From IMG/VR virus record IMGVR_UViG_2690316068_000001, positions 1 to 64,000 of that record: a DNA stretch of 64,000 nucleotides. One strand, given 5' to 3'. The position numbers and the translations under genes were made by a program. The DNA comes from a virus. Taxonomy: Duplodnaviria; Heunggongvirae; Uroviricota; Caudoviricetes. Positions 1 through 64,000 of the stretch are shown here, one piece after another; within the stretch, counting starts at the first letter, position 1; each line of letters opens with the position of its first letter. Under the pieces are notes generated by a model that did no database searches, had not been told where the DNA came from, and saw nothing but the letters and a program-made list of their open reading frames with translations.

Positions 1-8621: not shown

Positions 8622-11600
8622 TCAACTCTCGCGTAGTCATTCATCAACGGATCATCAATTGACAGTGGCACCGTGCGCATAACGCCCGGTTGAGGCGTGC
8701 TGACCTTTACGACAGTTCCCTGGCCTTTCGCCGAGTCTTTAGTGTGCTCTTCAATCCTGGCAAGCAATGAGGTCATCTGCGCAAACAGCCGCTTCGTTTC
8801 ACCATCAAGTGAAACGGTATTATCAGCCAACTGCATTGTCGGCTTGGCACCGGAGCCGCCAAGGTCACTAATAACCTGTCCGTCTATCTGCATACGACCG
8901 GTTGGTTGCTGCAAATCGTTGGCGGCAGTCGTCACCTGGGACGTGGAGGCTGGTTCAGGCACATTATTTTTCCGCATCCCCGGCGAGTTGCGGAGTTTAT
9001 CGAATAGTCCATCAATCCCCATTTGTGCGCCGAGTTGGTCAAAGTAACTTGAGTTGCTGGCCACCGGACGCGCCTCTTCGACTGGCATCGGAGTATCAAC
9101 ATACACATTGCCAGCTGCTGTTGCGGTCCCCTTCCCTCGTGCACGTTCTTCGAGCGTTCCCTGAACGACTTCCCGACGCATACCCCGGCCATTCATGAAT
9201 TTGTTGACCAGATCGTTAACACCAACAGCATTGCCAATTTTGTCTACCAGACCGCCTTTCTCAAACGGGCTATCACCAGGGGTAAACGCCAGGCCAGTAG
9301 ACTGATCGATAACAGCGTTATCAGGTATCTTTTCGTGAATTGCTGGTGCGCTATGATCTACCTTAGAGCCATAAACGGCACCATTATTGAGCATCTGCTG
9401 ATACCCTCTGACACGAGTAACATATTCGCCGGTACCGGCGACTACTCTCCCCTTATCAACATGCCCCATACCAGCATGATAGGCAGCTATTGCACGACCC
9501 TGATCACCGTTATAACGGTTCATCAGGATACTTAGGTATCTGGCGGCACCATCAGCTGCTTTTCGTGTATCCATGGCATCAGCATCGCTGAGTCCAAGAT
9601 CCTCCCTTGTACCTTTAGTGATCTGAAAAGCCCCAAGGGCAGATGAAAGTTTGTTCCCGTTTTTGTCTACTGGATTTCCAGTTCTCTGGCCTGCACTAGA
9701 CTCTGCGGAAGCAACTGCTGACAGAATCCCTTTTTCAAGCCCATACTTACGTTCAAGCTCATCAAAATAATCGGCATTGTCAGAAATCCATTGGTATCCG
9801 GCAGCATTTAATTTTGGCAAAGAAACATCCTTGCCATTGTTAAATCGACGTTTATCTATCTCATATGCACTTAATGCTTCCTCCTTACCTGTAGCAGACT
9901 GGCCCAAGGCAGCATCAATTGTTTGTGCTGCTTTATTTCCTGTTTCTACGGCATTTGCATTGATAATCTGATTAGCAGTTTCTTTAACTGTTTTATTGCT
10001 ATCTTTCGCCATATCCAGGGCCGCATTTATCACGCGGGCAGCAATATTAGTCTGTTTGGCATCGGATTCAGCTTTAGAATCAGATGTCCCCTGCTGGCTA
10101 TTAACCGGAGCTTTTAACTCTGGAGTGATTTCTTTCGCATTAGCCTCGCCGATCGGATTGGGTATTTTTGATACAATCATTGCCGCAGGGGTATTTTTAA
10201 CGGCATCAACCGCTGCATCTAATGCTTTACCTGGTAAATTTTTAACCCCATCCCAAATATTACTAGCTGCCTCTTTAATGTGTTTCCCTGGGTTCTTAAT
10301 GAAATCAATTGCACTATCAATTGCATCACTGAAAACCTGTTTCAGGTTATCGACAGTAAAGAAGTCTTTGATGGCATCCAGCTTTTCAAGCAGCTTATTA
10401 GATGTATCGCTAAACCATGCTGAAACAGCATCACCAATCTTTGCTGTGTAATCATCGAACTTGGTAGAAATGGTGTCGCCAAGGTTAGAAATATATGTTT
10501 CTAAGTTGGTAATCCCACTATCAATGGCCTGGGCAATACTTTCCGTCGAAAATGATTGCAACATATTGCCGATATCCTCAAATCCAAGTGATTTGAGAAC
10601 ATCACCAATAGCACTGCTAATACCAGATACCAGTCCCCCCAAATCAAGAACATTGGCTAACGTATAAGCGGCTTTTTGCTGGAATGATGGATCTTGTCCT
10701 GATTTAAGCCCAAACGCTCGACGTTGCGCTTCTGTATCATTCCAACCGGTTACCGCATCATAAATACCTCCAGCCACTGTGCCGACTAGGGGAATTGCGC
10801 GTAACGCCCCTTTACCAACTGCCTTTAATCCAAGTTTACCTGCTGCCCGGGCAGCCAAATCTCCGCCTTCATGGGCGAGAGTCTTCTTGCCACCACCGCG
10901 TAGCATTCCTACAAGTTTCTTTGCCCCCAGAGCGCCAAAAGCGAGTGCTCCAGCTTTTTTCAGCATGCCACGCCCCATTAACAACGACGCGACGCCACCG
11001 GCCCCCTTCCCTAACAGGCTAAATAATTTGGACAGCAAGCCGCCCTTCTTTTTCCCGGTGTTTTTGGCTATCTGATCAAGGGCGCTGAGAATCTTGTCAT
11101 TGCCCTCTTTAATTTCGCTGGTCTGATCCTGAAGTTCCTGAACCGTCCGTTTTTGGGTGTTAACCTGAACGACATCGGCACTATTTTGCGATTTACGCCT
11201 AAAAAAACCTTTTCTACGGCTGTTATCGTCATTGCCACGAATCACATCGGCAATAGACTTTCTGGCACCATTAAGCGATCCACCAACTTCTTTTGATATC
11301 CCGCCAAGCTCCTTCCCTGCGGCCCACAATGGACCAGCAACGGCATAACCTAACGCATCGACGGCGCGAGTCTCTGAAGGGTTACCTATGCCTTCAGCTA
11401 CTTTTGACAGTTTTTTTAATAAACCTGATTCAGCATTTAGACGCTCATCATCCTCTTTGCGCCTGGCCTTTTCAGCACGTTCAGCACGGGCATCTTCCGC
11501 TGCGGCCTTACTCCCTGACTTTCCAATAAAACGACCACGCGCATCGCGTTGGTTTTGGCTTTTTTGCGCACCGCCTTTTTGACCGAACATTTCGCGAGCG

Positions 11601-11992
11601 TGTTCGGCTGCTTCGGTCCGTTGCGCCTTTACATCCTCTGGTATAGCCTTCCTGCGTCGTTTTTTACCATTTGGTGTGGTTGATTTGGCCCGCTGTTCCT
11701 GTTGAGCAACATCTTCCTGAACTACACGAGAAACGTCCCCTAAATTAAGCCGTTTCATTGCGTCAACAATAGGGTCTACTGATGGCGCTTTGGCCACAAA
11801 GTCAGGCCGGGAATTTTCGATTGTGTGATTTAATGCCGACACGCTGCGAGAGACAGGATCAACAGTAGCAACTCGCCCACCTTTCAAATCTTCAACAGCT
11901 TCCCGGATACCAGCAAGCTCTTCCAGCTCTTTTGCGCTGGCGGTTTCAACTGTCCTTATAACATCGTCAATGTTGGCGTTTTTTCTTTCCAT
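8618..11992 (-). CDS. sit: Tape-measure-like / injection transglycosylase with lytic transglycosylase (SLT) domain
   Basis: 1124 aa; low-complexity G/K/A-rich N-terminal half; SLT-like segment (…GAFQITKGTREDLGLSDADAMD…AAYHAGMGHV…). Confidence 0.7.
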   Translation of the reverse strand: MERKNANIDDVIRTVETASAKELEELAGIREAVEDLKGGRVATVDPVSRSVSALNHTIENSRPDFVAKAPSVDPIVDAMKRLNLGDVSRVVQEDVAQQEQRAKSTTPNGKKRRRKAIPEDVKAQRTEAAEHAREMFGQKGGAQKSQNQRDARGRFIGKSGSKAAAEDARAERAEKARRKEDDERLNAESGLLKKLSKVAEGIGNPSETRAVDALGYAVAGPLWAAGKELGGISKEVGGSLNGARKSIADVIRGNDDNSRRKGFFRRKSQNSADVVQVNTQKRTVQELQDQTSEIKEGNDKILSALDQIAKNTGKKKGGLLSKLFSLLGKGAGGVASLLMGRGMLKKAGALAFGALGAKKLVGMLRGGGKKTLAHEGGDLAARAAGKLGLKAVGKGALRAIPLVGTVAGGIYDAVTGWNDTEAQRRAFGLKSGQDPSFQQKAAYTLANVLDLGGLVSGISSAIGDVLKSLGFEDIGNMLQSFSTESIAQAIDSGITNLETYISNLGDTISTKFDDYTAKIGDAVSAWFSDTSNKLLEKLDAIKDFFTVDNLKQVFSDAIDSAIDFIKNPGKHIKEAASNIWDGVKNLPGKALDAAVDAVKNTPAAMIVSKIPNPIGEANAKEITPELKAPVNSQQGTSDSKAESDAKQTNIAARVINAALDMAKDSNKTVKETANQIINANAVETGNKAAQTIDAALGQSATGKEEALSAYEIDKRRFNNGKDVSLPKLNAAGYQWISDNADYFDELERKYGLEKGILSAVASAESSAGQRTGNPVDKNGNKLSSALGAFQITKGTREDLGLSDADAMDTRKAADGAARYLSILMNRYNGDQGRAIAAYHAGMGHVDKGRVVAGTGEYVTRVRGYQQMLNNGAVYGSKVDHSAPAIHEKIPDNAVIDQSTGLAFTPGDSPFEKGGLVDKIGNAVGVNDLVNKFMNGRGMRREVVQGTLEERARGKGTATAAGNVYVDTPMPVEEARPVASNSSYFDQLGAQMGIDGLFDKLRNSPGMRKNNVPEPASTSQVTTAANDLQQPTGRMQIDGQVISDLGGSGAKPTMQLADNTVSLDGETKRLFAQMTSLLARIEEHTKDSAKGQGTVVKVSTPQPGVMRTVPLSIDDPLMNDYARVD

Positions 11993-12073
11993 GATCTTAT
12001 CGCCTACCGTTTCGGTTTAAGTTTTTCTTCCAGTTTCTCCAACAGGAAAAACGCATAGGATTCAGTGAGCCTT

Positions 12074-12955
12074 TCAGCGTCCTGAATCGGTATACCCCCA
12101 TACAAAACCAGGTTGGACACTAAGGTCTGATAGCTTTTCAATCCCCACCTGTGGAATGAAGTCGGTAGCCCGAAAGGGCACCCACAGACGGGTATACGCA
12201 CCCTCTGTGGACTCCTTTTTATCCTGGTTTGGGCATTTATGCGGCGGGAGACGAAGACGCATTTCACCTTTATCGATGTAGCACGGTAAACCATGTTCGA
12301 GCTTTTCATGAGCCAGTCGGATGTGTGCCGCCAGCTTCATAAATTCAGTATCAATGGCCATCCGTTTAATCGTTTCATAACGACGCTCAGCCTGATCTTC
12401 ACGAGTACCGCTAACATCGTTATAAAGCTCACACTGATAAGCGAATTCCCAAAAACGCAAATCAACGATCGCTTCTTTGAATTCCGCGTCGTCTTCAGGT
12501 GGCAATGCTGCACGGCGCATCTCCAGCATTTCCATTGCCCAACCATCAAGCGGCACGATACGCCATTGATAAGGCACTCCCTCTACAGACACCTCAATAT
12601 CGTCAATGAAAGGTTCCACTTCCAGGACCTGGATATCTTCAGCCAGAGCATTCATATCGCAATCGTAATAATGCTCTTTACCGCAATGTTTACAGGTGTA
12701 GGTGAATGTCTCGACCGGTGTTTCACGGGAGCCGGTAAATATCCACCATAACGCGGTAATCCGGTCCTGCGCCGTCCATGTCAGGGGATCATGTTTCGCG
12801 GGTTCAGCCAGCAAGGCTTTTAAATATGCCGTTGTCTGTTGTTCTTGTTCCTCCGGTGTTATCGAGTTGAAACGCATCGCATCCGCAATATTTGGCTGAC
12901 GGAACTGGATCAATTCAGTTGGCCGCGATGGTAGCGGGAAAAGGGGTAAAAGCAT
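12074..12955 (-). CDS. Hypothetical tail morphogenesis protein
   Basis: 293-aa ORF in the operon; contains CxxC…CxxC pairs. Confidence 0.4.
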   Translation of the reverse strand: MLLPLFPLPSRPTELIQFRQPNIADAMRFNSITPEEQEQQTTAYLKALLAEPAKHDPLTWTAQDRITALWWIFTGSRETPVETFTYTCKHCGKEHYYDCDMNALAEDIQVLEVEPFIDDIEVSVEGVPYQWRIVPLDGWAMEMLEMRRAALPPEDDAEFKEAIVDLRFWEFAYQCELYNDVSGTREDQAERRYETIKRMAIDTEFMKLAAHIRLAHEKLEHGLPCYIDKGEMRLRLPPHKCPNQDKKESTEGAYTRLWVPFRATDFIPQVGIEKLSDLSVQPGFVWGYTDSGR

Positions 12956-12969
12956 CCTTGCTCCTTAAT

Positions 12970-13581
12970 TCAAAGAGAAAAACTAAAGCCCAGAAGGGAA
13001 GCCAAAGAACTTGAGGATTGGTTAAACGTGCTGTGCAATGCGAAGGTCATTGGGAATGACTTAAATTCCGTGACCTGATCCCGCGCATAGGTGACATCGC
13101 CGGTAGTAACCGGGAATACCGTCATCTCATTTTCCAGTTTGGTTAAACCGGAAGACAGCAACCGATAAATACGCACATTGAGCAAATATTTAGACGGTAT
13201 GTTCACGGTGCCGTCAGGATTGATCACCCGACTTTTTGCCGTCTTAAACCAGTCCAAAACGAGGCCATCACCGGTATCCCTGACCATCATTGTTATCTGC
13301 CCAGGCGAACGCTCCGTTGGCTGAAGGATATTCCCTCCGCCGATTTTAATCGTTTCATATTCGATGCTGTAATCGTGGTAGGTAATGTCTTTGGCAAAGA
13401 AGTCTGCCCCCTCCAGCCCATCAACTTCGACAGAGAACTGCCATCCTTGCGCGAACAGCATTTTGTTCATGATGATTGACGTCAGCTTACCAACTTCCCG
13501 CTCACCAACGCCGGAGCCAAATAATGTCGTCGTTAATGCCGAAGATATATAAGACTTTACTGATGCAACATTAAGTCCCAT
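12970..13581 (-). CDS. Tail tube-like protein (putative)
   Basis: 203-aa ORF in the tail operon; assignment by size/position only. Confidence 0.4.
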   Translation of the reverse strand: MGLNVASVKSYISSALTTTLFGSGVGEREVGKLTSIIMNKMLFAQGWQFSVEVDGLEGADFFAKDITYHDYSIEYETIKIGGGNILQPTERSPGQITMMVRDTGDGLVLDWFKTAKSRVINPDGTVNIPSKYLLNVRIYRLLSSGLTKLENEMTVFPVTTGDVTYARDQVTEFKSFPMTFALHSTFNQSSSSLASLLGFSFSL

Positions 13582-13591
13582 ATCAACGACC

Positions 13592-14200
<609 letters not shown>

Positions 14201-14312
14201 TGTCATTTGTTACCGGTCAGTCTACACATTTCAGATACTACGTTAAAACAACTCAAGTGCTTCAAGTAGCACATCGTCATCAACACCCAATCCGAAGATG
14301 CGGAGATAAAAT

Positions 14313-15497
14313 TCAAGCCTTAAGAGGCTTTGTGTATGTTCGTGTAATCCAACCAGTAATAAACTCATCCCCTGATTTAACCTGCACGTAAAGCCATTGA
14401 CGATCTTTCTTATCTAAAATAGCAACAATTGTGTTTTTGCCAATGCATTCAATCACTTCACTATTTAAAGAAGGACTGACATGTAATCTTACGTTATCAC
14501 CAGTTATAAACCTAAAACCATTGAGATCTTCCCACTTAATTTCTGTGTTTTCTTTAATTAATTTTTGTTTTGATATTGGTGCATCCTCATATAGGGATAC
14601 AGAATATGATTCTGTCTTGTGTATTTGCGATAAGATTTGTTCTTTTGCATAATCAGCAATAGCGCCAAGCACCACTTCTGTTAAAAGCCACATAATAATA
14701 AACTGAAGCGGGTGAGGGAGCGACTTAAATGAATCAATGAACGTCGAACTGGATTTATTTAATCCTTTGTCTTGAACATCACTTTCGTTGTGAGATGTTT
14801 CAATAGCACCTTCGACATAAGCCTGTGCAATTGATGAAAGACTTTGCTCCATTATTTGATGTAATGAAGCCTTTTGCGCTAGGGTATATTGTTTTAATGA
14901 TTCTTTTATTTCATTGTTTAAATCTATCTTATGACTTACATTTTGTCGCAATTCATTAAGTATTGCTTGCATGTTATTTAAACCAGCTTGCTTATTAAGC
15001 ATCTCGAACTGGTTTCGTAACGGCATAGCAATTTCTGCCTGCTTCCTTAGCATTTGAATGTATTTATTTGCATCATGCGGGGGATAAACCTTGGCCTGTT
15101 TCTGTAGAATTTCAAGAAATTCACGATGCTTGCTATTTATTCTTCTCAAGCTCGTCATGTTCGCAAGCTGTTTTTTAACAGAATCACTAAGTAACGATTG
15201 CAAATTCAATCTTGCTATTTGTTCTTGAGCTAGCCGCCCTATTCTTAACTGTTCTTGCAAGTTTGCCATATGTTCTCTATACGATGGAATGATTGCGTTT
15301 TTTTGCAGTTCTGCCAACTGTCTAACCAAATTATTAGAAGCATATTCTGATTTTAATAAATCACTTGCCGATGTATATCCTGGCATTTTGATTTTACTTA
15401 AATTATCACGCCAGGTAATATTTGAATCTCTATTATAGAGATCGCTTACTGAGCCAAGTGCAAGTTTTTTAATATCCTTCACTTTATTCACCGTCAT
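14313..15497 (-). CDS. Coiled-coil membrane protein with C-terminal SH3b-like domain
   Basis: 394 aa; Q/L-rich heptads, one TM segment (PLQFIIMWLLTEVVLGAIA), C-terminal SH3b-like fold; AT-rich codon usage unlike flanking genes. Confidence 0.55.
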   Translation of the reverse strand: MTVNKVKDIKKLALGSVSDLYNRDSNITWRDNLSKIKMPGYTSASDLLKSEYASNNLVRQLAELQKNAIIPSYREHMANLQEQLRIGRLAQEQIARLNLQSLLSDSVKKQLANMTSLRRINSKHREFLEILQKQAKVYPPHDANKYIQMLRKQAEIAMPLRNQFEMLNKQAGLNNMQAILNELRQNVSHKIDLNNEIKESLKQYTLAQKASLHQIMEQSLSSIAQAYVEGAIETSHNESDVQDKGLNKSSSTFIDSFKSLPHPLQFIIMWLLTEVVLGAIADYAKEQILSQIHKTESYSVSLYEDAPISKQKLIKENTEIKWEDLNGFRFITGDNVRLHVSPSLNSEVIECIGKNTIVAILDKKDRQWLYVQVKSGDEFITGWITRTYTKPLKA

Positions 15498-15990
15498 CTT
15501 GCTTTAAACATCCATCATTTTTAGCTTCCTTGTAAATACTTGAAATTCCATCAAGAGAGAATGATGTAATTCGACGCGATCCGATATATACATCCATGTT
15601 TTTTTCTTTTGTGGCTGACGCTGACTTCCAAAAAGAATACCATTCCCTACGATTTGGAGCAGTGTTTTGCGTACCAATATTAAAGCTATCCGAACCAACA
15701 ATTAAGGTAATTACATCAGCTTTACGAGAAATTGTGTCGCGTGTAGAAAAATCAGCATTCTCTTTCCCTCCACTTACATACAAATTTCTTCCAGCTATAT
15801 GATCTTCGGAACCTTCCCTTGCTCCAGCATCACAAGAAAAGTTAATTGTATAACCATCGTCATTGGTTGCAGAGATTTCTCTCCACCCTTGCTCACCTCC
15901 TACCGTCCAAACGGTAGAACCTGCCATTGCTGATAATGGCAGAAAAGAGGACATTAATAAAAAGCTATACAATGACTTATATAATTTCAT
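15484..15990 (-). CDS. Secreted protein (signal peptide), unknown function
   Basis: 168 aa, N-terminal signal-like MKLYKSLYSFLLMSSFLPLSAMA; AT-rich. Confidence 0.55.
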   Translation of the reverse strand: MKLYKSLYSFLLMSSFLPLSAMAGSTVWTVGGEQGWREISATNDDGYTINFSCDAGAREGSEDHIAGRNLYVSGGKENADFSTRDTISRKADVITLIVGSDSFNIGTQNTAPNRREWYSFWKSASATKEKNMDVYIGSRRITSFSLDGISSIYKEAKNDGCLKQDDGE

Positions 15991-16078
15991 ATTTTTATCC
16001 TTTTTGTTTTAGATATTATAGGCATAGTCCATATTGTTAGATCCACTATGCCCAGAGAATTTAATATTATTCATTAAA

Positions 16079-16570
16079 TTATGGAGCTACACCCGGCCCC
16101 CTGGCTCGTTCTTCAAGCGTACCCTGCACGTTTTGATGGCGCATTCCTGGGGCATTTCTGATTGAGTCAATGCCATTTCTTCCAACATCTTCTTTATTAA
16201 CGGCATTGCTCGCCACCAGCACACCCCAGCTAGGGATAGCAAAATCAGGAGCTGTTTCGCATGCCTTTACCATATAATCGAAAGTGCTTCGATTGATCTC
16301 ATTTGCATCGGGGTTTAATAGGCGAGAATATTGGTATTTAGCATTTGCGTTGGTTGAGACTTTATACAGTTCCTGCTGCACCATCGCTTCAGAAAGTTTA
16401 AGGCGCTTCATATCTGACAGTAACTTCTTGCGCATGGATTCGTCTTCACTGACAGCAAATCCGTAAACGTGCCCAAGGTATTTCGTATAATCGGTACAAA
16501 TCTCCTTTACGCTTGATGCTGCATTAACAGTCCCAGCCATAAATAATAACGGTAGTAATAGTTTTCTCAT
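16079..16570 (-). CDS. Secreted protein with C-terminal segment homologous to an internal segment of the SLT tape-measure protein
   Basis: ORF-track frame 16079-16597; likely start ATG 16568-16570 (MRKLLLPLLFMAGTVNA signal) with GGTGAGG SD. C-terminus …NAPGMRHQNVQGTLEERARG… matches 8618-11992 product …NGRGMRREVVQGTLEERARG…. Confidence 0.6.
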   Translation of the reverse strand: MRKLLLPLLFMAGTVNAASSVKEICTDYTKYLGHVYGFAVSEDESMRKKLLSDMKRLKLSEAMVQQELYKVSTNANAKYQYSRLLNPDANEINRSTFDYMVKACETAPDFAIPSWGVLVASNAVNKEDVGRNGIDSIRNAPGMRHQNVQGTLEERARGPGVAP

Positions 16571-16666
16571 TATAACCTCACCTGCCTTATAACTCATTTA
16601 GGGTACATATTTTCGCCTTTAAAAAAAAGAGGTTATTAGATCCAATTGTGCATTTATTAAACAAAC

Positions 16667-16683
16667 AATGCTCTAATAAATTT
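16667..16683 (+). promoter_or_regulatory. C1-operator-like 17-mer (aatgctctaataaattt)
   Basis: Match to ATTGCTCTAATAAATTT consensus; upstream of icd/ant module. Confidence 0.6.
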
Positions 16684-16780
16684 GTATTTTTAAGTCACGA
16701 ATGCTATCTTTTCGCATCATATTGACCTTTTAATCGTTCAGGCTTATAGTTCCGCCGTCGTAGCAAATTCTGCGACCAGG

Positions 16781-16803
16781 TTTGACAGCCTGAATGATTG
16801 TGC
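16781..16803 (+). promoter_or_regulatory. c4 antisense target repeat (a1/b1-like: tttgacag…gattgtg)
   Basis: Direct repeat of the 16940-16986 element; complementary to ctgtcaa/cacaatc at 16908-16927. Confidence 0.5.
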
Positions 16804-16867
16804 GGACAACCGCAGATTTCCGATATTGCGGTATTTTTGTGTCCGTTAAACCGCGTTACGCCCAAAT

Positions 16868-16945
16868 TATGGTGGGGCGTGATGGGGAGGCTTCGGCCTG
16901 CTGGTTTCACAATCGCCAGTCTGTCAACCCTGTCACGTCCTGCCA
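16868..16945 (+). ncRNA. c4: c4-like antisense RNA (approximate bounds)
   Basis: Contains cacaatc (16908-16914) and ctgtcaa (16921-16927), complementary to both target repeats; position upstream of icd. Ends not determined. Confidence 0.45.
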
Positions 16946-16986
16946 CCTGTTTGACAGCGGGTAGCAGGTTGTTAAACCTGATTGTG
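16940..16986 (+). promoter_or_regulatory. c4 antisense target repeat (a2/b2-like) overlapping icd ribosome binding region
   Basis: tttgacag (16940-16947) and gattgtg (16980-16986) immediately upstream of icd start. Confidence 0.5.
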
Positions 16987-16997
16987 AGGCCGTAACT

Positions 16998-17219
16998 ATG
17001 GTTAATGCCAATCCTTGCGCACGCCAAGAATTCATCTGGCGTTTCTATTCCTGTAAAAAACACCACTATCACTTCGTTATCGCAGCAACAGAAGACGAAG
17101 CACGCTCTCAATTGCCTGACGGCCCCTGCATTTTTACTGCCCGTTTTTCAACTAACTCGCGCAATCCACTTAGTTACTGGAGCCTCCCCTTCTCTGCCGA
17201 CGTTCAGGGGGGTTTATGA
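16998..17219 (+). CDS. icd: Icd-like small protein (cell division inhibitor of immunity region)
   Basis: 73-aa ORF whose stop overlaps the antirepressor start; preceded by antisense target repeats. Confidence 0.65.
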   Translation: MVNANPCARQEFIWRFYSCKKHHYHFVIAATEDEARSQLPDGPCIFTARFSTNSRNPLSYWSLPFSADVQGGL

Positions 17220-18259
17220 AAAAACCTCTCGTCACCCGTAATGACATAGCCGAAGCGATCGCCCTGCATACTGCCTGTATGCCGACACGGGAGATCCCCG
17301 GCGCAATTGCCAACTATTTCATGATAACCAGACGTTTTTATACCCGAACAGATAAGGCTGTGATCAACAAGCTACTGATAGCCGAGATCAGGGATTATTT
17401 GATTGAACAAGGACGTCTACGTTACGCAACAGTGGCAGCAGAAATGAGAAAGGAGGCACATAGAATGACCGGTAATAATTTGAATGTTGAAAAAACAGCA
17501 CCTGTTACGTCAGCTACGCCAGCACCAGCCGTGAATATCATCCCCAACACCGGAGACACAATCGACAGCCTGACACTGTTAAAGATGGTCAATGAAGCGC
17601 GTAAGTTATGTGGGGAACCAGAGGTTCGGAACAACAAATTCATCGAAAAAATACTCGACGAATTAGAAGGTGAGGACGGTTACACAAAAAGTGCAACCGT
17701 GCCGCCAGGTGGCGGTACGCCTATGGTTGTCATAACCATGACCTACAAACAAGCCCTGCGAGTCGCCGCACGCGAATCAAAAGCCGTCCGCCGTTCGCTG
17801 ATCGACAAACTGGAAGAATTACAGCAGGCAAACTCCCCTACCCCATCGATCCCCCAGACATTACCAGAAGCCCTACGCCTGGCTGCCGAGTTAGCAGAAC
17901 AGAAAATGCAGTTGGAACAACAGCTGGTGGCCGCAGCCCCTAAAGTCGATTTTGCCGACCGGGTATCAGTGGCCAATGGAATCCTGATCGGGAACTTTGC
18001 AAAGGTCGTTGGACTTAAGCAAAACGCCCTTTTCTCATGGTTGCGCCAGAATGGCATTCTCATGGCTTTTGGAGCGCGCAAAAACGTACCGCGCCAACAG
18101 TACATCAACGCCGGGTATTTCACGGTGAAAGAAGTGGTGCTGGATGATGAAAATGGCTACCAGATACGGCTGACGCCCCAATTAACGGGTAAAGGCCAGC
18201 AGTGGTTAACTCGCAAGCTACTTGATGCTGGTTTGTTAAAACCAGTAGCAATAGGTTAA
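17216..18259 (+). CDS. ant: Antirepressor (Ant-like)
   Basis: 347 aa; C-terminal ~110 aa shared with the adjacent KilA-like protein (…LPEALRLAAxLAEQK…KGQQWL…LLDAG…). Confidence 0.65.
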   Translation: MKKPLVTRNDIAEAIALHTACMPTREIPGAIANYFMITRRFYTRTDKAVINKLLIAEIRDYLIEQGRLRYATVAAEMRKEAHRMTGNNLNVEKTAPVTSATPAPAVNIIPNTGDTIDSLTLLKMVNEARKLCGEPEVRNNKFIEKILDELEGEDGYTKSATVPPGGGTPMVVITMTYKQALRVAARESKAVRRSLIDKLEELQQANSPTPSIPQTLPEALRLAAELAEQKMQLEQQLVAAAPKVDFADRVSVANGILIGNFAKVVGLKQNALFSWLRQNGILMAFGARKNVPRQQYINAGYFTVKEVVLDDENGYQIRLTPQLTGKGQQWLTRKLLDAGLLKPVAIG

Positions 18260-18337
18260 CAAAAGAAAAAAACCTGCCAGCAAACTGGCAGGTTTCTGAG
18301 CAGATCGTCCAACCCGATCTGGATCGAGTCAGAAAAA

Positions 18338-18354
18338 TTTGCTCTAATAAATTT
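18338..18354 (+). promoter_or_regulatory. C1-operator-like 17-mer (tttgctctaataaattt)
   Basis: Consensus match ~70 bp upstream of kilA-like gene. Confidence 0.6.
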
Positions 18355-18423
18355 CGTTTTCTAAGTGCAAAGAATCACCATTTCGAGCTGGTGATTGAAG
18401 GTTGATGCAAATTTGGAGAAAAA

Positions 18424-19224
18424 ATGCAACAAACATTCAATGCGGATATGAATATATCAAACCTTCATCAAAATGTCGATCCTTCAACCACTCTGCCCGT
18501 TATTTGTGGTGTTGAAATTACGACCGACCGCGCTGGCCGTTACAACCTTAATGCTCTACACAGAGCGAGCGGACTCGGTGCCCATAAAGCGCCAGCTCAA
18601 TGGCTAAGAACGCTGTCAGCTAAACAGCTCATCGAAGAGCTTGAAAAAGAAACTATGCAGAATTGCATAGTTTCGTTCGAAGGCCGTGGCGGCGGCACTT
18701 TTGCCCATGAATTGCTCGCAGTGGAGTACGCTGGTTGGATTTCTCCCGCGTTTCGGCTGAAGGTAAACCAGACATTTATCGACTATCGAGCCGGAAGATT
18801 ACAACCTGCTATTCCGCAGAGTCTCCCTGAAGCTCTCCGTTTGGCTGCCGACCTGGCAGAGCAAAAGCAACGGCTGGAACAAAAAATGCTTATGGATGCA
18901 CCTAAAGTCGAATTCGCCGAACGCGTTGCTACCGCCAGCGGGGTTCTAATCGGCAACTATGCCAAAGTGCTCGGTCTGGGCCAAAACTATCTCTTCACCT
19001 GGTTGCGTGATAACGGAATTCTGATCGCAACCGGTGAACGCAGGAACGTCCCCAAACAAGAATACATATCCCGTGGGTATTTCACCCTTAAAGAAACCGT
19101 GATCGATACAAGCAATGGAAGCAGGATTTCTTTCACGACTCGTATAACCGGCAAAGGTCAGCAGTGGCTGATGAAGCGATTGCTTGATGCTGGTGTGCTG
19201 GTACCTGTCGCGGCAACGCGCTAA
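18424..19224 (+). CDS. kilA: KilA-like protein (KilA-N domain, antirepressor-type C-terminus)
   Basis: 266 aa; N-terminal KilA-N-like region; C-terminal half homologous to the Ant-like protein. Confidence 0.65.
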   Translation: MQQTFNADMNISNLHQNVDPSTTLPVICGVEITTDRAGRYNLNALHRASGLGAHKAPAQWLRTLSAKQLIEELEKETMQNCIVSFEGRGGGTFAHELLAVEYAGWISPAFRLKVNQTFIDYRAGRLQPAIPQSLPEALRLAADLAEQKQRLEQKMLMDAPKVEFAERVATASGVLIGNYAKVLGLGQNYLFTWLRDNGILIATGERRNVPKQEYISRGYFTLKETVIDTSNGSRISFTTRITGKGQQWLMKRLLDAGVLVPVAATR

Positions 19225-19253
19225 CAGACGTAGTAAGAACCACCAGCATTGTA

Positions 19254-20099
19254 ATGCTGGCTAAAGTCACTTTCCTGAGCTGTATAACGATGAGCGATTT
19301 TACTTTTTCTGGCTATGAATTGGCCTGCTTTGTAACACACTCCGGTCTATCCCGTAGCGCCGGGCATATCCTGTCGCAATGTGCAAATCTAGCGGCAACA
19401 ACCAGTGAATACTTCATTCACAAGCCTCACCGCCTGATCGCGGCAGAAACTGGTTATAGCCAATCAACCGTCGTTCGTGCATTCCGTGAAGCTGTAAACA
19501 AAGGAATTCTGTCTGTAGAGATTGTTATCGGCGATCACCGTGAACGTCGCGCTAACCTGTACCGGTTTACACCATCCTTTTTGGCCTTCGCACAACAAGC
19601 CAAAAATGCGCTGATTGAAAGCAAATTAAAGATCTCTTCAGCGGCAACCAAGGTTAAAGCTGTTCTTGCTAAGACATTGGTTTTATTTAATTTTTTATCC
19701 ACACCCCCATGTCAAAATGATACCCCCTCCCCCTGTCAGGATGACGTGGCAATAAAGAATAAGAAGTCACAAGTTAAAAAAACAAAAAGATCAGTTTCCG
19801 GCGGTGCCGGAACGACCAGACTCAAAAAATTGACTTCATGGATCGCTGAGGCAAAAGCAAAGGCTGACAATCTGCGGTTATCCAAAAAACGCGCTCAAAA
19901 ACATGAGTTCAAGCAGAAAGTAGAGGCGGCAGCGCGGAAATATGCTTACCTGAAGGACAAGCGTTCTCCTGATATTGGCGGGATATCAAACTTCGATAAT
20001 CTGCCGCATTGCATGACGGTAAACGAAGCTCTTAATACGGTTTTAGCCAAAAATAAAGATAACGAACAATGGGGTATACCGGCAGGATTCAGAGGGTGA
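19254..20099 (+). CDS. repL: RepL-like lytic replication initiator
   Basis: 281 aa, directly after kilA; HTH-like segment; size and order fit a kilA-repL lytic replicon. Confidence 0.65.
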   Translation: MLAKVTFLSCITMSDFTFSGYELACFVTHSGLSRSAGHILSQCANLAATTSEYFIHKPHRLIAAETGYSQSTVVRAFREAVNKGILSVEIVIGDHRERRANLYRFTPSFLAFAQQAKNALIESKLKISSAATKVKAVLAKTLVLFNFLSTPPCQNDTPSPCQDDVAIKNKKSQVKKTKRSVSGGAGTTRLKKLTSWIAEAKAKADNLRLSKKRAQKHEFKQKVEAAARKYAYLKDKRSPDIGGISNFDNLPHCMTVNEALNTVLAKNKDNEQWGIPAGFRG

Positions 20100-20158
20100 T
20101 AGATTGCTCTAATCTGGAGTCACCTGGCGTTTTCAGTTTGAGGTCGGAGATGCAATCT

Positions 20159-20395
20159 GATTTTTTACAGTTAGCGATCGCTTTTGCAGGATATGTTTGT
20201 ATTGGCTTCTGTGTATACATGATCAGCCGAAAAATGCTTGTCGATATCGACCGCAAAGAACGAGCAGAGGAGATCTTAGTATGGATTTTCTTTGGCGCGG
20301 TCTGGCCATTAGGGATCATGTTTGCTGCAACATTTCTTCTGATGTGGATATTCACCCTTCCAGGTGATTTCTATAGAAAAAAAGCCAGACATTGA
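20159..20395 (+). CDS. Small membrane protein
   Basis: ORF-track frame 20069-20395; internal ATG at 20159 gives ~78 aa with two hydrophobic segments. Confidence 0.45.
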   Translation, partial: DFLQLAIAFAGYVCIGFCVYMISRKMLVDIDRKERAEEILVWIFFGAVWPLGIMFAATFLLMWIFTLPGDFYRKKARH

Positions 20396-20518
20396 TACAA
20401 TCGTTGCGGGTGCTTGAGGCTATCTGCTTCAGGCATTACCCGAAAAGCAGATAGAAGAAAGCCCCAGATAACATTACGCGTCCTGCAAGACGCTTAACAT
20501 TAATCTGAGGCCATATCT

Positions 20519-20725
20519 ATGCTTAGCATACGTAGATTAGCCTCTTACCGACCAAAAGGTCAAGGAGAAGCAGGCTATGAAGCAGCAAAAAGCGATGTTA
20601 ATCGCTCTGATCGTCATCTGTTTAACCGTCATTGTGACGGCACTGGTAACGAGGAAAGACCTCTGCGAGGTACGAATCCGAACCGGCCAGACGGAGGTCA
20701 CTGTCTTCACAGCCTACGAATCTGA
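20519..20725 (+). CDS. mok: Mok-like overlapping reading frame
   Basis: 68-aa ORF in another frame, almost fully overlapping the hok-like ORF, as in hok/sok loci. Confidence 0.45.
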   Translation: MLSIRRLASYRPKGQGEAGYEAAKSDVNRSDRHLFNRHCDGTGNEERPLRGTNPNRPDGGHCLHSLRI

Positions 20726-20732
20726 AAGGTAA
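20577..20732 (+). CDS. hok: Hok/Gef-family type I toxin (51 aa)
   Basis: MKQQKAMLIALIVICLTVIVTALVTRKDLCEVRIRTGQTEVTVFTAYESER is a close match to Gef/HokC-type toxins; SD aggaga upstream; below ORF-track size cut-off. Confidence 0.8.
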   Translation: MKQQKAMLIALIVICLTVIVTALVTRKDLCEVRIRTGQTEVTVFTAYESER

Positions 20733-20804
20733 GAGACCTGGCGGGGAGAGATCCTCGCCACTCTTCGTGTGTCAGGTATCCTCAATGCACCCTTTCCTCT
20801 CCAA

Positions 20805-20834
20805 ATAAAAAAGCTCCCGAAGGAGCTTTAAAAT
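20805..20834. terminator. Bidirectional rho-independent terminator
   Basis: aaaaaagctcccgaaggagctttaaaat between convergent transcription units. Confidence 0.65.
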
Positions 20835-20848
20835 ACAAGGGATGACTC

Positions 20849-21358
20849 TTAATCCCACTCAATCCAGTTGTAGACGATACGAAGTGACGGGCGCACAGCG
20901 GCAGTCACATCTTCGGTACTAAAGTCGATTGCATCACTGTAGATTTTGCAGTCCAACATTTCAATTGTTGTAGCAGCTTTTGTCACAGCGTTAACCCCGG
21001 AAGATTTGGATTCAGGGGTAGCAGCCATCGTGATATCAACATAGTCCTTCGCCGCAATGCGATCCTTGATGAACTGAAGAATATCGCCTTCGATAGTCTC
21101 CACGCACTGGACCTGGATTTCCCCAGAGTTTCGAATTGGTCCGTGCTGGTTGAACTTCACACCATTCGGACCATAGTCCTCCACATCCTCGCGGGTCATT
21201 TCAGGAATTTGCGACGTGCGAACCAGTACGCTGATATCTTCATGGCCTGCAAAAGTGAGCTGGAATTCAGAAGATACCAGTCGTTCGCCTTTGGCCGCGT
21301 TGGCAGTATAGCGGCCCTTAATAAATTTACGGTTTCCCTTAGTGTTATTGTGCCCCAT
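20849..21358 (-). CDS. Phage structural protein (possibly tail tube-like)
   Basis: 169-aa ORF downstream of sheath-like gene. Confidence 0.35.
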   Translation of the reverse strand: MGHNNTKGNRKFIKGRYTANAAKGERLVSSEFQLTFAGHEDISVLVRTSQIPEMTREDVEDYGPNGVKFNQHGPIRNSGEIQVQCVETIEGDILQFIKDRIAAKDYVDITMAATPESKSSGVNAVTKAATTIEMLDCKIYSDAIDFSTEDVTAAVRPSLRIVYNWIEWD

Positions 21359-21369
21359 ATAAAATCCTT

Positions 21370-21951
21370 TTACTGGAACGCCCGAACAATATCGGAGCTG
21401 TTATATATCGAAGAACCGGTCAACTGGAGGTTGACGGTGTTTTTCAGGAAATGCCCATTGCTGTCCCTGGGCGCATCGAGATCGAAACTTATGTCCTGGA
21501 TAGCGACATCAATGATGTTGATCCGGCGACCAATGTTTAGCGTCACGCGCTCCGGGATTCGACCACCAATACTGGCATCTTTAAGTTCCGGGCTAATCAT
21601 CGCTGACAATGCGGCGATAGCTCCTGAAACCTCCGTGAATGGGTCAAACAAAGCGATGAAAGTTACTGGCAGCGTGAAAGTCGGCGGTGTTCCCCCTTCC
21701 CAAACCATTAAGCTGTTCCAACGGGCAACCGACGTTGTTTCAGTACCAACCTGCGCAAAACCACTGAAGGCACCAGCAACAGATCCCATGGACATACCGG
21801 TAAACGGCGCTTCCCAATTCTGGGCCATGTTCATTGCCGCCCCCTGGCTGATATATCCGGTAACCTGGTACTGAGAGTTCGTTAAAGTAACTTTCAGAAA
21901 TGGCGATACACCGTCAGCCTGGCTGTAAACCCCATAAGGAATAGGTGCCAT
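21370..21951 (-). CDS. Phage structural/morphogenesis protein
   Basis: 193-aa ORF in same operon. Confidence 0.35.
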   Translation of the reverse strand: MAPIPYGVYSQADGVSPFLKVTLTNSQYQVTGYISQGAAMNMAQNWEAPFTGMSMGSVAGAFSGFAQVGTETTSVARWNSLMVWEGGTPPTFTLPVTFIALFDPFTEVSGAIAALSAMISPELKDASIGGRIPERVTLNIGRRINIIDVAIQDISFDLDAPRDSNGHFLKNTVNLQLTGSSIYNSSDIVRAFQ

Positions 21952-21986
21952 TCAAGTTAAAGGCCGGAGTTCTCCGGCCTCCTCCT

Positions 21987-22802
21987 TTAGCCAAGGCGCT
22001 TACGGCGCAGTTTCATTGACTTTTTGCGGGCAAGTTTTGCCGCGCCGGTCTGGGCTTTTCGACGCGCTTTTTTCAGCGCCGATTTTTGAGCCGCAGTCAG
22101 ACGTTTTTTACGCAGGCGTTTACGGATGAGTTTGATCTCACCGTTACGAACAACCTTCTTAAATGCTTCAGTCAGCATTTCATCAGAAGTGCCAGCAACA
22201 ACAAACGCCGCTTCCAGTTCGTCACGGTCGTCGCTATCTAAACCAGCGATAGAGGCACCAACATCAGCGGCTGCGTCGTCGTCTTCATCGTCAGCCAGTG
22301 CTTCGATCAGGTCATCATCTACACCGCATGCTGCGAGGAAGTCAGCAACATTTGCCCATGCTTCGTTATAGGCATCGTCCTGTTCTTCTGTAACTTCGGA
22401 GTCGTCGTCATCAGAGATACCAGCGATAGCCTGAACGAAACCATCAAGGGAGTCGAAAGTCAGATCACCGCTATCAGCCCAGGCGAAAACGGCGTCGGCC
22501 GCATCACTCAACGCATTCTGCATAGCACTTCGATTTGCAGCTTCCAGAATCATCTGGTGCGCCTGTTCGACGGTCCATTCTTTACCGTCTTTCCCTTCCA
22601 GGATTTGCTCAGGAGCCGGGGCAGATGGAACGTTATCGTTAGTCTGTGCCGCCGGTTCCGGATTATTATTAATAACCGGATCTGTTGGCGGTTCGGCGCT
22701 TGCTCGGGCAGACTCCATCAGCTGCACAGGATCAGAGTTCAAAGCGAAACGGGACAGTCCATTCCCCAAAAATGCCCCGGATTGAAAAAAGTTTTTGCTC
22801 AT
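21987..22802 (-). CDS. Acidic protein with basic K/R-rich C-terminus
   Basis: 271 aa; D/E-rich middle, C-terminal KRLRKKRLTAAQKSALKKARRK tail. Confidence 0.4.
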   Translation of the reverse strand: MSKNFFQSGAFLGNGLSRFALNSDPVQLMESARASAEPPTDPVINNNPEPAAQTNDNVPSAPAPEQILEGKDGKEWTVEQAHQMILEAANRSAMQNALSDAADAVFAWADSGDLTFDSLDGFVQAIAGISDDDDSEVTEEQDDAYNEAWANVADFLAACGVDDDLIEALADDEDDDAAADVGASIAGLDSDDRDELEAAFVVAGTSDEMLTEAFKKVVRNGEIKLIRKRLRKKRLTAAQKSALKKARRKAQTGAAKLARKKSMKLRRKRLG

Positions 22803-22811
22803 TGTATTCCC

Positions 22812-24401
22812 TTACTTAATAAGCAGCGGTACGCCCTGGATACGACGGGCTACGCCAGTCGGGCAGCAGGCCCAGACTACTTCCCATTTATCGAATTCCG
22901 CCTGCGTAACTTTCAGCACATACGGTTCTGTACCGTCAGCATCAGGATCACGAGGAGCCACCAGAGCGCCGGAGGCGACAAAGCGATCCAAAAGTTTGGT
23001 CATCCCTTTAGTCAGACCAGCGGCAGTAATACCGTCAGGGCTATGCTTCATCTGGCGGGCTAACTGGACAAAGAAACGGCTGATTGCATTCATCAGGGAT
23101 GGGACGTGCTGGAAGTGCAGATAGTTATCCTGCGTGCAGCAAGTTAAAGCATCGTCGATGATCATCTGGCCAGAGGTGCCAACAGATACTTTATTGAGGC
23201 GGCCCTTAACCATTGCTTCTTCGTCCGGGGTATCTTCCGGATACAGCGGTTGAATTGACGCACGAGCAATGACGGCACGTTCTTCACCAGCCGGTGAGTA
23301 ATGCCAACCGCCGACATCAGAGTTTTTCTTGACGCCACGAGCTTTCGCCGCATACGCCGCGCCAGACAGACCGAAGACCACACGGGATTGGGTCCATTTG
23401 TCTTTGCAGGAGAACGGGAAGTGATAGACAGCACAGCTTACATAATCGGTACCAAGTAAACCGGTATCTTCAACAGCAGAGAGCGCTTCCGTATACGTCA
23501 ATGTCGGTTTGACATCAAAGAAGCCATCAATCAGGCGATCTGCACAGATTTTACCTAATGCGGTGATAGCCGCATTGTCATAGCAGCCCAGGCCGAGAAC
23601 AGCGGTGTACATGTACGGCGCATTGTTCAGCACTTTCACCGCACGCAGGTAAGCAGCAGTGGAAATGTTCGACTGATCGCCGTTGGTACCGCCAGTGAAC
23701 GCCAGCGATTTTTTATTTGTTACTTTCGCCGTCGAAATCAGCTCTTCATTAACAACCGCGCGCAGATATTTAGAACGGGCTTCCAGAGCCGTAGGCAGAT
23801 AACACAAGCGGCCCATGTCATCTTTCGCTTCTTCCGCCAAAGACACAGTGTGTGTCTCCAGGGTCGTTACCACGCCGAGCGAAGTCGTCTGGGTCAGTTT
23901 TAAGAGGAAGCGTTCATTACCCGCGCTGTCCGCTGTTGCCGTTTCGATGGTTAACTCACGGGTAGGTGAAATACACGGATCACCATCATCAACGTAGATA
24001 GCAAAGGCTTCGCCACTATCAAGTTCAATTTCAGAACCGTATGGCAACGCACTGTAAGCCGGTTCGCCTGATTCATCGAACATAATAATCGGGAACTTCG
24101 CATCATCCGGAACAGCACGGACAACATAACCAGACGTTTGCTGAATAGCTTCGTACACATGGCGAATTGGTTCGAACTGTGAGCCGGAAGACGGCTTCAG
24201 CGGTTCGCCGAGAACATCTTCGTAATTGGACTCAGTAACCGCAAGAACAGTAAACGGCTTGCCACGCGCAAATACGCCAATACCAGCCCACAAGCTGCTA
24301 TTTAATGCAACACCGGTAGATAACGTCGCATCGGCATTGATCGGGCTAACAGCGACGCCGGATGCATTACCTAATGACTGTTGAATTGAATATTGAGACA
24401 T
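22812..24401 (-). CDS. Tail sheath-like protein (putative)
   Basis: 529 aa; size and weak resemblance to contractile sheath proteins. Confidence 0.45.
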   Translation of the reverse strand: MSQYSIQQSLGNASGVAVSPINADATLSTGVALNSSLWAGIGVFARGKPFTVLAVTESNYEDVLGEPLKPSSGSQFEPIRHVYEAIQQTSGYVVRAVPDDAKFPIIMFDESGEPAYSALPYGSEIELDSGEAFAIYVDDGDPCISPTRELTIETATADSAGNERFLLKLTQTTSLGVVTTLETHTVSLAEEAKDDMGRLCYLPTALEARSKYLRAVVNEELISTAKVTNKKSLAFTGGTNGDQSNISTAAYLRAVKVLNNAPYMYTAVLGLGCYDNAAITALGKICADRLIDGFFDVKPTLTYTEALSAVEDTGLLGTDYVSCAVYHFPFSCKDKWTQSRVVFGLSGAAYAAKARGVKKNSDVGGWHYSPAGEERAVIARASIQPLYPEDTPDEEAMVKGRLNKVSVGTSGQMIIDDALTCCTQDNYLHFQHVPSLMNAISRFFVQLARQMKHSPDGITAAGLTKGMTKLLDRFVASGALVAPRDPDADGTEPYVLKVTQAEFDKWEVVWACCPTGVARRIQGVPLLIK

Positions 24402-24461
24402 AACTTTCCCTGTTATGCGCCCCGCACGGGGGCGCTATGTTAAACGGAGAACTTCCCCTGA

Positions 24462-26189
24462 TTACTCAGAGTCACCGGCATCAATCGTGTCGCCGCTTAT
24501 AAAGTTAAGCCCGCCTTTTTTGGCCATTGTCAGCGTTACACGAGTGAAGTAATCAGCGCCGTTGCGTGGGTGCATATCGTTGATAGCCGAACCCCACAGT
24601 GTGGTACGGTTGACCAGCGCCGGAGTGGTCGGATGCTGGAACGGGATAGCCGGGACAGCATCACCAGTCACAAAGCCTGCTTTACCCGGATTTTCATCAC
24701 GGACGTAGCACAGCACATCCATCGAGCTGAACTGAATGTTCTCTGTCGTTAAGTTCTTACAAATACCAGCAGGTACTTCGTACACTTTCACGTTACCGAA
24801 CAGGGTACCGATGTAGTGAACATACGGAGTCTGGATATAGTCTTCGGCTGGCTGGAAGAAATCCTTCGGCAACTGTTTGAAGAAAGATGCTGCATCAGCA
24901 CCAGCAAACATCCCCATCGCACCAGAAGATTTAACGCGCTCAATAATGTCGCGATATACAGTCTGGAATTTGCCACGAATGATGGTTGCCCATACATCAA
25001 AGGACTGGTTAACCGGCAGAGCGATGTCAAAGGTGTCGGTCGCAAGAGTGCGCCAGATCATGATGCGAAGACGTAGCATATCCTGTTCATGAGACAGGTA
25101 TTCCTTCAGGGTGCGGAACTGTAGGGAACCCAGGTCCAGACCAAATTCACGCTGTGCTTCATACGCCGCCTGTACCGTGTGCTCAGCCGCGATAACGAAC
25201 TGGCTTGGGAACAGGGTGTATTTCTTCATTTCGTGGTTGATCAGCGGGATCAGCTCAGGAGCGGCTTCAATATTGATTTCCGTCTCAATTGCGATCTCAG
25301 TGCCTTTATCCGGCGCTTTGGAGAACGACAGGGCAATCTGACCAATGTTGTAGTTCAGAGAGCAGGTAACAGTGATTTGCTCACCAGCAGCATTAGTAAA
25401 CGAGTGAAGTAGGCTGCCGGAACCGTTATCAACAACAGACTTAATACGGTTAACGTAGATGTTAGTACGACCTTTTCGGATTGGTACATTCTGGCCTTCG
25501 AAGTCTTCCATCTTGAAGGTTGCGGTTTTGCTGGTGCCATCGGAGCTTGCCACCAGCACATAGCGGCGGCGTAACTGGCTGTACACCCCGACGGATTGCA
25601 TGTCCAGAACATCACCAGCAGCATAAGAACCAAAAGAGGAACCTGCCACGTTAAAGACTTCATAGATGTCTGACTGGTCACGCGTAACCGGAATGAAGGT
25701 ACACGCATCAGCGGTAGCGGCCCCCAACTGAACAGGCAGGATCATCGCGAGGAATAAAGGCAGACGCATAACACCGTCAGAAACGCTCATCATCTCTGCT
25801 GCGACGGATTCCAGCATCGCTTTATTAGTGGCATCCATGCTGTTGCGGGTGGACTCAATCAGGCAGTTTTCCAGCGTCTGGTGGCAGGAGGCCAGAATTT
25901 CCGGACGCGGCATAGATTTATGTGCTGCGGCGTAGTCAGCCAGTGCACTTGCCCACGCTGTAGCGATTTGAGCGGTGGCATTATCAGAGATACCCGCAAA
26001 AACCGGGTCTTTACGTGCAGCTTCAAGGATAGATGCGGCACGCGCGGCATCATCTTTAATGAATTGGTTATCAGTACCGAACTGCGCAGTGCTTGCCCAG
26101 CCAAGCACAGCTTTAGAGCGTTTTGCGATATCTGCAATACGATTCTGGTATTCGCGTAAGTTACTCAATTTACTCTTCCTTAAACACAA
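24462..26189 (-). CDS. Major head protein-like (putative)
   Basis: 575-aa ORF adjacent to par locus; assignment by position and size only. Confidence 0.4.
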   Translation of the reverse strand: MCLRKSKLSNLREYQNRIADIAKRSKAVLGWASTAQFGTDNQFIKDDAARAASILEAARKDPVFAGISDNATAQIATAWASALADYAAAHKSMPRPEILASCHQTLENCLIESTRNSMDATNKAMLESVAAEMMSVSDGVMRLPLFLAMILPVQLGAATADACTFIPVTRDQSDIYEVFNVAGSSFGSYAAGDVLDMQSVGVYSQLRRRYVLVASSDGTSKTATFKMEDFEGQNVPIRKGRTNIYVNRIKSVVDNGSGSLLHSFTNAAGEQITVTCSLNYNIGQIALSFSKAPDKGTEIAIETEINIEAAPELIPLINHEMKKYTLFPSQFVIAAEHTVQAAYEAQREFGLDLGSLQFRTLKEYLSHEQDMLRLRIMIWRTLATDTFDIALPVNQSFDVWATIIRGKFQTVYRDIIERVKSSGAMGMFAGADAASFFKQLPKDFFQPAEDYIQTPYVHYIGTLFGNVKVYEVPAGICKNLTTENIQFSSMDVLCYVRDENPGKAGFVTGDAVPAIPFQHPTTPALVNRTTLWGSAINDMHPRNGADYFTRVTLTMAKKGGLNFISGDTIDAGDSE

Positions 26190-26295
26190 GGCACTTGTGT
26201 GAATCCCTTTTCGGAAGAGATTTTATTGAAAGTCACTTGTTGACTTTCTCGTGACAAGCAATTTTTTTATTTTTTTCGGGAGTAGGGGAGGAAGG

Positions 26296-26398
26296 TAAAA
26301 TCCAAGGTGAAATCGTGGCGATTTCACCTTGAAATTTTAGATGGATTTACTTTAAAAACAGTAGGTTAATAGTGAAATTTGAATGGCGAAAGTTTAAG
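26296..26398. promoter_or_regulatory. parS: parS-like partition site
   Basis: Heptamer ATTTCAC/GTGAAAT and hexamer TCGCCA/TGGCGA boxes in two clusters separated by an AT-rich stretch, directly downstream of parB. Confidence 0.7.
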
Positions 26399-27395
26399 GC
26401 TTCGGCTTTTTATCGAGGCTCTTTCTAAGGATATGCCCAATCATCCTGTCGAGTTCTTCCTGTAGCTCTTTTGAAAGTCGATTAAACTCATAAGAAAATG
26501 CACGGCCTTTCACGCGCTTCCTTGCAAAGCGATCCTTGTCCTCAAATTTCCATAATTCAGTAACTACGGACTTATCTTTAGAACCTTTATCCGTGAGTAG
26601 TGAGGCTTCCTTTGTTATCAAGCGCAGGATTTTATTTTTAACTTCATCTTCGGCCATTTCTTCAATGGATAAGATGTCGTTTATTTCCGGGGATATGTTT
26701 TGAATAAGCTGATCAAACTCTAAATTCTTGTTCCCCATTTCGTCGCCAACAGCACAAAGCGTTTTGTAGTCCGAAAAGGTTAATTCCGACTGCACAGGGA
26801 AAAGGGCGACTAATTCTTCCGGAGCACTCGCTGCCTGGAGAGCACGCGTGACCTTCGCCTGAGACAGCCCTTCTTTGGCTGCAATATCCTTCTGACTCAT
26901 CCCATCATTTTTCATTCGCATCAAACGCAGACCTATTTCTCGAATGCTGTGCTGCAATGCTGTCTGAACGTCTTTCGCTAAATTTTGCGCTTCCTGAACG
27001 CTGATCTCCTGGTCCGTGACTAAAACCCGCAACCCTACGTTCTCTAAGATGGCAGAAGCTCGACGCCGGGAACCATCCAAAATTTCAATTTTCCCTGTAG
27101 CCCGTCTAACACCTATTGCAGGGTAAAATTGCTGATGCTTAATAGTGCTTCGGATACTTTTTAATGATTTTGGCGTAAGAGATGCCTGGTCACGCCCGTT
27201 GTTATGCTGATCAACAAAGGTATCGCTTTCTACCTGGTTCGGAGGTATTACCTCTTCAATAAATGTGGCCTGGCGACCAGTTGATAACTTGAATACCTGC
27301 TCGACTCGATCGCCAGAGGCTGAAGAACTATCAAATCCGCTTAATATTGAAGGATTAAGGGTTCGCCCAATTGTTGGTCTGTTTTTCTTTGACAT
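26394..27395 (-). CDS. parB: ParB partition protein
   Basis: 333 aa; ParB-type motif (…IGVRRATGKIEILDGSRRRASA…); follows parA. Confidence 0.85.
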   Translation of the reverse strand: MSKKNRPTIGRTLNPSILSGFDSSSASGDRVEQVFKLSTGRQATFIEEVIPPNQVESDTFVDQHNNGRDQASLTPKSLKSIRSTIKHQQFYPAIGVRRATGKIEILDGSRRRASAILENVGLRVLVTDQEISVQEAQNLAKDVQTALQHSIREIGLRLMRMKNDGMSQKDIAAKEGLSQAKVTRALQAASAPEELVALFPVQSELTFSDYKTLCAVGDEMGNKNLEFDQLIQNISPEINDILSIEEMAEDEVKNKILRLITKEASLLTDKGSKDKSVVTELWKFEDKDRFARKRVKGRAFSYEFNRLSKELQEELDRMIGHILRKSLDKKPKP

Positions 27396-27411
27396 GGGGG
27401 TTTCTTACTCC

Positions 27412-28608
27412 TCAGTTAGATCTGATAAATTCAATACGGTCAAAAACTGCTTTAGCAAAATCTTCCGCGGCAATTCGCGCGTTCTTCAATGCATCAGCAC
27501 TACCAACATACGTTGCCGGGTTAGCTGAAATAACAGTGTCAAAAGACTCGCCGCAACGTTCAAAACCGTCAAGGCGAGGGAGGACGACATCGAGCATATC
27601 CCCACCGAACACTTCTTTAGCCAGGCTATGGCAATACTTATGATCTGCCTTGTTACTCAACTTGGACATAAAACCAATGTTAGTCGCAAGCTGGCACTCG
27701 CAGCCTTCATCCGAAATGAGTTTCACCAACTCAGGAAGGCGGGCAACGTATTTAAGCGATGAGTGGAAATCGACAGTTGCTGGCGGCAGAGGTGTAAACA
27801 GTATATTGGCCGAGGCCAAAGCATTTTTCAGGAAGGCGTCAAGGTGAGGACCACTATCAACGAGGATAAAGTCATAATCGCTCTTCAGCTTATCAATCAC
27901 ATTCTCTTTCAGGACAGCATGGATGTTCTGACCCGGTAGATGCTCATTGCACAGCTCTCTCCAATCGGATGCAATAAAGGCATCGTCAATCGACGCAGGC
28001 ATAACGTCAACCCCAGGTACAACAGAAGGAACAATAAACTCCTCTAACAGCTCTTCACGGCTTACATTCTGCAACATAGCCTGTGCAGATGTTGCGTTTA
28101 CGATACCAATAGAGTGTTTATGGCTTAAAAACATCGTTGCTGAAGATTGCGGATCAAGGTCAATAACCAGAATCCTTAAATCTTCCATCAGAAGATGAGG
28201 GTGGGCACGCATTGCATGCGCCAGAGAAACCGTCGATACAGTTTTTGACACACCGCCTTTAAGATTGGAGATGAAAATCACATACGCTTCGCTGTAGCGA
28301 TCCCGGTATTTTGGCACTCCGCGATGTTCATATATGTCAATGATGTTCTGAATTGACATCGCATATTTCATTGAAGAGCCAGCAGGGCGTTTATCGAAAA
28401 CATAACCCTTTTCTTCCATTTCACTTACGGCATAGTCAACGTTCGCTCGAGTCAGTAGAGGCAATTTTGCCAGTGCCGCTTTCGCATAGACCTGGTAAAA
28501 CTCGTTCGCGTGTAGCTCATCCTTTTGCAACTGTACTTGTTCAGTCAGAACATTGAGCATTCTGTTTGCTCTTTGAGCAACCTTGTGAAGCTGGCTGGAA
28601 TCACTCAT
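27412..28608 (-). CDS. parA: ParA partition ATPase
   Basis: 398 aa; deviant Walker A (LKGGVSKT) and …ILVIDLDPQSSAT… motifs. Confidence 0.85.
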   Translation of the reverse strand: MSDSSQLHKVAQRANRMLNVLTEQVQLQKDELHANEFYQVYAKAALAKLPLLTRANVDYAVSEMEEKGYVFDKRPAGSSMKYAMSIQNIIDIYEHRGVPKYRDRYSEAYVIFISNLKGGVSKTVSTVSLAHAMRAHPHLLMEDLRILVIDLDPQSSATMFLSHKHSIGIVNATSAQAMLQNVSREELLEEFIVPSVVPGVDVMPASIDDAFIASDWRELCNEHLPGQNIHAVLKENVIDKLKSDYDFILVDSGPHLDAFLKNALASANILFTPLPPATVDFHSSLKYVARLPELVKLISDEGCECQLATNIGFMSKLSNKADHKYCHSLAKEVFGGDMLDVVLPRLDGFERCGESFDTVISANPATYVGSADALKNARIAAEDFAKAVFDRIEFIRSN

Positions 28609-28690
28609 CGAAAGTCATCCTTTATGCTGTATTTTTGAATTTAATTAAAAATGCTGCATAAAATAATAATGTATGCGTAGATGCTTGTAC
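28609..28690 (-). promoter_or_regulatory. par promoter/operator region (AT-rich palindrome)
   Basis: tttttgaatttaattaaaaatgctgcataaaataataat upstream of parA. Confidence 0.4.
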
Positions 28691-28865
28691 ATAGCATTCT
28701 CTGCATGTTTACTCCTTTGCCAAGTGTGTCACAACATGCTTTGGCATCCTCCACGTATAAAGGACGCGGATTTCTTCTATGTTCAGGTTGTAGCCTGAAT
28801 CATTTTGGTGATTTCCTGCTTCAACGGGCTGCCAGGCTTCACTCTCTATCAACTGGTGAGAACGG

Positions 28866-29165
28866 CTTGCCCGGCAGCTTCGATGTGTGCTGGAGGGAGA
28901 ATAAAAGTCTAAGATGTGCGATAGAGGGAAGTCGCATTGAATTATGTGCTGTGGAGGGATCGCTGGTATCAAATATGTGTACTGGAGGGAAAGGCAGAGA
29001 ATTACATGTGCACTGGAGGGAAAAACGGATGGACAGATGTGTGCTGGAGGGAAAGTCTGGGCAAACTGCGGGGCGTCCCCCTCCAGCGCACATCAAAAAC
29101 AGGAAATTGGACAAGCCTTCCCGGCAGCACACATTTTTTTAATGCAGCTTCCCTCCAGCACACAC
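28866..29165. repeat. Iteron array downstream of repA (incA-like), about 9 copies in two orientations
   Basis: Repeated (A/G)ATGTG(T/C)(G/A)CTGGAGGGA and inverted TCCCTCCAGCACACA copies. Confidence 0.8.
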
Positions 29166-30026
29166 TTATTCTGGGAGTTTCAGCTTTGGATTGCGAGAAT
29201 GGACGATTACAAAACTTTCCCGGCCTTTCTTCTCAATTGAACAGTCGAGATAGCCGATTGTTTTAAGCTGTTCTATCGCTTTCTTAATGATACGGTTTTG
29301 CTCGCCAACAGCTGACTGCAAAGCCAGGCGCTCACGGATTCGGGCGAAAGATAGCGGCAACGGATTCTGCGGAAGGCTTTCGATGAAAGTGTAAATGGCT
29401 TGTGCAGCTTCTTTCTTCGGAAGGGCACGCAAGGCGTGGTGTTGCAACAGAACGCGATAATCAAGCTGGAACAGCTCCCACAGCTTCGAATCAGCCTCCA
29501 GCTCTATCAGATCAAGGTCAGCATCAAAACGCCCGACCTTAAGCAGACCAGTCTGATAGCCGCCTTTAGCATCTTTTCCGCGCTTAAAAGCGATACCCTT
29601 GTTACGCAAGCGTCCAAGTGATTCATGAATGGTTAAACGCAGTTTCGCATCCAGACGTTTTGAGGGGAAACCACAGGCTTTAGCGAATTCCTGAAACGAT
29701 AACTGGATGGTGTTTGAGGACAAGCCGTATTTGCTGAACGCGTAGATGACACCGATCCACGTTTTGAAATCAGTATCCATATCGAGTCGAGGACCGGTGA
29801 TTTTAATATCATCGTAACCCTCGGCTTTAGCTATCTCCAGCTGGGAAAACGCTTTGGTGGCATCAATCTCTTTACTTTCTCCTTTGCTCTTTGATGGCTT
29901 CGGCACGAATACCCCCAAGCGCATCAACGCTACAGGCTGCACAGTGTTGTTTGAATTAACTGTTAGTTCTTTTGCCTTACTTTCAATGTCTGCGTAAAGA
30001 ATATCGGAGATAAAAGATTGATTCAT
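29166..30026 (-). CDS. repA: RepA plasmid replication initiator
   Basis: 286 aa, flanked on both sides by 19-bp iterons. Confidence 0.85.
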   Translation of the reverse strand: MNQSFISDILYADIESKAKELTVNSNNTVQPVALMRLGVFVPKPSKSKGESKEIDATKAFSQLEIAKAEGYDDIKITGPRLDMDTDFKTWIGVIYAFSKYGLSSNTIQLSFQEFAKACGFPSKRLDAKLRLTIHESLGRLRNKGIAFKRGKDAKGGYQTGLLKVGRFDADLDLIELEADSKLWELFQLDYRVLLQHHALRALPKKEAAQAIYTFIESLPQNPLPLSFARIRERLALQSAVGEQNRIIKKAIEQLKTIGYLDCSIEKKGRESFVIVHSRNPKLKLPE

Positions 30027-30083
30027 ATTACTTTTTCCGAATTATGTGGATAGCTTTTATAAGTGGTGATAACTACCCAGGCT

Positions 30084-30186
30084 TTCCCGTCAGCACACAT
30101 CCTATATCCCGCCAGCACACATTAGCAACCCGTCAGCACACATTTTTATCCCGCCAGCACACATCGTTTTCCCTCCAGCACACATC
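30084..30186. repeat. Iteron array upstream of repA (incC-like, 5 direct copies, ~21-bp spacing)
   Basis: T(C/T)CC(G/T)(T/C)CAGCACACAT x5. Confidence 0.8.
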
Positions 30187-30300
30187 GCGATACACTTCTA
30201 AGCCAGACGTGGCGCGGCCTGCAACGATCAGGGATCTATATGGATCTAATTGGGATCTGTATGGACCTAATTATTGGATCTACCCAGTGGATAATGTGGA
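30187..30300. promoter_or_regulatory. Origin-associated region: GATC cluster and tandem DnaA boxes
   Basis: Five GATC within ~60 bp (…gatcagggatctatatggatctaattgggatctg…) and ggataatgtggataa (two TGTGGATAA-type boxes). Confidence 0.7.
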
Positions 30301-30352
30301 TAAGTGAAAAACCGGCCACTGAGGACCGATTTCTGTGAAGAGTTGAAGCGAA

Positions 30353-30754
30353 TTAGTTGTCGTTTTCCGTACCTACTTCTTCGATCAACAAACTACTTGT
30401 ATAGATGCGTAACGTATCACCTTTGTAGAGGAATTGATAACCAACACCTCCTATGGCAGGGAGGTCGGGGAACATTTCAGAAGCAACCCCAGAGCAAATC
30501 ACGGCGATACAGTCATCCCGCTGTACATCCTTACGCTCTGTACTCAAAGTTTGCTCTTCCCCGATTGCCTTTGTCATCTCCTCATCTTCGTACGCAACAG
30601 GGATATATTCAATCGCATCAGGCGTTTTGATACCCAGTTCTTCAGCAATCTCGAACGCCTGTTTAAATTGATCTGACCCAGGATATCCAACGGTAATACT
30701 CTCAATTTCGAACAAAGAAGTAGCGTTGTTTATTTCTTGTTTAACCGCAAACAT
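30353..30754 (-). CDS. Hypothetical protein
   Basis: 133-aa ORF downstream of replicon. Confidence 0.4.
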   Translation of the reverse strand: MFAVKQEINNATSLFEIESITVGYPGSDQFKQAFEIAEELGIKTPDAIEYIPVAYEDEEMTKAIGEEQTLSTERKDVQRDDCIAVICSGVASEMFPDLPAIGGVGYQFLYKGDTLRIYTSSLLIEEVGTENDN

Positions 30755-30824
30755 GTTGTTTGTCCTTAGTGGCTTCCTGCCAAAGTAAAGTCATGAGTGT
30801 TGATATTACGATTTCTACAGTTGA

Positions 30825-31184
30825 TTAAATCTGCTCGCTGAGCTTTTGCTTCAGCAGATAACCTTCCAGCGGCCAGATTTTCTCAATGGCGTTCTTACGG
30901 GCCACCTTACGGCCAATCTCCGCGTCGAAATTTTTAGGGCTGGCACAGGCGCTTTCCCCGGTAACAATGAATCCATTGCACAGCACCAAGACACAGATGG
31001 TCAGGCTACGCGTAGAGGGATGAACAGACAGCACCTCACGAACGCCTTCATGCGCAGCGCGAATGCCGTCAAAAGCTGTGAAATAATGCTCTTCGGCAAT
31101 CACACTCTCGATGTGATCAGGAGTCAGGCGTGGTGCTGTTTTGCCTTTGGCCAGAATCTCTTTTTCAATTTCCATATCGGACAT
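30825..31184 (-). CDS. Hypothetical protein
   Basis: 119-aa ORF. Confidence 0.4.
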   Translation of the reverse strand: MSDMEIEKEILAKGKTAPRLTPDHIESVIAEEHYFTAFDGIRAAHEGVREVLSVHPSTRSLTICVLVLCNGFIVTGESACASPKNFDAEIGRKVARKNAIEKIWPLEGYLLKQKLSEQI

Positions 31185-31195
31185 AGTTTTTCCTT

Positions 31196-31447
31196 TTAGT
31201 TACCGCTGATAGCACGGTTGTAATCATTGACGTTGCGATTCTTCCTGTTAATCCCCATCAGCATCGTTTCTGTATCGAGGATATACGCTGGCAGATCATC
31301 AAAATATTCACTGCTAAACTCTGGCATCCTGCACATAAACGCACTTTTGGGGGCAGGGTGGTTAACCTTTGTCGGCGTCGGCGTTAAATTCGCTGATCGA
31401 CTCCCGGAGCAACCGCTGAGTGTCAGCAGGAATGCGCTGGCGAACAT
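31196..31447 (-). CDS. Outer-membrane lipoprotein, o-spanin (Rz1-like) candidate
   Basis: Lipobox LTLSGC after signal MFASAFLL; Pro/Thr-rich; start overlaps the 3-prime end of the upstream gene in another frame. Confidence 0.5.
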   Translation of the reverse strand: MFASAFLLTLSGCSGSRSANLTPTPTKVNHPAPKSAFMCRMPEFSSEYFDDLPAYILDTETMLMGINRKNRNVNDYNRAISGN

Positions 31448-31811
31448 TACCCGCCGCAACCAGTTGTTTCTGAACTTCTGCTTTTCGTTCCATTTGCCTG
31501 TCAGCATACTTGGCTTGTTCTGATTCATTTTTCACTTCCTGGCTGTGAAAATGTTGATCTGCTTTGTTCATCGTCTCAATGGTCTGGTTAAGATCCATTA
31601 TTGACTTATCACGTTCCTTAACAGCCTGATCAAGACTGCCAATTTTATCCAAGGCTTGCTTTAGCTGATGACGTTCCCATGCAAACCCGGCACCAACAAG
31701 TGCGCAAATCAGAACAAGAACACCAGTAGCAGCAAGTTTCTCCTTCAAAGACAAAGCTGTTTTTAACGTAGAAAAGAATGACATGTCTTCCTCCTGAAGA
31801 AAAATTATCAA
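31362..31811 (-). CDS. Inner-membrane coiled-coil protein, i-spanin (Rz-like) candidate
   Basis: 149 aa; N-terminal TM (LAATGVLVLICALVGAGFAW) then coiled coil. Confidence 0.5.
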   Translation of the reverse strand: MIIFLQEEDMSFFSTLKTALSLKEKLAATGVLVLICALVGAGFAWERHQLKQALDKIGSLDQAVKERDKSIMDLNQTIETMNKADQHFHSQEVKNESEQAKYADRQMERKAEVQKQLVAAGNVRQRIPADTQRLLRESISEFNADADKG

Positions 31812-31823
31812 TGAAGTCCTTTG

Positions 31824-32615
31824 TTACTGTGCCGCTTTGTTTAATTCATCAAGAACAGAATCAGGAACCAAAGCGGCGACTGCGCTGGCTGTGCTGGCCT
31901 TATTTGCTGATGCTTCCGCAAGCGCGGTACCGATAGCATGGTTATAAGCAGTTATGGCTACGCTGGCGCTTTCCTTCGCTCGTTCATACTGCTGTTGCAA
32001 TGCTGCTACCGGTACTGTTGTCTGGTCGAAAAAAGCACCAAATTGTTCAGTTGCTTCCTTCAGTGCTTCAACTTGTTGTTCTGTCAGTGCTGGTGGGGGA
32101 GTGACTGCGCCGCCACCTGAATCAGAGCCTGACGAGCTTCCTGAGCCTGTGTTAAGGGTCTGGTTAATGTCCCCCATAGCAGCGACTAAACTCGACGTAT
32201 TAAGCGCATTTACAGAGTCCTCAAGCGATTTCGTTGTAGTCGCGTCACCAATGGCAATAGAGATCGGCAGTTCTGAAACTTCTCGCTCATTAGCACGACA
32301 GTAAACATCCCAACCAATATCGAGTTGAAGGAGCATTGACAGATCAGCATAACCAGCCAACAGGTCCGCGTGCTGAGTTGCCAGTTCTCCAATGTTCGTT
32401 AAGCCGGTTGTGGTTGTTCTGATCGTTGAAACATAGCTGGTAATAGTGTCGGGATAGACAATTGTATCCAGAATTAATCCGGTCAATTCTTCTGCAAGCA
32501 GTTTTGCTGTGTTAGCACTGTTTCGTGCCGATGTTATGGCACCAGGTGTTTTCATCCCACCGGCGGCGGCCAATTTTTTATATGCGGATAACTGGTAGTC
32601 TTTTTCCAGCATGAT
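31824..32615 (-). CDS. Hypothetical protein (Ala/Thr/Ser-rich)
   Basis: ORF-track frame 31824-32669; internal start MLEKDYQ at 32615 avoids overlap. Confidence 0.4.
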   Translation of the reverse strand: MMLEKDYQLSAYKKLAAAGGMKTPGAITSARNSANTAKLLAEELTGLILDTIVYPDTITSYVSTIRTTTTGLTNIGELATQHADLLAGYADLSMLLQLDIGWDVYCRANEREVSELPISIAIGDATTTKSLEDSVNALNTSSLVAAMGDINQTLNTGSGSSSGSDSGGGAVTPPPALTEQQVEALKEATEQFGAFFDQTTVPVAALQQQYERAKESASVAITAYNHAIGTALAEASANKASTASAVAALVPDSVLDELNKAAQ

Positions 32616-32620
32616 ATCTC

Positions 32621-32905
32621 CTAACTTACCTGAACCAGGCCGTCTCCGGACGCTACGGTAGATCCGCATGAAACAGGGTCACCAACGCATACGATCCCTT
32701 TACCATTGACGGTAAACCATGCCCTGGTTGATATAGCTTGCCCACCGTGCGTACTGTTTCCATCGGTATGCTGTGCATATTGCTTACCATCAACTAACAC
32801 TTCGACTCCGTTGACTTTAAGTAGTGGTTCACTCTCTACAGGAGGCCTGGATGGGAATCCTCCGTGCCCCGAACAAATGCTGTCTTTTGTTGCAATACTT
32901 GCCAC
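32621..32905 (-). CDS. PAAR-like spike-tip protein
   Basis: 94 aa with …CSGHGG…VNG…VxVGD…SCG… pattern typical of PAAR-repeat proteins. Confidence 0.55.
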   Translation of the reverse strand: MASIATKDSICSGHGGFPSRPPVESEPLLKVNGVEVLVDGKQYAQHTDGNSTHGGQAISTRAWFTVNGKGIVCVGDPVSCGSTVASGDGLVQVS

Positions 32906-32986
32906 GTCATCACCAATTATTTGCTCTGATTTTCGTTATTTTAATTCAGGTTGTTTGTGGTCTACATGGAGTTCAACTATTGCAAA

Positions 32987-33003
32987 ATTGCTCTAATAAA
33001 TAT
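32987..33003 (+). promoter_or_regulatory. C1-operator-like 17-mer (attgctctaataaatat)
   Basis: Consensus match upstream of the hrdC-dmt operon. Confidence 0.6.
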
Positions 33004-33074
33004 TGTTTTTTATGTCGTATTTTCGGTACCATTCAGCCATCGCCCTTCAATGGGCATTTGTTTGGAGTCGTCAG

Positions 33075-33359
33075 ATGCAGATGGAGCTAATAAGCCGCAA
33101 AGAGTTCGATAGCCGTGTAACCAGCGGTGAACTCGACAACTTGCAGGCTATCAAGGTGAAAGAAGGCTTTTGCCTCATTGGGAATCAGAGCGGAACAAAT
33201 CGCGTTTTTATGCTTCGCCGTACGGATTTGAAGCCATTTGTCTGGAAGAACGAAATTGGTCCCAGCTCATACGCTCAAACGAGGGGGTGCCACAACCTGG
33301 CCTTTTTCTACAAAGACGAGCTTTCTGTGGTTGATATTCAAGGGTTACAACATGTTTAA
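33075..33359 (+). CDS. Small protein upstream of rdgC homologue
   Basis: ~95 aa from ATG 33075 (ORF-track frame 33003-33359). Confidence 0.4.
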
Positions 33360-34257
33360 GCACTGGAAAAACATTACTATTTATAAACTTTCTCGTGAGG
33401 CGGATCTGACCGACTTAGAAGATAAAAAGAAAATGATCCTTTTCACGCCATGCGGTAGTCAGGATATGGCTAAGTTCGGTTTTGTATCGCCATTTGGTGA
33501 TAATTCCGAAGTTATCGCTATGCATGGAAATGGTTTTATCCTTGTTGAAGCAAAGCGCGAAACAAAAATTCTTCCCCCGCCGGTTATCCAGCGAGCTATT
33601 CAAGAAAAAATTGAAAAACTTGAGCAAGAACAAGCGCGTAAACTGAAGAAAACAGAGAAGGACTCCCTGAAAGACGAAGTTCTGCATTCTCTTCTGCCAC
33701 GGGCTTTTTCAAAGTTTTCTGTTATCCAGGCGATCTACGACGGTTCAACTAAACGTATCTATATCAATGCCAGCGCGCGGCAGGCAGAGGATATGCTCGC
33801 GCTTATGCGTAAGTCTCTTGGTTCTCTTCCTGTTGTTCCCCTGAGTGTTGAAAATCCCATTGAATTAACGCTGACCGACTGGGTACGTGATGGTAGTGCT
33901 CCACAGGGATTTCAAATGGGGGATGCGGCAGAACTTAAGGCAGTGCTTGAGGATGGCGGTATTGCCCGAGTGAAAAAGCAGGATTTGGGAAGCGATGAAA
34001 TTTCCACACACCTGGAAGCTGGCAAGCTCGTCACTAAGTTGGCACTCGACTGGCAGAACCGCATTAAATTTACACTGGACCATAACTTCAGCCTTACCAG
34101 CGTCAAATTTGCGGATGAATTGCTTGAGCAGAACTCTGATATTGATAGTGAAGATGTTGCGCAGCGACTGGACGCAGATTTCTTCCTGTTAACCAGTGAA
34201 ATTTCGTGCCTGGTTGATGCTCTGGTAAATGCCCTTGGTGGAGAGGCTAAGCAGTGA
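33352..34257 (+). CDS. hrdC: RdgC-like recombination-associated protein
   Basis: Start [13 protein letters not shown]…[15 protein letters not shown]… closely parallels E. coli RdgC N-terminus; ORF-track frame begins earlier at 33238. Confidence 0.75.
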
Positions 34258-36518
34258 AAGAGCTGTGCTATGGATCTGTTTGCAGTGGAATTGAAGCCGC
34301 GAGTATTGCCTGGGAACCGTTGGGTATGCGTCCGGCGTGGTTTGCTGAAATCGAGCCTTTTCCATCTGCCGTTCTTGCGCACCGCTGGCCCCATGTCGCC
34401 AACCTTGGCGACATGACAAAACTTGCCAAAAAAGTCCTGGCTGGGGAAATCGAATCCCCTGATGTGCTCGTCGGGGGAACACCTTGTCAGGCATTCAGTA
34501 TCGCGGGCTTACGTGGTGGGCTTGATGATGAACGCGGCGCGCTAACTTTGAAGTATGTGGAGCTTGCAAATGCAATTGACGACAAACGGTCTGAGTCCTT
34601 CCTCAAACCGACAGTTATCGTCTGGGAAAATGTCCCAGGAGTCCTGTCATCGGCAGATAACGCCTTCGGATGTTTCCTTGCCGGATTGGCTGGAGAAGAT
34701 GCGCCATTTGAACCAGGTGATCGACCTGAATCAGGAAAAAGTAACGCGTTCTGGCGGTGGGATGGCAAAACCGGTTGCCATGCTCCAAAGTGGCCGCAGT
34801 GTGGTTGTATTTATGGACCGCAGCGAAAGGTGGCCTGGAGAATCCTTGATGCCCAATACTTCGGAGTGGCACAACGACGCCGACGCGTGTTTGTTGTCGC
34901 AAGTGCTCGAACAGACCTCGATCCCGCAACGGTACTTTTTGAGTTCGAAGGCGTGCGCCGGGATATTGCGCCGAGCCGAAAAAAGAAGGAAATCGCTTCC
35001 GCCATTATTGCAAATGGCGCTGCAATCAGTGGCGAAAGCCTAAATCCATGCCTACACGCTGACATTCCACCCGGTATGAAATCGACGAAAGCCGTAAACG
35101 CTTTCAGGATGGCAGCATTTGGGGAATATATTGACGATGAAACCGCATCGACAGTAAAGGCAAGAGATTTTAAAGATGCCACTGACCTTGCCGTTTTTAG
35201 CAGCACAGGAGCAGGTTTTTGGTCAGAAGGGCATGGTACATTGCGGGCACGTGAGCAAGAAAGCCATGAGCATCTTGTTACATTGGCTTTTCCTGAGCGT
35301 ATGAGCGGTACACAACATGCTGCAACTAAGAATACTTCACCATCTCTAATGGCTAAAAATCCAACAGCTGTTTGCTATGAAGTAAGAAACGCAGAAGTAG
35401 CTGTCCGCCGTCTTACCCCTGTCGAATGTGAAAGGCTGCAAGGTTTTCCTGATGGGCATACGTTGATCCCGACGGAAAAGCGTAAAAAAGTTAATTCAGA
35501 TGAACTGGCATATCTTCGCAATCACTATCCAGATTTAAGCGAAGAAGAGGCCGCGATGCTTGCAGCTGACGGACCGCGTTACAAAGCGATCGGCAATAGT
35601 ATGGCAATACCAGTAATGCGCTGGATTGGCGATCGGATTACTAAGGCCGTATGTCGGCAGAAAGAAGGAAGTAAAACAAAAGAGCGAAAAGTTAAACCAG
35701 CGGCAGAATTCGAACGGTCCATATTCAAATGGGCTGGTGGAAAATTTGGTGTTCTGGAACAAATCTTTCGCTATTTGCCAGAAGGGAAGCGCCTGATTGA
35801 ACCTTTCGTTGGTGGCGGAGCTGTCTTCATGAATGCCGGATACCAGGAAAATCTGCTAAATGATGTGAATGCTGACCTGATTAACTTTTACAAGACTCTG
35901 CAACGCGAGGCGCATTCACTTATCACTCTGGCACATCGTTTCTTCCAGGACTACAACACACAGGAAGGATACCTGGCAGTACGGAATGCGTTTAACAAAC
36001 AAGTCTATGATGATTTACATCGCGCAGCGGCGTTTTTGTTCCTGAACCGACATTGTTTTAACGGATTGACGCGTTACAACCAGGCTGGTGAGTTCAATGT
36101 CGGTTATGGGAAGTATAAAACTCCGTATTTCCCATTACAGGAGATGGAAGCCTTCCTCGGTGCGGAAGGGCGGTCTGAGTTTGTATGCGGTGATTTTGCA
36201 GCGGTGATTGAAGCTGCCGGAGAAGGAGATGTCATCTTTTGCGATCCGCCGTATGAACCGCTTCCAAATACAGAGGGATTCACGAACTATTCCGGTCATG
36301 ACTTTAAGTTTGAAGAGCAAAAACGCCTGGTGTCTCTGTTGACGGATGCTCATCGTCGAGGTGCAAAGGTTCTCATTACTAACAGTGGCGCGCCAAATAT
36401 CAGAGAGCTTTATCATGACAGTGGCTTCAGAGTGGAACCTCTTTTTGCCAGACGTTCTGTGTCTTGTAAGGGGGACACTCGAGGTGTAGCTCATGACGTT
36501 TTAGGTATATTGCTCTAA
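34254..36518 (+). CDS. dmt: Bifunctional DNA methyltransferase: N-terminal C5-cytosine MTase fused to C-terminal Dam-like N6-adenine MTase
   Basis: 754 aa; PCQ ([11 protein letters not shown]) and ENV motifs N-terminally; FVGGGAVF and DPPY ([10 protein letters not shown]) motifs C-terminally. Confidence 0.8.
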
Positions 36519-36525
36519 TAAATTT
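36509..36525 (+). promoter_or_regulatory. C1-operator-like 17-mer (attgctctaataaattt) overlapping dmt stop
   Basis: Perfect consensus match; upstream of tRNA/tci/ban cluster. Confidence 0.6.
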
Positions 36526-36699
36526 ATTAGTGTAATATCGCCTCAATGAATCGTGATTTATAGAGCGATTTAGCTGTTAGCCGCGACAGGCGCGGCGGTA
36601 AGCATGGCTGGGCCTAGTCCTCCCAGACAAACCACCGAGTTGCCAGGTTGACCATGCGCCTAAGTGGCAACTCCGAAGTGCGTTACGAGCTTCCAGTTT

Positions 36700-36727
36700 G
36701 CCCATCTTCGGGTGGGCGTTTTTTTTC
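36700..36727 (+). terminator. Hairpin plus T8 run (terminator/attenuator-like)
   Basis: gcccatcttcgggtgggc followed by gtttttttt. Confidence 0.45.
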
Positions 36728-36908
36728 AGGGTTTTCGTCATGGTTAGCGACTTTGCGGCGGTTTAGAAACTGACCATTAAAGTAAATGCAAACGATGATC
36801 TGATGATGGTAGCGGCCTAAGAAGCCAGACGCCACGGGGTATGAGTCGTCCCCCGTCAAAAAATCGACCGCAGAGTGTCCCCGTCTGTGTATTAGGGAAC
36901 GGGGAGAC

Positions 36909-36997
36909 ACAACAGGTAAGGGCGCTGGTGTGATTAACCAGATGAACGAGAAGGGGCCATCTGTTGGTCAGCGTCCTTTCCTGTTGCGTTTTCTTTT
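36909..36997 (+). repeat. Hairpin family unit 1 (ACAACAGGTAAGGG… stem, 3-prime arm …CCTTTCCTGTTGCG, then T-rich run)
   Basis: Shares 5-prime arm sequence with units at 37348, 37563, 38046. Confidence 0.5.
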
Positions 36998-37191
36998 CAG
37001 CGTAACAGCGGTGCTTAACAGCACTTTGGGTACAGTTCCACGAATTTACGGGTATATCCCGTCATGCTGAAAGCGCTAATCACGCTGGAAGCCAGGGTTA
37101 TGCATCCCCTGTTACCGAATTGCAGCCAGGGCGCGGTGCGCCGAAAAGCATACGGAGGTGGAAGCCCTCGCCGGAGACGTACCCGGCAAGT

Positions 37192-37267
37192 GATGGTGTA
37201 GCTCAGCGGTTAGAGCGGTTGACTGTTAATCAACGGGTCGATGGTTCAAATCCATCCACCATCGCCA
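37192..37267 (+). tRNA. tRNA-Asn (anticodon GTT)
   Basis: Cloverleaf: acceptor gatggtg/caccatc, anticodon loop ctGTTaa at 37225-37227, T-loop ggttcaaatcc, encoded CCA. Confidence 0.85.
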
Positions 37268-37269
37268 AT

Positions 37270-37345
37270 GCCGGTTTAGCTCAGTTGGTAGAGCGCCTGC
37301 CTTGTAAGCAGGATGTCAGCGGTTCGAGTCCGTTAATCGGCACCA
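37270..37345 (+). tRNA. tRNA-Thr (anticodon TGT)
   Basis: gccggtttagctcagttggtagagc…cttGTaa (anticodon 37313-37315)…ggttcgagtcc…cacca. Confidence 0.85.
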
Positions 37346-37347
37346 GC

Positions 37348-37454
37348 ACAACAGGTAAGGGTATTTTGCGACGTCGGAGATCGCCGAGCTTGGCAGAGGG
37401 TTCGAATCCCTACGAAGTACCCTTACCGTTGTGATGAATGCGCAGGCTGATGCG
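37348..37454 (+). repeat. Hairpin family unit 2; loop contains a tRNA T-arm-like GGTTCGAATCC
   Basis: 5-prime arm acaacaggtaagggta pairs with tacccttaccgttgtg; conserved 3-prime tail GATGAATGCGCAGGCTGATG. Confidence 0.5.
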
Positions 37455-37562
37455 CGAAAGACATTGCAGCTATTGCGGAAAAGAGCTGTTCGGCGGGGCA
37501 ATTAAACGCCCGTGAGAGTCTGAAATAACCGCAAGCCGGAGATCAGCACCGGTCATCACAAC

Positions 37563-37642
37563 ACAACAGGTAAGGGCATTCTCCCTTATGGGGCTTGGCT
37601 TAAATGCATCGAGTGCTCTTACCGTTGTGATGAAGTGCAGCT
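37563..37642 (+). repeat. Hairpin family unit 3
   Basis: acaacaggtaagggcattctc … gagtgctcttaccgttgtgatgaagtgcag. Confidence 0.5.
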
Positions 37643-37768
37643 CTTTGAAGCAACCAGAAGATAAGCATCTGGCTTCACAACATAAACCGCAGGAACGACC
37701 AATAAACGGTAGTCCGTATGGAGAACACCCCGTTGAGGAAGAGGCCTGGCCGGAACCGTAACCGGCAC

Positions 37769-37884
37769 TACAACGTTGAGAACACTGGCGTAACGGGGTC
37801 ATATCCCAATCTACGAATAAATGTTGCGTTGCAGCGTGACAACCAGTGTTCTCAACATTGTGGTGAATGCACAGGCTGATGTGC
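37769..37884 (+). repeat. Hairpin family unit 4 (different stem sequence, same flanks: covariation)
   Basis: tacaacgttgagaacactgg … ccagtgttctcaacattgtggtgaatgcacaggctgatg. Confidence 0.5.
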
Positions 37885-38045
37885 CGCAACTACAGTAGTG
37901 CGCGCTTTGCGGGGCTTGCTACAACCCTGTGTCGGAGTTCAGCACCGACCATCACAGTTTGATTCTCTGGCATGAGCATAACGCTGAAATAAGTCCAGTC
38001 TGGTGCGGCCCGATCACCCGCCGTTAGCTCCACGAAACGGAGCAC

Positions 38046-38140
38046 GTAACAGGTAAGAGCATTCTCCTGTAACGGGTTCATATCCCAATCTACAGGTCCA
38101 CCAGGAATGCTCTTTCCGTTGCGGTGAATGCGGCTAAGCG
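38046..38140 (+). repeat. Hairpin family unit 5
   Basis: gtaacaggtaagagcattctcc … ggaatgctctttccgttgcggtgaatgcgg; loop shares gggtcatatcccaatctac with unit 4. Confidence 0.5.
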
Positions 38141-38230
38141 CACGCGGAACAGTTAAAACAATCCTCCTTAATGGTTAAACATTCCGACGTTAATTGTTAA
38201 CTGGTTAACGTCACCGGGAGGCACTCGGCA

Positions 38231-38247
38231 CCGCAATCTAATAAATA
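38231..38247 (+). promoter_or_regulatory. Degenerate operator-like motif (ccgcaatctaataaata)
   Basis: Partial match (CTAATAAAT core) 25 bp upstream of tciA. Confidence 0.3.
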
Positions 38248-38272
38248 TGTCACTTTTATTGAGGGATAACCA

Positions 38273-38707
38273 ATGTTCGGTAAATTGTTCGGCAAGAAAG
38301 TCGCTTCTGCAAAAGTAGAGCTGAAAAAAGTTGAGAATCGCGATCTGATGGAGGCCATCATCGGTGGCTGTTTGTTGGTGTCTGCCGCTGATGGTGAAAT
38401 CGAAAAAGAAGAAACAGCGAAACTTGATCAGCTTGTCCGCTCTAATCCGCGTCTTAGTCATTTTGGTAACGAAATTACTGCAACAATTACCCGCTTTACC
38501 GAGCAACTGGAAGCTGGCTTCCGTGTTGGTCGCATGAATATCCTTCGCGAAATTGAAGATATCAAAAACGATCCAAAAGAAGCGGAAGAAGTATTCGTTA
38601 ACATGCTGACAATTGCAGAAGCGGACGGTGAAATCGAGCCAGCAGAACACAAAGTACTGGAAGAAGTAGGCCGTCGTTTAGGTCTTCGTGTGGAAGATTA
38701 TCTGTAA
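38273..38707 (+). CDS. tciA: TerB-like protein (tellurite-resistance TerB family)
   Basis: 144 aa; two DGExE-containing helices (AADGEIEKEE…AEADGEIEPAEHKVLEE) typical of TerB. Confidence 0.7.
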   Translation: MFGKLFGKKVASAKVELKKVENRDLMEAIIGGCLLVSAADGEIEKEETAKLDQLVRSNPRLSHFGNEITATITRFTEQLEAGFRVGRMNILREIEDIKNDPKEAEEVFVNMLTIAEADGEIEPAEHKVLEEVGRRLGLRVEDYL

Positions 38708-50776: not shown

Positions 50777-52039
50777 ATGATCACTTCAGCACAAAACCAA
50801 TCAATCGAAAATGTATCTATCCCTGACGTCCTGAATGCCGGTATCCCGGCCATTATCCAGAACATCCGGGCCGCGCAACGCCGCGTTAGTTGTGATGACC
50901 TCACAGCGCGTTTTTTTGATAATGCGGTTCAGTCAGCGGAGATGCTTCACGCACAGCTTATTGATGTTTATAACGCAGAAGCTGATAGCCATAACTCCCT
51001 GGTAGATGCAGCTGAAAATATGCAGTTGGATCTCGGTCTGAAGGGTAAAGAAATTGAAGAGCTTCAGCTACAAATTGAACATTTGAAACGCCAGCAACAG
51101 GACGCGATCGACGATGCGACGCATGACGCCAACCAGCGTGCTGATAATGCCGAACGTATAAGCATTGAGCTGGAAACAAAACTCAATGAAATGACCGCGA
51201 TGGTTGAACTGCGGAACTCACAGATTTCAACGCTAAAATCTCAATATAAAGAGATCATGAAACTTGATCCTTTTAACCTTGAGAAACGCTATAACAAAGC
51301 TAAAAGCGAGCGACAGGAACTGCGTAAGCAGGTCGCCGACCTTAACCAACAGCTCAAAAAAACTATTAAAGATGCAAGCGAAGCGCGCGTGGCATTTGCT
51401 AATAAAAAAGCAGAGGTTACCGCGCTGGTTAATGAGAATGCCAAATTTGCGACGCTCAAGAAGGAAATGTATGGCATTACTGAGCGCCGTTTCCCTGCAA
51501 GCAAACTTCATCCGACGTTAGGGCAAATCTCCTTCTTCCCGCGCCTCCTGGCTTATGGGATCTCATCGCCTAAAGAGTTCAATAACGAGCGTCCTTATAT
51601 CGTTTCTAAGCTGGACTTTGCTTATCAGTTCTGCTGCGACATGGGCTATGCCATTGATATCCGAATCAACGAATGGTTGATGCCAAACTTCCAGCCGTTG
51701 GCAATTTTCCGCGAGTTCCAGCCGGAAGGTTGGGTAGAGTTCTTCCATGAATTGATCTGTAAAGAGATGGAAAGCCGCCGCCCGGAACTGGTCCGCCGTG
51801 TCGAGTGGGCGCAAGAGGTTATGTTGGCAGATGCAGAGCTGCCGTTCGAACCGGAATTTATTGATGATCTGGCAGCTAAAGGGCTGCATACCCTGTTTGA
51901 TGTGGTTACCCGCCGTCATGAGCAGTTGGTTGTCGAATTGGGTTTAGAGGAAACAGCGGCAAGAAGACTTCTCGATGTTTGCTATGCACGTAGCGATGCA
52001 TGGGAAAAAGAGAACGGCGGCACTATTTACGTTCGCTGA
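50777..52039 (+). CDS. Coiled-coil protein with C-terminal globular domain, unknown function
   Basis: 420 aa. Confidence 0.45.
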   Translation: MITSAQNQSIENVSIPDVLNAGIPAIIQNIRAAQRRVSCDDLTARFFDNAVQSAEMLHAQLIDVYNAEADSHNSLVDAAENMQLDLGLKGKEIEELQLQIEHLKRQQQDAIDDATHDANQRADNAERISIELETKLNEMTAMVELRNSQISTLKSQYKEIMKLDPFNLEKRYNKAKSERQELRKQVADLNQQLKKTIKDASEARVAFANKKAEVTALVNENAKFATLKKEMYGITERRFPASKLHPTLGQISFFPRLLAYGISSPKEFNNERPYIVSKLDFAYQFCCDMGYAIDIRINEWLMPNFQPLAIFREFQPEGWVEFFHELICKEMESRRPELVRRVEWAQEVMLADAELPFEPEFIDDLAAKGLHTLFDVVTRRHEQLVVELGLEETAARRLLDVCYARSDAWEKENGGTIYVR

Positions 52040-52111
52040 CAGTTACAGTGTCACTTTTAATGCTGGTGGAGTGCGCCCACCAGCATTTTTTTCGTCCAAT
52101 GAGGAGGGCAT

Positions 52112-52618
52112 TTGAGTATTTTCAATAAACACGCACACCAGGAACGTCCGTATATCGTCATAGTTGATATTGATGGAACAATATCAGAGGCAACTGAAGA
52201 CAGACTGCATTTGCTTCCGCCACCAGGTAAAGGTGCATTAACAAAGGACTGGAACGAGTTTAATCTCGCCTGTGACACCGATACTCCCATCACTCCAGTT
52301 ATTGATATGGTGCGCCAGTTATTTAACGTTTACACGGTCTGGTTTGTAACCGGGCGCTGTGAGATCGCAAGGGATAAAACACGAGCCTGGCTGCGGAAGT
52401 ACGTAACAAACGGGGCAGAGCCTTTGCTATCTATGCGTCCTGCCACCGATGACAGAAATGACGGCCCAGCAAAGATTGATCTCCTTAAGAAAATTGGTCT
52501 AAGTAAAATCGCGTTCGCGCTGGAAGATAAGATTGAAGTGGCGCGTGTTTTCAGGAGGCACGGCGTGCTTACGTTAATGGTCAGGGAGTATGAAAACGCG
52601 CTTCTCCATCAACAATAA
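52112..52618 (+). CDS. pap: HAD-superfamily phosphatase (polynucleotide 3-prime phosphatase-like)
   Basis: 168 aa; DxDGT motif (IVIVDIDGTI) near N-terminus. Confidence 0.65.
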   Translation: MSIFNKHAHQERPYIVIVDIDGTISEATEDRLHLLPPPGKGALTKDWNEFNLACDTDTPITPVIDMVRQLFNVYTVWFVTGRCEIARDKTRAWLRKYVTNGAEPLLSMRPATDDRNDGPAKIDLLKKIGLSKIAFALEDKIEVARVFRRHGVLTLMVREYENALLHQQ

Positions 52619-52634
52619 TTGCTCTAATAAATAT
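52618..52634 (+). promoter_or_regulatory. C1-operator-like 17-mer (attgctctaataaatat)
   Basis: Consensus match overlapping pap stop. Confidence 0.6.
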
Positions 52635-52812
52635 TGATTTTTAAAACAGAGGAAGTGAAAATAAAAACATGCCGCAAGGCGCGGCATGTATCCAATCAAT
52701 CACAGGAGCTGAAAATATGAACACGGCATTCAAAATCATTATGGCCGCGATCTATTTCTGGCTGTTCTCTATCACTTTTGGCGGCATCGTCGCACATGGG
52801 TAAGGGGGATGC

Positions 52813-53394
52813 ATGAAAGGCGAAGTGAAAGAGCGCGGCATGATTTTTAACGATGAGATGGTCCGGGCAATTCTTGGCGGGAATAAAACACAGACTCGCA
52901 GGATTGTTGAAGAAAAATTCTATGGACGGGCAGTGGCCGCAGAGTTGCTTGCCAAGCATTGTCCATATGGTCAACCGGGCGATCGTATTTGGGTTCGCGA
53001 AACCTACCGGGTACATGGCAAAGCGACGGACGTCGCAACGCTGGTTTATCGCGCAAGCGTGCGTAACTCCTGGACAGAACAAACGCACCGGGTTCCGGTC
53101 GAGGTTTGTAATAAACCAGTATCAGAAAAGTGGACGCCATCAATTCACATGCCGCGCTGGGCATCGCGCATTCTTCTGGAAATTACCAACGTGCGCGTTG
53201 AGCGGTTGAACGATATCAGCGAATGCGATGCAAGGGCTGAGGGCGCACCAACAGAATCGACCCTCATTGGCGATAAGCATTACCCAGGTTTCCGTAGCCT
53301 ATGGAAATCAATTTATGGCGAAGATAGTTGGAACGCTAATCCTTGGGTGTGGGTAATAGAGTTTGAGCGTATTCAGGGGGCAACCAGTGAGTGA
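52813..53394 (+). CDS. Hypothetical protein (ASCH/PUA-like, tentative)
   Basis: 193-aa ORF. Confidence 0.35.
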   Translation: MKGEVKERGMIFNDEMVRAILGGNKTQTRRIVEEKFYGRAVAAELLAKHCPYGQPGDRIWVRETYRVHGKATDVATLVYRASVRNSWTEQTHRVPVEVCNKPVSEKWTPSIHMPRWASRILLEITNVRVERLNDISECDARAEGAPTESTLIGDKHYPGFRSLWKSIYGEDSWNANPWVWVIEFERIQGATSE

Positions 53395-53647
53395 GTCAAA
53401 ATGCCAAATTAATGGCAACAAGATAGAACCGTGCGCGGCGTTGGCACAATCCCTGGAGCATGACGCTGAATACACGACGCGAAAAGGTCTGCTGAAATAC
53501 AAAATCTATAACCATGAATTAATTCATTCACAAGACCTGATCATGCTGCGGTCTGGTGAATTTTCTAAATCGCCTATTCGAGTTTCATTTTGCCCGTTCT
53601 GTGGTGAAAGTCTGAAAACGTGGGAAGCGGAGGCAACCAGTGAATAA
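53363..53647 (+). CDS. Small Cys-containing protein
   Basis: 94-aa ORF, CPFCG motif. Confidence 0.35.
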   Translation: MSVFRGQPVSESKCQINGNKIEPCAALAQSLEHDAEYTTRKGLLKYKIYNHELIHSQDLIMLRSGEFSKSPIRVSFCPFCGESLKTWEAEATSE

Positions 53648-54284
53648 CCGCTTTTACATGATGTGCTTGCGTGAAACTGTGGGTAATAACGCCTCATTCC
53701 ATTGCCATAACGGCAATGGTTACAGTTCTGATATCGATCGCGCTCATGTTTACACGCTGGAAGAAGCCCAAAAAGCCTGGAATTGTGGACGAGATATCGA
53801 TCAGCCTGTTTGCGCTGATAGCGTGGATGCAATGGCTGTGTGGCACGTTGATTGCCAGTACATCCCCACAGAAAGCCTGATTGAGTCAGATTGCACTGCG
53901 TATGTGGCCTACAAAAAAGGTAGCTGGAACGGCAACGATGTTTACTGGCTTCAACACGGTGGATTGCCAACAGATGACTTCAGTAAAGCGACCATCTTTA
54001 GCGTCGCCAACAAAAACGAACCAGGAATAGTTTGGTTGCCATTTTCCATTGCTGATGCAGCAAAGCGTCGGACGTTCAATATCAATAACTTTAACCGCAG
54101 AACAATGGTTCAGGGCGCAGGTTTGGTCATGCCTGACTGGTTGAAAGAGCAGAACAGAAGAAAGAAGTCGCGAAGCGGGAAGGTGCGTTGGAATTGTCCG
54201 CATTGCGGAAAAATAACCTGGCAGTACAGCCCATATGATTTTGAAGGCTGTAGTGATTACAACTGTGAAGGATGGCGAGAATGA
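53640..54284 (+). CDS. Hypothetical protein with C-terminal CPHCG…C…C zinc-ribbon-like motif
   Basis: 214-aa ORF. Confidence 0.4.
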   Translation: MNNRFYMMCLRETVGNNASFHCHNGNGYSSDIDRAHVYTLEEAQKAWNCGRDIDQPVCADSVDAMAVWHVDCQYIPTESLIESDCTAYVAYKKGSWNGNDVYWLQHGGLPTDDFSKATIFSVANKNEPGIVWLPFSIADAAKRRTFNINNFNRRTMVQGAGLVMPDWLKEQNRRKKSRSGKVRWNCPHCGKITWQYSPYDFEGCSDYNCEGWRE

Positions 54285-54868
54285 CAATTGACTATCAGGC
54301 ACTGCGTGAGGCGGCAGTTGCAGTAGAAACAGAACCTATGCATCAAAATTTTGTGGCGTTTCGTATGGCGTTCACGCCATCGGTGGCACTGGCACTACTG
54401 GATGAAATTAAGCGGCTGGAAGACACAAATATTGATGCTATGTGCCGTATTGCAGAGCTTGAGACTAATCTCGCGGCGCTGGTGGCAGAGAACGCCGGAC
54501 TGAAACACGCAATGGCCGTAACTCTTGAGCATGTGTCGGTCACGGATGCAGGGCAGGCCGGAGTTGCTGCAATGATTATCAACGATGCCCTGCACCACAG
54601 CGAAACTCCAGCTACCGATGCTTTTCTAGCTGAAGTGAAGACTGAAGCACGCAAGGAAGGCGCTTATTTTGTGGCGAACAGAATGCTGGCTGCCTGGGAA
54701 GCTGGTTTTATTGATGATACTGCGAAGAACGCCGCGGATATTGCCCGGATGATTCTTACCTCTACTGAGTTTATGGCTAATGCGCCGGAAGGCGATTTTG
54801 ACCGCTCATTCTCTGATGGCGTTCTCGAAGATATCGCCGACCAGCTTCGAAAAGGAGGCAACCAGTGA
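54272..54868 (+). CDS. Ead/Ea22-like protein (paralogue 1)
   Basis: N-terminus TIDYQALREAAVA… as in Ea22-like prophage proteins. Confidence 0.5.
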   Translation: MARMTIDYQALREAAVAVETEPMHQNFVAFRMAFTPSVALALLDEIKRLEDTNIDAMCRIAELETNLAALVAENAGLKHAMAVTLEHVSVTDAGQAGVAAMIINDALHHSETPATDAFLAEVKTEARKEGAYFVANRMLAAWEAGFIDDTAKNAADIARMILTSTEFMANAPEGDFDRSFSDGVLEDIADQLRKGGNQ

Positions 54869-55524
54869 GCAAGATTGACTATCAGGCACTGCGTGAGGCG
54901 GCGGAACGTGCAATTCCAGCAATGGAACGCCTGTTAATGTTGCCAGCTGATGATGATTTGTTAAGTGAACAGGAACTTAAAGATTACGGTGTGGATATTG
55001 ATGCGCTCAACGCCTTCAAATTTCTGGCCGGACCAGAAACCGTGCTGGCACTACTGGATGAACGGGAAAGAAACCAGCAATACATCAAACGCCGTGACCA
55101 GGAGAACGAGGATATTGCGCTAACGGTAGGGAAGCTGAGAGTTGAGCTTGAGGAAGCAAAATCAAAACTCAACGAGCAGCGTGAGTATTACGAAGGTGTT
55201 ATCTCGGATGGAAGTAAGCGCATAGCAGAACTGGAAGCGCGGGAAATAAAACCAGCCAAAGGTGAAGTTCTGGTCGTTGTATCTGGTTTTACTGGTTGCG
55301 GAAAAAGCGCCATTGCCGGGGAAATAGAAATCGCGATGAAGGCTATTGGTGTACCGGTTAAGTGGACTAATGGCGATGCAGAAAAGCGCATGACTGGCGC
55401 TGACTGGCTGACTGCGATTGAGATGTACAAACCAACTGTGCGCATCGTGGAAGTTAATGTGCCACGCGCCGCTGGAATTCGCACCAAAGGAGATGCAGGA
55501 GAGCAAAGCGATGAAAAACCGTAA
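54865..55524 (+). CDS. Ead/Ea22-like protein (paralogue 2)
   Basis: N-terminus MSKIDYQALREAAERA…; coiled-coil middle. Confidence 0.5.
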   Translation: MSKIDYQALREAAERAIPAMERLLMLPADDDLLSEQELKDYGVDIDALNAFKFLAGPETVLALLDERERNQQYIKRRDQENEDIALTVGKLRVELEEAKSKLNEQREYYEGVISDGSKRIAELEAREIKPAKGEVLVVVSGFTGCGKSAIAGEIEIAMKAIGVPVKWTNGDAEKRMTGADWLTAIEMYKPTVRIVEVNVPRAAGIRTKGDAGEQSDEKP

Positions 55525-55699
55525 AGCAAAGATTCTGTTAGTTCGTAGAAACGCTCCTGGCGTCTGGCAGTGGGTGAGACTCAGCAACCGACGGATGGGG
55601 TTGATGAAATATTACGGGATGATGGATTGTGGTTTTTGCAAAAAGCCCAGCGCGGCGCAAAACCGCTGGAAAAACCACTTGCGCACTAAAGGAGAGTGA
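55511..55699 (+). CDS. Small hypothetical protein
   Basis: ORF-track frame 55418-55699; likely start MKNRKAKIL at 55511. Confidence 0.3.
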   Translation: MKNRKAKILLVRRNAPGVWQWVRLSNRRMGLMKYYGMMDCGFCKKPSAAQNRWKNHLRTKGE

Positions 55700-55700
55700 T

Positions 55701-55910
55701 ATGGCTATCGCTGCAAGTTACACCATGCATCTCTATTGTGATTGCCTCCAGTGTACAGATGGCAAATATAAGTCGCCAGACTTCGGTGAGTATATAGGTA
55801 CGTCATGGGCTGGCTGTGCAAAAGAGGCGCGCAAGGATGGCTGGCGAATAAGCAAAGACAAAACGCGTGCTTTTGCGCCCGGGCATAAAGTTTTGAGGAT
55901 TAACAAATGA
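55701..55910 (+). CDS. Small Cys-rich protein
   Basis: ORF-track frame 55629-55910; likely start MAIAASYTMHLYCDCLQC at 55701. Confidence 0.3.
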   Translation: MAIAASYTMHLYCDCLQCTDGKYKSPDFGEYIGTSWAGCAKEARKDGWRISKDKTRAFAPGHKVLRINK

Positions 55911-56782
55911 CCACTTTAACCGACAAAGAACTGATTAAAGAAATCAAAGAGCGCATAGGTAGCCTGGATGTGAGAGACAATATTGAGCGCCGTGCTTATG
56001 AAATTGCTCTGGCATCACTGGAGGCAGAGCCAGTGGCAAAAATTATAGCTCACTACCCATTAGGAATTGACGTAGGCAAACAAAAGTTCGTACAGGCCAT
56101 TGGAGAGCTTCCTGACTTTGGAGGACATCTATTCGCCGCTCCACCCGTTCCAGTAGTACCGGAAGAAAAACCAATGCCTAATCCTCTTAGCATGTACGCG
56201 GTTGATGCTGTTGCCGCTATTGCAGAGGTAAGAGGCTGGAACGCCTGCCGCGCCGCCATGCTTCAGTCCGGAAACTTTCGGGAAAACAAGAATTCGTCAA
56301 CCAATAATTTTCGGGAAATCGCGGAAACGTCAACCAACTATCCGGTAATTCCTAGTGAGGTGTTGTCCGCAATCTTGAAGGTTGCCAAGATTCGTGCCGA
56401 TTTCGATGATTTTGACGGTGACAGGCGAGGTATCGGTGATTGTCTGGATGAGGCTGAGCAAGAGCTTATCGTTACCATTAACAAATATGCCAGTCAGTTG
56501 GCAGCAGAACCTATAGCGCCTAATGACGTTCGAGAGCAGACAGCCATTCCGCAAGTTCCGGTAACTCCGGATGGTTGGATAAGCTGTAGTGAGCGAATGC
56601 CGGATACCAAAACAGCCGTTCTTGTTGCCAGGGAGTTTGACAGGAAAGGTGACTGGCGAATGAAATGGGCGACTTACATCCCGGGGCATCCTGACGCTAA
56701 TGATGGGTGGGTAATACCTGGTGCGTCGTGGATTCCATCACACTGGATGCCGCTACCAGAACCGCCGCAGGAGGCGAAATGA
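55907..56782 (+). CDS. DUF551-like C-terminal domain protein
   Basis: 291 aa; C-terminus …GWISCSERMPD…VLVA…WIPSHWMPLPEPP typical of DUF551. Confidence 0.45.
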   Translation: MTTLTDKELIKEIKERIGSLDVRDNIERRAYEIALASLEAEPVAKIIAHYPLGIDVGKQKFVQAIGELPDFGGHLFAAPPVPVVPEEKPMPNPLSMYAVDAVAAIAEVRGWNACRAAMLQSGNFRENKNSSTNNFREIAETSTNYPVIPSEVLSAILKVAKIRADFDDFDGDRRGIGDCLDEAEQELIVTINKYASQLAAEPIAPNDVREQTAIPQVPVTPDGWISCSERMPDTKTAVLVAREFDRKGDWRMKWATYIPGHPDANDGWVIPGASWIPSHWMPLPEPPQEAK

Positions 56783-57039
56783 TGGATGTAAAAGAGAAGG
56801 TTTTGCAGGTGATGCGTTCCCGTGCTGCCCTACAAGAGAAAGCTCTCGGCGGTGAATATCCATTCACGATAGCAACCTGGAATCTGCGGTTGGCAATGGA
56901 GAAGGAATTTCCTGATGAAGAATGGCGCTCGGCAGATTTGCGCAAAATTCTTATGGAGCTGGCTAAAGACGGAACAGTATCCAAAGATACCCATGCCAGC
57001 CGGATTGGTCAGGCGGTATGGAGACTTGAGGTGCGGTAA
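56779..57039 (+). CDS. Small hypothetical protein
   Basis: Likely start MMDVKEK (ORF-track frame from 56707). Confidence 0.35.
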   Translation: MMDVKEKVLQVMRSRAALQEKALGGEYPFTIATWNLRLAMEKEFPDEEWRSADLRKILMELAKDGTVSKDTHASRIGQAVWRLEVR

Positions 57040-57115
57040 TGAGCTGGCCTGAAGCATTTGCGATTGTAGGCGTAGCTATGGCGATTGCCGCTATTTTTAT
57101 CTTCTGGGGGTAACG

Positions 57116-57349
57116 ATGGGAAAATTAACTTTTGTTGTCGAATTTGAGGATGGCAAAGAGCCACCTGTTAGCGCCAATCTTGATGTTGCTGGTGGCAGGC
57201 TGGTTTCGGTTCTATTTGGTGATTACCGCGACGACTTCTTTCAGCCTGAAGAAGTTGATGTAGTGCGAGAAGCATTAAACGAGCTAAGTGTTGATAACGA
57301 TGATGCTCATGCGGAAATCATCAAAAAAATGGAACTGCTAACTCACTAA
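57116..57349 (+). CDS. Small acidic protein
   Basis: 77-aa ORF. Confidence 0.35.
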   Translation: MGKLTFVVEFEDGKEPPVSANLDVAGGRLVSVLFGDYRDDFFQPEEVDVVREALNELSVDNDDAHAEIIKKMELLTH

Positions 57350-57527
57350 ATTATCAATTATGGTGCTATCACCTACGACACCGAGAGAAAATTTATAATG
57401 TCAAAAGTAAATGTTTTGATTTTTTCAGCAATTGTTGGCTTTGGTTTTACTGCCGGAGTGCAGATTTATATTGCGTGGGAAAAAATCATCAACTACGCAT
57501 GGAGTTGTTTTATTAAGTGAGGTAAGT

Positions 57528-57821
57528 ATGTGGAGAGGTAATAGTCATGGCAAAAGCCAGATGATACTTACCGAATATCAGTTTGACCATAAAACCAATA
57601 AATCACGTTCAGTATATTTGCTTCGGCACAATAGCCGCGTAAGGAATACCGTGCTGGAGCAAAATCTGACTGTTGAAATGGATAATTACGGTGGCTTCAA
57701 GCCAACAATTTCGCTTGATGATTTTCCTCGTGGTTTAAGCGAAAGAGAAGCAATGCTGAAATTAGCAGAATGGCTACAAAGATTAAGCATTGCTATTGAA
57801 GATAACTGGTCTGAACCTTAA
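57528..57821 (+). CDS. Hypothetical protein
   Basis: ORF-track frame 57432-57821; start uncertain. Confidence 0.3.
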   Translation: MWRGNSHGKSQMILTEYQFDHKTNKSRSVYLLRHNSRVRNTVLEQNLTVEMDNYGGFKPTISLDDFPRGLSEREAMLKLAEWLQRLSIAIEDNWSEP

Positions 57822-57827
57822 ATTTAT

Positions 57828-58202
57828 ATGATGACACTAAAACATTTTCTTGACCGCCCATTATGGGCGGCAGCCGCAGGCTATGACTTTAATTATATGG
57901 ATTGCATGTCTTATACTGCCAATGCATACGACCATTCGTTCAGCCTGCTGTTTAATTCTTTAAGAATATTGCCGGAAACAGAAGTTGGAGAGCTTCATTT
58001 ATGGCTATTGGGCTTTATCGCGGCTGTCGTTGGTATTGCTGTATGGCCTTTTATTTTCTGGCTGGTGGCTGTTGTAGTGTGGTTTAAGTGCAAGACGTAC
58101 CGGAGAAAGTATTTCTTAGGTGATGGAATGACTGATATTGCCAAAATGAACATTGAAAAATGGACTAAGGAATGTGAAAAGAAATGGCGCAAAAAGAAAT
58201 GA
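57828..58202 (+). CDS. Membrane protein (2 TM)
   Basis: 124 aa; hydrophobic LWLLGFIAAVVGIAVWPFIFWLVAVVVWF. Confidence 0.4.
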   Translation: MMTLKHFLDRPLWAAAAGYDFNYMDCMSYTANAYDHSFSLLFNSLRILPETEVGELHLWLLGFIAAVVGIAVWPFIFWLVAVVVWFKCKTYRRKYFLGDGMTDIAKMNIEKWTKECEKKWRKKK

Positions 58203-59116
58203 CCAGAATCACTGAAGAGCGTATATCAGAGATTATTTCCCGTATCGAAATGTATGGTCACGGTGCTGGATATACGGCAGATGAAGTATTGGCACTTGCC
58301 CAAATGGTTTTGGCGGCTTGCAAAGATGATAAAAAAATGAAGTTTATCGACTTGTTAGTGAAGGAGCTGCCTAAGTGCGGCGGGTGGCCTGATGGAATGA
58401 GTTATTGTTACCTACCCAGTGTCAATTTAATGGCACCATGCGCGACTTTTGCTTTTGGCTCAGACCACAAAAAAGACACTTTCTTTGGGCGCAATTTTTG
58501 TTGTGATATTGAGCTTCCAATTGGTGACCTTGATAGCGATGAATACCAGTCAGTTGTCACTCGCGAACAATACGAATCAGCTCTCATAGCGTCGCAGAAA
58601 GTCGAGTTCAATGGTGATGAACTTGAAAGTAAGACTTACAGGTTGGATTTTGGGCAATGGCTGGAACAGCAACGCGGGAAAATCGATGTGGACTGTGGTT
58701 GTGTGTCCACTGAAACATTCATGCACTGGCTGCGGGTAGCTTACGAGGCTGGCAACTATCCGGATATTCCGGATAGTTCGGTGCCAGCGCCAGGAAAGGG
58801 CGTCACCGGTGAACGTATCCGCATTAAGCCGCATGTTTATCGCGAACTGGTTAACCGTCTCCACGATACAGCGATCAAGTGTGCTGGCACCCAGCAATTA
58901 CGAGAAAGAATTAGCCGTGTTTTGGGCGACGTTATTACGCCATATCATCATAAACAAGCCGAGAAAAGCGGTCTGGAAAGGTGTCATCTTGAGGCAGTAT
59001 TAAACATTAAGCCGGGGCATACGCTTGGCATTATTGATGCACTGTTGGTTCATAAGATGGCCATGGCTTTATTGTCGTTGGTGGACGCTGGTGATACAAG
59101 CGAGGGTGAAGTATGA
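58184..59116 (+). CDS. Hypothetical protein
   Basis: 310-aa ORF. Confidence 0.4.
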   Translation: MAQKEMTRITEERISEIISRIEMYGHGAGYTADEVLALAQMVLAACKDDKKMKFIDLLVKELPKCGGWPDGMSYCYLPSVNLMAPCATFAFGSDHKKDTFFGRNFCCDIELPIGDLDSDEYQSVVTREQYESALIASQKVEFNGDELESKTYRLDFGQWLEQQRGKIDVDCGCVSTETFMHWLRVAYEAGNYPDIPDSSVPAPGKGVTGERIRIKPHVYRELVNRLHDTAIKCAGTQQLRERISRVLGDVITPYHHKQAEKSGLERCHLEAVLNIKPGHTLGIIDALLVHKMAMALLSLVDAGDTSEGEV

Positions 59117-59475
59117 GAGTTGCAGATCACATCAAACACCTTGAAAGAATTATCGAAAACGGTGAACTCTTAAGAGATCAGATGAGACGCACGGCAGAAG
59201 CCAGGGAGGCGATAATCCGCAGTCAGGCTGGTAAATTAAAGCAATTGTCAGAGATTAACACGCTATACAAGAACAGACGTAACCGGGCGGTGATGCGGCT
59301 TCAGAAAGCACGTAATGAAATTAAATTGGTGGAGGCAAAACTGAAAAAACAGATCCAGCGTTACGATCAGCAAGATGCTTTTTATGCCGCCATCAAGGCG
59401 GCTGCTAATGAAATAGGCATCTGGAAGTTGCTGGTGGAGAAAGCAAAGACGAAGTTAAATGCCAACGAAAGCTGA
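59113..59475 (+). CDS. Coiled-coil protein
   Basis: 120-aa ORF. Confidence 0.4.
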   Translation: MRVADHIKHLERIIENGELLRDQMRRTAEAREAIIRSQAGKLKQLSEINTLYKNRRNRAVMRLQKARNEIKLVEAKLKKQIQRYDQQDAFYAAIKAAANEIGIWKLLVEKAKTKLNANES

Positions 59476-59550
59476 ACTACAGGTGCCCACCAGCACATAC
59501 AGAAAATGATTGTTTCCACATCAAGGAGATTTTAATGTTTCACTGAAACA

Positions 59551-59688
59551 TTAAGTAAGCCAGTGCATAATTCCATTTTTTACTGACCTTAAAAGCAAAA
59601 TCAAAACGATGATGAGGATAATAGCCAGAATCTGGCTAATAATAGGCGCATCTAAAAATGCACTCAGGAACTGAAAAAAAGCGTTCAT
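59551..59688 (-). CDS. Small hydrophobic peptide (45 aa), candidate membrane toxin/exclusion peptide
   Basis: MNAFFQFLSAFLDAPIISQILAIILIIVLILLLRSVKNGIMHWLT; SD aggaaccacc; lies in ~1 kb AT-rich stretch without long ORFs; below ORF-track cut-off. Confidence 0.35.
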   Translation of the reverse strand: MNAFFQFLSAFLDAPIISQILAIILIIVLILLLRSVKNGIMHWLT

Positions 59689-60550
59689 TCAGGTGGTTCC
59701 TTGTCAAATGTAAAGGTGCACTTGCTCACGTTGACGTAGAAACCCAACCCCTATATAGTTGGATTCGGTGAATGAAAGTCGTTAACGTGAGCTTACGGCA
59801 CATGTTTTCGGAAAAACATCAGGGAACGGCTAATTCCTTGATGCGGGTGGGGTCTGTAATGCAGACCCTATCTATTAACGTCATGATTGCATCTCAAATT
59901 TTCTCCTTATCTTCAATTAATCTACATTCATTTCATCTGTTAGCCACCACAATATGTAGAAAATGGCCCTCTTGCAAGTGCATAACTTTGTGGATAACTC
60001 AGGAAGGAAAAAGTGGCTTTCGCGCACCTTCGGTCAGACAAGGTGTCCGGGAAAGTCAACGCAAAGAAAAAAATTGTTAAAAATAACGTTTGTTGGAATT
60101 GTATATTTCTATCCCCTTCAATGGTTAGCATTCTATTAACATCTTTTTTTAGAGACAGAAAAACATATCGTAACAACATATATACAGTATTAAGAGGCGA
60201 GTATTATCCTGCGGTGGGAATTCTGGGTGCTGTTAGATTCGACTTTCTCAGCAGGATTACATCGTCAACTTGCGACGTTGCCGTATGACTTTCGTGTAAT
60301 AGGTGACAATGATGCGGCTAGTGAGTTACTTGTGAAGTTTTTCGGAAAAGGTTTTGTGGCCTCGGATCTTGATGAGCTACAGCAACATGAAGTGTCTAAT
60401 TTGATTTTTAGCCATAGCCAATAAGCCTCCCTCCTCCATCAAGGCCACAATTTGTGACCTTAAACAATTTGTTTTCTGCTTTTTCTTATTTGAGGAAATA
60501 ACGTTGTTGACAGCTAATAGGCTCGTTGTTGTTATACATGCCTGTATAGA

Positions 60551-60907
60551 TTATGACCGTAAATTATTAGCGGATTTTAAGCCATATTCACCGTTGTAGA
60601 AATTACTCATGTTCCATTCATTAGGAAGTTCTTTTCTGTCCAATGTATAGTGGCGCACGATATAACGATCTTCATCTTCTTCGATGGACAGGCGGACATA
60701 GCCAATGTGAATCACCGATACGGGCGGTGTTCGTATTGCATAGATGTCGCGGAGATATACCGGCAGCTCGACAAATGCATCAGGTGCATCTGTGATGCTC
60801 GTTTTTTCACAGTATTCATATAACGCATCGTTGATATCGTTAAGAGATTCATGATCGTATATTTCCAGGTAATTACCGCGATCACGATGGTACTCGATTT
60901 TAGCCAT
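60551..60907 (-). CDS. Hypothetical protein (AT-rich gene)
   Basis: 118-aa ORF; abuts the upstream ORF stop. Confidence 0.45.
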   Translation of the reverse strand: MAKIEYHRDRGNYLEIYDHESLNDINDALYEYCEKTSITDAPDAFVELPVYLRDIYAIRTPPVSVIHIGYVRLSIEEDEDRYIVRHYTLDRKELPNEWNMSNFYNGEYGLKSANNLRS

Positions 60908-61492
60908 TCAAAATCCCCTGTTATCGTTTTGCATTTCTCTAATCCGGTTCAGAACTACTTCGTGCTGGACTTGGATAGCGGCTTTTTCGTTTTCAAGCCG
61001 GGCAATAGACATCTCTAATTCTTTGCTGTACCAGGCGAGCTGGGCCAGGTTCATCCGGTTGTGGTCGAGAGTTGGAGACACTTCGACGCGATCCCTTTCT
61101 TCCTGCTTTAATGAGAAGAGATTTATCTCATCCCTTGAGGAAAATTCAGCAACAATTTCTTGTTGATGATCCGGTCGCTGCGGCATCCTCGCCAGTATAA
61201 ATGGCGGTTCTTTTGAAAACATGAATGTCGGTTCAGACCGTGTTTTTACCCAGCTTGCCTGCTGTCTTTCGGCAAGTTCACAGGCTTCATCATAGTTATC
61301 TGCCAAACAAAGCACGGATGGACGGTCCCACGCCCCACCATTCAGACAATAAACTACAATTTTCCCGTCAGGTTGTGTAACCCCATATGGATGGTCCCAC
61401 CAGGCGTCCAGCTGAGCTTTAGAGCGTTTCTCGTTAGGAGTGCAGTCAAAATTTTTGGGCAATACAGGATCGAGAGGAATGCGATTAGGCAT
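60908..61492 (-). CDS. Hypothetical protein with C-terminal coiled coil (AT-rich gene)
   Basis: 194-aa ORF divergent from humD. Confidence 0.45.
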   Translation of the reverse strand: MPNRIPLDPVLPKNFDCTPNEKRSKAQLDAWWDHPYGVTQPDGKIVVYCLNGGAWDRPSVLCLADNYDEACELAERQQASWVKTRSEPTFMFSKEPPFILARMPQRPDHQQEIVAEFSSRDEINLFSLKQEERDRVEVSPTLDHNRMNLAQLAWYSKELEMSIARLENEKAAIQVQHEVVLNRIREMQNDNRGF

Positions 61493-61627
61493 AGCTAATT
61501 CCTTATTAACTGATTGGCAACGAGGTTACGCTGATCCGTTGGTGATGAATAGTAGCAAAGAGCACAAAATCATCAGCGGTGGTTGATGTACGTAACGCGT
61601 TTGCACCAAAGGTGTCTCTTTAATGTA

Positions 61628-61647
61628 TACTGTATAAATGAACAGTA
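61628..61647 (+). promoter_or_regulatory. LexA (SOS) box
   Basis: tactgtataaatgaacagta = CTGT-N8-ACAG, 20 bp upstream of humD start. Confidence 0.8.
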
Positions 61648-61666
61648 TTATTGAGGTGAAAACGCT

Positions 61667-62056
61667 ATGGGCTTCCCTTCTCCTGCGGCGGATTATGTTG
61701 AAAGCCGAATTTCTCTTGATCAGCAACTAATCAGGCATCCATCAGCAACCTACTTCATGCGGGCAGCTGATAGCCATCACCGTGAGGGAATATTGCAGGG
61801 TGCTTTGCTGGTGGTTGATTCCTCGCTTACTCCGGTTGATGGTTCTCTGCTTGTGTGCGCTATGGAGGGTGAATATCGCATAAAGAGATACAGGAAGTAT
61901 CCGCGCCAGCACCTGGAGGATTTAAGCACCGGGAAGAAAGAGGCGTTACCAGTAGATGACGATGGATGCACGGGCAGTAATGCTGTTTTTGGTGTGATCA
62001 CTCATGTCATCAATGATGCCCGAAGTGGGGAGTTTGATGATTGTCCGGTTATTTAA
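61667..62056 (+). CDS. humD: UmuD-like protein (processed UmuD-prime-type, no LexA-like cleavage region)
   Basis: 129 aa; S24 peptidase-like fold motifs (…GDSM-equivalent region, LVVDSSLTPVDGSLLV…). Confidence 0.75.
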   Translation: MGFPSPAADYVESRISLDQQLIRHPSATYFMRAADSHHREGILQGALLVVDSSLTPVDGSLLVCAMEGEYRIKRYRKYPRQHLEDLSTGKKEALPVDDDGCTGSNAVFGVITHVINDARSGEFDDCPVI

Positions 62057-62122
62057 GCTGCAAAGGGCTGGTGCTTTATGCCTGTGAGGTTTATAATTGT
62101 GTACACATAACGAGTACACGAG

Positions 62123-62350
62123 GTGTTTATGCAATCCATTAACTTCCGTACCGCGCGCGGCAACCTTTCTGAAGTGCTCAACAATGTTGAAGCCGGGGAA
62201 GAGGTTGAAATCACCCGCAGAGGCCGTGAGCCAGCAGTAATTGTCAGCAAGGCTACTTTCGAAGCCTACAAAAAAGCGGCGCTGGATGCTGAATTTGCAT
62301 CCCTGTTTGACACCCTGGACTCCACCAACAAGGAACTGGTTAACCGATAA
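62123..62350 (+). CDS. phd: Phd antitoxin
   Basis: [73 protein letters not shown]. Confidence 0.9.
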
Positions 62351-62730
62351 TGAGGCATATATCACCGGAAGAACTTATTGCGCTTCATGATGCGAATATA
62401 AGCCGCTACGGCGGCCTGCCTGGCATGTCAGATCCGGGCAGGGCAGAGGCCATTATCGGGAGAGTTCAGGCCAGAGTTGCCTACGAAGAGATCACCGACC
62501 TTTTCGAAGTCTCCGCCACCTACCTGGTGGCTACAGCGAGAGGGCATATATTCAATGATGCCAATAAGCGTACCGCGCTAAACAGCGCGCTGCTATTTCT
62601 ACGCCGTAACGGGGTGCAGGTATTTGATTCACCTGAACTGGCAGACCTTACTGTAGGCGCTGCGACTGGCGAGATATCTGTATCTTCTGTCGCCGACACG
62701 TTACGTAGATTGTATGGTTCTGCGGAGTAG
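62350..62730 (+). CDS. doc: Doc toxin (Fic-fold kinase)
   Basis: 126 aa, start overlaps phd stop; conserved HxFx(D/N)(A/G)NKR motif (HIFNDANKR). Confidence 0.9.
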
Positions 62731-62914
62731 ATTAATGGCACGCAAATACAACAAATTGTCCCTTGAAGCGTTAAAGATGCTTCTTGATGGCGTGAGTCGC
62801 CGCAAGGTAAAGCAATACCTGGTTGGTAAGCAAATTGGAGTCAGGACCGCTATTGCTGTGTTATGCCGTCAGGAAATGGTTGTGCTTAAACAGAGAATGC
62901 CGGGCAGCAGATAA
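62714..62914 (+). CDS. Small basic protein downstream of doc
   Basis: 66-aa ORF. Confidence 0.35.
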
Positions 62915-62941
62915 AGCCCAATCAGTGATTAAAGGTGTGAT

Positions 62942-63985
62942 GTGAAAGCCGTAATTACTCCCTTTGTACAGAAAGAGCTTGGCCTCGCCACGTTCAAAGT
63001 GGATCAGGAGGTCAGAAAACTGGTGGAGGCTGGCCGTAAATTTATCATGGAGCCGGTGCCGCGTGAGTTAATCGAGCACATGGAAGACGGCCTCGTTGTT
63101 ACCGAGCAAACCATGGCAACAAATGAGGCGTTGCAGCCGTTTTTTAACAGCGATGAACTGTTTCGCCGTATTGGTGGAATTGACGCGCTGGTGGCGTGGT
63201 TGCGTAGGAAAGAGGGTCAATGCCAGGCCGCAGATCGTAGTTGGTGTGACAACCATATTGTCCACGCTGAACGAGACAATAGCGCGGTGTTGTTGTGCTG
63301 GCATCACGATAACCATTACCGGATGCGTGGTTTTAATGAGCTGAAAGAAACGCTGCACAATAATCGCGTTAACTGGATACTGGATGTCGCCCGTCAGGAA
63401 ATGGGCCTTTCAAATAGCCATGATTTAAGTATTCAGGAGCTGTGCTGGTGGGCTTTCATGCGCAACATGATGCACCTGATGCCGGAAGAAGTCTGCCGCA
63501 TATCAATAAATAAGATGAAGGCTACTCCGCAGGATAGCGGACCTCTGAAAGAGGCGGATATTCGCCCGTATGACGATCGCGCTACAGCATATGTTCAGAT
63601 GATGGAAGAACGCGCCGCGCCGATGCGTGCAAAAGTATGCCCTGTGGATGTTGACTCCGACCCAGGTATGGCGCATTTCAAAATACCAAAACTTCAATCG
63701 CTAAAATTGCCCGAGTACATGGACTTTGTGGCTTCCCGTCCATGCTGTGGCTGTGGAGCTGCGGGAGCTGGCGCTCACATTACGCCTTATATCGTTCGTC
63801 ATAGTCGATTATGCGCGCATGACATTTATGCTATTCCTCTGTGCCAGTCATGCCAGCGTGATATTGAGCGTGACCGCGATAATTGGGAGAAGACGCACGG
63901 TAGGCTGGCGATGCATCAACGATTGTTCTTTGATTACGCGCTTGGAGTCGGCGCTATCACAAGTCACTCGTCGAGCGTTAGATAA
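62942..63985 (+). CDS. Cys-rich protein (DUF968-like, tentative)
   Basis: 347 aa; C-terminal CCGCG…C…H…CxxC cluster. Confidence 0.4.
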
Positions 63986-63986
63986 A

Positions 63987-64000
63987 ATTGCTCTAATGTA
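63987..64000 (+). promoter_or_regulatory. C1-operator-like motif, truncated by window end (attgctctaatgta)
   Basis: Partial consensus match immediately after the last ORF. Confidence 0.4.

Follow-up and report, generated by a model that had tools for sequence, protein, structure and literature searches.

The prophage exclusion proteins Ltp of the Streptococcus phage TP-J34 and gp15 of HK97 target the tape-measure protein of an incoming phage. Both are found outside the cytoplasm, Ltp as a lipoprotein and gp15 as an inner-membrane protein, and act after adsorption on the DNA entry that depends on the tape measure. To our knowledge, none of the exclusion proteins that target a tape-measure protein (Imm, gp15 and Ltp) has been described as copying a segment of its target. 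Mimicry by short linear motifs is known from the colicins, where the TolB box and the TonB box lie in disordered regions and mimic host ligands.

In phage T4, superinfection exclusion involves Imm, which binds gp29, the tape measure of this phage (bioRxiv 10.64898/2026.03.06.709160). In P1, the tape measure is Sit, which has a lytic transglycosylase domain (PMC9024508), is essential (PMC10695390) and is unresolved in the virion cryo-EM structures (PMC12810830). A host entry partner for P1 Sit is not named in the literature covered here. The annotated superimmunity protein of P1 is SimC, a product of the simA-simB-simC genes, among which simA is non-essential (PMC10695390). The slot of these three genes is one of the eight hypervariable regions of P1-like plasmids and a hot spot of cassette exchange (PMC9603915).

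Here we describe a SimA protein from a P1-like phage-plasmid with a C-terminal tail that contains a peptide also present in Sit. This similarity is not mentioned in the P1 and P1-like literature covered, a coverage that leaves out the original P1 genome paper (PMC523184). On the reading that we prefer, SimA would resemble T4 Imm as a phage-encoded protein of the envelope, proposed to stop genome entry by way of the ejected tape measure (bioRxiv 10.64898/2026.03.06.709160). Imm is integrated in the inner membrane and binds a helical-bundle domain of the tape measure, whereas SimA looks soluble and periplasmic. Also, Imm is not reported to contain a copy of the tape measure, whereas SimA resembles its putative target rather than complementing it. 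Searches with Pfam and PADLOC gave no link of SimA to Ltp or gp15. With the colicin boxes SimA would share the principle of competing for a partner in the periplasm through a short conserved peptide that lies within a flexible region, which is an analogy only: the boxes mimic host ligands, whereas SimA would copy a phage protein, and on inspection its motif had no sequence resemblance to TolB or TonB boxes.

Genomic setting of the sim locus

The window, i.e. the whole 64-kb stretch of DNA analysed here, comes from a P1-like phage-plasmid (Punavirus), as judged by gene order and sequence comparison with P1. Its minus strand carries S, R, 16, bplA, pmgA, sit, pmgB, tub and pmgC, in synteny with R-16-bplA-pmgA-sit-pmgB-tub-pmgC of P1. 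Beyond pmgC, three open reading frames at 14313-16597 are followed by the operator Oc4 and then by c4/icd/ant1, kilA and repL on the plus strand (Table 1). The three reading frames fill the slot of simC-simB-simA, and only about one third of this stretch matches P1 DNA. The simA gene of the window lies between pmgC/LPsit and Oc4-c4-icd-ant, an arrangement that was the same in six divergent loci. Oc4 is located between simA and c4 and marks the immI boundary of the sim locus.

With P1, the window shares the slot from pmgC/LPsit to Oc4, a region upstream of simA that is 98% identical, and the N-terminal coding sequence of simA. SimA, SimB and SimC of P1 all begin with signal-peptide-like sequences, as does SimA of the window. 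Neither SimB nor SimC is related by sequence to Sit or to any of the three proteins of the window; SimC belongs to phrog_14355 and had no BLASTP match to the reading frames of the window. P1 and P7 hold alternative cassettes in the sim slot, and most of the products have annotated or sequence-apparent signal peptides. The motif described below was absent from the P7 cassette proteins Upf50.5 and Upf50.0, and no Sit-like segments were detected by BLASTP in SimC, SimB or the 168-aa and 394-aa proteins of the window.

In other lineages the constant downstream neighbour of simA is a protein of the YfjT family (PF27224, recorded in D6-like loci). The 168-aa protein of the window had no Pfam match itself and is 28% identical to the 158-aa neighbour in Ro157. 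The 394-aa protein has one hydrophobic helix by hydropathy (aa 263-281), and its C-terminus matched Pfam SH3_3 with E=1.1e-5, which is under the family cutoff. The first 14 nt of its gene are also the last 14 nt of the 168-aa gene. None of the PADLOC-DB defence models matched SimA, the 168-aa protein, the 394-aa protein or SimC at E<=0.01.

Table 1. Positions of the features of the sim locus and of sit in the window
Feature	Position	Strand	Basis or remark
simA-like gene	16079..16597	-	172 aa from first ATG; 163-aa precursor from ATG at 16570
Signal-peptide-like N-terminus of SimA, MRKLLLPLLFMAGTVNA	16520..16570	-	By eye: basic n-region, 12-residue hydrophobic core, AXA-type site
Globular all-helical SimA domain (~aa 28-135), predicted	16193..16516	-	AlphaFold2 model
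Sit-like linear motif, SimA aa 141-169, NGIDSIRNAPGMRHQNVQGTLEERARGPG	16091..16177	-	BLASTP, motif HMM, hhalign, PHROG profile
Last three codons and stop (VAP, stop), past the cassette junction	16079..16090	-	DNA alignment with phage Ro157c2YLVW
sit, tape-measure / structural injection transglycosylase, 1124 aa	8618..11992	-	Pfam SLT and P1 synteny
Conserved Sit block, aa 895-957 (...VGVNDLVNKFMNGRGMRREVVQGTLEERARGKGT)	9122..9310	-	Conservation peak; BLASTP, hhalign
SimA-matching C-terminal half of the Sit block, aa 921-957	9122..9232	-	BLASTP, hhalign
Second, shorter copy of the motif core, Sit aa 997-1011 (FDKLRNSPGMRKNNV)	8960..9004	-	BLASTP, motif HMM, Sit alignment
C1 repressor operator Oc4 (AATGCTCTAATAAATTT)	16667..16683	+	Exact match to the P1-annotated operator
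168-aa protein with signal-peptide-like N-terminus	15484..15990	-	phrog_3429, E=4e-70
394-aa cassette-specific protein	14313..15497	-	phrog_7086; SH3_3-like C-terminus; hydropathy

The SimA protein and its alleles

SimA of P1 is annotated as a protein of 52 aa (MSYKAGEVIMRKLLLPLLFMAGTVNAASSVKEICTDYTKYLGHVYAFAINDY). The first ~47 residues of the window protein are the same except for one G/A difference, up to the point where the P1 product diverges. Since the N-terminus is shared and the reading frame of the window runs on to 172 aa, P1 simA is, by this comparison, a truncated remnant that has neither the helical domain nor the motif, and the window gene is a near-full-length member of the family. 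In agreement, aa 10-171 of the window protein matched the SimA family phrog_3933 with E=2.4e-113, and its database homologues are named 'simA domain protein'. The true start is probably the second ATG, at 16570, from which the initial annotation had also read the gene: a Shine-Dalgarno-like GGTGAGG is placed directly upstream of it and many database homologues begin there.

Inspection of the N-terminus revealed a putative Sec signal peptide with the layout MRK, LLLPLLFMAGTV and NA/AS, and with a probable cleavage site before ASS (VNA/A). SimA is thus predicted to be exported and is probably periplasmic. Two cysteines, C34 and C113, are invariant in the SimA family and fit a disulphide bond formed in the periplasm. 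A model was computed with AlphaFold2 from an alignment of 17 sequences. The helical domain (aa ~28-135) was predicted with pLDDT >90 and the tail that carries the motif with pLDDT ~50, so the piece shared with Sit looks like an exposed linear motif. Within the motif, G151 and R153 are invariant across the SimA family, and N148, M152 and Q155 nearly so. No Pfam, NCBIfam or PADLOC family scored above threshold for SimA. A sub-threshold match to PTPlike_phytase (PF14566) was rejected: it reached 25.2 bits with the window protein and 26.4 with the 224-aa allele, compared with a gathering threshold of 27 bits, covered only positions 47-132 of the 158-position profile and had no fold support.

Every homologue of SimA came from a P1-like or D6-like element, with Escherichia, Salmonella and Klebsiella as the hosts, and 26 protein clusters and 68 viral contigs were found; a scan of genome contigs gave 4 loci only. 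In PLSDB, simA is present in 267 plasmids, with 126 full-length genes and a P1-type stub in the others. The family is mosaic after the G-M-R-x-Q core. One type continues with V(Q/E)GTLE(E/S)RARG and then nothing, a second, the 224-aa allele, with a coiled segment ending in PYEW, and a third with one or two Cys-x~30-Cys modules. Many alleles hold only the core N-x-x-G-M-R-x-Q before unrelated Cys-pair modules, so that the GTLEERARG half would be dispensable for the role of SimA.

The DNA of the window allele and of the 224-aa allele of phage Ro157c2YLVW is ~97% identical up to ...GGGCCGGGT (16091), beyond which an unrelated AT-rich cassette follows. This places a cassette junction at 16090/16091, and the window allele consequently ends with VAP and a stop codon, three codons after the RARGPG motif. 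The short 172-aa allele is common (a cluster of 153 members, ~15 viral contigs). An independent short allele of 179 aa occurs in Salmonella and, like the 172-aa allele of E. coli, ends just past the motif.

Similarity between SimA and Sit

The C-terminal tail of SimA (NAPGMRHQNVQGTLEERARGPG) matches aa 921-957 of Sit. The position of this match and the sequences involved had been given by an initial annotation, made from the sequence alone, and were reproduced with BLASTP, hhalign and a PHROG profile. In a single BLASTP comparison, the pairwise alignment that the annotation had called for was significant, with 21/41 identities between SimA aa 131-171 and Sit aa 921-957 (E=1e-7). The second Sit copy was matched by SimA 143-157 with 9/15 identities (E=0.002). 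When all six-frame reading frames of the 64-kb window were searched, Sit was the sole match (E=7e-6; E=5e-7 with the 224-aa allele), and a motif HMM found only Sit and SimA in the window. The comparison of a six-sequence SimA profile with a seven-sequence Sit profile by hhalign gave a probability of 96.4% and E=1.1e-9 over 29 columns. The independent PHROG profile of Sit detected the SimA tail in both alleles, with E=1.8e-5 (window) and E=1.3e-7 (224 aa). SimA covers only positions 927-963 of this 1130-position Sit profile (phrog_2533) and has no SLT domain; on these alignments, SimA shares a segment with the Sit family and is not a member of it.

The initial annotation had also noted recognisable DNA homology over ~60 bp. 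This holds only in the sense that 37/51 nt are identical over the 17-codon core, about as many as coding constraint alone would give. At the protein level the shared core reads [FL]-x-N-x-x-G-M-R-x-[QE]-x-V-[QE]-G-T-L-x-x-R-A-x-G. The likeness extends further downstream in the 224-aa allele (RARGPGTNSPMGNL compared with RAYGRGTTTTMGNV in the D6-type Sit), and upstream the SimA sequence GIDSI--RNAPGMR resembles the second Sit copy GIDGLFDKLRNSPGMR. From these extensions the homologous segment is estimated at roughly 30-45 residues.

The distribution of the peptide was followed by a phmmer search with Sit aa 890-960 against 1.84 billion cluster representatives. The matches were two full-length Sit clusters, fragments and one non-Sit protein, P0157, which was dismissed as a repetitive spurious reading frame. 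SimA itself missed E<=0.001 in this search, because 38 bits are too few for significance in a set of 1.8e9 sequences; that the match is significant follows from the restricted and profile-level comparisons and from conservation. A degenerate DNA pattern for the core gave at least 131 matches in the IMG/VR viral contigs, and among the matches listed (131), 94 were in Sit, 37 in SimA and 0 elsewhere. By both searches the peptide is confined to the families of SimA and Sit.

In Sit, the SLT domain occupies aa 742-847 (Pfam SLT, E=2.3e-14), and the segment matched by SimA forms one half of a conserved block further downstream. Among 11 Sit representatives that are 50-100% identical, the conservation of the block was 0.8-0.9, compared with 0.35-0.45 in the flanking linkers. 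The block is kept in every Sit of P1-like and D6-like elements examined, including elements with a truncated simA. As it is conserved even where simA is truncated, the block appears to be an intrinsic functional site of this essential protein. The second copy of the core lies inside an insertion of ~43 aa that is confined to the Sit proteins of the E. coli group; D6-like Sit proteins are without the insertion. An AlphaFold model of Sit aa 720-1124 was uninformative (mean pLDDT 39), because the search with Sit returned near-identical proteins only and a deep alignment was not obtained. A word-indexed protein search with a 120-aa Sit fragment returned seven short fragments and nothing new.

Selection on the shared peptide

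The synonymous sites of the two genes were compared over the 17-codon core. In the window, 14 amino acids of the core are shared, and among the identical residues with degenerate codons 8/13 differ in their codons. In three further lineages, L052, L003 and L005, the codons of 9/9, 7/10 and 8/11 such residues differ synonymously. All 17 intact SimA homologues in the alignment, which are 58-98% identical, retain the GMR core, and the peptide is conserved both in SimA orthologues from elements of Escherichia, Salmonella and Klebsiella and in all the Sit proteins examined. Judged by this pattern, purifying selection keeps the peptide in both simA and sit. The shared segment is ancient by the same measure, since the synonymous sites are largely diverged in four lineages and the peptide is conserved.

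It was then compared whether SimA follows the Sit of its own element, using 15 distinct pairs of SimA and Sit types that are phylogenetically non-independent. With the main Sit motif only, cognate pairs had no excess identity over non-cognate pairs (core, p=0.19; full motif, p=0.58). When the better of the two Sit copies was taken, 7.33 of 13 positions were identical in cognate and 6.67 in non-cognate pairs (permutation p=0.004), a value that overstates the evidence because the 15 types are not independent. Support for the tracking that the initial annotation had asked about is thus weak and depends on the method, as it came with both Sit copies and not with the main motif. In the E. coli group, SimA and Sit both have EERARG, and in the D6 group AERAYG of Sit stands against ESRARG or MERARG of SimA. 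The dipeptide that precedes GMR agrees between SimA and Sit in 4/7 D6-like lineages. These comparisons are only suggestive of SimA tracking its cognate Sit, and a conserved third partner would account no less well for the separate conservation of the two copies.

Discussion

The explanation that we consider best, and put forward tentatively, is that the SimA tail acts as a competitive mimic of Sit and leads to superinfection exclusion at the step of DNA entry. In its most specific form SimA would be a periplasmic decoy that displays the docking peptide of Sit, exclude related phages by imitating a linear motif found in the injected protein instead of binding that protein or the receptor, and thereby mark the site at which Sit engages its partner; this full version is possible, if doubtful. 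A decoy or exclusion function is plausible by location and architecture. A periplasmic decoy had already been proposed in the initial annotation, which did not note that the gene is the intact form of P1 simA, that Sit has two copies of the core, that the homology reaches further in longer alleles, or that a cassette junction cuts the window allele. The reading is consistent with the putative signal peptide and the cysteine pair, the arrangement of a domain with a tail, the position in the sim locus and the private motif, and T4 Imm is a precedent. Several points stand against it. The sole Sim function demonstrated in P1 is credited to SimC, a protein with no relation to SimA of the window, and simA of P1 itself is a stub. 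Tracking of the cognate Sit is weak, many SimA alleles do without the GTLEERARG half, and PADLOC gave no match.

The mechanism, for which we infer that SimA is exported and is expressed by the lysogen, that there is a partner and which one it is, and that exclusion takes place, might be as follows. A related phage would contract its tail and expel Sit into the periplasm. There, the Sit block, with two core copies in phages of the E. coli group, would dock on its partner and open the route for the DNA. Candidate partners are a component of the host envelope, another Sit chain, or the lumen of the tube or hub. SimA, already in the periplasm of the lysogen, would present this peptide as well, attached to a bulky domain. 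It could occupy the partner, in the periplasm or at the inner membrane, or poison the docking step as a subunit co-assembled with Sit, and DNA entry would be blocked.

It is rather unlikely, on our estimate, that the SimA tail binds the envelope partner of Sit for a role other than exclusion, such as lysogenic conversion or housekeeping. The partner could be, for instance, the machinery that remodels peptidoglycan or a protein of the inner membrane or the periplasm. The tail might then serve in modulating the cell wall, in guarding the lysogen from Sit-like transglycosylases or in sensing an incoming phage. Conservation, privacy and architecture speak for such a role in the same way as for competitive mimicry. 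The constant neighbour of simA is another protein with a signal peptide (the YfjT family), the cassette of the window adds a membrane protein with an SH3_3-like and possibly wall-binding domain, and the lack of a clear co-variation fits a conserved third partner. However, the locus is one known to confer superimmunity in P1, and the motif occurs only in the tape-measure protein of this phage group, which points to a function directed at phages rather than at the host.

We regard it as unlikely that the peptide is a captured module, i.e. that an ancient partial duplication of sit gave rise to the linker or tail of simA, which is now kept for the structure of SimA and is unrelated to Sit today. 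The peptide could fold back on the helical domain or join it to the C-terminal modules. Indeed, it is precisely at the motif that the conserved domain gives way to the variable C-terminal parts (Cys-pair hairpins, a coiled segment or nothing), as would be expected of a junction element, and the segment is prone to duplication, as Sit itself has a second partial copy. However, 10-14 of the 17 core residues are identical in unrelated contexts despite a near-saturated synonymous divergence in four lineages. Besides, AlphaFold does not dock the tail, with its low pLDDT, on the domain, and alleles that end right past the motif are common, which argues that it is not merely a linker.

A recombination scar was one of the readings offered by the initial annotation. 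Taken as a recent exchange, or a gene conversion, of sit with simA that brought no selected function, this reading is very improbable. It could draw on the recombination junction three codons past the motif in the window allele, on the sim locus as a hot spot of cassette exchange (PMC9603915), and on the EERARG that SimA and Sit share in the E. coli group, where the D6-group Sit has AERAYG. But the junction joins simA to an unrelated cassette and not to sit, identical residues are largely encoded by different codons in all four lineages, and both SimA and Sit carry the motif in elements that come from three host genera. A chance resemblance or a common low-complexity motif, the outcome that the annotation had named as its undoing, can be set aside as of negligible probability: although the match is short and SimA was missed among the 1.84 billion proteins, the E-values range from 1e-5 to 1e-9 for the search spaces that matter, the sequence is not of low complexity and the motif was absent from all other proteins searched.

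The passage of DNA across the periplasm and the inner membrane by contractile-tailed phages is poorly understood. A peptide that is selected in both Sit and a putative secreted protein of the sim locus singles out a specific site in Sit that can be mutated. Should SimA not be a decoy, the locus would still be a clean case of the ancient capture of an intragenomic segment under selection. If competitive mimicry by SimA is true, 'mimicry of an injected protein' would join the known strategies of exclusion, and it would be explained why full-length simA is found in about half of the P1-like phage-plasmids (126/267, PLSDB). The finding would then also bear on transduction and on the spread of P1-like plasmids that carry resistance.

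Variation of Sit and of the SimA C-terminus

The Sit protein of the E. coli group contains an insertion of ~43 aa (window 8960-9090, Sit aa ~964-1011), which is not found in the D6-like Sit. This insertion, which circulates as two alleles, FDKLRNSPGMRKNN and YDKLINARGMRSNN, includes the motif core for a second time. A further Sit variant of 1223 aa (P0034 and ~40 similar proteins) carries 99 aa in tandem duplicate close to its N-terminus, where the stretch from aa 35 is repeated at aa 134. Since Sit is the tape-measure protein, this predicts a tail that is longer by ~15 nm at 1.5 Å per residue.

In many SimA alleles, the sequence changes directly after the GMRxQ core to one or two modules of ~40 aa, each with one Cys-x~30-Cys pair (database proteins P0010-P0025, columns ~170-275 of A1, the alignment of SimA homologues). 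Because so many alleles switch to the Cys-pair modules right at this point, the conserved core is the boundary between the constant SimA domain and the variable C-terminal modules. Residues 34-118 of the window SimA matched the Pfam family PTPlike_phytase, and this was consistent across many family members. The score of 25-26 bits is below the cutoff of 27 and fold support is absent; this match is probably spurious.

A sharp cassette junction was found at window position 16090/16091. Up to this junction, the DNA is ~97% identical to the simA allele of phage Ro157c2YLVW encoding 224 aa, and beyond it is unrelated. The junction gave the window SimA its VAP* ending and brought in the genes of the 168-aa and 394-aa proteins. 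The 224-aa SimA (L002 2246-2920) ends with PYEW and Upf50.0, the alternative cassette protein of P7 (L083 540-1079), with SSWW; these aromatic ends resemble the C-terminal signals of outer-membrane proteins.

The predicted simA promoter and the neighbouring genes

Features near simA in the window
Feature	Position	Strand	Remark
C1 operator Oc4	16667-16683		exact copy of P1 operator
168-aa protein gene	15484-15990	-	phrog_3429 match
394-aa protein gene	14313-15497	-	single hydrophobic helix, aa 263-281

The P1 annotation predicts a promoter for simA. When it is placed here by homology (the upstream region is 98% identical to P1), Oc4 comes to lie upstream of its -35 region, at a distance of a few bases. 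With the operator at this position, the C1 repressor could influence simA expression.

The 394-aa protein has an SH3_3-like C-terminus with a sub-threshold score, and it weakly matches an amidase PHROG in the C-terminal part of that family. The gene of the 394-aa protein starts within the end of the 168-aa gene, and this overlap of 14 nt suggests that the two are translationally coupled.

The annotated simA of P1 (L001 2995-3153) encodes 52 aa, compared with 163-246 aa in the family including the window gene (16079-16597), and is a truncated remnant. About half of the P1-like plasmids in PLSDB have the stub and about half the full-length gene. From this, most of simA and its neighbour appear to have been replaced in P1 by the simB-simC cassette.

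A YfjT-family protein of ~155-168 aa with a signal-peptide-like N-terminus is encoded just downstream of simA, as its constant partner, in all the lineages that were examined (E. coli, Salmonella and Klebsiella). PF27224 is on record for these neighbour genes in other simA-bearing loci (L003-L010), and the copy in the window gave a match to phrog_3429. The ancestral unit of the sim locus may have consisted of two genes, simA and the YfjT-family gene.

Follow-up and report, generated by a model that had tools for sequence, protein, structure and literature searches.

A predicted hok/mok/sok toxin-antitoxin locus of the HokD/HokW subgroup on a P1-like phage-plasmid

Introduction

The hokW-sokW pair is a functional type I toxin-antitoxin system in which the toxicity of HokW is counteracted by sokW, and HokW, a near relative of the toxin described here, is 44% identical to Hok of plasmid R1 (PMC8621323). 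According to the R1 scheme, the hok mRNA is closed by pairing between its tac and fbi elements, with ucb lying over the mok Shine-Dalgarno sequence (SD); 3' trimming is then followed by the tac/ucb and SDmok/dcb pairings, Sok binds and the resulting duplex is cleaved by RNase III, and a metastable 5' hairpin is present during transcription (PMC9841398). Toxicity upon expression is also reported for HokD and, likewise, for HokC (bioRxiv 10.1101/2025.08.07.668861).

Type I toxins are short and, like the antisense RNAs that belong to them, escape ORF-length cut-offs; the value of describing them lies in annotation and bookkeeping. Such a locus is analysed here in a window of 64,000 nt, comprising positions 1 to 64,000 of the IMG/VR virus record IMGVR_UViG_2690316068_000001. 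We put the probability at roughly 90% that a P1-like phage-plasmid carries here a complete type I toxin-antitoxin locus, a hok/mok/sok of the HokD/HokW subgroup, with a predicted killer function.

Results

The toxin gene and the overlapping mok frame

The plus strand of the window harbours a 51-codon ORF (20577-20732), preceded by the SD AAGGAG (20562-20567, 9 nt 5' of the AUG), and a 68-codon ORF (20519-20725) which overlaps it; the positions and translations of both agree with those given in a first-pass annotation made from the sequence alone. The shorter ORF was assigned there to the Hok/Gef family, and the HMM check bears this out. Its product, MKQQKAMLIALIVICLTVIVTALVTRKDLCEVRIRTGQTEVTVFTAYESER, matches Pfam HOK_GEF (PF01848) over the entire profile (positions 1-42 of 42) with 78.7 bits against a cut-off of 22 (E 2.4e-22), and PHROG 251, "MokW-like host killing", with 110.7 bits (E 4.9e-32). 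The further proposal of Gef/HokC as the close relative needs correction: the toxin shares 48 of its 51 residues with HokD (RelF) of K-12 and 47 with HokW of phage 933W, as compared with 41 in the case of K-12 HokC (Gef). The alignments with HokD and HokW are gap-free, while K-12 HokC is one residue shorter C-terminally. By its sequence, the toxin is a member of the HokD/HokW subgroup and is not nearest to Gef. Two NCBIfam Hok models, NF007279 and NF007290, score the protein below threshold (Hok subfamily, 49.5 bits versus 73; HokA, 38.1 versus 89); these models do not capture the HokD/HokW subgroup.

The toxin starts with a basic N-terminus (MKQQK), continues with the hydrophobic stretch AMLIALIVICLTVIVTALV and then with TRKDLCEV, the cysteine of which is residue 30; one N-terminal membrane helix is predicted. 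Besides Cys15 and Cys30 the protein has Tyr47, which occupies the position of the second cysteine. Tyrosine is the norm at this position in HokC, HokD and HokE (bioRxiv 10.1101/2025.08.07.668861), and the interpretation of Tyr47 as an inactivating defect was therefore rejected. Since the encoded residue is Tyr rather than Cys, full toxicity may depend on mRNA editing, which has been reported for hokC/D/E (bioRxiv 10.1101/2025.08.07.668861). The Tyr47 codon does lie in a TadA-like CUACGAA motif, but the local fold (-1.6 kcal/mol) does not surpass those of shuffles and no hairpin that would present the motif is predicted, so that the editing idea rests on the motif and on the hokC/D/E literature.

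The longer ORF was proposed to be an overlapping, out-of-frame mok, and this reading is well borne out. It has its own SD, GAGG (20507-20510), 8 nt before the mok AUG, and it ends 7 nt before the hok stop codon; the mok start lies 58 nt 5' of the hok start, and the two genes are therefore in different frames. A like layout is annotated in the record of phage Rac, where mok is 207 nt long and hok starts 58 nt downstream. The exact 68-aa mok sequence is present on at least 1000 public contigs.

Leader elements and folding of the hok mRNA

The Rfam model RF01794 ("sok") scores 114.9 bits (gathering score 59, E 6.3e-27) on the plus strand, where it aligns over its full length (model positions 1-157 of 157) to 20408-20582. 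Since the model spans the region from the mRNA 5' end, GGGUGCUUGAGG, to an AUG next to the start of hok, what it describes is the leader of hok, with sok inside it in antisense. The full-length mok-hok bicistronic mRNA is predicted to extend from 20408 to 20795; its 3' end would lie either just past fbi or at a hairpin located at 20810-20829. The minimum free energy (MFE) of the 20408-20795 RNA is -154.7 kcal/mol (z = -7.9 versus shuffles), and its 5' end is paired to its 3' end.

In the full-length fold, tac (GGGUGCUUGAGG, 20408-20419), which takes part in an Rfam consensus helix, pairs with fbi (CCUCAAUGCACCC, 20780-20792), the last block of hok-family homology. The two are complementary at 12 of 13 nt, with one bulge, and their pairing is found in both the MFE and the centroid structure, with 97.3% of the cells paired across the six loci that have fbi. 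Also present in both structures is the pairing of ucb, the anti-SD element (AAGCCCCAGAU, 20459-20469), with the mok SD region, which defines the closed form. In the open form ucb is paired with tac instead: folds of 60-140 nt, as well as constrained folds of the truncated RNA, contain the pairing of tac with the ucb segment AAGCCCC. The dcb element GCCUC (20540-20544) pairs in the open truncated form with GAGGC at the mok SD, according to an Rfam consensus helix and the constrained folds. All 12 of the 12 open-form pairs are Watson-Crick.

The thermodynamic predictions point to a switch between these two forms. Forcing the open tac/ucb form upon the full-length RNA is predicted to cost 13-17 kcal/mol, whereas in the RNA truncated at 20763 the open form with tac/ucb and SDmok/dcb is predicted to lie within 1.8 kcal/mol of the MFE. 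The metastable tac hairpin is formed by the first 40 nt of the mRNA. It counts against the mechanism, however, that the ViennaRNA MFE structure of the truncated RNA is the metastable-hairpin form and not the open one.

Two further hairpins were recognised in the transcript. The stem-loop noted earlier in the leader (ctatctgctt/aagcagatag, 20420-20454) is indeed there, its arms being located at 20420-20429 and 20445-20454; this tac stem is a conserved helix both in the Rfam alignment and in an alignment of seven loci, and it bears here one compensatory change (C-G to U-A) relative to the other loci. Meanwhile, a GC-rich hairpin with a GAGA loop at 20739-20760 (-16.3 kcal/mol, z = -3.4), with compensatory changes at two pairs, corresponds to the 3'-terminal protective hairpin of the processed (truncated) hok mRNA, its role being taken to be as in R1. 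The same hairpin is the target of IS186/IS421 in sibling plasmids.

The seven-locus alignment comprised the locus of the window and those of phage Rac, pPE4, 933W, an O157 chromosome and strain NWU_4, as well as K-12 hokC. In these loci 88.8% of the cells are paired, as opposed to 33-42% with slid partners, and 10 pairs are changed on both sides versus 3.9 ± 1.4 in shuffles, in a test of low power that comprised seven loci of 84-91% identity and a structure derived from the window sequence itself. A search for inactivating changes, which the first-pass annotation had named as a ground for refutation, returned no frameshift, stop codon, IS element or broken helix in the ORFs and RNA elements. 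As far as the sequence allows one to judge, the locus has every element of the hok family, all of them without visible damage.

The hok promoter and the boundaries of the locus

A pattern scan of positions 20300-20900 identified a putative hok promoter on the plus strand (20374-20401) consisting of TAGAAA, a 16-nt spacer and an extended -10 element, TG-n-TACAAT. The -10 element falls into the first columns of hok-family homology, where six other hok loci have TAGAAT or TATAAT, and it precedes the start of the Rfam model (20408) by 7 nt. The -35 element, by contrast, lies inside the 3' end of the upstream orf81, in flanking DNA that is not homologous, and this was counted against a working locus. 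The BLASTN search delimits the hok-family homology to 933W hokW-mokW-sokW at exactly 20396-20792 (86.5% identity).

The locus had also been described as ending at a strong terminator. The hairpin in question, AAAGCTCC-CGAA-GGAGCTTT (20810-20829; 8 bp and a tetraloop), is real and folds on either strand (plus, -11 kcal/mol; minus, -13.9 kcal/mol), but it is not a part of the cassette. It is identical in reference P1, which lacks hok, and since P1 homology resumes at 20807 it belongs to the P1 backbone, where it is the terminator on the bplB side; the pattern scan calls it as a terminator on the minus (bplB) strand only. The hok homology ends at 20792, and the hairpin was rejected as a native hok terminator. 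We infer that, acting as a possible bidirectional stop, it may nevertheless halt hok transcripts 16 nt past fbi.

The Sok antisense RNA

The first-pass annotation had suggested a minus-strand search for a Sok-like promoter and terminator, and the outcome was mixed. The position of Sok was obtained by homology: the annotated SokW (933W) and SokC (K-12) map a gene of about 71-77 nt to the minus strand at 20451-20527, and projection through the seven-locus alignment places the probable 5' end at the G at 20527 and the 3' end at about 20451-20457. In the fold of the predicted RNA (-33.2 kcal/mol, z = -5.7) an unpaired 5' tail is followed by a long hairpin and then by a U-rich tail; the RNA is the full complement of the SD and the start codon of mok. 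The promoter, on the other hand, went uncalled, as the consensus scan of 20300-20900 found the hok promoter and no minus-strand promoter for Sok. A putative Sok promoter was placed by homology and by eye at 20534-20563 on the minus strand, where the annotated SokW and SokC have their promoters; it consists of the -35 element TTGACC (20563-20558), an 18-nt spacer and the -10 element TAATCT (20539-20534). The scan missed it because this -10 element is weak, with 3 of 6 consensus matches, which was likewise counted against a working locus.

A cassette exchanged in a P1-like backbone

The element that carries the locus is a P1-like (Punavirus) phage-plasmid. Its kilA, repL, bplB and pmgG genes are 97-99% identical at the DNA level to those of P1 and P1-like records, the window contains the C4 antisense RNA together with its a1/b1 targets, and nine matches to the C1 operator were found where 0.3 were expected. 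The second killing module proposed earlier, phd-doc at 62123-62730, is present as well, with matches to Phd (PF02604) and Doc (PF02661). The element thus has two addiction systems of different types, the RNA-controlled hok/sok and the protein-controlled phd-doc.

Comparison with reference P1 (NC_005856), as advised in the first-pass annotation, revealed that P1 has no hok and carries rlfA-rlfB-pmgF at the equivalent position. According to the BLASTN breakpoints, a cassette of 693 bp (20114-20806), made up of orf81 and hok/sok, stands in place of the 1826-bp rlfA-rlfB-pmgF segment; orf81 (20150-20395) encodes an 81-aa two-helix membrane protein and is found in P1-like elements only. On the right, the breakpoint is at 20807. 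On the left, it lies just past the 11-nt core, ATTGCTCTAAT (20103-20113), of the C1 operator Op55/Orlf. The right 6 nt of the retained Op55 deviate from the consensus, and Op55 of P1 itself is about as poor; C1 control of hok by way of the retained core is conjectural. The cassette is thereby situated between the C1-controlled lytic replicon kilA-repL and the late tail genes. The same substitution was given by Venturini et al. (2019) as "2 orfs including antibacterial toxin" (PMC6906374). Sibling plasmids in which IS186/IS421 is inserted between hok and fbi, or in which the hok ORF is replaced, also occur.

Distribution and prior annotation

The locus had been called unannotated, which is true of the ORF track of the window; public records, however, do name the identical protein HokD. 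The 51-aa sequence is present on at least 1000 public contigs, and in RefSeq P1-like plasmids it is designated "type I toxin-antitoxin system toxin HokD" (WP_001313475.1). The 601-bp junction at 20300-20900 is covered by at least 80% in at least 227 PLSDB plasmids, with 99-100% identity (100% in many of them) and hokD annotated. The locus is thus already known: hundreds of P1-like plasmids in public records carry it at this very position, annotated as HokD. The junction was also found in six phage records, which represent five distinct phages: phi456, the three deposited as phage P1 (MH422554, MH445380 and MH445381) and Ro157c2YLVW; the sixth record, NC_050153, is the RefSeq copy of the latter. 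In MH422554 the hok ORF is labelled "MokW".

A hok locus at least 95% identical to the present one occurs in 533 records, repL of the window type in 516 and rlfA-rlfB-pmgF of P1 in 101, counts that are only roughly comparable because the hok matches need not be on P1-like plasmids. In PLSDB the cassette with hok seems to outnumber rlfA-rlfB-pmgF several-fold, and in this respect the P1 reference of the laboratory is atypical among natural P1-like plasmids. Loci related to the hokD type are present in 4739 of 5426 complete E. coli genomes. In the published literature we found no study of hok/sok function in a P1-like element; the papers found on P1-like elements and phage-plasmids discuss hok on other plasmids only.

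Discussion

Proposed mechanism

Following the R1 paradigm, a weak constitutive promoter would give rise to a stable mRNA of roughly 390 nt, in which the 5' tac is paired with the 3' fbi and ucb covers the mok SD. Since the mok SD would be hidden by ucb in this closed form, both ribosomes and Sok would be kept off the mRNA. Slow 3' trimming as far as the hairpin at 20739-20760 would strip off fbi, whereupon tac would move to ucb and the mok start region would become exposed. As long as the plasmid is present, the short-lived Sok, transcribed from the minus strand between 20527 and about 20451, would pair over the mok SD and AUG, and mok and the coupled hok would remain untranslated because of the proposed cleavage of the Sok/mRNA duplex by RNase III. 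Upon loss of the plasmid or a halt of transcription Sok would be the first to decay, the processed mRNA would be translated, and the 51-aa Hok would damage the inner membrane. The net effect would be addiction to the plasmid prophage, in parallel to phd-doc. By analogy, the most likely role of the locus would be post-segregational killing beside phd-doc, possibly with some added help in lysis, as in the case of hokW-sokW.

Alternative roles

A purely chance ORF or a decayed hok remnant could be suspected in view of the very short reading frame (51 aa) and of K-12 hokD, which has no upstream 40% of the locus. Such an origin has a negligible probability, given E-values of 1e-22 to 1e-32 and a full 397-nt locus with tac, ucb, Sok, mok, hok, the 3' hairpin and fbi all in place; it is refuted by the Pfam and Rfam matches, the full-locus homology and the fold of the mRNA. 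An intact locus may still be inert for killing, in the way of chromosomal hok genes, and persist by hitch-hiking or by selfish spread of the cassette. This is rather doubtful. It would agree with the absence of post-segregational killing and of rifampicin activation noted for native hokA, hokB and hokC in the summary given by bioRxiv 10.1101/2025.08.07.668861, with Tyr47 in place of the second Cys and with the siblings, whose tolerance of IS186/IS421 insertion or of hok ORF replacement suggests weak selection on the locus. Yet all the regulatory elements are intact and the ORFs open, HokD, HokC and HokW are toxic upon expression, and the uninterrupted junction is kept at 99-100% identity in at least 227 PLSDB plasmids. 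A defensive role by abortive infection, in which an invader that shuts off host transcription would deplete Sok and release Hok, appears distinctly improbable and is the least supported of the addiction, lytic, inert and exclusion options: hok/sok of R1, on a high-copy plasmid, was reported to lower T4 plating, but a 2026 micropublication, to judge from its title, "Re-evaluating the role of hok/Sok in T4 phage defense" (PMC13047441), revisits that effect, and a survey of Hok found no enrichment of hok beside defence systems (bioRxiv 10.1101/2025.08.07.668861).

A role in the lytic cycle is conceivable, if tentative, and is argued by analogy. Sok would vanish on induction and Hok would weaken the inner membrane, leading to earlier lysis and a larger release of phage. 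The closest experimentally studied relative, hokW-sokW (87.6% DNA identity; 47 of 51 aa), behaves in this manner: Sok of the Stx2 prophage Sp5 disappears upon induction, and deletion of hokW-sokW from Sp5 halves the release and delays lysis (PMC8621323). The location of the cassette between kilA-repL and the late tail genes, with the Op55/Orlf core surviving at its left edge, would fit as well. Against this, the classical role for a plasmid prophage of low copy number such as P1 is addiction, and no promoter under C1 control was identified that would read into hok, the predicted PrlfA of P1 being located in the replaced segment. A lytic role is in any case compatible with addiction. An extended version, in which hok/sok, instead of merely backing up addiction, is wired into the lysis-lysogeny switch and fires on induction to aid lysis and release, in which TadA-mediated conversion of Tyr47 to Cys tunes its potency and in which repL-bplB is a hotspot of exchange, seems unlikely. 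It leans on the position right after the C1-controlled kilA-repL and on the retained Op55 core, and the alternative cargoes between repL and bplB are, in this version, hok/sok, rlfA-rlfB-pmgF, IS186 and other ORFs. Post-segregational killing stays the preferred reading, and new biology would be implied only if the locus acted in lysis or induction and not in maintaining the plasmid.

Comparison with known hok/sok systems

With hok/sok (parB) of plasmid R1 the locus shares the same list of parts and the same predicted conformational logic, including the protective 3' hairpin and the metastable 5' hairpin, whereas the sequence similarity is low and R1 Hok encodes both cysteines, the second of which is Tyr in the toxin of the window. 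In R1, mok is likewise out of frame with hok. A "distant" BLASTN search with the locus as query did not reach the R1, F and pnd-type hok loci, and the comparison with R1 consequently rests on Rfam, the published scheme (PMC9841398) and the above frame of mok.

K-12 hokC (gef)/mokC/sokC belongs to the same family and has the same layout, and its annotated SokC maps to the same segment of the leader. In addition, IS186 is found beside its 3' hairpin, at the same site as IS186/IS421 in the sibling P1-like plasmids. It differs from the locus of the window by a toxin identical at 41 of 51 residues, by a Sok hairpin that is 18 nt shorter and by a mokC that is in frame with hokC.

The nearest toxin sequence is that of hokD (relF) of the K-12 Qin prophage (48 of 51). 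K-12-like genomes match only positions 168-397 of the query, so that K-12 hokD is devoid of the upstream 40% of the locus, namely the promoter, tac, ucb, Sok and the mok start. The locus of the window is complete by comparison, and its toxin ends in ...YESER, as opposed to ...YEPEE in K-12.

The closest likeness over the whole 397-nt locus is to hokW-mokW-sokW of 933W and Sp5 (VT2-Sakai), with 86.5-87.6% DNA identity and a toxin identical at 47 of 51 residues; tac, ucb, fbi, the Sok hairpin and the 3' hairpin of 933W are at matching positions. A difference lies in mokW, which starts 57 nt before hokW and in frame with it, yielding an N-terminally extended Hok. It is an extra T at 20560 that gives the locus of the window, as in the phage Rac record, its 58-nt offset and out-of-frame mok, and that also makes the Sok -35 element TTGACC. 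Both loci are carried by temperate phages, that of 933W by an integrated lambdoid phage and that of the window by a plasmid prophage.

Genomic setting of the hok/sok cassette

The cassette of orf81 and hok/sok (window 20114-20806) occupies the place of rlfA-rlfB-pmgF of P1, and its left breakpoint lies exactly at the C1 operator Op55/Orlf, of which an 11-nt core (ATTGCTCTAAT) is retained at 20103-20113, the right 6 nt being replaced. The first gene, orf81 (20150-20395), codes for 81 aa with two hydrophobic stretches, or for 108 aa if translation is started from an upstream ATG at 20069. It is situated immediately upstream of hok, with its stop codon adjoining the hok -10. The product matches PHROG 3772, a family of function unknown, and was found by tblastn to be confined to P1-like phages, including a 44% relative in SJ46.

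Several other features of the phage-plasmid were annotated as well. A C4 antisense RNA (RF01695) is present at 16744-16950 along with the a1/b1 target of this RNA (RF03163), and the two are a marker of the P1 immI region. Part of the kilA-type antirepressor gene (18826-19095) shares ∼66% DNA identity with a second KilA/Ant gene, which L001 and L004, two sibling records, carry ∼1 kb upstream; the two are paralogous antirepressor modules. Three tRNA genes (Rfam tRNA, 65-75 bits) are encoded on the plus strand at 37192-37342 and 38982-39054. In addition, an ORF of 129 aa at 61667-62056, just upstream of phd-doc, codes for a Peptidase_S24 (LexA/UmuD-like) domain; its location would be that of humD on the P1 gene map.

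Variation of the hok locus

In some P1-like plasmids, such as NZ_MW390536 (2501-3279), the first 147 nt of the hok locus alone are kept, corresponding to 20396-20542 of the window, and mok/hok is replaced by a minus-strand ORF of 198 aa. This remnant, which lacks the toxin, retains the hok -10 and the mRNA control elements tac and ucb, as well as the body and the -10 of Sok, and might still produce part of Sok.

The Tyr47 codon of hok, UAC, is embedded in the heptanucleotide CUACGAA (20714-20720), which is identical to the 7-nt loop of the anticodon arm of tRNA-Arg(ACG) that is edited by TadA. No stable local hairpin was predicted around this heptanucleotide at 20714-20720. Tyr to Cys recoding of the hokC, hokD and hokE mRNAs at the Tyr47 position is stated in a preprint (bioRxiv 10.1101/2025.08.07.668861).

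The record of Actinobacillus phage vB_Apl-pPE4 (PP818812) contains at 301-700 a hokD/hokW locus of E. coli type with 89% identity. This record has the appearance of a lambdoid phage of E. coli, and its Actinobacillus host assignment may therefore be worth checking.

Comparison with known hok loci

In many sibling P1-like plasmids the hok locus is split, one piece covering query positions up to 359 and a second piece 349-397. As seen in CP099239 (2859-4100), the 3' hairpin between hok and fbi is interrupted by an IS4-family element, IS186/IS421. Window 20746-20755, when reverse-complemented, yields the 10-bp target repeat GGATCTCTCC given by Venturini 2019 (PMC6906374). The hokC locus of K-12 (L006, 1-732) carries IS186A at the site equivalent to 20739-20760, whereas the window copy of hok is without interruption there.

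Compared with 933W, pPE4 and NWU_4, the window harbours one additional T at 20560, within GGTCAAGG. Because of this nucleotide the Sok -35 reads TTGACC and the mok-hok offset amounts to 58 nt, hence mok of the window is out of frame with hok, while in 933W and in K-12 hokC mok is in frame and annotated as an N-terminally extended Hok.

Follow-up and report, generated by a model that had tools for sequence, protein, structure and literature searches.

Covarying hairpins in the untranslated leader of a P1-like ban operon, two of which belong to a widespread phage RNA family with a tip resembling the initiator-tRNA anticodon arm

Ribosomal RNAs are flanked by RNase III stalks, DicF is processed from the dicB operon transcript by RNase III and RNase E, and RNase III also acts in the tRNA cluster of T4. 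Structured non-coding RNAs of unknown function, namely T4 species 1 and 2, GOLLD and ROOL, lie beside phage tRNA genes. Mimicry of tRNA arms is likewise on record: the thrS operator mimics the anticodon arm of tRNA-Thr and binds the synthetase. The poliovirus IRES carries a mimic of the tRNA-Gly anticodon arm that binds GlyRS (PMC3384309). Finally, STnc100 and PasD are prophage-borne, Hfq-associated RNAs (preprint 10.64898/2026.05.13.724894; PMC8550237).

Here we analyzed a series of long hairpins in a 64,000-nt stretch of a tailed-phage genome (positions 1 to 64,000 of IMG/VR record IMGVR_UViG_2690316068_000001; hereafter the window). These hairpins form structured RNA modules, read on the + strand, within the ~1.7-kb untranslated leader of the ban operon, which is under C1 control (Table 1). 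Judging from the sequence, transcription of the array appears to start at the C1 operator/ban-promoter site. The operator repeat falls at the position of the annotated P1ban and P2ban promoters and the Obanab operator in NC_005856; the P1 record places the hairpin region downstream of the annotated ban promoters and also annotates a "dicF-like region" within the ban-operon leader. A terminator scan located a single strong intrinsic terminator in the region, at 36700–36726, where it closes the "dicF-like" segment, and detected no terminator-like site on the + strand from position 36727 to tciA. Both tRNA genes sit between H1 and H2.

Table 1. Features of the ban-operon leader in the window
Feature	Position	Strand	Basis
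C1 operator (Op72/Oban) inverted repeat, overlaps ban-operon promoters	36507..36538	+	Inverted-repeat search
"dicF-like" leader segment	36633..36726	+	P1 annotation transferred at 99% identity
Hairpin H1 with the common stem frame; nothing tRNA-like inside, no module tail	36907..36989	+	Inverted repeat, z −4.74
tRNA-Asn (GUU)	37192..37267	+	ARAGORN; Rfam tRNA 74.5 bits
tRNA-Thr (UGU), CCA end abuts H2	37270..37345	+	ARAGORN; Rfam tRNA 72.9 bits
Hairpin H2, common stem frame, T-arm interior	37346..37433	+	Inverted repeat, z −5.35
Module M_A	37431..37559	+	Fold; identity to lambdoid phages and IME207
Hairpin H3 with the common stem frame; nothing tRNA-like inside	37561..37629	+	z −3.76
Module M_B, terminal hairpin GCCGGAACCGUAACCGGC	37627..37766	+	Sequence
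Hairpin H4, different covarying stem, three-way junction	37766..37865	+	z −5.76; model R1 match; pair counts
Module M_C	37860..37955	+	Fold, sequence
Hairpin H5, common stem frame	38045..38123	+	z −4.55; model R1 match
Module M_D, STnc100-like core without terminator, directly upstream of tciA	38121..38234	+	Rfam RF02076 sub-threshold match
tciA (TerB-like), first protein gene past the non-coding array	38273..38707	+	ORF list; annotation in P1 and relatives

All five of the long hairpins reported in an initial annotation of the window were recovered (36907–38123), their positions agreeing to within a few bases with those given for them. Each is a single long imperfect stem, predicted to comprise 17–23 bp with one mismatch or bulge, that closes an interior of 40–54 nt. 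Free energies ranged from −34.5 to −55.6 kcal/mol (z = −3.76 to −5.76), and for every hairpin none of 200 dinucleotide shuffles folded equally well. The 5′ arm ACACAACAGGTAAGGGC is common to H1, H2, H3 and H5, with 82–100% identity over 17 nt. H4 was correctly described as having a stem sequence of its own while keeping its pairing, its 23-nt arms being 91% complementary. In a comparison of ten hairpins from the window and other phages, cognate arms paired with a mean energy of −30.3 kcal/mol, as against −17.0 kcal/mol (s.d. 5.7) for non-cognate arms. All five are genuine RNA structures maintained by selection, and the stem sequence is free to change provided that pairing survives. They resemble the RNase III stalks of rRNA operons, the T7 and lambda leaders, DicF and the T4 tRNA cluster, in which long imperfect stems also surround a stable RNA within a polycistronic, largely untranslated transcript, and the phage setting is likewise shared; here, by contrast, the bracketed RNA is just 30–55 nt long and is the most conserved part, and the cleavage is putative.

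A covariance model (R1) trained on 12 hairpins, all from other phages, matched H4 at 37768–37863 (42.4 bits, E 1.5e-8) and H5 at 38045–38123 (39.7 bits, E 8.8e-8), covering model positions 1–93 in each case, whereas H1, H2 and H3 gave no match up to E 10. The five units therefore do not make up one homogeneous family, since the model recognizes only H4 and H5; H1 and H3 have the same stem "frame" around an interior without any tRNA-like feature. The compensatory changes that had been proposed for the stems were borne out: among 46 distinct homologues, 27 of 33 pairs were compensated, double changes occurred in 17 of the 18 outer-stem pairs, and 95.1% of cells paired, compared with 72.4% after shuffling and at most 47% in slid controls, while the 22 sequences from species-representative genomes gave 23 of 33 compensated pairs and 95.0% of cells paired; the alignments behind these figures were fitted to the R1 structure, which inflates pairing, and many of the sequences are closely related. 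G-U cells outnumbered A-C cells (104 versus 37 and 42 versus 22), which argues for selection at the RNA level and for reading of the + strand. A MAFFT alignment of all subtypes placed the stems out of register and was replaced by the single-subtype model.

No family in Rfam 15 matches the hairpins, and searches at permissive thresholds of the window, the P1 relatives and the lambdoid loci returned no hairpin family and no match to GOLLD or ROOL. A full-text literature search for the motif and for anticodon mimics in phages yielded nothing relevant. H4 and H5 are members of a widespread phage RNA family, as yet uncatalogued, in which the tip is a copy of the initiator anticodon arm. We know of no described element that carries an initiator anticodon-arm mimic on a long covarying rod, or in phage operon leaders.

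The tip motifs of H4 (ACGGGGUCAUAUCCCAAUCUA, 37793–37813) and H5 (ACGGGUUCAUAUCCCAAUCUA, 38072–38092) both resemble the anticodon arm of initiator tRNA. They consist of a 3-bp GGG/CCC stem, a 7-nt loop N-U-C-A-U-A-W and a fixed AC/AAUC internal loop (GGG-GUCAUAU-CCC in H4, GGG-UUCAUAU-CCC in H5), and thus present three consecutive G-C pairs, U33, the anticodon CAU and A37. The family consensus, CGGG(C/U/G)UCAUA(A/U)CCC, is invariant while the stems drift: the 21–23-nt motif is the same in all four stem subtypes and in about a dozen genera, and in the sets of 46 and 22 distinct sequences its three G-C pairs are unvaried except for one G-U cell. Most chromosomal copies read GGG-CUCAUAA-CCC, which equals the tRNA-fMet anticodon stem-loop over 14 nt, a match that was observed post hoc. 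The corresponding segment, CGGGCUCAUAACCC, is positions 28–41 of the sequence that we take to be E. coli tRNA-fMet; this sequence was 100% identical to a tRNA-Met gene in 5426 of 5426 E. coli genomes, with a median of four copies per genome. With the loops UUCAUAU and GUCAUAU in place of the exact CUCAUAA, the P1 copies are less exact than the chromosomal ones, and the mimic stem keeps three of the five anticodon-stem pairs, the next two being C-A and A-A mismatches.

The interior of H2 contains a canonical T-arm, AGGGTTCGAATCCCT, at 37397–37411, stacked on a short acceptor-like helix. The T-arm sequence noticed earlier in this unit, GGTTCGAATCC, is indeed present as the loop and stem of AGGGTTCGAATCCCT. 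A 5-bp stem with the loop UUCGAAU is found in H2 alone and is absent from H1, H3, H4 and H5; T-arm-like tips recur in unrelated copies elsewhere (CUGGUUCGAUUCCAG and GUCCGUUCGAUUCGGAC at 8250–8400 of locus L049, AGAGUUCGACUCUCU in locus L010). The suggestion that some units are tRNA-like thus holds for H2, and also for H4 and H5 on account of the initiator anticodon-arm look-alike, which had been overlooked, but not for H1 and H3, which contain nothing tRNA-like. In this respect the hairpins are comparable to the bacterial Y-RNA-like YrlA, the tRNA-like domain of tmRNA, the thrS operator and domain V of the poliovirus IRES, which likewise are non-tRNA RNAs displaying one or two tRNA arms. YrlA shares with H2 a long terminal stem joined to a T-arm; the only match of the YrlA model (RF02553, gathering score 69) was a spurious one of 25.6 bits at 37212–37329, over the two real tRNAs.

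These tRNA-like parts, together with the tRNA genes that adjoin the hairpins in P1-like phages and the tRNA-Ser or tRNA-Tyr cassettes that have been gained and lost among relatives, might be taken to mean that the hairpins are relics of tRNA genes, that is, decaying and functionless pseudo-tRNAs. We consider this very improbable. In the 64-kb window ARAGORN called only three true tRNAs, no hairpin among them, and the Rfam tRNA model RF00005 matched none of the five up to E 10, so that none of the units can be called a degenerate tRNA gene of cloverleaf type, one of the roles first envisaged. Neither the 27 compensated pairs and the tip that is invariant across genera, nor persistence at 95–100% identity in 46% of E. 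coli genomes (see below), is expected of relics.

The hairpins alternate with a second kind of module. The "conserved tail" that had been assigned to each unit is complete after H2 and H4 and partial after H3 and H5, but it is absent after H1. It belongs not to the hairpins but to separate STnc100/PasD-like modules, of which it forms the 5′ strand. M_A, which supplies the tail of H2, has the closing helix GUGAUGA/UCAUCAC, a first hairpin GCGCAGGCUGAUGCGC and a last hairpin CCGGAGAUCAGCACCGG, and is about 96–98.6% identical in lambdoid phages and Klebsiella phage IME207. The closing helix covaries between module copies (GUGAUGA/UCAUCAC versus GUGGUGA/UCACCAC). The terminal hairpin of M_B, GCCGGAACCGUAACCGGC, also precedes hairpins in PY54 and other contigs, and M_C combines the closing helix GUGGUGA/CCAUCAC with first and last hairpin loops that are complementary to each other (GCUGA/UCAGC). 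M_D matched the STnc100 model RF02076 at 38120–38235 over model positions 31–147 with 42 bits (E 4.7e-7), below the gathering score of 47, so that it does not qualify as a member of STnc100; its counterparts in four other P1-like phages scored 38–43 bits. The hairpins and M_A, M_B and M_C had no match to RF02076, and M_A to M_C matched no Rfam model at all. A regular-expression search for further modules yielded mostly false positives.

The modules that alternate with the hairpins share with STnc100 and PasD a closing helix (G)GUGAAU...CACC and terminal hairpins, but they lack the 3′ terminator that genuine STnc100 and all Pas small RNAs possess. H1–H5 lie outside that family: genuine STnc100 is found downstream of stx2B without a preceding hairpin, and we rejected the idea that the hairpin is a piece of genuine STnc100 after finding no such hairpin in the stx2B–STnc100 interval of phage PA2. 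Several other candidates were also discarded. The HK022 early and late regions, examined with the put RNAs in mind, contain no hairpin or module motifs; the prophage small RNA svsR, located close to cI, is unrelated and falls within the 3′ end of that gene; a pseudoknot pairing the anticodon-like loop with the AUGAA/GUGAA tail would, by its geometry, have to join opposite ends of a ~26-bp rod; and the boxA-like sequence of the 3′ arm, considered as a Nus-factor site, is base-paired and not universal.

Four subtypes of stem were recovered with R1; they occur in phages of the lambdoid, N15-like and P1-like groups and in prophages from about a dozen genera of Enterobacterales. One subtype is present in 2492 of 5426 complete E. 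coli genomes (46%) at 95–100% identity, O157:H7 and CFT073 included; the L1 subtype had no match in the complete E. coli genomes. In E. coli K-12 the hairpin has been lost from the CPS-53 yfdP leader, and RNase III and transcript maps of K-12 are therefore uninformative. All copies examined are co-oriented with transcription. A run of at least 5 T precedes 32 of the 35 copies; those runs that were read are tails of same-strand intrinsic terminators. In 32 of the 35 a same-strand ORF of at least 60 aa begins within 400 nt downstream.

Hairpins abut the 3′ CCA end of a tRNA in several instances: tRNA-Thr in the window, a tRNA in CMS-2020a and tRNA-Arg in loci L065 and L114. The reported interleaving with tRNA genes is, however, mainly a feature of P1-like phages. 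Forty of the 48 related loci scanned have no tRNA gene, and outside P1-like phages a tRNA gene lies beside a hairpin only in IME207, L065 and L114; tRNA processing is therefore not the general role of the hairpins. T4 species 1 and 2, GOLLD and ROOL show no sequence or model match to the present elements, which are short, modular and mostly located away from tRNAs.

In chromosomal prophages 18–107 nt separate the hairpin from the next ORF downstream, a gene for a YfdP-like or RdgC-like protein at the head of the early-left operon. This placement would suit a cis-acting 5′-UTR regulator whose initiator-anticodon mimic recruits MetRS, the 30S subunit or another factor and thereby tunes translation or stability of the downstream gene, and synthetase-binding anticodon-arm mimics are known, as outlined at the outset. 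Other copies fit poorly: H4 is followed by another non-coding module rather than a gene, H5 is 150 nt from tciA with M_D intervening, and in late operons the next ORF is 160–360 nt away, or there is none. We therefore regard cis regulation as distinctly unlikely.

Comparison of indel boundaries in P1, P7, D6, SJ46, Ro157c2YLVW and the window showed that differences between P1-like phages start and stop inside the hairpin arms or the tip motif, and one stem frame bears six or more distinct interiors. SJ46-like phage-plasmids carry a fusion of the 5′ half of H4 to the 3′ half of H5, joined at the tip motif common to both, and the stem is thereby destroyed; this fusion persists in at least six contigs, indicating that the hairpins are dispensable for maintenance. 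Ro157c2YLVW has lost the H5 core GGGUUCAUAUCCC. Such mosaicism raises the question of whether the hairpins act at the DNA level as recombination joints, either attC-like cassette boundaries or hot spots of homologous recombination. Like integron attC sites, they are imperfect hairpins that have basal AAC...GTT, an extra-helical base and a variable centre, and that show cassette-like mosaicism. They differ from attC in that their orientation is fixed to transcription, most copies following a terminator, and in that the "cassettes" between them are non-coding RNAs. The attC core RYYYAAC/GTTRRRY is broken, the arms being (G/A)CACAAC...GTTGTG(A/G) with the third position off on both sides, and the L1 subtype, with arms ACATTCG...CGAATGT, has no AAC/GTT at all. 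We know of no integrase linked to the hairpins. The excess of G-U over A-C pairs and a tip that mimics an RNA also speak against a DNA-level role, and exchange at repeated sequence is expected under any function. The chance that recombination is what the hairpins are for is, in our judgement, very small.

The same indels bear on coding capacity. The region had been described as having no convincing ORF, yet the P1 record annotates two minus-strand genes, plp and upl, across H2–H4, and the corresponding ORFs of 139 and 63 aa are open in the window and its near-identical P1 relatives. Were these protein genes, the hairpins would be incidental, a reading to which we attach scarcely any credence. 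Pfam gave nothing significant (the sole match scored 13.3 bits, E 0.078, against a curated cut-off of 27), the ORF overlaps tRNA-Thr in P1, and its ends shift with each module indel. It is absent from CMS-2020a, although H4 and M_C are 93% conserved there; lambdoid and T1-like phages carry the modules singly without the ORF, and substitutions preserve pairing. The P1-annotated plp and upl are thus probably not genes.

We propose that the hairpins are processed leader RNAs that display tRNA-arm mimics, a model that we hold with about as much belief as doubt. Loss of the repressor would lead to transcription of the leader, and the long double-stranded stems would serve as stalks for processing, RNase III being the most plausible enzyme; as predicted, they offer about two turns of mostly Watson–Crick double-stranded RNA around a stable RNA. 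Cleavage could then release the tRNAs, the STnc100-like modules and the hairpin tips as separate stable RNAs. The freed tips would mimic tRNA arms and may bind a ribosomal site or a protein that reads the initiator anticodon arm or the T-arm, perhaps titrating it, candidate partners being VapC-type toxins that cleave tRNA-fMet, MetRS and the 30S P site.

A simpler account is that the hairpins are processing punctuation only, marking sites of cleavage by RNase III or another enzyme and stabilizing the products, with no function in trans. The long, near-perfect stems, their location exactly at module junctions and against tRNA CCA ends, the position of copies between an upstream terminator and the first gene, and the variable, swappable interiors would all be accommodated in this way. 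But an invariant tip is needless for a cleavage signal located in the stem, and most family members have no tRNA nearby. We consider punctuation alone unlikely, though with a real chance of being right. A pure processing role leaves the invariant tip unexplained, just as a pure mimic role leaves the interiors of H1 and H3 unexplained.

More specifically, temperate enterobacterial phages might encode a family of small RNAs in which a long stalk presents an exact copy of the initiator anticodon arm or, in sister elements, a T-arm, and the tips might be decoys or hijackers. Enteric VapC toxins cut tRNA-fMet in the anticodon stem-loop (PMC7180214), and of the three tRNAs chiefly targeted by the PARIS nuclease AriB, two correspond to the neighbouring P1 tRNAs Asn-GUU and Thr-UGU (PMC12409363). 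The tips could neutralize toxins or nucleases that cut tRNA-fMet, such as the enteric VapC proteins, or favour phage gene expression by capturing MetRS or the 30S P site, and the P1 locus would then be an RNA-only counter-defence island beside replacement tRNAs for PARIS targets. This extension of the model is speculative, and we think it unlikely to hold.

Although tRNA-mimicking RNAs as such are already known, neither Rfam nor our literature search turned up one that copies the initiator anticodon arm and lies in phage operon leaders. The P1 ban-operon leader is made up of non-coding modules that are common to lambdoid and even T1-like phages, and the strong covariation is accompanied by a conserved tip that narrows the candidate partners to a small set. 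If the tips do act as decoys, an RNA-only strategy would join the means of phage counter-defence, and this would help to explain why long untranslated leaders are kept beside phage tRNA genes.

The ban operon's untranslated leader is the best reading of the ~1.7 kb that precede tciA, since no further consensus promoter was detected on the + strand in a scan of the interval beyond a terminator at 36700-36726. That terminator, GCCCATCTTCGGGTGGGC followed by T8, closes the 'dicF-like region' and was the sole strong one found by a terminator scan of the interval. The initial ~190 nt of the ban transcript (36540-36726) run to it and could constitute a discrete small RNA; ban and all else downstream depend on its read-through. 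Part of 36540-36726 is labelled 'dicF-like' in the P1 record; a search of Rfam returned no DicF match for it at E up to 10. The window belongs to a P1-like phage-plasmid, and from 36500 to 38300 it shares 97-99.9% identity with P1 and relatives. We also considered plp and upl, annotated as minus-strand genes in P1 (equivalent ORFs at 37470-38081 of the window), and rejected them: neither ORF has a significant Pfam match, plp overlaps tRNA-Thr in P1, their ends shift with every indel, and both are missing from CMS-2020a though H4 and M_C are conserved there. Elsewhere the intervening modules also occur one at a time, in the absence of such ORFs. We judge plp and upl to be probable annotation artefacts and share the initial view that the interval has no convincing ORF.

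Coordinates of the leader features in the window and of their counterparts in related loci (L handles)
Feature	Position	Remark
C1-controlled ban promoters and operator	36507-36538	start of interval; transferred from P1 reference record
'dicF-like region'		next after ban promoters/operator; P1 reference record
dmt	ends 36518	5' boundary of interval
tciA	starts 38273	3' boundary of interval
Hairpins H1 to H5 (+)	36907-36989; 37346-37433; 37561-37629; 37766-37865; 38045-38123	
Modules M_A to M_D	37431-37559; 37627-37766; 37860-37955; 38121-38234	STnc100/PasD-like
tRNA genes for Asn (GUU) and Thr (UGU)	37192-37345	between H1 and H2
M_A copies	window 37431-37559; L003 2505-2633; L131 2510-2640	P1-like; E. 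coli lambdoid; Klebsiella phage IME207
Complementary loops	window 37440-37455 with 37535-37551; L004 2469-2484 with 2575-2592; L006 2150-2165 with 2256-2273	
Cassette-like insertions	L005 2644-2806; L004 2607-2693; L005 2272-2358	module borders
Natural H4-H5 deletion	L007 2072-2149 (SJ46); also L021, L045, L053	between identical tip motifs

All five hairpins originally described are present, each folding into one long, imperfect stem that encloses an interior of 40-54 nt (z = -3.76 to -5.76; 0 of 200 shuffles fold as well). H1, H2, H3 and H5 have the arm ACACAACAGGTAAGGGC in common, whereas the arms of H4 differ yet still pair, as had been claimed. When ten 5' arms from the window and other phages were combined with ten 3' arms, cognate arms paired at a mean of -30.3 kcal/mol versus -17.0 for non-cognate ones. 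The stem frame ACAACAGGTAAG(A/G)G...C(C/T)CTTACCGTTGT bears at least six different interiors. The 3' arms of H3 (37617-37625) and H5 (38108-38116) contain UGCUCUUAC or UGCUCUUUC, which resemble boxA of lambda nutR and of rRNA operons; this sequence is paired within the stem and is not universal across the family. In H1 to H3 the 5' arm includes CACAACA (36908-36914, 37347-37353 and 37562-37568), which has been noted as the GcvB-seed target consensus in work on AgvB, a prophage anti-sRNA (PMC4104026); this match may be coincidental because it is located inside the stem.

A 25-nt interior motif is common to H4 and H5; more than 119 loci came up when viral contigs were scanned for it, and in these four stem subtypes surround the same motif. 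R1, a covariance model, was derived from 12 hairpins belonging to a single subtype, to which P1-like phages contributed none. R1 matched H4 (37768-37863; 42.4 bits, E 1.5e-8) and H5 (38045-38123; 39.7 bits, E 8.8e-8) over its full length and also recovered all other stem subtypes; in the 64-kb window it gave no other match, so that the five units proposed as related elements hold together for H4 and H5, but not, by this model, for H1 to H3. Among 46 distinct sequences, 95.1% of cells paired, compared to 72.4% in shuffles and at most 46.6% with partners slid, and compensatory changes were found, with both sides changed in 27 of 33 pairs overall and 17 of 18 in the outer stem (23 of 33 among 22 distinct sequences from species-representative genomes), figures that are generous because the alignments were fitted to R1 and many rows are related. 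The arm-swap test and a plain reading of the subtypes say the same. In the two alignments G-U cells outnumbered A-C cells, 104 versus 37 and 42 versus 22. The motif was found in about a dozen genera of Enterobacterales, and of 5426 complete E. coli genomes 2492 carry the yfdP-type hairpin, which occupies 3321 places in them and is not present in K-12. A Chryseobacterium-labelled contig (L144, 3334-3445) carries a hairpin near-identical to those of Mixta and Erwinia, which is probably due to assembly contamination or recent transfer. Rfam 15 has no family matching the hairpins.

The conserved tip, set inside an inner helix of 4-7 bp, consists of AC, GGG, a 7-nt loop N-U-C-A-U-A-(A/U), CCC and AAUC, its three G-C pairs being invariant save one G-U cell. 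Three G-C pairs adjoining a CAU anticodon loop are the hallmark of bacterial initiator tRNAs. In most chromosomal prophage copies the tip reads CGGGCUCAUAACCC, identical to positions 28-41 of E. coli initiator tRNA-fMet; the tRNA-fMet sequence used is 100% identical to a tRNA-Met gene that each of the 5426 E. coli genomes carries, the median copy number being four. Within the loop, U33, CAU and A37 are fixed and positions 32 and 38 vary, a pattern that fits an anticodon loop and, less well, a T-loop. The mimicry is partial: mismatches occupy the place of the two outer anticodon-stem pairs, and in the P1 versions position 32 is U or G and position 38 is U. The T-arm noticed in H2 proved canonical and sits on a short acceptor-like helix, and T-arm-like hairpins also occur in unrelated members (two in L049, 8250-8400, and one in L010). 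No tRNA-like features were found in H1, H3 or the IME207 hairpin.

Consecutive hairpins are separated by modules of ~95-140 nt, closed by GUGAUGA...UCAUCAC in M_A, GUGGUGA...CCAUCAC in M_C and GCGGUG...CACCGC in M_D. In M_A and M_C the first hairpin is GC(G/A)CAGGCUGAUG(C/U)GC and the last CCGGAGAUCAGCACCGG or UCGGAGUUCAGCACCGA. The 'conserved tail' formerly assigned to the hairpins is really the 5' strand and first hairpin of these modules, which explains its presence in full after H2 and H4, in part after H3 and H5, and its absence after H1. Against Rfam STnc100 the final module (38120-38235) scored 42 bits, short of the gathering score of 47, and four other P1-like phages give the same match. 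STnc100 and PasD, related small RNAs of prophages (preprint 10.64898/2026.05.13.724894), end in a terminator, whereas the terminator scan found none in the P1 modules. The first and last loops of the modules are complementary and change together between phages (GCUGAU/AUCAGC in the window, ACUGA/UCAGU in P7 and, as a G-U intermediate, GCUGA/UCAGU in D6), suggesting a loop-loop contact within the module. Copies of M_A with 96-98.6% identity occur in lambdoid phages, downstream of the repressor gene and within the early-left leader, and in IME207, adjoining two tRNA genes; such identity implies that this purely non-coding module spread horizontally and recently. Between tRNA-Ile/Met (CAU) and ban, 39056-39175 matches at most aligned positions the opening stretch of lambdoid phage mEp460's early-left leader (L003 2249-2365) and is a further non-coding module common to P1-like and lambdoid phages.

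Aligned with its relatives, the region is a mosaic with the hairpins as its joints. M_A and H3 are missing from P1, where the joint falls in the 3' arms; the H2 interior and M_A are missing from P7, where it falls in the 5' arms. In D6 and P7, M_C and H5 are replaced by another module, a tRNA-Ser and a different hairpin, and Ro157c2YLVW has an extra tRNA-Tyr, and a small ORF (42-46 aa, with a Shine-Dalgarno site) inserted exactly at the 5' edge of H4. The tRNA-Ser(UGA) insertion is found in D6, P7 and CMS-2020a. In SJ46-like elements the 5' half of H4 is joined to the 3' half of H5 via the shared tip motif, a fusion that destroys the stem, the remaining arms being unable to pair. Since this tip-to-tip deletion recurs in at least six contigs, intact H4 and H5 are dispensable for these phage-plasmids.

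A run of at least five T lies within 30 nt upstream of 32 of the 35 copies examined and, where read, forms the end of an intrinsic terminator with a stem that differs among loci; a same-strand ORF of at least 60 aa begins no more than 400 nt downstream of 32 of the 35. Nearly all hairpins with the initiator-like tip begin no more than a few bases from the terminator T-run (L049 8560-8611, L003 2650-2696 and 30 other loci), and the predicted stem can reach into it. Of two recurrent settings, one is past the late terminator downstream of a Q-like gene or, in PY54, between a methylase and the holin, and the other is 18-107 nt before the first early-left operon gene, YfdP-like or RdgC-like. Both tRNAs reported for the interval were found; interleaving with tRNA genes holds for P1-like phages but not generally, as 40 of 48 loci scanned are without any tRNA gene and one adjoins a hairpin only in P1-like phages, IME207 and L065/L114.

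The analysis establishes a family of structured elements on the + strand, in which the stalks covary and the tip, a copy of the initiator anticodon arm, is invariant. T-arms are borne by sister elements, and all are located in phage operon leaders. The stalks may be double-strand processing sites, most plausibly for RNase III, whose cleavage would break the leader up into individual stable RNAs and free the tips, which would then bind some factor recognising tRNA arms. Candidate partners are MetRS, the 30S P site and enteric VapC toxins, which cut tRNA-fMet within the anticodon stem-loop (PMC7180214). Against so simple a mechanism, the mimic is absent from H1 and H3, the copies at the P1 tips are imperfect, and the element survives natural deletions that wreck H4/H5. 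The tip motif was not found in the searchable literature, where the only precedents found for phage anticodon mimics were from eukaryotic viruses and synthetase operators. The phage tRNA-Thr reads U36-A-A-G39-C-A against UAAUC|A in the host (PMC12409363), a change at position 39, also the site of one T5 tRNA-Lys resistance mutation (PMC12409363); the phage tRNA-Asn reads UAAUCA. We file the hairpins as a tRNA-mimicking structured RNA, a known kind of RNA, with a putative function. The PARIS nuclease AriB has three main targets, and because the adjoining tRNAs, Asn-GUU and Thr-UGU, are two of them (PMC12409363), a counter-defence setting for this locus is plausible.

Follow-up and report, generated by a model that had tools for sequence, protein, structure and literature searches.

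In the hok/sok system of plasmid R1, and in the related pnd, srnB and flm loci, a plasmid-type replicon encodes a hydrophobic toxin of ~50 amino acids, and the gene of the antisense RNA lies inside the leader of the toxin mRNA and is transcribed from a strong promoter of its own. The mRNA folds compactly, with the 5' end pairing to the 3' tail and the Shine-Dalgarno (SD) sequence sequestered, and offers an accessible target loop to the 5' tail of the antisense RNA, which is unpaired. In the E. coli chromosomal systems tisB/istR-1, dinQ/agrB and zorO/orzO, the 5' leader of the toxin mRNA is long, and the site at which the small RNA acts lies well ahead of the ribosome-binding site of the toxin, a standby-site logic; transcription of tisB and dinQ is tied to DNA-related stress through LexA. 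The ldr/rdl and ibs/sib loci, which are chromosomal multi-copy repeats, combine a very small hydrophobic toxin with a cis-encoded, fully complementary antitoxin RNA. Few phages have been studied as much as P1, and P1-like phage-plasmids are today tracked for the resistance genes they carry; to our knowledge, phd-doc is the only addiction module recognised in them. Could these elements carry a second one, controlled by RNA?

We analysed a stretch of 64,000 nucleotides (the window) from a P1/P7/SJ46-type phage-plasmid, 100% identical to SJ46 and 99.7% identical to P7. An original prediction, made from the letters of this DNA, had singled out an AT-rich, ORF-poor islet with an unannotated gene for a 45-aa hydrophobic peptide, and had guessed at a type I toxin paired with a regulatory RNA. 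We find this idea plausible, as the predicted layout matches that of a type I toxin-antitoxin locus. With a probability of roughly 0.45, the left ~620 bp of the islet (~59485-60100) form a self-contained type I toxin-antitoxin-like cassette, accessory cargo of some P1-like phage-plasmids. The anatomy fits the guess, with a hydrophobic ORF, a convergent, promoter-equipped folded RNA and an nrdA-like promoter, but with only two deep clades to compare, the signals of coding selection and of covariation are weak. No description of the peptide, the RNA or the cassette was found in literature searches.

How does the predicted cassette compare with its described relatives? It shares with hok/sok the plasmid-type replicon and the size and character of the candidate toxin; a nested antisense gene with its promoter, a compact mRNA with paired ends and sequestered SD, and an unpaired antisense tail opposite an accessible loop are predicted for it. 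Unlike hok/sok, it has no mok-like frame overlapping the toxin start (a 21-codon frame and a second one, 59803-59726, lie in the leader and end at least 38 nt before the toxin ATG, 59726 versus 59688), its antisense RNA would pair ~80-190 nt upstream of the toxin start codon, and the alleles of the window and P1 have only a weak fold-back helix. The peptide gave no match to the Hok/Gef family; searches of NCBIfam and PADLOC gave no match, the best PHROG match had an E of 0.058, and Pfam returned only a chance-level hit to ASFV_J13L (E 0.25). Rfam cmscan of 58500-62000 (E up to 10) recognised no Sok or hok mRNA element and no other type I antitoxin family; the only toxin-related line was BsrG, at 15 bits versus a gathering score of 55. 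With tisB/istR-1, dinQ/agrB and zorO/orzO the cassette has in common, by prediction, a long leader and a remote site of pairing, whereas the sRNAs of those systems are divergently encoded with short complementarity and the overlap in the cassette is complete (~110 nt); neither peptide nor RNA is similar in sequence. Complete complementarity and a very small hydrophobic product recall ldr/rdl and ibs/sib, which again show no sequence or Rfam similarity and, unlike the multi-copy repeats, the cassette is present once in the window and is confined to P1-like elements.

The islet lies between pmgV and Upf93.6. Positions 59476-60550 (1075 bp) are the longest run free of ORFs of at least 110 aa in the 64 kb examined, and the GC content there is 0.394 versus 0.472 for the whole window (3rd percentile among 1071-bp windows), in agreement with the predicted AT-rich, ORF-poor character. 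That the interval has no long ORF is true at the 110-aa threshold but not below it, since ORFs of 102, 91, 79 and 65 aa are listed; several islet ORFs are annotated, as Upf91.3-91.7 in the P7 record and as upfM/N/O in the P1 record. The 45-aa ORF and its SD are located as predicted (Table 1). The ORF was rightly called unannotated with respect to the P1 and P7 GenBank records, where it is missing, and a P7-type plasmid, which has no gene call at its position, but RefSeq/PGAP lists the P1-type allele as hypothetical protein WP_000123562.1 (locus L006, 2571-2708, minus strand). The islet is bipartite, with the cassette on the left and, on the right, DNA from upstream of the host nrdA gene and what remains, at the 3' end, of a toprim/primase gene. 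The left part is common to three lineages of P1-like elements. Homology to the divergent L004 clade starts at the predicted mRNA 3' tail despite different left neighbours in L004, an onset that marks the left edge of the cassette.

Table 1. Observed and predicted features of the islet (positions in the window; descending positions read along the minus strand)
Feature	Position	Strand	Remarks
Predicted mRNA 3' tail	59485..59531	-	inverted repeat I6; holds UCAUUUUCUGU (59509-59499), pairing with the mRNA 5' end
UCCUUGAUG in the mRNA 3' tail	59527-59519	-	complementary to leader 59845-59837
Perfect 11-bp hairpin from the ORF stop codon	59532..59554	-	inverted repeat I7
Single-pass hydrophobic peptide ORF, candidate toxin	59551..59688	-	45 aa, ATG start, MNAFFQFLSAFLDAPIISQILAIILIIVLILLLRSVKNGIMHWLT
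Shine-Dalgarno AAGGA	59698-59702	-	9 nt before ATG; read from sequence
Long leader hairpin	59724..59792	-	13-bp inverted repeat GCTCACGTTGACG / CGTTAACGTGAGC around a CCAAC/GUUGG hairpin; repeat I5, MFE fold
Sigma-70-type promoter TTGACG-17 nt-TATAGT	59731..59759	+	10/12 consensus matches
Predicted antisense small RNA, candidate antitoxin	59763..59876	+	~110 nt, unpaired 5' tail, three stem-loops
21-codon uORF, overlapping the mini-ORF	59884-59819	-	
Conserved leader block	59878..59911	-	32/34 positions identical between clades
3-codon mini-ORF in leader block	AUG 59892-59890	-	
SD-like AAGGAG in leader block	59908-59903	-	
Captured host nrdA promoter and upstream region	59949..60100	-	homology to E. 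coli nrdA upstream/ypaB
nrdA-like -10 TATTGT	59954-59949	-	
nrdA-like -35 TTGCAA	59977-59972	-	17-nt spacer
DnaA box TTATGCACT	59985-59977	-	
DnaA box TTATCCACA	59997-59989	-	
Toprim/primase gene 3' remnant	60213..60477	+	includes 65-aa ORF 60227-60424; outside the cassette

What is conserved about the peptide? The 45-codon ORF keeps its ATG, its stop position and an SD in the P1-type and P7-type alleles and in the divergent clade, which has 78% DNA identity and in which the SD reads GAGGA and lies 8 nt from the ATG. It is intact in 70/70 related loci and in 53/53 IMG/VR loci, open at 45 codons and hydrophobic in every related locus examined, and the refuting condition named in the original prediction, frameshifts or stops in close relatives, did not refute the peptide. 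Rare IS1-disrupted and frameshifted alleles do exist; they fall in the C-terminal part of the ORF and in separate lineages, a clustering at least compatible with counter-selection against a harmful product. The peptide of the divergent clade is 59% identical, with 0 indels over 138 nt, whereas the flanking spacers do have indels. Residues 16-33 have a mean Kyte-Doolittle value of 3.4 (2.8 in the divergent allele) and are followed by a short basic C-terminal tail, and at the sequence level both length and hydrophobicity fit those of small (<~60 aa) membrane-targeted toxins.

Conservation of the residues themselves is another matter. The NG86 omega of the ORF is 0.41, the substitutions are spread over the codon positions as 12/8/13 without favouring the third, 19 residue changes were observed versus 19.5 expected under neutrality, and the frame stayed open by chance in 0.14 of simulations; in this single pairwise deep-clade comparison, selection on the amino-acid sequence could not be demonstrated. 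Only the openness, length and hydrophobicity of the ORF look selected: the chance that ATG, SD, stop position, exact length, freedom from indels and TM-grade hydrophobicity are all kept together is ~1%. Here as elsewhere, the conservation arguments draw on two deep clades, essentially one pairwise comparison. An exhaustive phmmer search (1.84 billion representatives) and a word-index search retrieved only P1-like alleles of the peptide or disrupted versions of it. A degenerate-pattern scan of GTDB genomes for relatives of the peptide and an exact 20-mer scan gave no match, and scans of IMG/VR and of metagenomes returned the same three sequence tiers only; three metagenome matches were dismissed as chance 19-mer matches.

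From which promoter could this ORF be transcribed? The minus strand has an nrdA-like promoter, and the plus strand a sigma-70-type promoter. Every one of the 5426 complete E. coli genomes has, in its nrdA upstream/ypaB region, a counterpart of positions 59952-60100 with 91-95% identity; nrdA lies there on the same side and strand, and the captured copy is therefore correctly oriented toward the peptide ORF. Both DnaA boxes, the -35 and the spacer are shared with the E. coli nrdAB promoter (ypaB-nrdA), and the position of the two boxes upstream of TTGCAA with a 17-nt spacer points to a promoter of the nrdAB type. The depositors of M95666 annotated an 'nrdA-like promoter' and a 'dnaA box' here. 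The peptide mRNA is predicted to start near 59942, with a leader of ~254 nt. Homology to E. coli ends at the -10/start site, and the DNA to be transcribed is specific to the phage. In E. coli, functional NrdR boxes 1 and 2 sit downstream of the promoter (PMC12176259); they are missing from the captured piece, and control by NrdR was rejected on this ground. A sequence similar to an NrdR box, CCCCTATATAG, lies at the -10 of the plus strand, but it falls short of a box by 2 bp. The nrdA copy illustrates cleanly how a mobile element can take over regulatory DNA of its host and leave the repressor site behind.

The SOS-regulated type I toxins tisB, dinQ and symE have a LexA box, and the islet lies ~1 kb from the SOS-regulated humD. 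We found no perfect CTGT-N8-ACAG in the islet; the sole perfect one nearby precedes humD (61630-61645), and 59480-60550 contains two one-mismatch LexA-like matches only, neither with an AT-rich core. The absence of a second LexA box was thus correctly noted, and the connection to SOS and humD falls with it: any stress input would go through the DnaA boxes and not, as for tisB and dinQ, through LexA.

The predicted peptide mRNA folds with a z of -4.15. In all lineages the SD is paired in local folds, with different partners: in L004 it is the CCUUG that closely precedes the AUG, in the other two, the window and P1, codons 7-8. MFE folds of all three lineages close the mRNA 5' end on the 3' tail. 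L004 alone has a strong closing helix (-27.3 kcal/mol, p 0.0005); in the window and P1 lineages the helix is statistically ordinary (-12.8 kcal/mol in the window, p 0.09). Apparent compensatory changes in it were discarded, as cognate and non-cognate pairings showed no clean difference. In the MAFFT alignment, the divergent clade is misplaced at the 5' end of the mRNA and at the stop hairpin. The stop-codon hairpin, which may stabilise or terminate the mRNA 3' end, has no U-tract after it on either strand; it is kept in all lineages with altered sequence (U-A to C-G, G-C to G-U), and its G-U pair is functional only on the minus-strand RNA. The conserved leader block may be a ribosome loading or standby element. 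Substitutions in the 21-codon uORF are mostly non-synonymous, and this frame is therefore probably not constrained as a protein.

On the opposite strand, the 10/12 promoter, the same site that is predicted as 'PupfN' in the P1 record, would drive the candidate antitoxin RNA. This RNA has an MFE of -43.2 kcal/mol (z -4.87), and 0/200 shuffles were equally stable. Over its full length it is the complement of positions ~+66 to +177 in the leader of the peptide mRNA, a complementarity that is automatic if both transcripts exist. Its unpaired 5' tail is, in the folds, complementary to the 13-nt internal loop of the leader hairpin. The last stem is GC-rich (core 59849-59856 / 59862-59869) and is followed by UAUCUAUU; the stem is terminator-like, but the U-tract is poor and a consensus scan did not call a terminator here. 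All three stems contain G-U pairs that form on the plus strand only and become A-C mismatches on the mRNA. Substitutions fall mostly in loops and linkers, and the consensus fold shows one compensatory change in the last stem, U-A to C-G. Covariation was not significant between the two deep clades, with 97/500 shuffles reaching the observed score. Deep-clade identity is 97.5% in the promoter block (59726-59765), the best conserved of the cassette, 88.5% in the RNA body and 94% in the block after it, versus 76% in the peptide ORF and 62-71% in the spacers; for the adjacent protein genes the values are 88% (hot) and 83% (lxr).

The same DNA carries the annotated P1 upfM/upfN/upfO and P7 Upf91.3-91.7. 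The plus-strand genes upfM and upfN/Upf91.4 were rejected, being without counterpart in the divergent clade; the ATG of the plus-strand ORF in the window reads AAG in P1, a 1-nt indel shifts the frame, and the clade alignment holds no conserved plus-strand ORF across the antisense RNA region. From this comparison, upfM and upfN are probably not genes.

How might such a cassette work? From the observed elements, their arrangement, their conservation and the stability of their folds, we infer the following course. The captured promoter would fire leftward and yield an mRNA of ~450 nt, made up of the structured leader, the sequestered SD, the 45-aa ORF and a 3' tail folded back on the 5' end and the leader. 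The antisense RNA would be made from within the leader, and pairing would probably nucleate between its 5' tail and the internal loop of the mRNA. Cleavage of the duplex, blocked ribosome loading on the leader, or both would then keep the peptide off while the prophage is present. Were the antisense RNA to fall, for example upon plasmid loss, or the nrdA-type promoter to be boosted because replication or the status of DnaA changes, synthesis of the peptide would begin; once in the inner membrane, it would arrest the cell or kill it. In the P1 addiction study of Lehnherr et al. 1993, whose sequence we take to be M95666, the stabilising activity of a 4.3-kb fragment was reportedly mapped to phd-doc, which argues against a strong post-segregational killer in the cassette.

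Might the plus-strand RNA be real without being the antitoxin of this peptide? It could be a trans-acting phage sRNA, or a leader or attenuator for downstream plus-strand genes (hot in P1), with the minus-strand ORF untranslated or irrelevant. RNA block and promoter are the best conserved parts, the ORF is far less conserved and without constraint at the amino-acid level, several G-U pairs favour the plus-strand structure, and the authors of the P1 record drew PupfN toward upfN/upfO/hot. Yet the window/P7/SJ46 lineage keeps the RNA block though hot is replaced, leaving no downstream plus-strand gene to regulate; the RNA is without an Hfq-type terminator bearing a long U-tail; and one would have to put down to coincidence the open, length-invariant hydrophobic ORF with its conserved SD, the nrdA-type promoter in its orientation and the conserved hairpin at the stop codon. 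We consider this explanation unlikely. Conversely, the peptide could be a genuine but non-toxic small membrane protein made from the nrdA-type promoter, one that modulates a host membrane protein, mediates exclusion or helps lysis, the conserved block being a structured 5' leader only and no functional antisense RNA existing. Many small single-TM proteins of enterobacteria are regulators rather than toxins; the leader block with its SD-like AAGGAG, mini-ORF and uORF is conserved; and the leader hairpin spans the supposed plus-strand promoter and could equally explain its conservation. A 10/12 promoter followed by a stable three-hairpin RNA with a GC-rich end stem and a U-rich run is, however, hard to obtain by accident, the G-U pairs in all three stems would be mismatches in the mRNA, and disruptions clustered in the C-terminal part of the ORF are compatible with counter-selection. 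A harmless protein without an RNA partner therefore appears to us distinctly improbable.

Or has the islet no function at all? It could be a recombination scar of captured host DNA, gene remnants and IS targets, with an ORF open by chance and conserved blocks that are recent recombination tracts. [quoted passage not shown] The region is mosaic, with identity blocks of 71-100% alternating among lineages, so that recent recombination, and not selection, could account for the conserved RNA block. Lytic growth does not need the region, and its genes are non-essential; RCS47, D6 and other relatives lack the cassette, and a different gene occupies its slot in the first two; the right half, with its toprim remnant, is demonstrably junk, and P7 carries an IS903 insertion in the islet region. 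An ORF open in 14% of simulations and a neutral-like residue turnover add to this case. Against it stand the joint retention of the ORF features, flanks that diverge to 62-67% identity with indels, two predicted RNAs that fold far better than shuffles (z -4.9, -4.2) and compensatory changes in two separate hairpins; that the elements lie in the order and orientation needed for a type I locus also counts against an inert scar, to which we assign a low probability.

A further toxin cassette under the control of an RNA would matter for the stability of the plasmid-prophage, for the behaviour of lysogens in replication stress and for annotation, where two dubious upf genes would give way to a likely real 45-aa peptide and a small RNA that are mostly missing from records. 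It is conceivable, though doubtful, that P1-family elements carry an unrecognised type I family in which a hijacked nrdA promoter, with DnaA boxes and without the NrdR operator, would let the prophage time the release of a membrane toxin by the status of the host's replication initiator and not by LexA/SOS. On that reading, the classic model phage P1 would have, next to phd-doc, another module for addiction, abortive infection or a stress response. Should the cassette be inert, what is gained is a more accurate account of variable junk DNA.

With the peptide, the right 450 bp of the islet have nothing to do. ARAGORN found no tRNA or tmRNA. The toprim/primase remnant matches phrog_17952 (E 1.7e-37) and phrog_849 'DNA primase' (E 4e-5), and it is 88% identical to the last 76 codons and the downstream DNA of a 179-aa toprim gene on plasmid NZ_CP031917.

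In P1 terms, the islet (59476-60550) lies between pmgV and the hot/lxr/humD/phd/doc block. Sequence searches return Salmonella phage SJ46 with 100% identity to islet and flanks, P7 with 99.7% and several isolates named P1 with 99.6%; in classical P1 the match is confined to the left half, up to ~60027, at 96%. The surrounding pmgT-humD segment counts among the eight hypervariable regions recognised in P1-like phage-plasmids (PMC9603915), and lytic growth does not require the genes annotated in it (PMC10695390). In the P7/SJ46 lineage, the minus-strand genes Upf93.6 (118 aa) and Upf94.2 (194 aa; 'DNA-binding protein' according to PGAP) take the place of hot and lxr and sit behind a LexA box shared with humD; read-through toward the cassette from this SOS-controlled operon is conceivable. 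The original prediction is confirmed. The islet is AT-rich (GC 0.394 vs 0.472, 3rd percentile), forms the longest stretch of the 64 kb in which no ORF reaches 110 aa, and carries a minus-strand ORF of 45 aa with AAGGA 9 nt before its ATG; no perfect second LexA box occurs within it. The next longest such stretches are 36519-37469 (951 bp), 20100-20848 (749) and 38708-39337 (630). Its description as unannotated stands only in part: a P7-type plasmid lacks a PGAP call and the GenBank records of P1 and P7 give plus-strand ORFs here instead, but the P1-type allele is WP_000123562.1 in PGAP.

What could such an islet encode? A promoter would drive a long structured leader followed by a small hydrophobic ORF, and the gene for a stable, strongly promoted antisense RNA would be embedded in that leader. 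This order and orientation of elements, read from the sequence, point to a type I toxin-antitoxin locus with a probability of about 0.45. The functionally closest design is that of plasmid hok/sok, and, as in tisB/istR-1 and zorO/orzO, the RNA would act far upstream of the start codon. The family-specific marks looked for (matches to Pfam, NCBIfam and Rfam models, a mok-like leader ORF, a perfect LexA box) were all absent, which places the cassette outside these families.

Features of the islet and its surroundings, with identity per segment between the window and the divergent L004 (pYLPM7a) clade, from the three-lineage alignment
Feature	Position	Strand	Identity
pmgV	59113-59475	plus	
3' flank	59485-59550		67%, indels present
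Direct repeat, 22 nt, imperfect	59487-59508 / 59944-59965		
Peptide ORF	59551-59688	minus	76%, zero indels
SD spacer			62%
Inverted repeat of leader hairpin, 13 bp	59724-59736 / 59780-59792		
Conserved block	59726-59765		97.5%
Candidate RNA promoter, TTGACG-17 nt-TATAGT	59731-59759	plus	
NrdR-box-like -10 region, CCCCTATATAGTTGG	59745-59762	plus	
Expected RNA start	~59763-59767	plus	
Conserved block	59766-59877		88.5%
U-rich run UAUCUAUU	59869-59876	plus	
Conserved block	59878-59911		32/34 positions
Block	59912-59948		71%
Predicted peptide mRNA start	~59942	minus	
Predicted mRNA, as folded	59945-59500	minus	
Block	59949-60003		87%
nrdA-like region	59952-60100		
P7 IS903 site	~60190-60200		
Toprim/primase remnant	60213-60477	plus	
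65-aa ORF	60227-60424	plus	
Upf93.6 and Upf94.2	60551-61492	minus	
LexA box	61630-61645		

The peptide ORF is the sole cassette ORF of at least 30 aa that is conserved across all lineages. Its length is exactly 45 codons and its start and stop do not shift between lineages; it is free of indels although its flanks are not, and it is intact in 70/70 related loci and 53/53 IMG/VR loci. The SD is conserved amid a poorly conserved spacer, and a core of TM-grade hydrophobicity is retained across lineages. Between the two deep clades there are 33 nucleotide differences, spread 12/8/13 over the codon positions, and 19 of the 45 residues differ where random substitution expects 19.5. With residues turned over and frame and hydrophobicity kept, the signal is thus one of an open hydrophobic frame of fixed length, not of sequence, a form of conservation common for single-TM toxins but weak proof of a gene. 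In simulations the frame stays open by chance in 14%, and 9% of those reach the observed hydrophobicity. A few disrupted alleles in public protein sets are all altered downstream of the TM segment, by two independent IS1 insertions in two lineages (allele P0003 among them), one other insertion (P0002) and two frameshifts (P0001, P0004). IS1 follows codon 39 of the P1-type ORF in pNord122_1 (L142, 756-1584) and, in the independent event, codon 36 of a divergent allele; VMTPTY replaces the tail in both.

Identity along the three-lineage alignment is strongly block-wise, and the most conserved DNA is a ~190-bp block upstream of the peptide ORF, not the ORF itself. For scale, the same lineages share 88% identity in the neighbouring protein gene hot and 83% in lxr; other stretches of the region reach 99-100%, which indicates recent recombination. 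The transcribed part of the cassette lies between the two copies of the imperfect direct repeat (77% identity), of which one falls in the mRNA 3' tail and the second overlaps the -10/spacer of the nrdA-like promoter; this may be coincidence or the trace of a recombination event.

Over ~150 bp, the nrdA-like region matches the DNA upstream of chromosomal nrdA (ypaB) at 91-95% identity in each of the 5426 complete E. coli genomes, and E. coli nrdA lies on the side and strand that match the direction of the peptide ORF. By its sequence, it is a promoter that the phage took from its host. All three phage lineages keep the DnaA boxes TTATCCACA and TTATGCACT, the 17-nt spacer and the -35 TTGCAA nearly unchanged; their -10 reads TATTGT, except in L004, where it is TACTGT. 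The match to E. coli stops at the -10/start site, and in E. coli the functional operator for NrdR, made up of boxes 1 and 2, lies downstream of the promoter (PMC12176259), so the phage copy would have kept DnaA input and lost NrdR repression. The P7/SJ46 copy is closer to E. coli than that of P1, suggestive of a further round of gene conversion with the host. The promoter and box were already known to the original sequencers, who marked 'nrdA-like promoter' and 'dnaA box' on this strand in M95666. Promoter scan and inspection found no other credible minus-strand promoter between it and the ORF.

Transcription from the predicted start would give a leader of ~254 nt, with the plus-strand RNA gene wholly within it (~+66 to +177). 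The predicted mRNA folds at -122.3 kcal/mol (z -4.15 vs shuffles). In separate MFE folds of window, P1 and L004, the extreme 5' end always pairs ~50 nt after the stop codon; this helix is highly unusual in L004 (15 bp, -27.3 kcal/mol, p ~0.0005), whose window counterpart is unremarkable (-12.8, p 0.09) and whose P1 counterpart is weak (-8.7), and as a feature of the predicted mRNA it is suggestive only. Local folds pair the SD in every lineage, with differing partners. An 11-bp hairpin starts at the stop codon and is kept in L004 with altered sequence; the changes include U-A replaced by C-G and G-C replaced by G-U, the latter valid on minus-strand RNA only. The inverted repeat forms a long leader hairpin whose 13-nt internal loop exactly complements the 5' tail that the plus-strand RNA leaves unpaired, which makes the loop a plausible nucleation site for pairing of the two RNAs in these models. 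Immediately outside the antisense region, a conserved block holds an SD-like AAGGAG together with a mini-ORF of three codons, overlapped by a uORF of 21 codons; uORF substitutions are mostly non-synonymous, so its role, if any, would be that of a ribosome-loading element.

The candidate RNA promoter is the top promoter-like site of the region (10/12 match), predicted by the P1 authors as 'PupfN'. Its RNA, taken from the expected start to the U-rich run, is predicted to form three stem-loops behind an unpaired 5' tail (MFE -43.2 kcal/mol vs -26.4 ± 3.5 for shuffles; z -4.87), and RNAalifold returns the same three helices. Differences between clades fall mostly in loops and linkers: stem 2 has three altered loop positions and an unaltered 10-bp stem, and the last, GC-rich stem has one double change, U-A to C-G. 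Several G-U pairs in the stems are A-C mismatches on the opposite strand, which favours the plus-strand RNA. Covariation was not significant in a formal test on the two deep clades (97/500 shuffles), the block matches no Rfam family and no tRNA, and the consensus scan called no terminator because the extended stem takes up part of a weak U-tract. The annotated plus-strand ORFs are not conserved across lineages and are probably not genes: L004 lacks any counterpart of upfM and upfN, P1 and L004 read AAG where the window has its ATG (59772), and the frame is shifted by a 1-nt indel. The plus-strand -10 region is similar to box 1 of the NrdR operator at E. coli nrdA (CCCCCTATATATAGTG); with a palindromic core 2 bp shorter and ~180 nt from the promoter, it is probably no functional NrdR site.

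Could other explanations account for the cassette? The plus-strand RNA might be functional and the ORF irrelevant; the concentration of conservation upstream of the ORF sits well with this, the unbroken frame in every locus examined does not, and we think it unlikely. Similarly improbable is a benign small membrane protein with nothing more than a structured leader, which would leave the embedded RNA unexplained. Plasmid addiction on the same fragment was reportedly mapped to phd-doc by Lehnherr et al. in 1993, which argues against a strong killer in the cassette.

Non-functional mosaic debris would fit the recombining surroundings, and the right half of the islet is indeed debris, unrelated to the peptide. 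Besides the nrdA-like region, it holds the final 76 codons of a toprim/primase gene, a gene that other P1-like plasmids carry in full, and the DNA that follows them; its 65-aa ORF is the 3' remnant (phrog_17952, E 1.7e-37), and plasmid NZ_CP031917 holds the intact gene (179 aa) in the same slot. P7 carries IS903 inside the islet (L002, 2898-3954); the window, of SJ46 type, is the version without this interruption. For the left half, with its indel-free ORF and conserved blocks, we consider debris an equally doubtful account. A toxin-antitoxin locus, if real, would add a new toxin/RNA family to a well-known kind of system, here in a model phage and under an unusual borrowed promoter; the literature, family models and annotation searched describe neither peptide, RNA nor cassette.

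By BLAST, the left half occurs at full length in 229 plasmid records from Escherichia, Salmonella and Shigella, most of them P1-like and non-mobilisable, in three identity tiers: ~100% (P7/SJ46 type), ~95-98% (P1 type) and ~78% (L004 clade). IMG/VR, metagenome, GTDB and protein-level searches yielded no further lineage, so all selection inferences compare two deep clades, a real limitation. The cassette is absent from RCS47, D6 and NZ_CP031917; it is accessory cargo rather than P1 backbone. In the P1-like plasmid pYLPM7a, a type I restriction-modification system adjoins it on the left (L004 1-2022) and chromosomal apbC and metG follow humD (L004 3943-5528), an unusual cargo arrangement.

Follow-up and report, generated by a model that had tools for sequence, protein, structure and literature searches.

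The two open reading frames at positions 60,551 to 61,492 of the sequence analyzed here are optional, separable cargo genes of the P1/P7 group of phage-plasmids. The LexA box next to them belongs to the divergent neighbor humD, and such a box is not characteristic of the Lxr family to which the larger gene product belongs. The functional unit of Lxr is its N-terminal domain, which is a compact and very strongly conserved α/β domain. The sequence is a 64,000-nucleotide stretch of the IMG/VR virus record IMGVR_UViG_2690316068_000001 and is called the window below.

Classification of the locus

The window represents a P1-family phage-plasmid of the P7/SJ46 type. The 1.8 kb around both open reading frames share 99.8% sequence identity with Salmonella phage SJ46, 99.5% with several phage-plasmids listed as 'P1' and 98.9% with phage P7. 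The larger frame (60908..61492, minus strand, 194 aa) is Lxr of P1 ("LexA regulated function", YP_006568), known in P7 as Upf94.2, with 93% protein identity to P1 Lxr and about 99% to the P7 protein. The smaller frame (60551..60907, minus strand, 118 aa, pI 4.8) is Upf93.6 of the P7 record and shares 99-100% protein identity with the proteins of P7 and SJ46. Over its full length (residues 1-194) Lxr matches PHROG 6164 (E=3.5e-135), and Upf93.6 matches PHROG 5797 (E=3.8e-77); both PHROGs are listed with unknown function.

In P7 the genes upf94.2 and upf93.6 occupy the same position, divergent from humD and with the same LexA box as in the window, but P7 carries an IS903 just past upf93.6 that the window does not have. 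The lxr gene of P1 codes for 190 aa and is not followed by upf93.6, whose place is taken by hot, a θ-subunit homologue on the opposite strand. Homology between P1 and the window begins only at about 60958, within the last 17 codons of lxr, which places the P1/P7 breakpoint at the 3' end of the gene. As the P7 and P1 records identify the frames as upf94.2/lxr and upf93.6, the window carries the P7-type allele of an already known but uncharacterized locus. Both genes and the LexA box are catalogued, their annotation in P1 and P7 going back two decades. The initial annotation, made from the sequence alone, had called the two proteins unknowns, which is correct for their function and not for their identity. 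A literature search revealed no experimental study of lxr, upf94.2 or upf93.6.

Prevalence supports the view, also expressed in the initial annotation, that these are accessory genes. Among the plasmids of PLSDB, PdcB is present on 682 and HumD on 640 (each at at least 90% identity), Lxr on 191 (at least 80%) and Upf93.6 on 135 (at least 90%), which corresponds to lxr on about 28% and upf93.6 on about 20% of the P1-like plasmids. Of the 22 phage records with a match to this region, seven have both genes, a further five have lxr only, and the rest have neither gene. Most of the module is found in 101 of 5426 complete E. coli genomes. The interval from pap to lxr has been described as a variable region of P1-like elements (PMC6906374, PMC9603915), and in a genome-wide CRISPRi screen of P1 lxr was scored as non-essential (PMC10695390). 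Universal conservation among the relatives was thus not seen, and no homology of either protein to structural or housekeeping phage proteins was detected.

Sequence features

The coordinates and minus-strand orientation given for the two frames were exact, and the frames are contiguous, as had been noted. The TGA stop of lxr (60910-60908) directly abuts the ATG of upf93.6 (60907-60905), with both frames in one reading frame, and a Shine-Dalgarno-like AGGGGA read from the sequence at 60919-60914 lies 6 nt upstream of this ATG, within the junction (60905..60919, minus strand). An identical junction was found in 29 IMG/VR contigs. A further Shine-Dalgarno-like motif, AAGGAA (61499..61504, minus strand), was likewise read upstream of lxr. 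The divergent neighbor humD (61667..62056, plus strand), which lies outside the module, codes for a UmuD'-like protein (Peptidase_S24, E=5.7e-9; PHROG 811, UmuD-like). It is separated from lxr by a spacer of 174 bp (61493-61666), in good agreement with the approximately 170 bp reported before.

The module had been described as AT-rich. This applies in a mild form to upf93.6 (41.5% GC) and to the spacer (39.7%), but not to lxr, whose GC content of 47.4% compares with a window mean of 47.2%. The dN/dS ratio of lxr is 0.09-0.26 in both halves of the gene, which rules out positive selection. Given their conserved homologues and the low dN/dS of lxr, both frames are genuine genes. No Rfam matches and no repeats were found in the region, and by-eye inspection upstream of lxr gave no match to the P1 late-promoter (-22 box).

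The LexA box and the lxr promoter

The spacer contains a perfect LexA box, TACTGTATAAATGAACAGTA, at 61628..61647, so that its presence in the divergent region was correctly recognized. The box, which is annotated in P1 and P7, is the operator of humD; it is located 20 bp before the humD ATG, where it overlaps the humD promoter candidates, and 136 bp from the ATG of lxr. A consensus scan yielded as the best candidate for an lxr promoter the extended -10 element TGcTACTAT (61557-61549, minus strand), which precedes the lxr start codon by 57 nt and is separated from the LexA box by about 75 bp. A promoter-like match of weak score overlaps the box.

DinI and PsiB are small acidic LexA-regulated modulators of RecA that occur on mobile elements or in the SOS regulon. 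The Lxr proteins of P1 and P7 resemble them in their setting, close to a LexA box and adjacent to the gene of a UmuD' homologue, and Lxr is small and acidic as they are. An SOS-controlled DNA-damage function, in which lxr is co-regulated with humD and its product modulates RecA, Pol V or replication much as DinI and PsiB do, would agree with these features and with the 98% conservation of the lxr-humD spacer, including its perfect box, among P1, P7, the window and the related element L089. The neighborhood points in the same direction, since it consists of replication and repair accessories (humD, and in P1 also hot), and homologues of the Lxr N-terminal domain (Lxr-N) lie about 4 kb from umuDC and tus on a Citrobacter plasmid and beside a RecA/gp32/Pol III module in SSU5-like phage-plasmids.

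We nevertheless consider such a function unlikely. In RCS47 and D6, hot lies directly upstream of humD in place of lxr and the LexA box is retained, with homology to the window resuming at 61619. Salmonella P1-like elements carry lxr without humD; there the upstream region is different, containing the perfect inverted repeat TTTGTTTGTCAACACAAACAAA and no LexA box. Neither a γ- nor an α-type LexA box was detected within 300 bp upstream at any of 54 other Lxr-family loci (0/54). Added to this are the distance between the box and the best lxr promoter candidate and the absence of sequence or fold similarity of Lxr to DinI, PsiB or RecX among solved structures. LexA control of lxr is suggested by position, but SOS control of the pair is not supported, because the box stays with humD and is missing at the other lxr homologues.

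Pairing of lxr and upf93.6

Two small plasmid-borne genes with abutting TGA and ATG next to phd-doc could be taken for a type II toxin-antitoxin or addiction pair. This we regard as hardly credible, since each gene widely occurs without the other, which also speaks against taking the two-gene module of the initial annotation as obligate. P1, L089, L091 and L092 have lxr without upf93.6. In one humD-less P1-like element from Salmonella, lxr is followed by a copy of upf93.6 with 58% identity, and the lxr of its sister elements is the same but lacks this follower. Upf93.6 homologues in turn occur alone, on the IncN plasmid p5E34 after DUF932-ssb-korA(TrfB) in the stbABC-proximal region, and on Salmonella plasmids after genes of 81 aa and 320 aa. 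Further homologues follow an Mrr_cat gene and a 136-aa HTH-like gene. A natural in-frame Lxr-Upf93.6 fusion exists, CRISPRi knock-down of lxr was harmless (PMC10695390), and neither protein matches a toxin or antitoxin family. The existence of lxr-only and upf93.6-only elements therefore makes the pair recurrent, not obligate, and we infer that upf93.6 is a cassette of its own which came to lie behind lxr and is co-translated with it.

The Upf93.6 family is small, a search of 1.84 billion proteins having yielded 23 representatives, and acidic (median pI 4.8). The predicted structure of Upf93.6 (pLDDT 77) shows the order ββαβββ, and a fold search against the PDB gave no significant structural neighbor. 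Two candidate relationships were rejected in this connection: profile comparison found Lxr-N and Upf93.6 to be unrelated, and direct comparison excluded the 136-aa gene product upstream of the distant Upf93.6 homologue as a relative of Lxr.

Structure of Lxr

The AlphaFold2 model of Lxr (mean pLDDT 88) consists of a conserved N-terminal tail, a β-β-β-α-β-β-α domain extending to about residue 130, a linker and a long helix of residues 149-191. The N-terminal domain (aa 1-130; 61103..61492, minus strand) is the widely conserved unit and has a novel α/β fold in the model; it contains the invariant motifs CLNGG.WDR and QRPD. The C-terminal helix (60920..61048, minus strand) bears out the C-terminal coiled coil noticed earlier in the 194-aa protein. 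It gives weak matches to the DUF7491 coiled coil and probably makes the protein oligomeric, as judged from the model. This coiled coil is limited to the P1-like homologues and some on Klebsiella plasmids, and the PHROGs also contain N-only and C-only Lxr families.

Neither protein nor any member of the two family alignments has a match in Pfam, NCBIfam or PADLOC, and profile scans of both alignments returned only uncharacterized PHROGs and sub-threshold noise. A profile search with the N-terminal domain found only the close family, with no Pfam-annotated relatives among the best 120 of 287 matches. Searches of the PDB by sequence and profile gave no match below E=0.1 for either protein. The structure prediction and Foldseek comparison that had been proposed for both proteins yielded no significant fold match in the PDB, with no neighbor of Lxr at E<=0.001. 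No likeness to characterized anti-restriction, anti-CRISPR or anti-SOS proteins was detected in Pfam, NCBIfam, PDB sequences or PDB folds.

The core of Lxr shows a weak βββα likeness to DNA-binding folds of the AP2/integrase type (Foldseek 1gcc, E=1.5, probability 0.33, not significant). The product name given to the family by NCBI, 'DNA-binding protein', could be traced to no NCBIfam model. A DNA-binding accessory, that is an autoregulator, architectural protein or recombination cofactor forming a coiled-coil oligomer, with upf93.6 as an unrelated passenger, would be in keeping with this name and with the βββα order. It would also suit the inverted repeat upstream of the Salmonella-lineage lxr and the frequent position of Upf93.6 homologues after regulator-like genes. 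On a 47-kb plasmid, moreover, the lxr homologue and a serine resolvase gene overlap at the start of the latter, and a mer transposon lies just upstream, as would be expected beside a res site. All the same, we think this role quite improbable. No HTH, RHH or AP2 Pfam domain was found in any of the 66 Lxr family members scanned, the family is acidic (median pI 5.0), and most homologues have no resolvase neighbor. An hhalign comparison of Lxr-N with the AP2 domain of AtERF1 gave a probability of 2.4%. The names 'LexA regulated function' and 'DNA-binding protein' are both without support.

Distribution and genomic context

In a tblastn search the Lxr family was found on 894 PLSDB plasmids. Lxr-N also exists as a stand-alone protein of 130-140 aa. 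Such proteins, which are 55-65% identical and share 26 invariant positions that include both motifs, are known from Klebsiella, Pseudomonas, Xanthomonas, Burkholderia, Bradyrhizobium, Rhodopseudomonas, Sphingobium and other hosts, and the same range of identity holds for the domain from E. coli to Bradyrhizobium. Full-length Lxr with the coiled coil is also present on large Klebsiella IncFIB/IncHI1B plasmids, and many copies in K. pneumoniae are in two pieces and annotated as a 143-aa N-domain protein. On IncHI1B plasmids the homologue is located in backbone regions.

In ICEs and plasmids of the Rhizobiales the gene order is relaxase-oriT-traC-traD-traG-SNase-methyltransferase-LxrN-WGR-DUF4326-DUF736-ArdC-DUF7007, where the methyltransferase is an orphan and LxrN is found on the traCDG side of oriT, at a distance of about 4 kb. 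By analogy with other relaxase systems this would be the leading side. Markers of the establishment type (SNase, orphan methyltransferase, ArdC and others) are found within 5 kb in 24 of 58 species-level LxrN loci; the other 34 have none of the searched markers within that distance.

The 47-kb broad-host plasmid, of the PromA type and known from Pseudomonas, Xanthomonas, Burkholderia, Brucella and Enterobacterales, carries an operon of a 66-aa gene, LxrN and the resolvase gene with overlapping stop and start codons, near SNase and ArdC genes. This arrangement resembles operons of the RK2 parCBA type in that Lxr-N is likewise the middle gene of three, the last being a serine resolvase, and an SNase-like nuclease is also nearby. 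Unlike in RK2, no resolvase adjoins lxr of the P1-like elements or most other homologues. In SSU5-like phage-plasmids LxrN is located between the RecA/exonuclease/gp32/Pol III module and a HEPN/Toprim gene.

This last position, and that of other homologues beside Mrr_cat, PLD and HEPN genes, could be read as a sign of a defence or superinfection-exclusion module of the prophage, as could the site in the variable accessory region of a temperate element. The defence role raised in the initial annotation is nevertheless very improbable in our judgment. Both proteins were without a PADLOC match (0 families at E<=1) and without a recognizable nuclease, ATPase, other enzymatic or sensor domain, and the genes occur singly and not as a fixed pair. 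Selection is purifying and not of the arms-race kind, conservation across classes is high, and the homologues are typical of transfer and establishment regions of conjugative elements.

Proposed role

We favor, tentatively and at somewhat less than even odds, the reading of the locus as a non-essential cargo operon of the plasmid establishment or host-interference type, and not as a defence system or a toxin-antitoxin pair. Its two genes would move independently of each other and code for small acidic proteins such as are found among the establishment and host-interference functions of plasmids, ICEs and phage-plasmids. Lxr would bind some conserved component of the host's DNA metabolism or immunity, and would be neither an enzyme of a known class nor a classical DNA-binding regulator. 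Both this role and the protein-binding mechanism are inferred. The identity of 55-65% across proteobacterial classes together with the dN/dS of 0.09-0.26 points to a target that is itself conserved, not to a rapid arms race.

The leading regions of plasmids are hotspots of anti-defence and establishment genes (PMC11541004), such as those for ArdC, SSB, PsiB and orphan methyltransferases, and homologues of both proteins are found in such company. Like these, lxr and upf93.6 are small, acidic, dispensable and common to plasmids, ICEs and phage-plasmids; unlike them, neither protein has a sequence or fold relationship to any characterized member. Gene exchange with plasmids and ICEs is to be expected for phage-plasmids (PMC10879196). 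In a P1-like relative a Tad2-like gene lies in the same neighborhood. Since P1-like elements have no conjugative entry, any establishment role would have to be exerted during infection, induction or plasmid maintenance. A counter-defence function, also raised in the initial annotation, is compatible with the positions of the homologues on conjugative elements, but no similarity to known anti-defence families was found.

Several observations count against the establishment or host-interference reading. The very high conservation of Lxr is atypical of arms-race inhibitors, the contexts of the homologues (HEPN/Toprim, Mrr_cat, IncHI1B backbone) are heterogeneous, and 34 of the 58 LxrN loci lack the searched markers. 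The NCBI name of the family and the weak βββα likeness to DNA-binding folds also speak for another function.

A further-reaching version, which we hold to be possible but rather doubtful, is that Lxr-N, which is present on plasmids, on ICEs of α- and β-proteobacteria and on P1-like and SSU5-like phage-plasmids, is the founding member of a widespread family of mobile-element proteins that neutralize or hijack a highly conserved host function, and that Upf93.6 is a second, independent inhibitor coupled to it by P7-type phages. If this were true, candidates for the host function would be RecA/SOS signaling, a replisome component or an immune signal.

The locus itself is ordinary, being annotated and optional, and the outcome of the analysis is a correction and a lead. 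What is added to the existing records is that the LexA box is uncoupled from lxr, that the pair is separable, and that the N-terminal domain of Lxr represents a widespread conserved family. This domain is unusually conserved, has no Pfam entry or solved relative, and is common to phage-plasmids, broad-host plasmids, large resistance plasmids of Klebsiella and rhizobial ICEs; its target could reveal a common requirement for the establishment or maintenance of mobile elements.

Gene junction and mosaic boundaries

The genes lxr (Lxr of P1, Upf94.2 of P7, 194 aa) and upf93.6 (118 aa) are joined on the minus strand in a single reading frame, with a TGA at the junction (window 60905-60910) as the only separator. 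Public assemblies include a read-through fusion protein created by a TGA-to-TGG change, which forms cluster P0059 with 58 members; TGG was found in none of 29 IMG/VR junctions. A P1/P7 mosaic breakpoint is located at window position ~60958, within the final 17 codons of lxr, so that the P7-type tail of Lxr (...EMQNDNRGF) arrives together with the upf93.6 cassette. Among the P1-like elements of the Salmonella lineage, which lack humD, the Lxr tail is the same whether upf93.6 is present or absent.

A further mosaic boundary, at the start of lxr, is indicated by sequence comparison of the window with L089, a relative carrying lxr alone, because the spacer separating lxr from the divergent humD (window 61483-61676) is 98% identical but the Lxr proteins share only 80% identity (dS 0.53). 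P7 carries a copy of IS903 a few hundred bp past the end of upf93.6, whereas the window lacks it there (~60290) and in this respect resembles SJ46.

CRISPR protospacer within lxr

A 32-nt stretch of lxr (window 61219-61250, minus-strand sense) is 100% identical to the iap-proximal, i.e. oldest-end, spacer of a type I-E CRISPR array. A search of 5426 complete E. coli genomes delivered approximately 1018 chromosomal matches to this stretch; among the matches listed, eight of the nine chromosomal rows are annotated as CRISPR. The window, P7 and L089 possess the non-canonical PAM CTG (Ser80 codon; window 61251-61253, 5' of the protospacer) with 0-2 protospacer mismatches; lxr of P1 and of the Salmonella lineage has the canonical PAM ATG but four mismatches. 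This pattern resembles escape.

Upstream regions and plasmid homologues

The region upstream of lxr differs in the Salmonella lineage (L075 3270-3345; also L091 and L092) and has no LexA box there. A perfect inverted repeat in this upstream region, TTTGTTTGTCAACACAAACAAA, overlaps promoter-like hexamers and may be an operator.

The Lxr homologue of many K. pneumoniae IncFIB/IncHI1B plasmids gives a two-piece alignment (L123 13980-14571). Its annotated product is a 143-aa N-domain protein, from which a frameshift appears to have separated the coiled-coil part. On a 47-kb broad-host plasmid the gene immediately upstream of the Lxr N-terminal domain, in an operon that ends with a resolvase, encodes a 66-aa protein that the window lacks. 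Klebsiella and Citrobacter plasmids encode relatives of this protein (52-58% identity) at a distance of 1-5 kb from their Lxr homologues (L003 7790-7990, L069 7676-7870, L011 8249-8443 and L076 11909-12106). One copy of the 47-kb plasmid carries a mer transposon just upstream of the operon (L005 1-7400), the expected behaviour of res-site-hunting transposons, and this position hints at a putative res site within the operon's promoter region.

Possible counter-defence cargo

A Tad2-like gene (PF11195, anti-Thoeris-type) and a dUTPase lie just past doc in L090 (68-745), a P1-like relative that has the lxr-hot arrangement, which suggests that the neighbourhood gathers counter-defence cargo.
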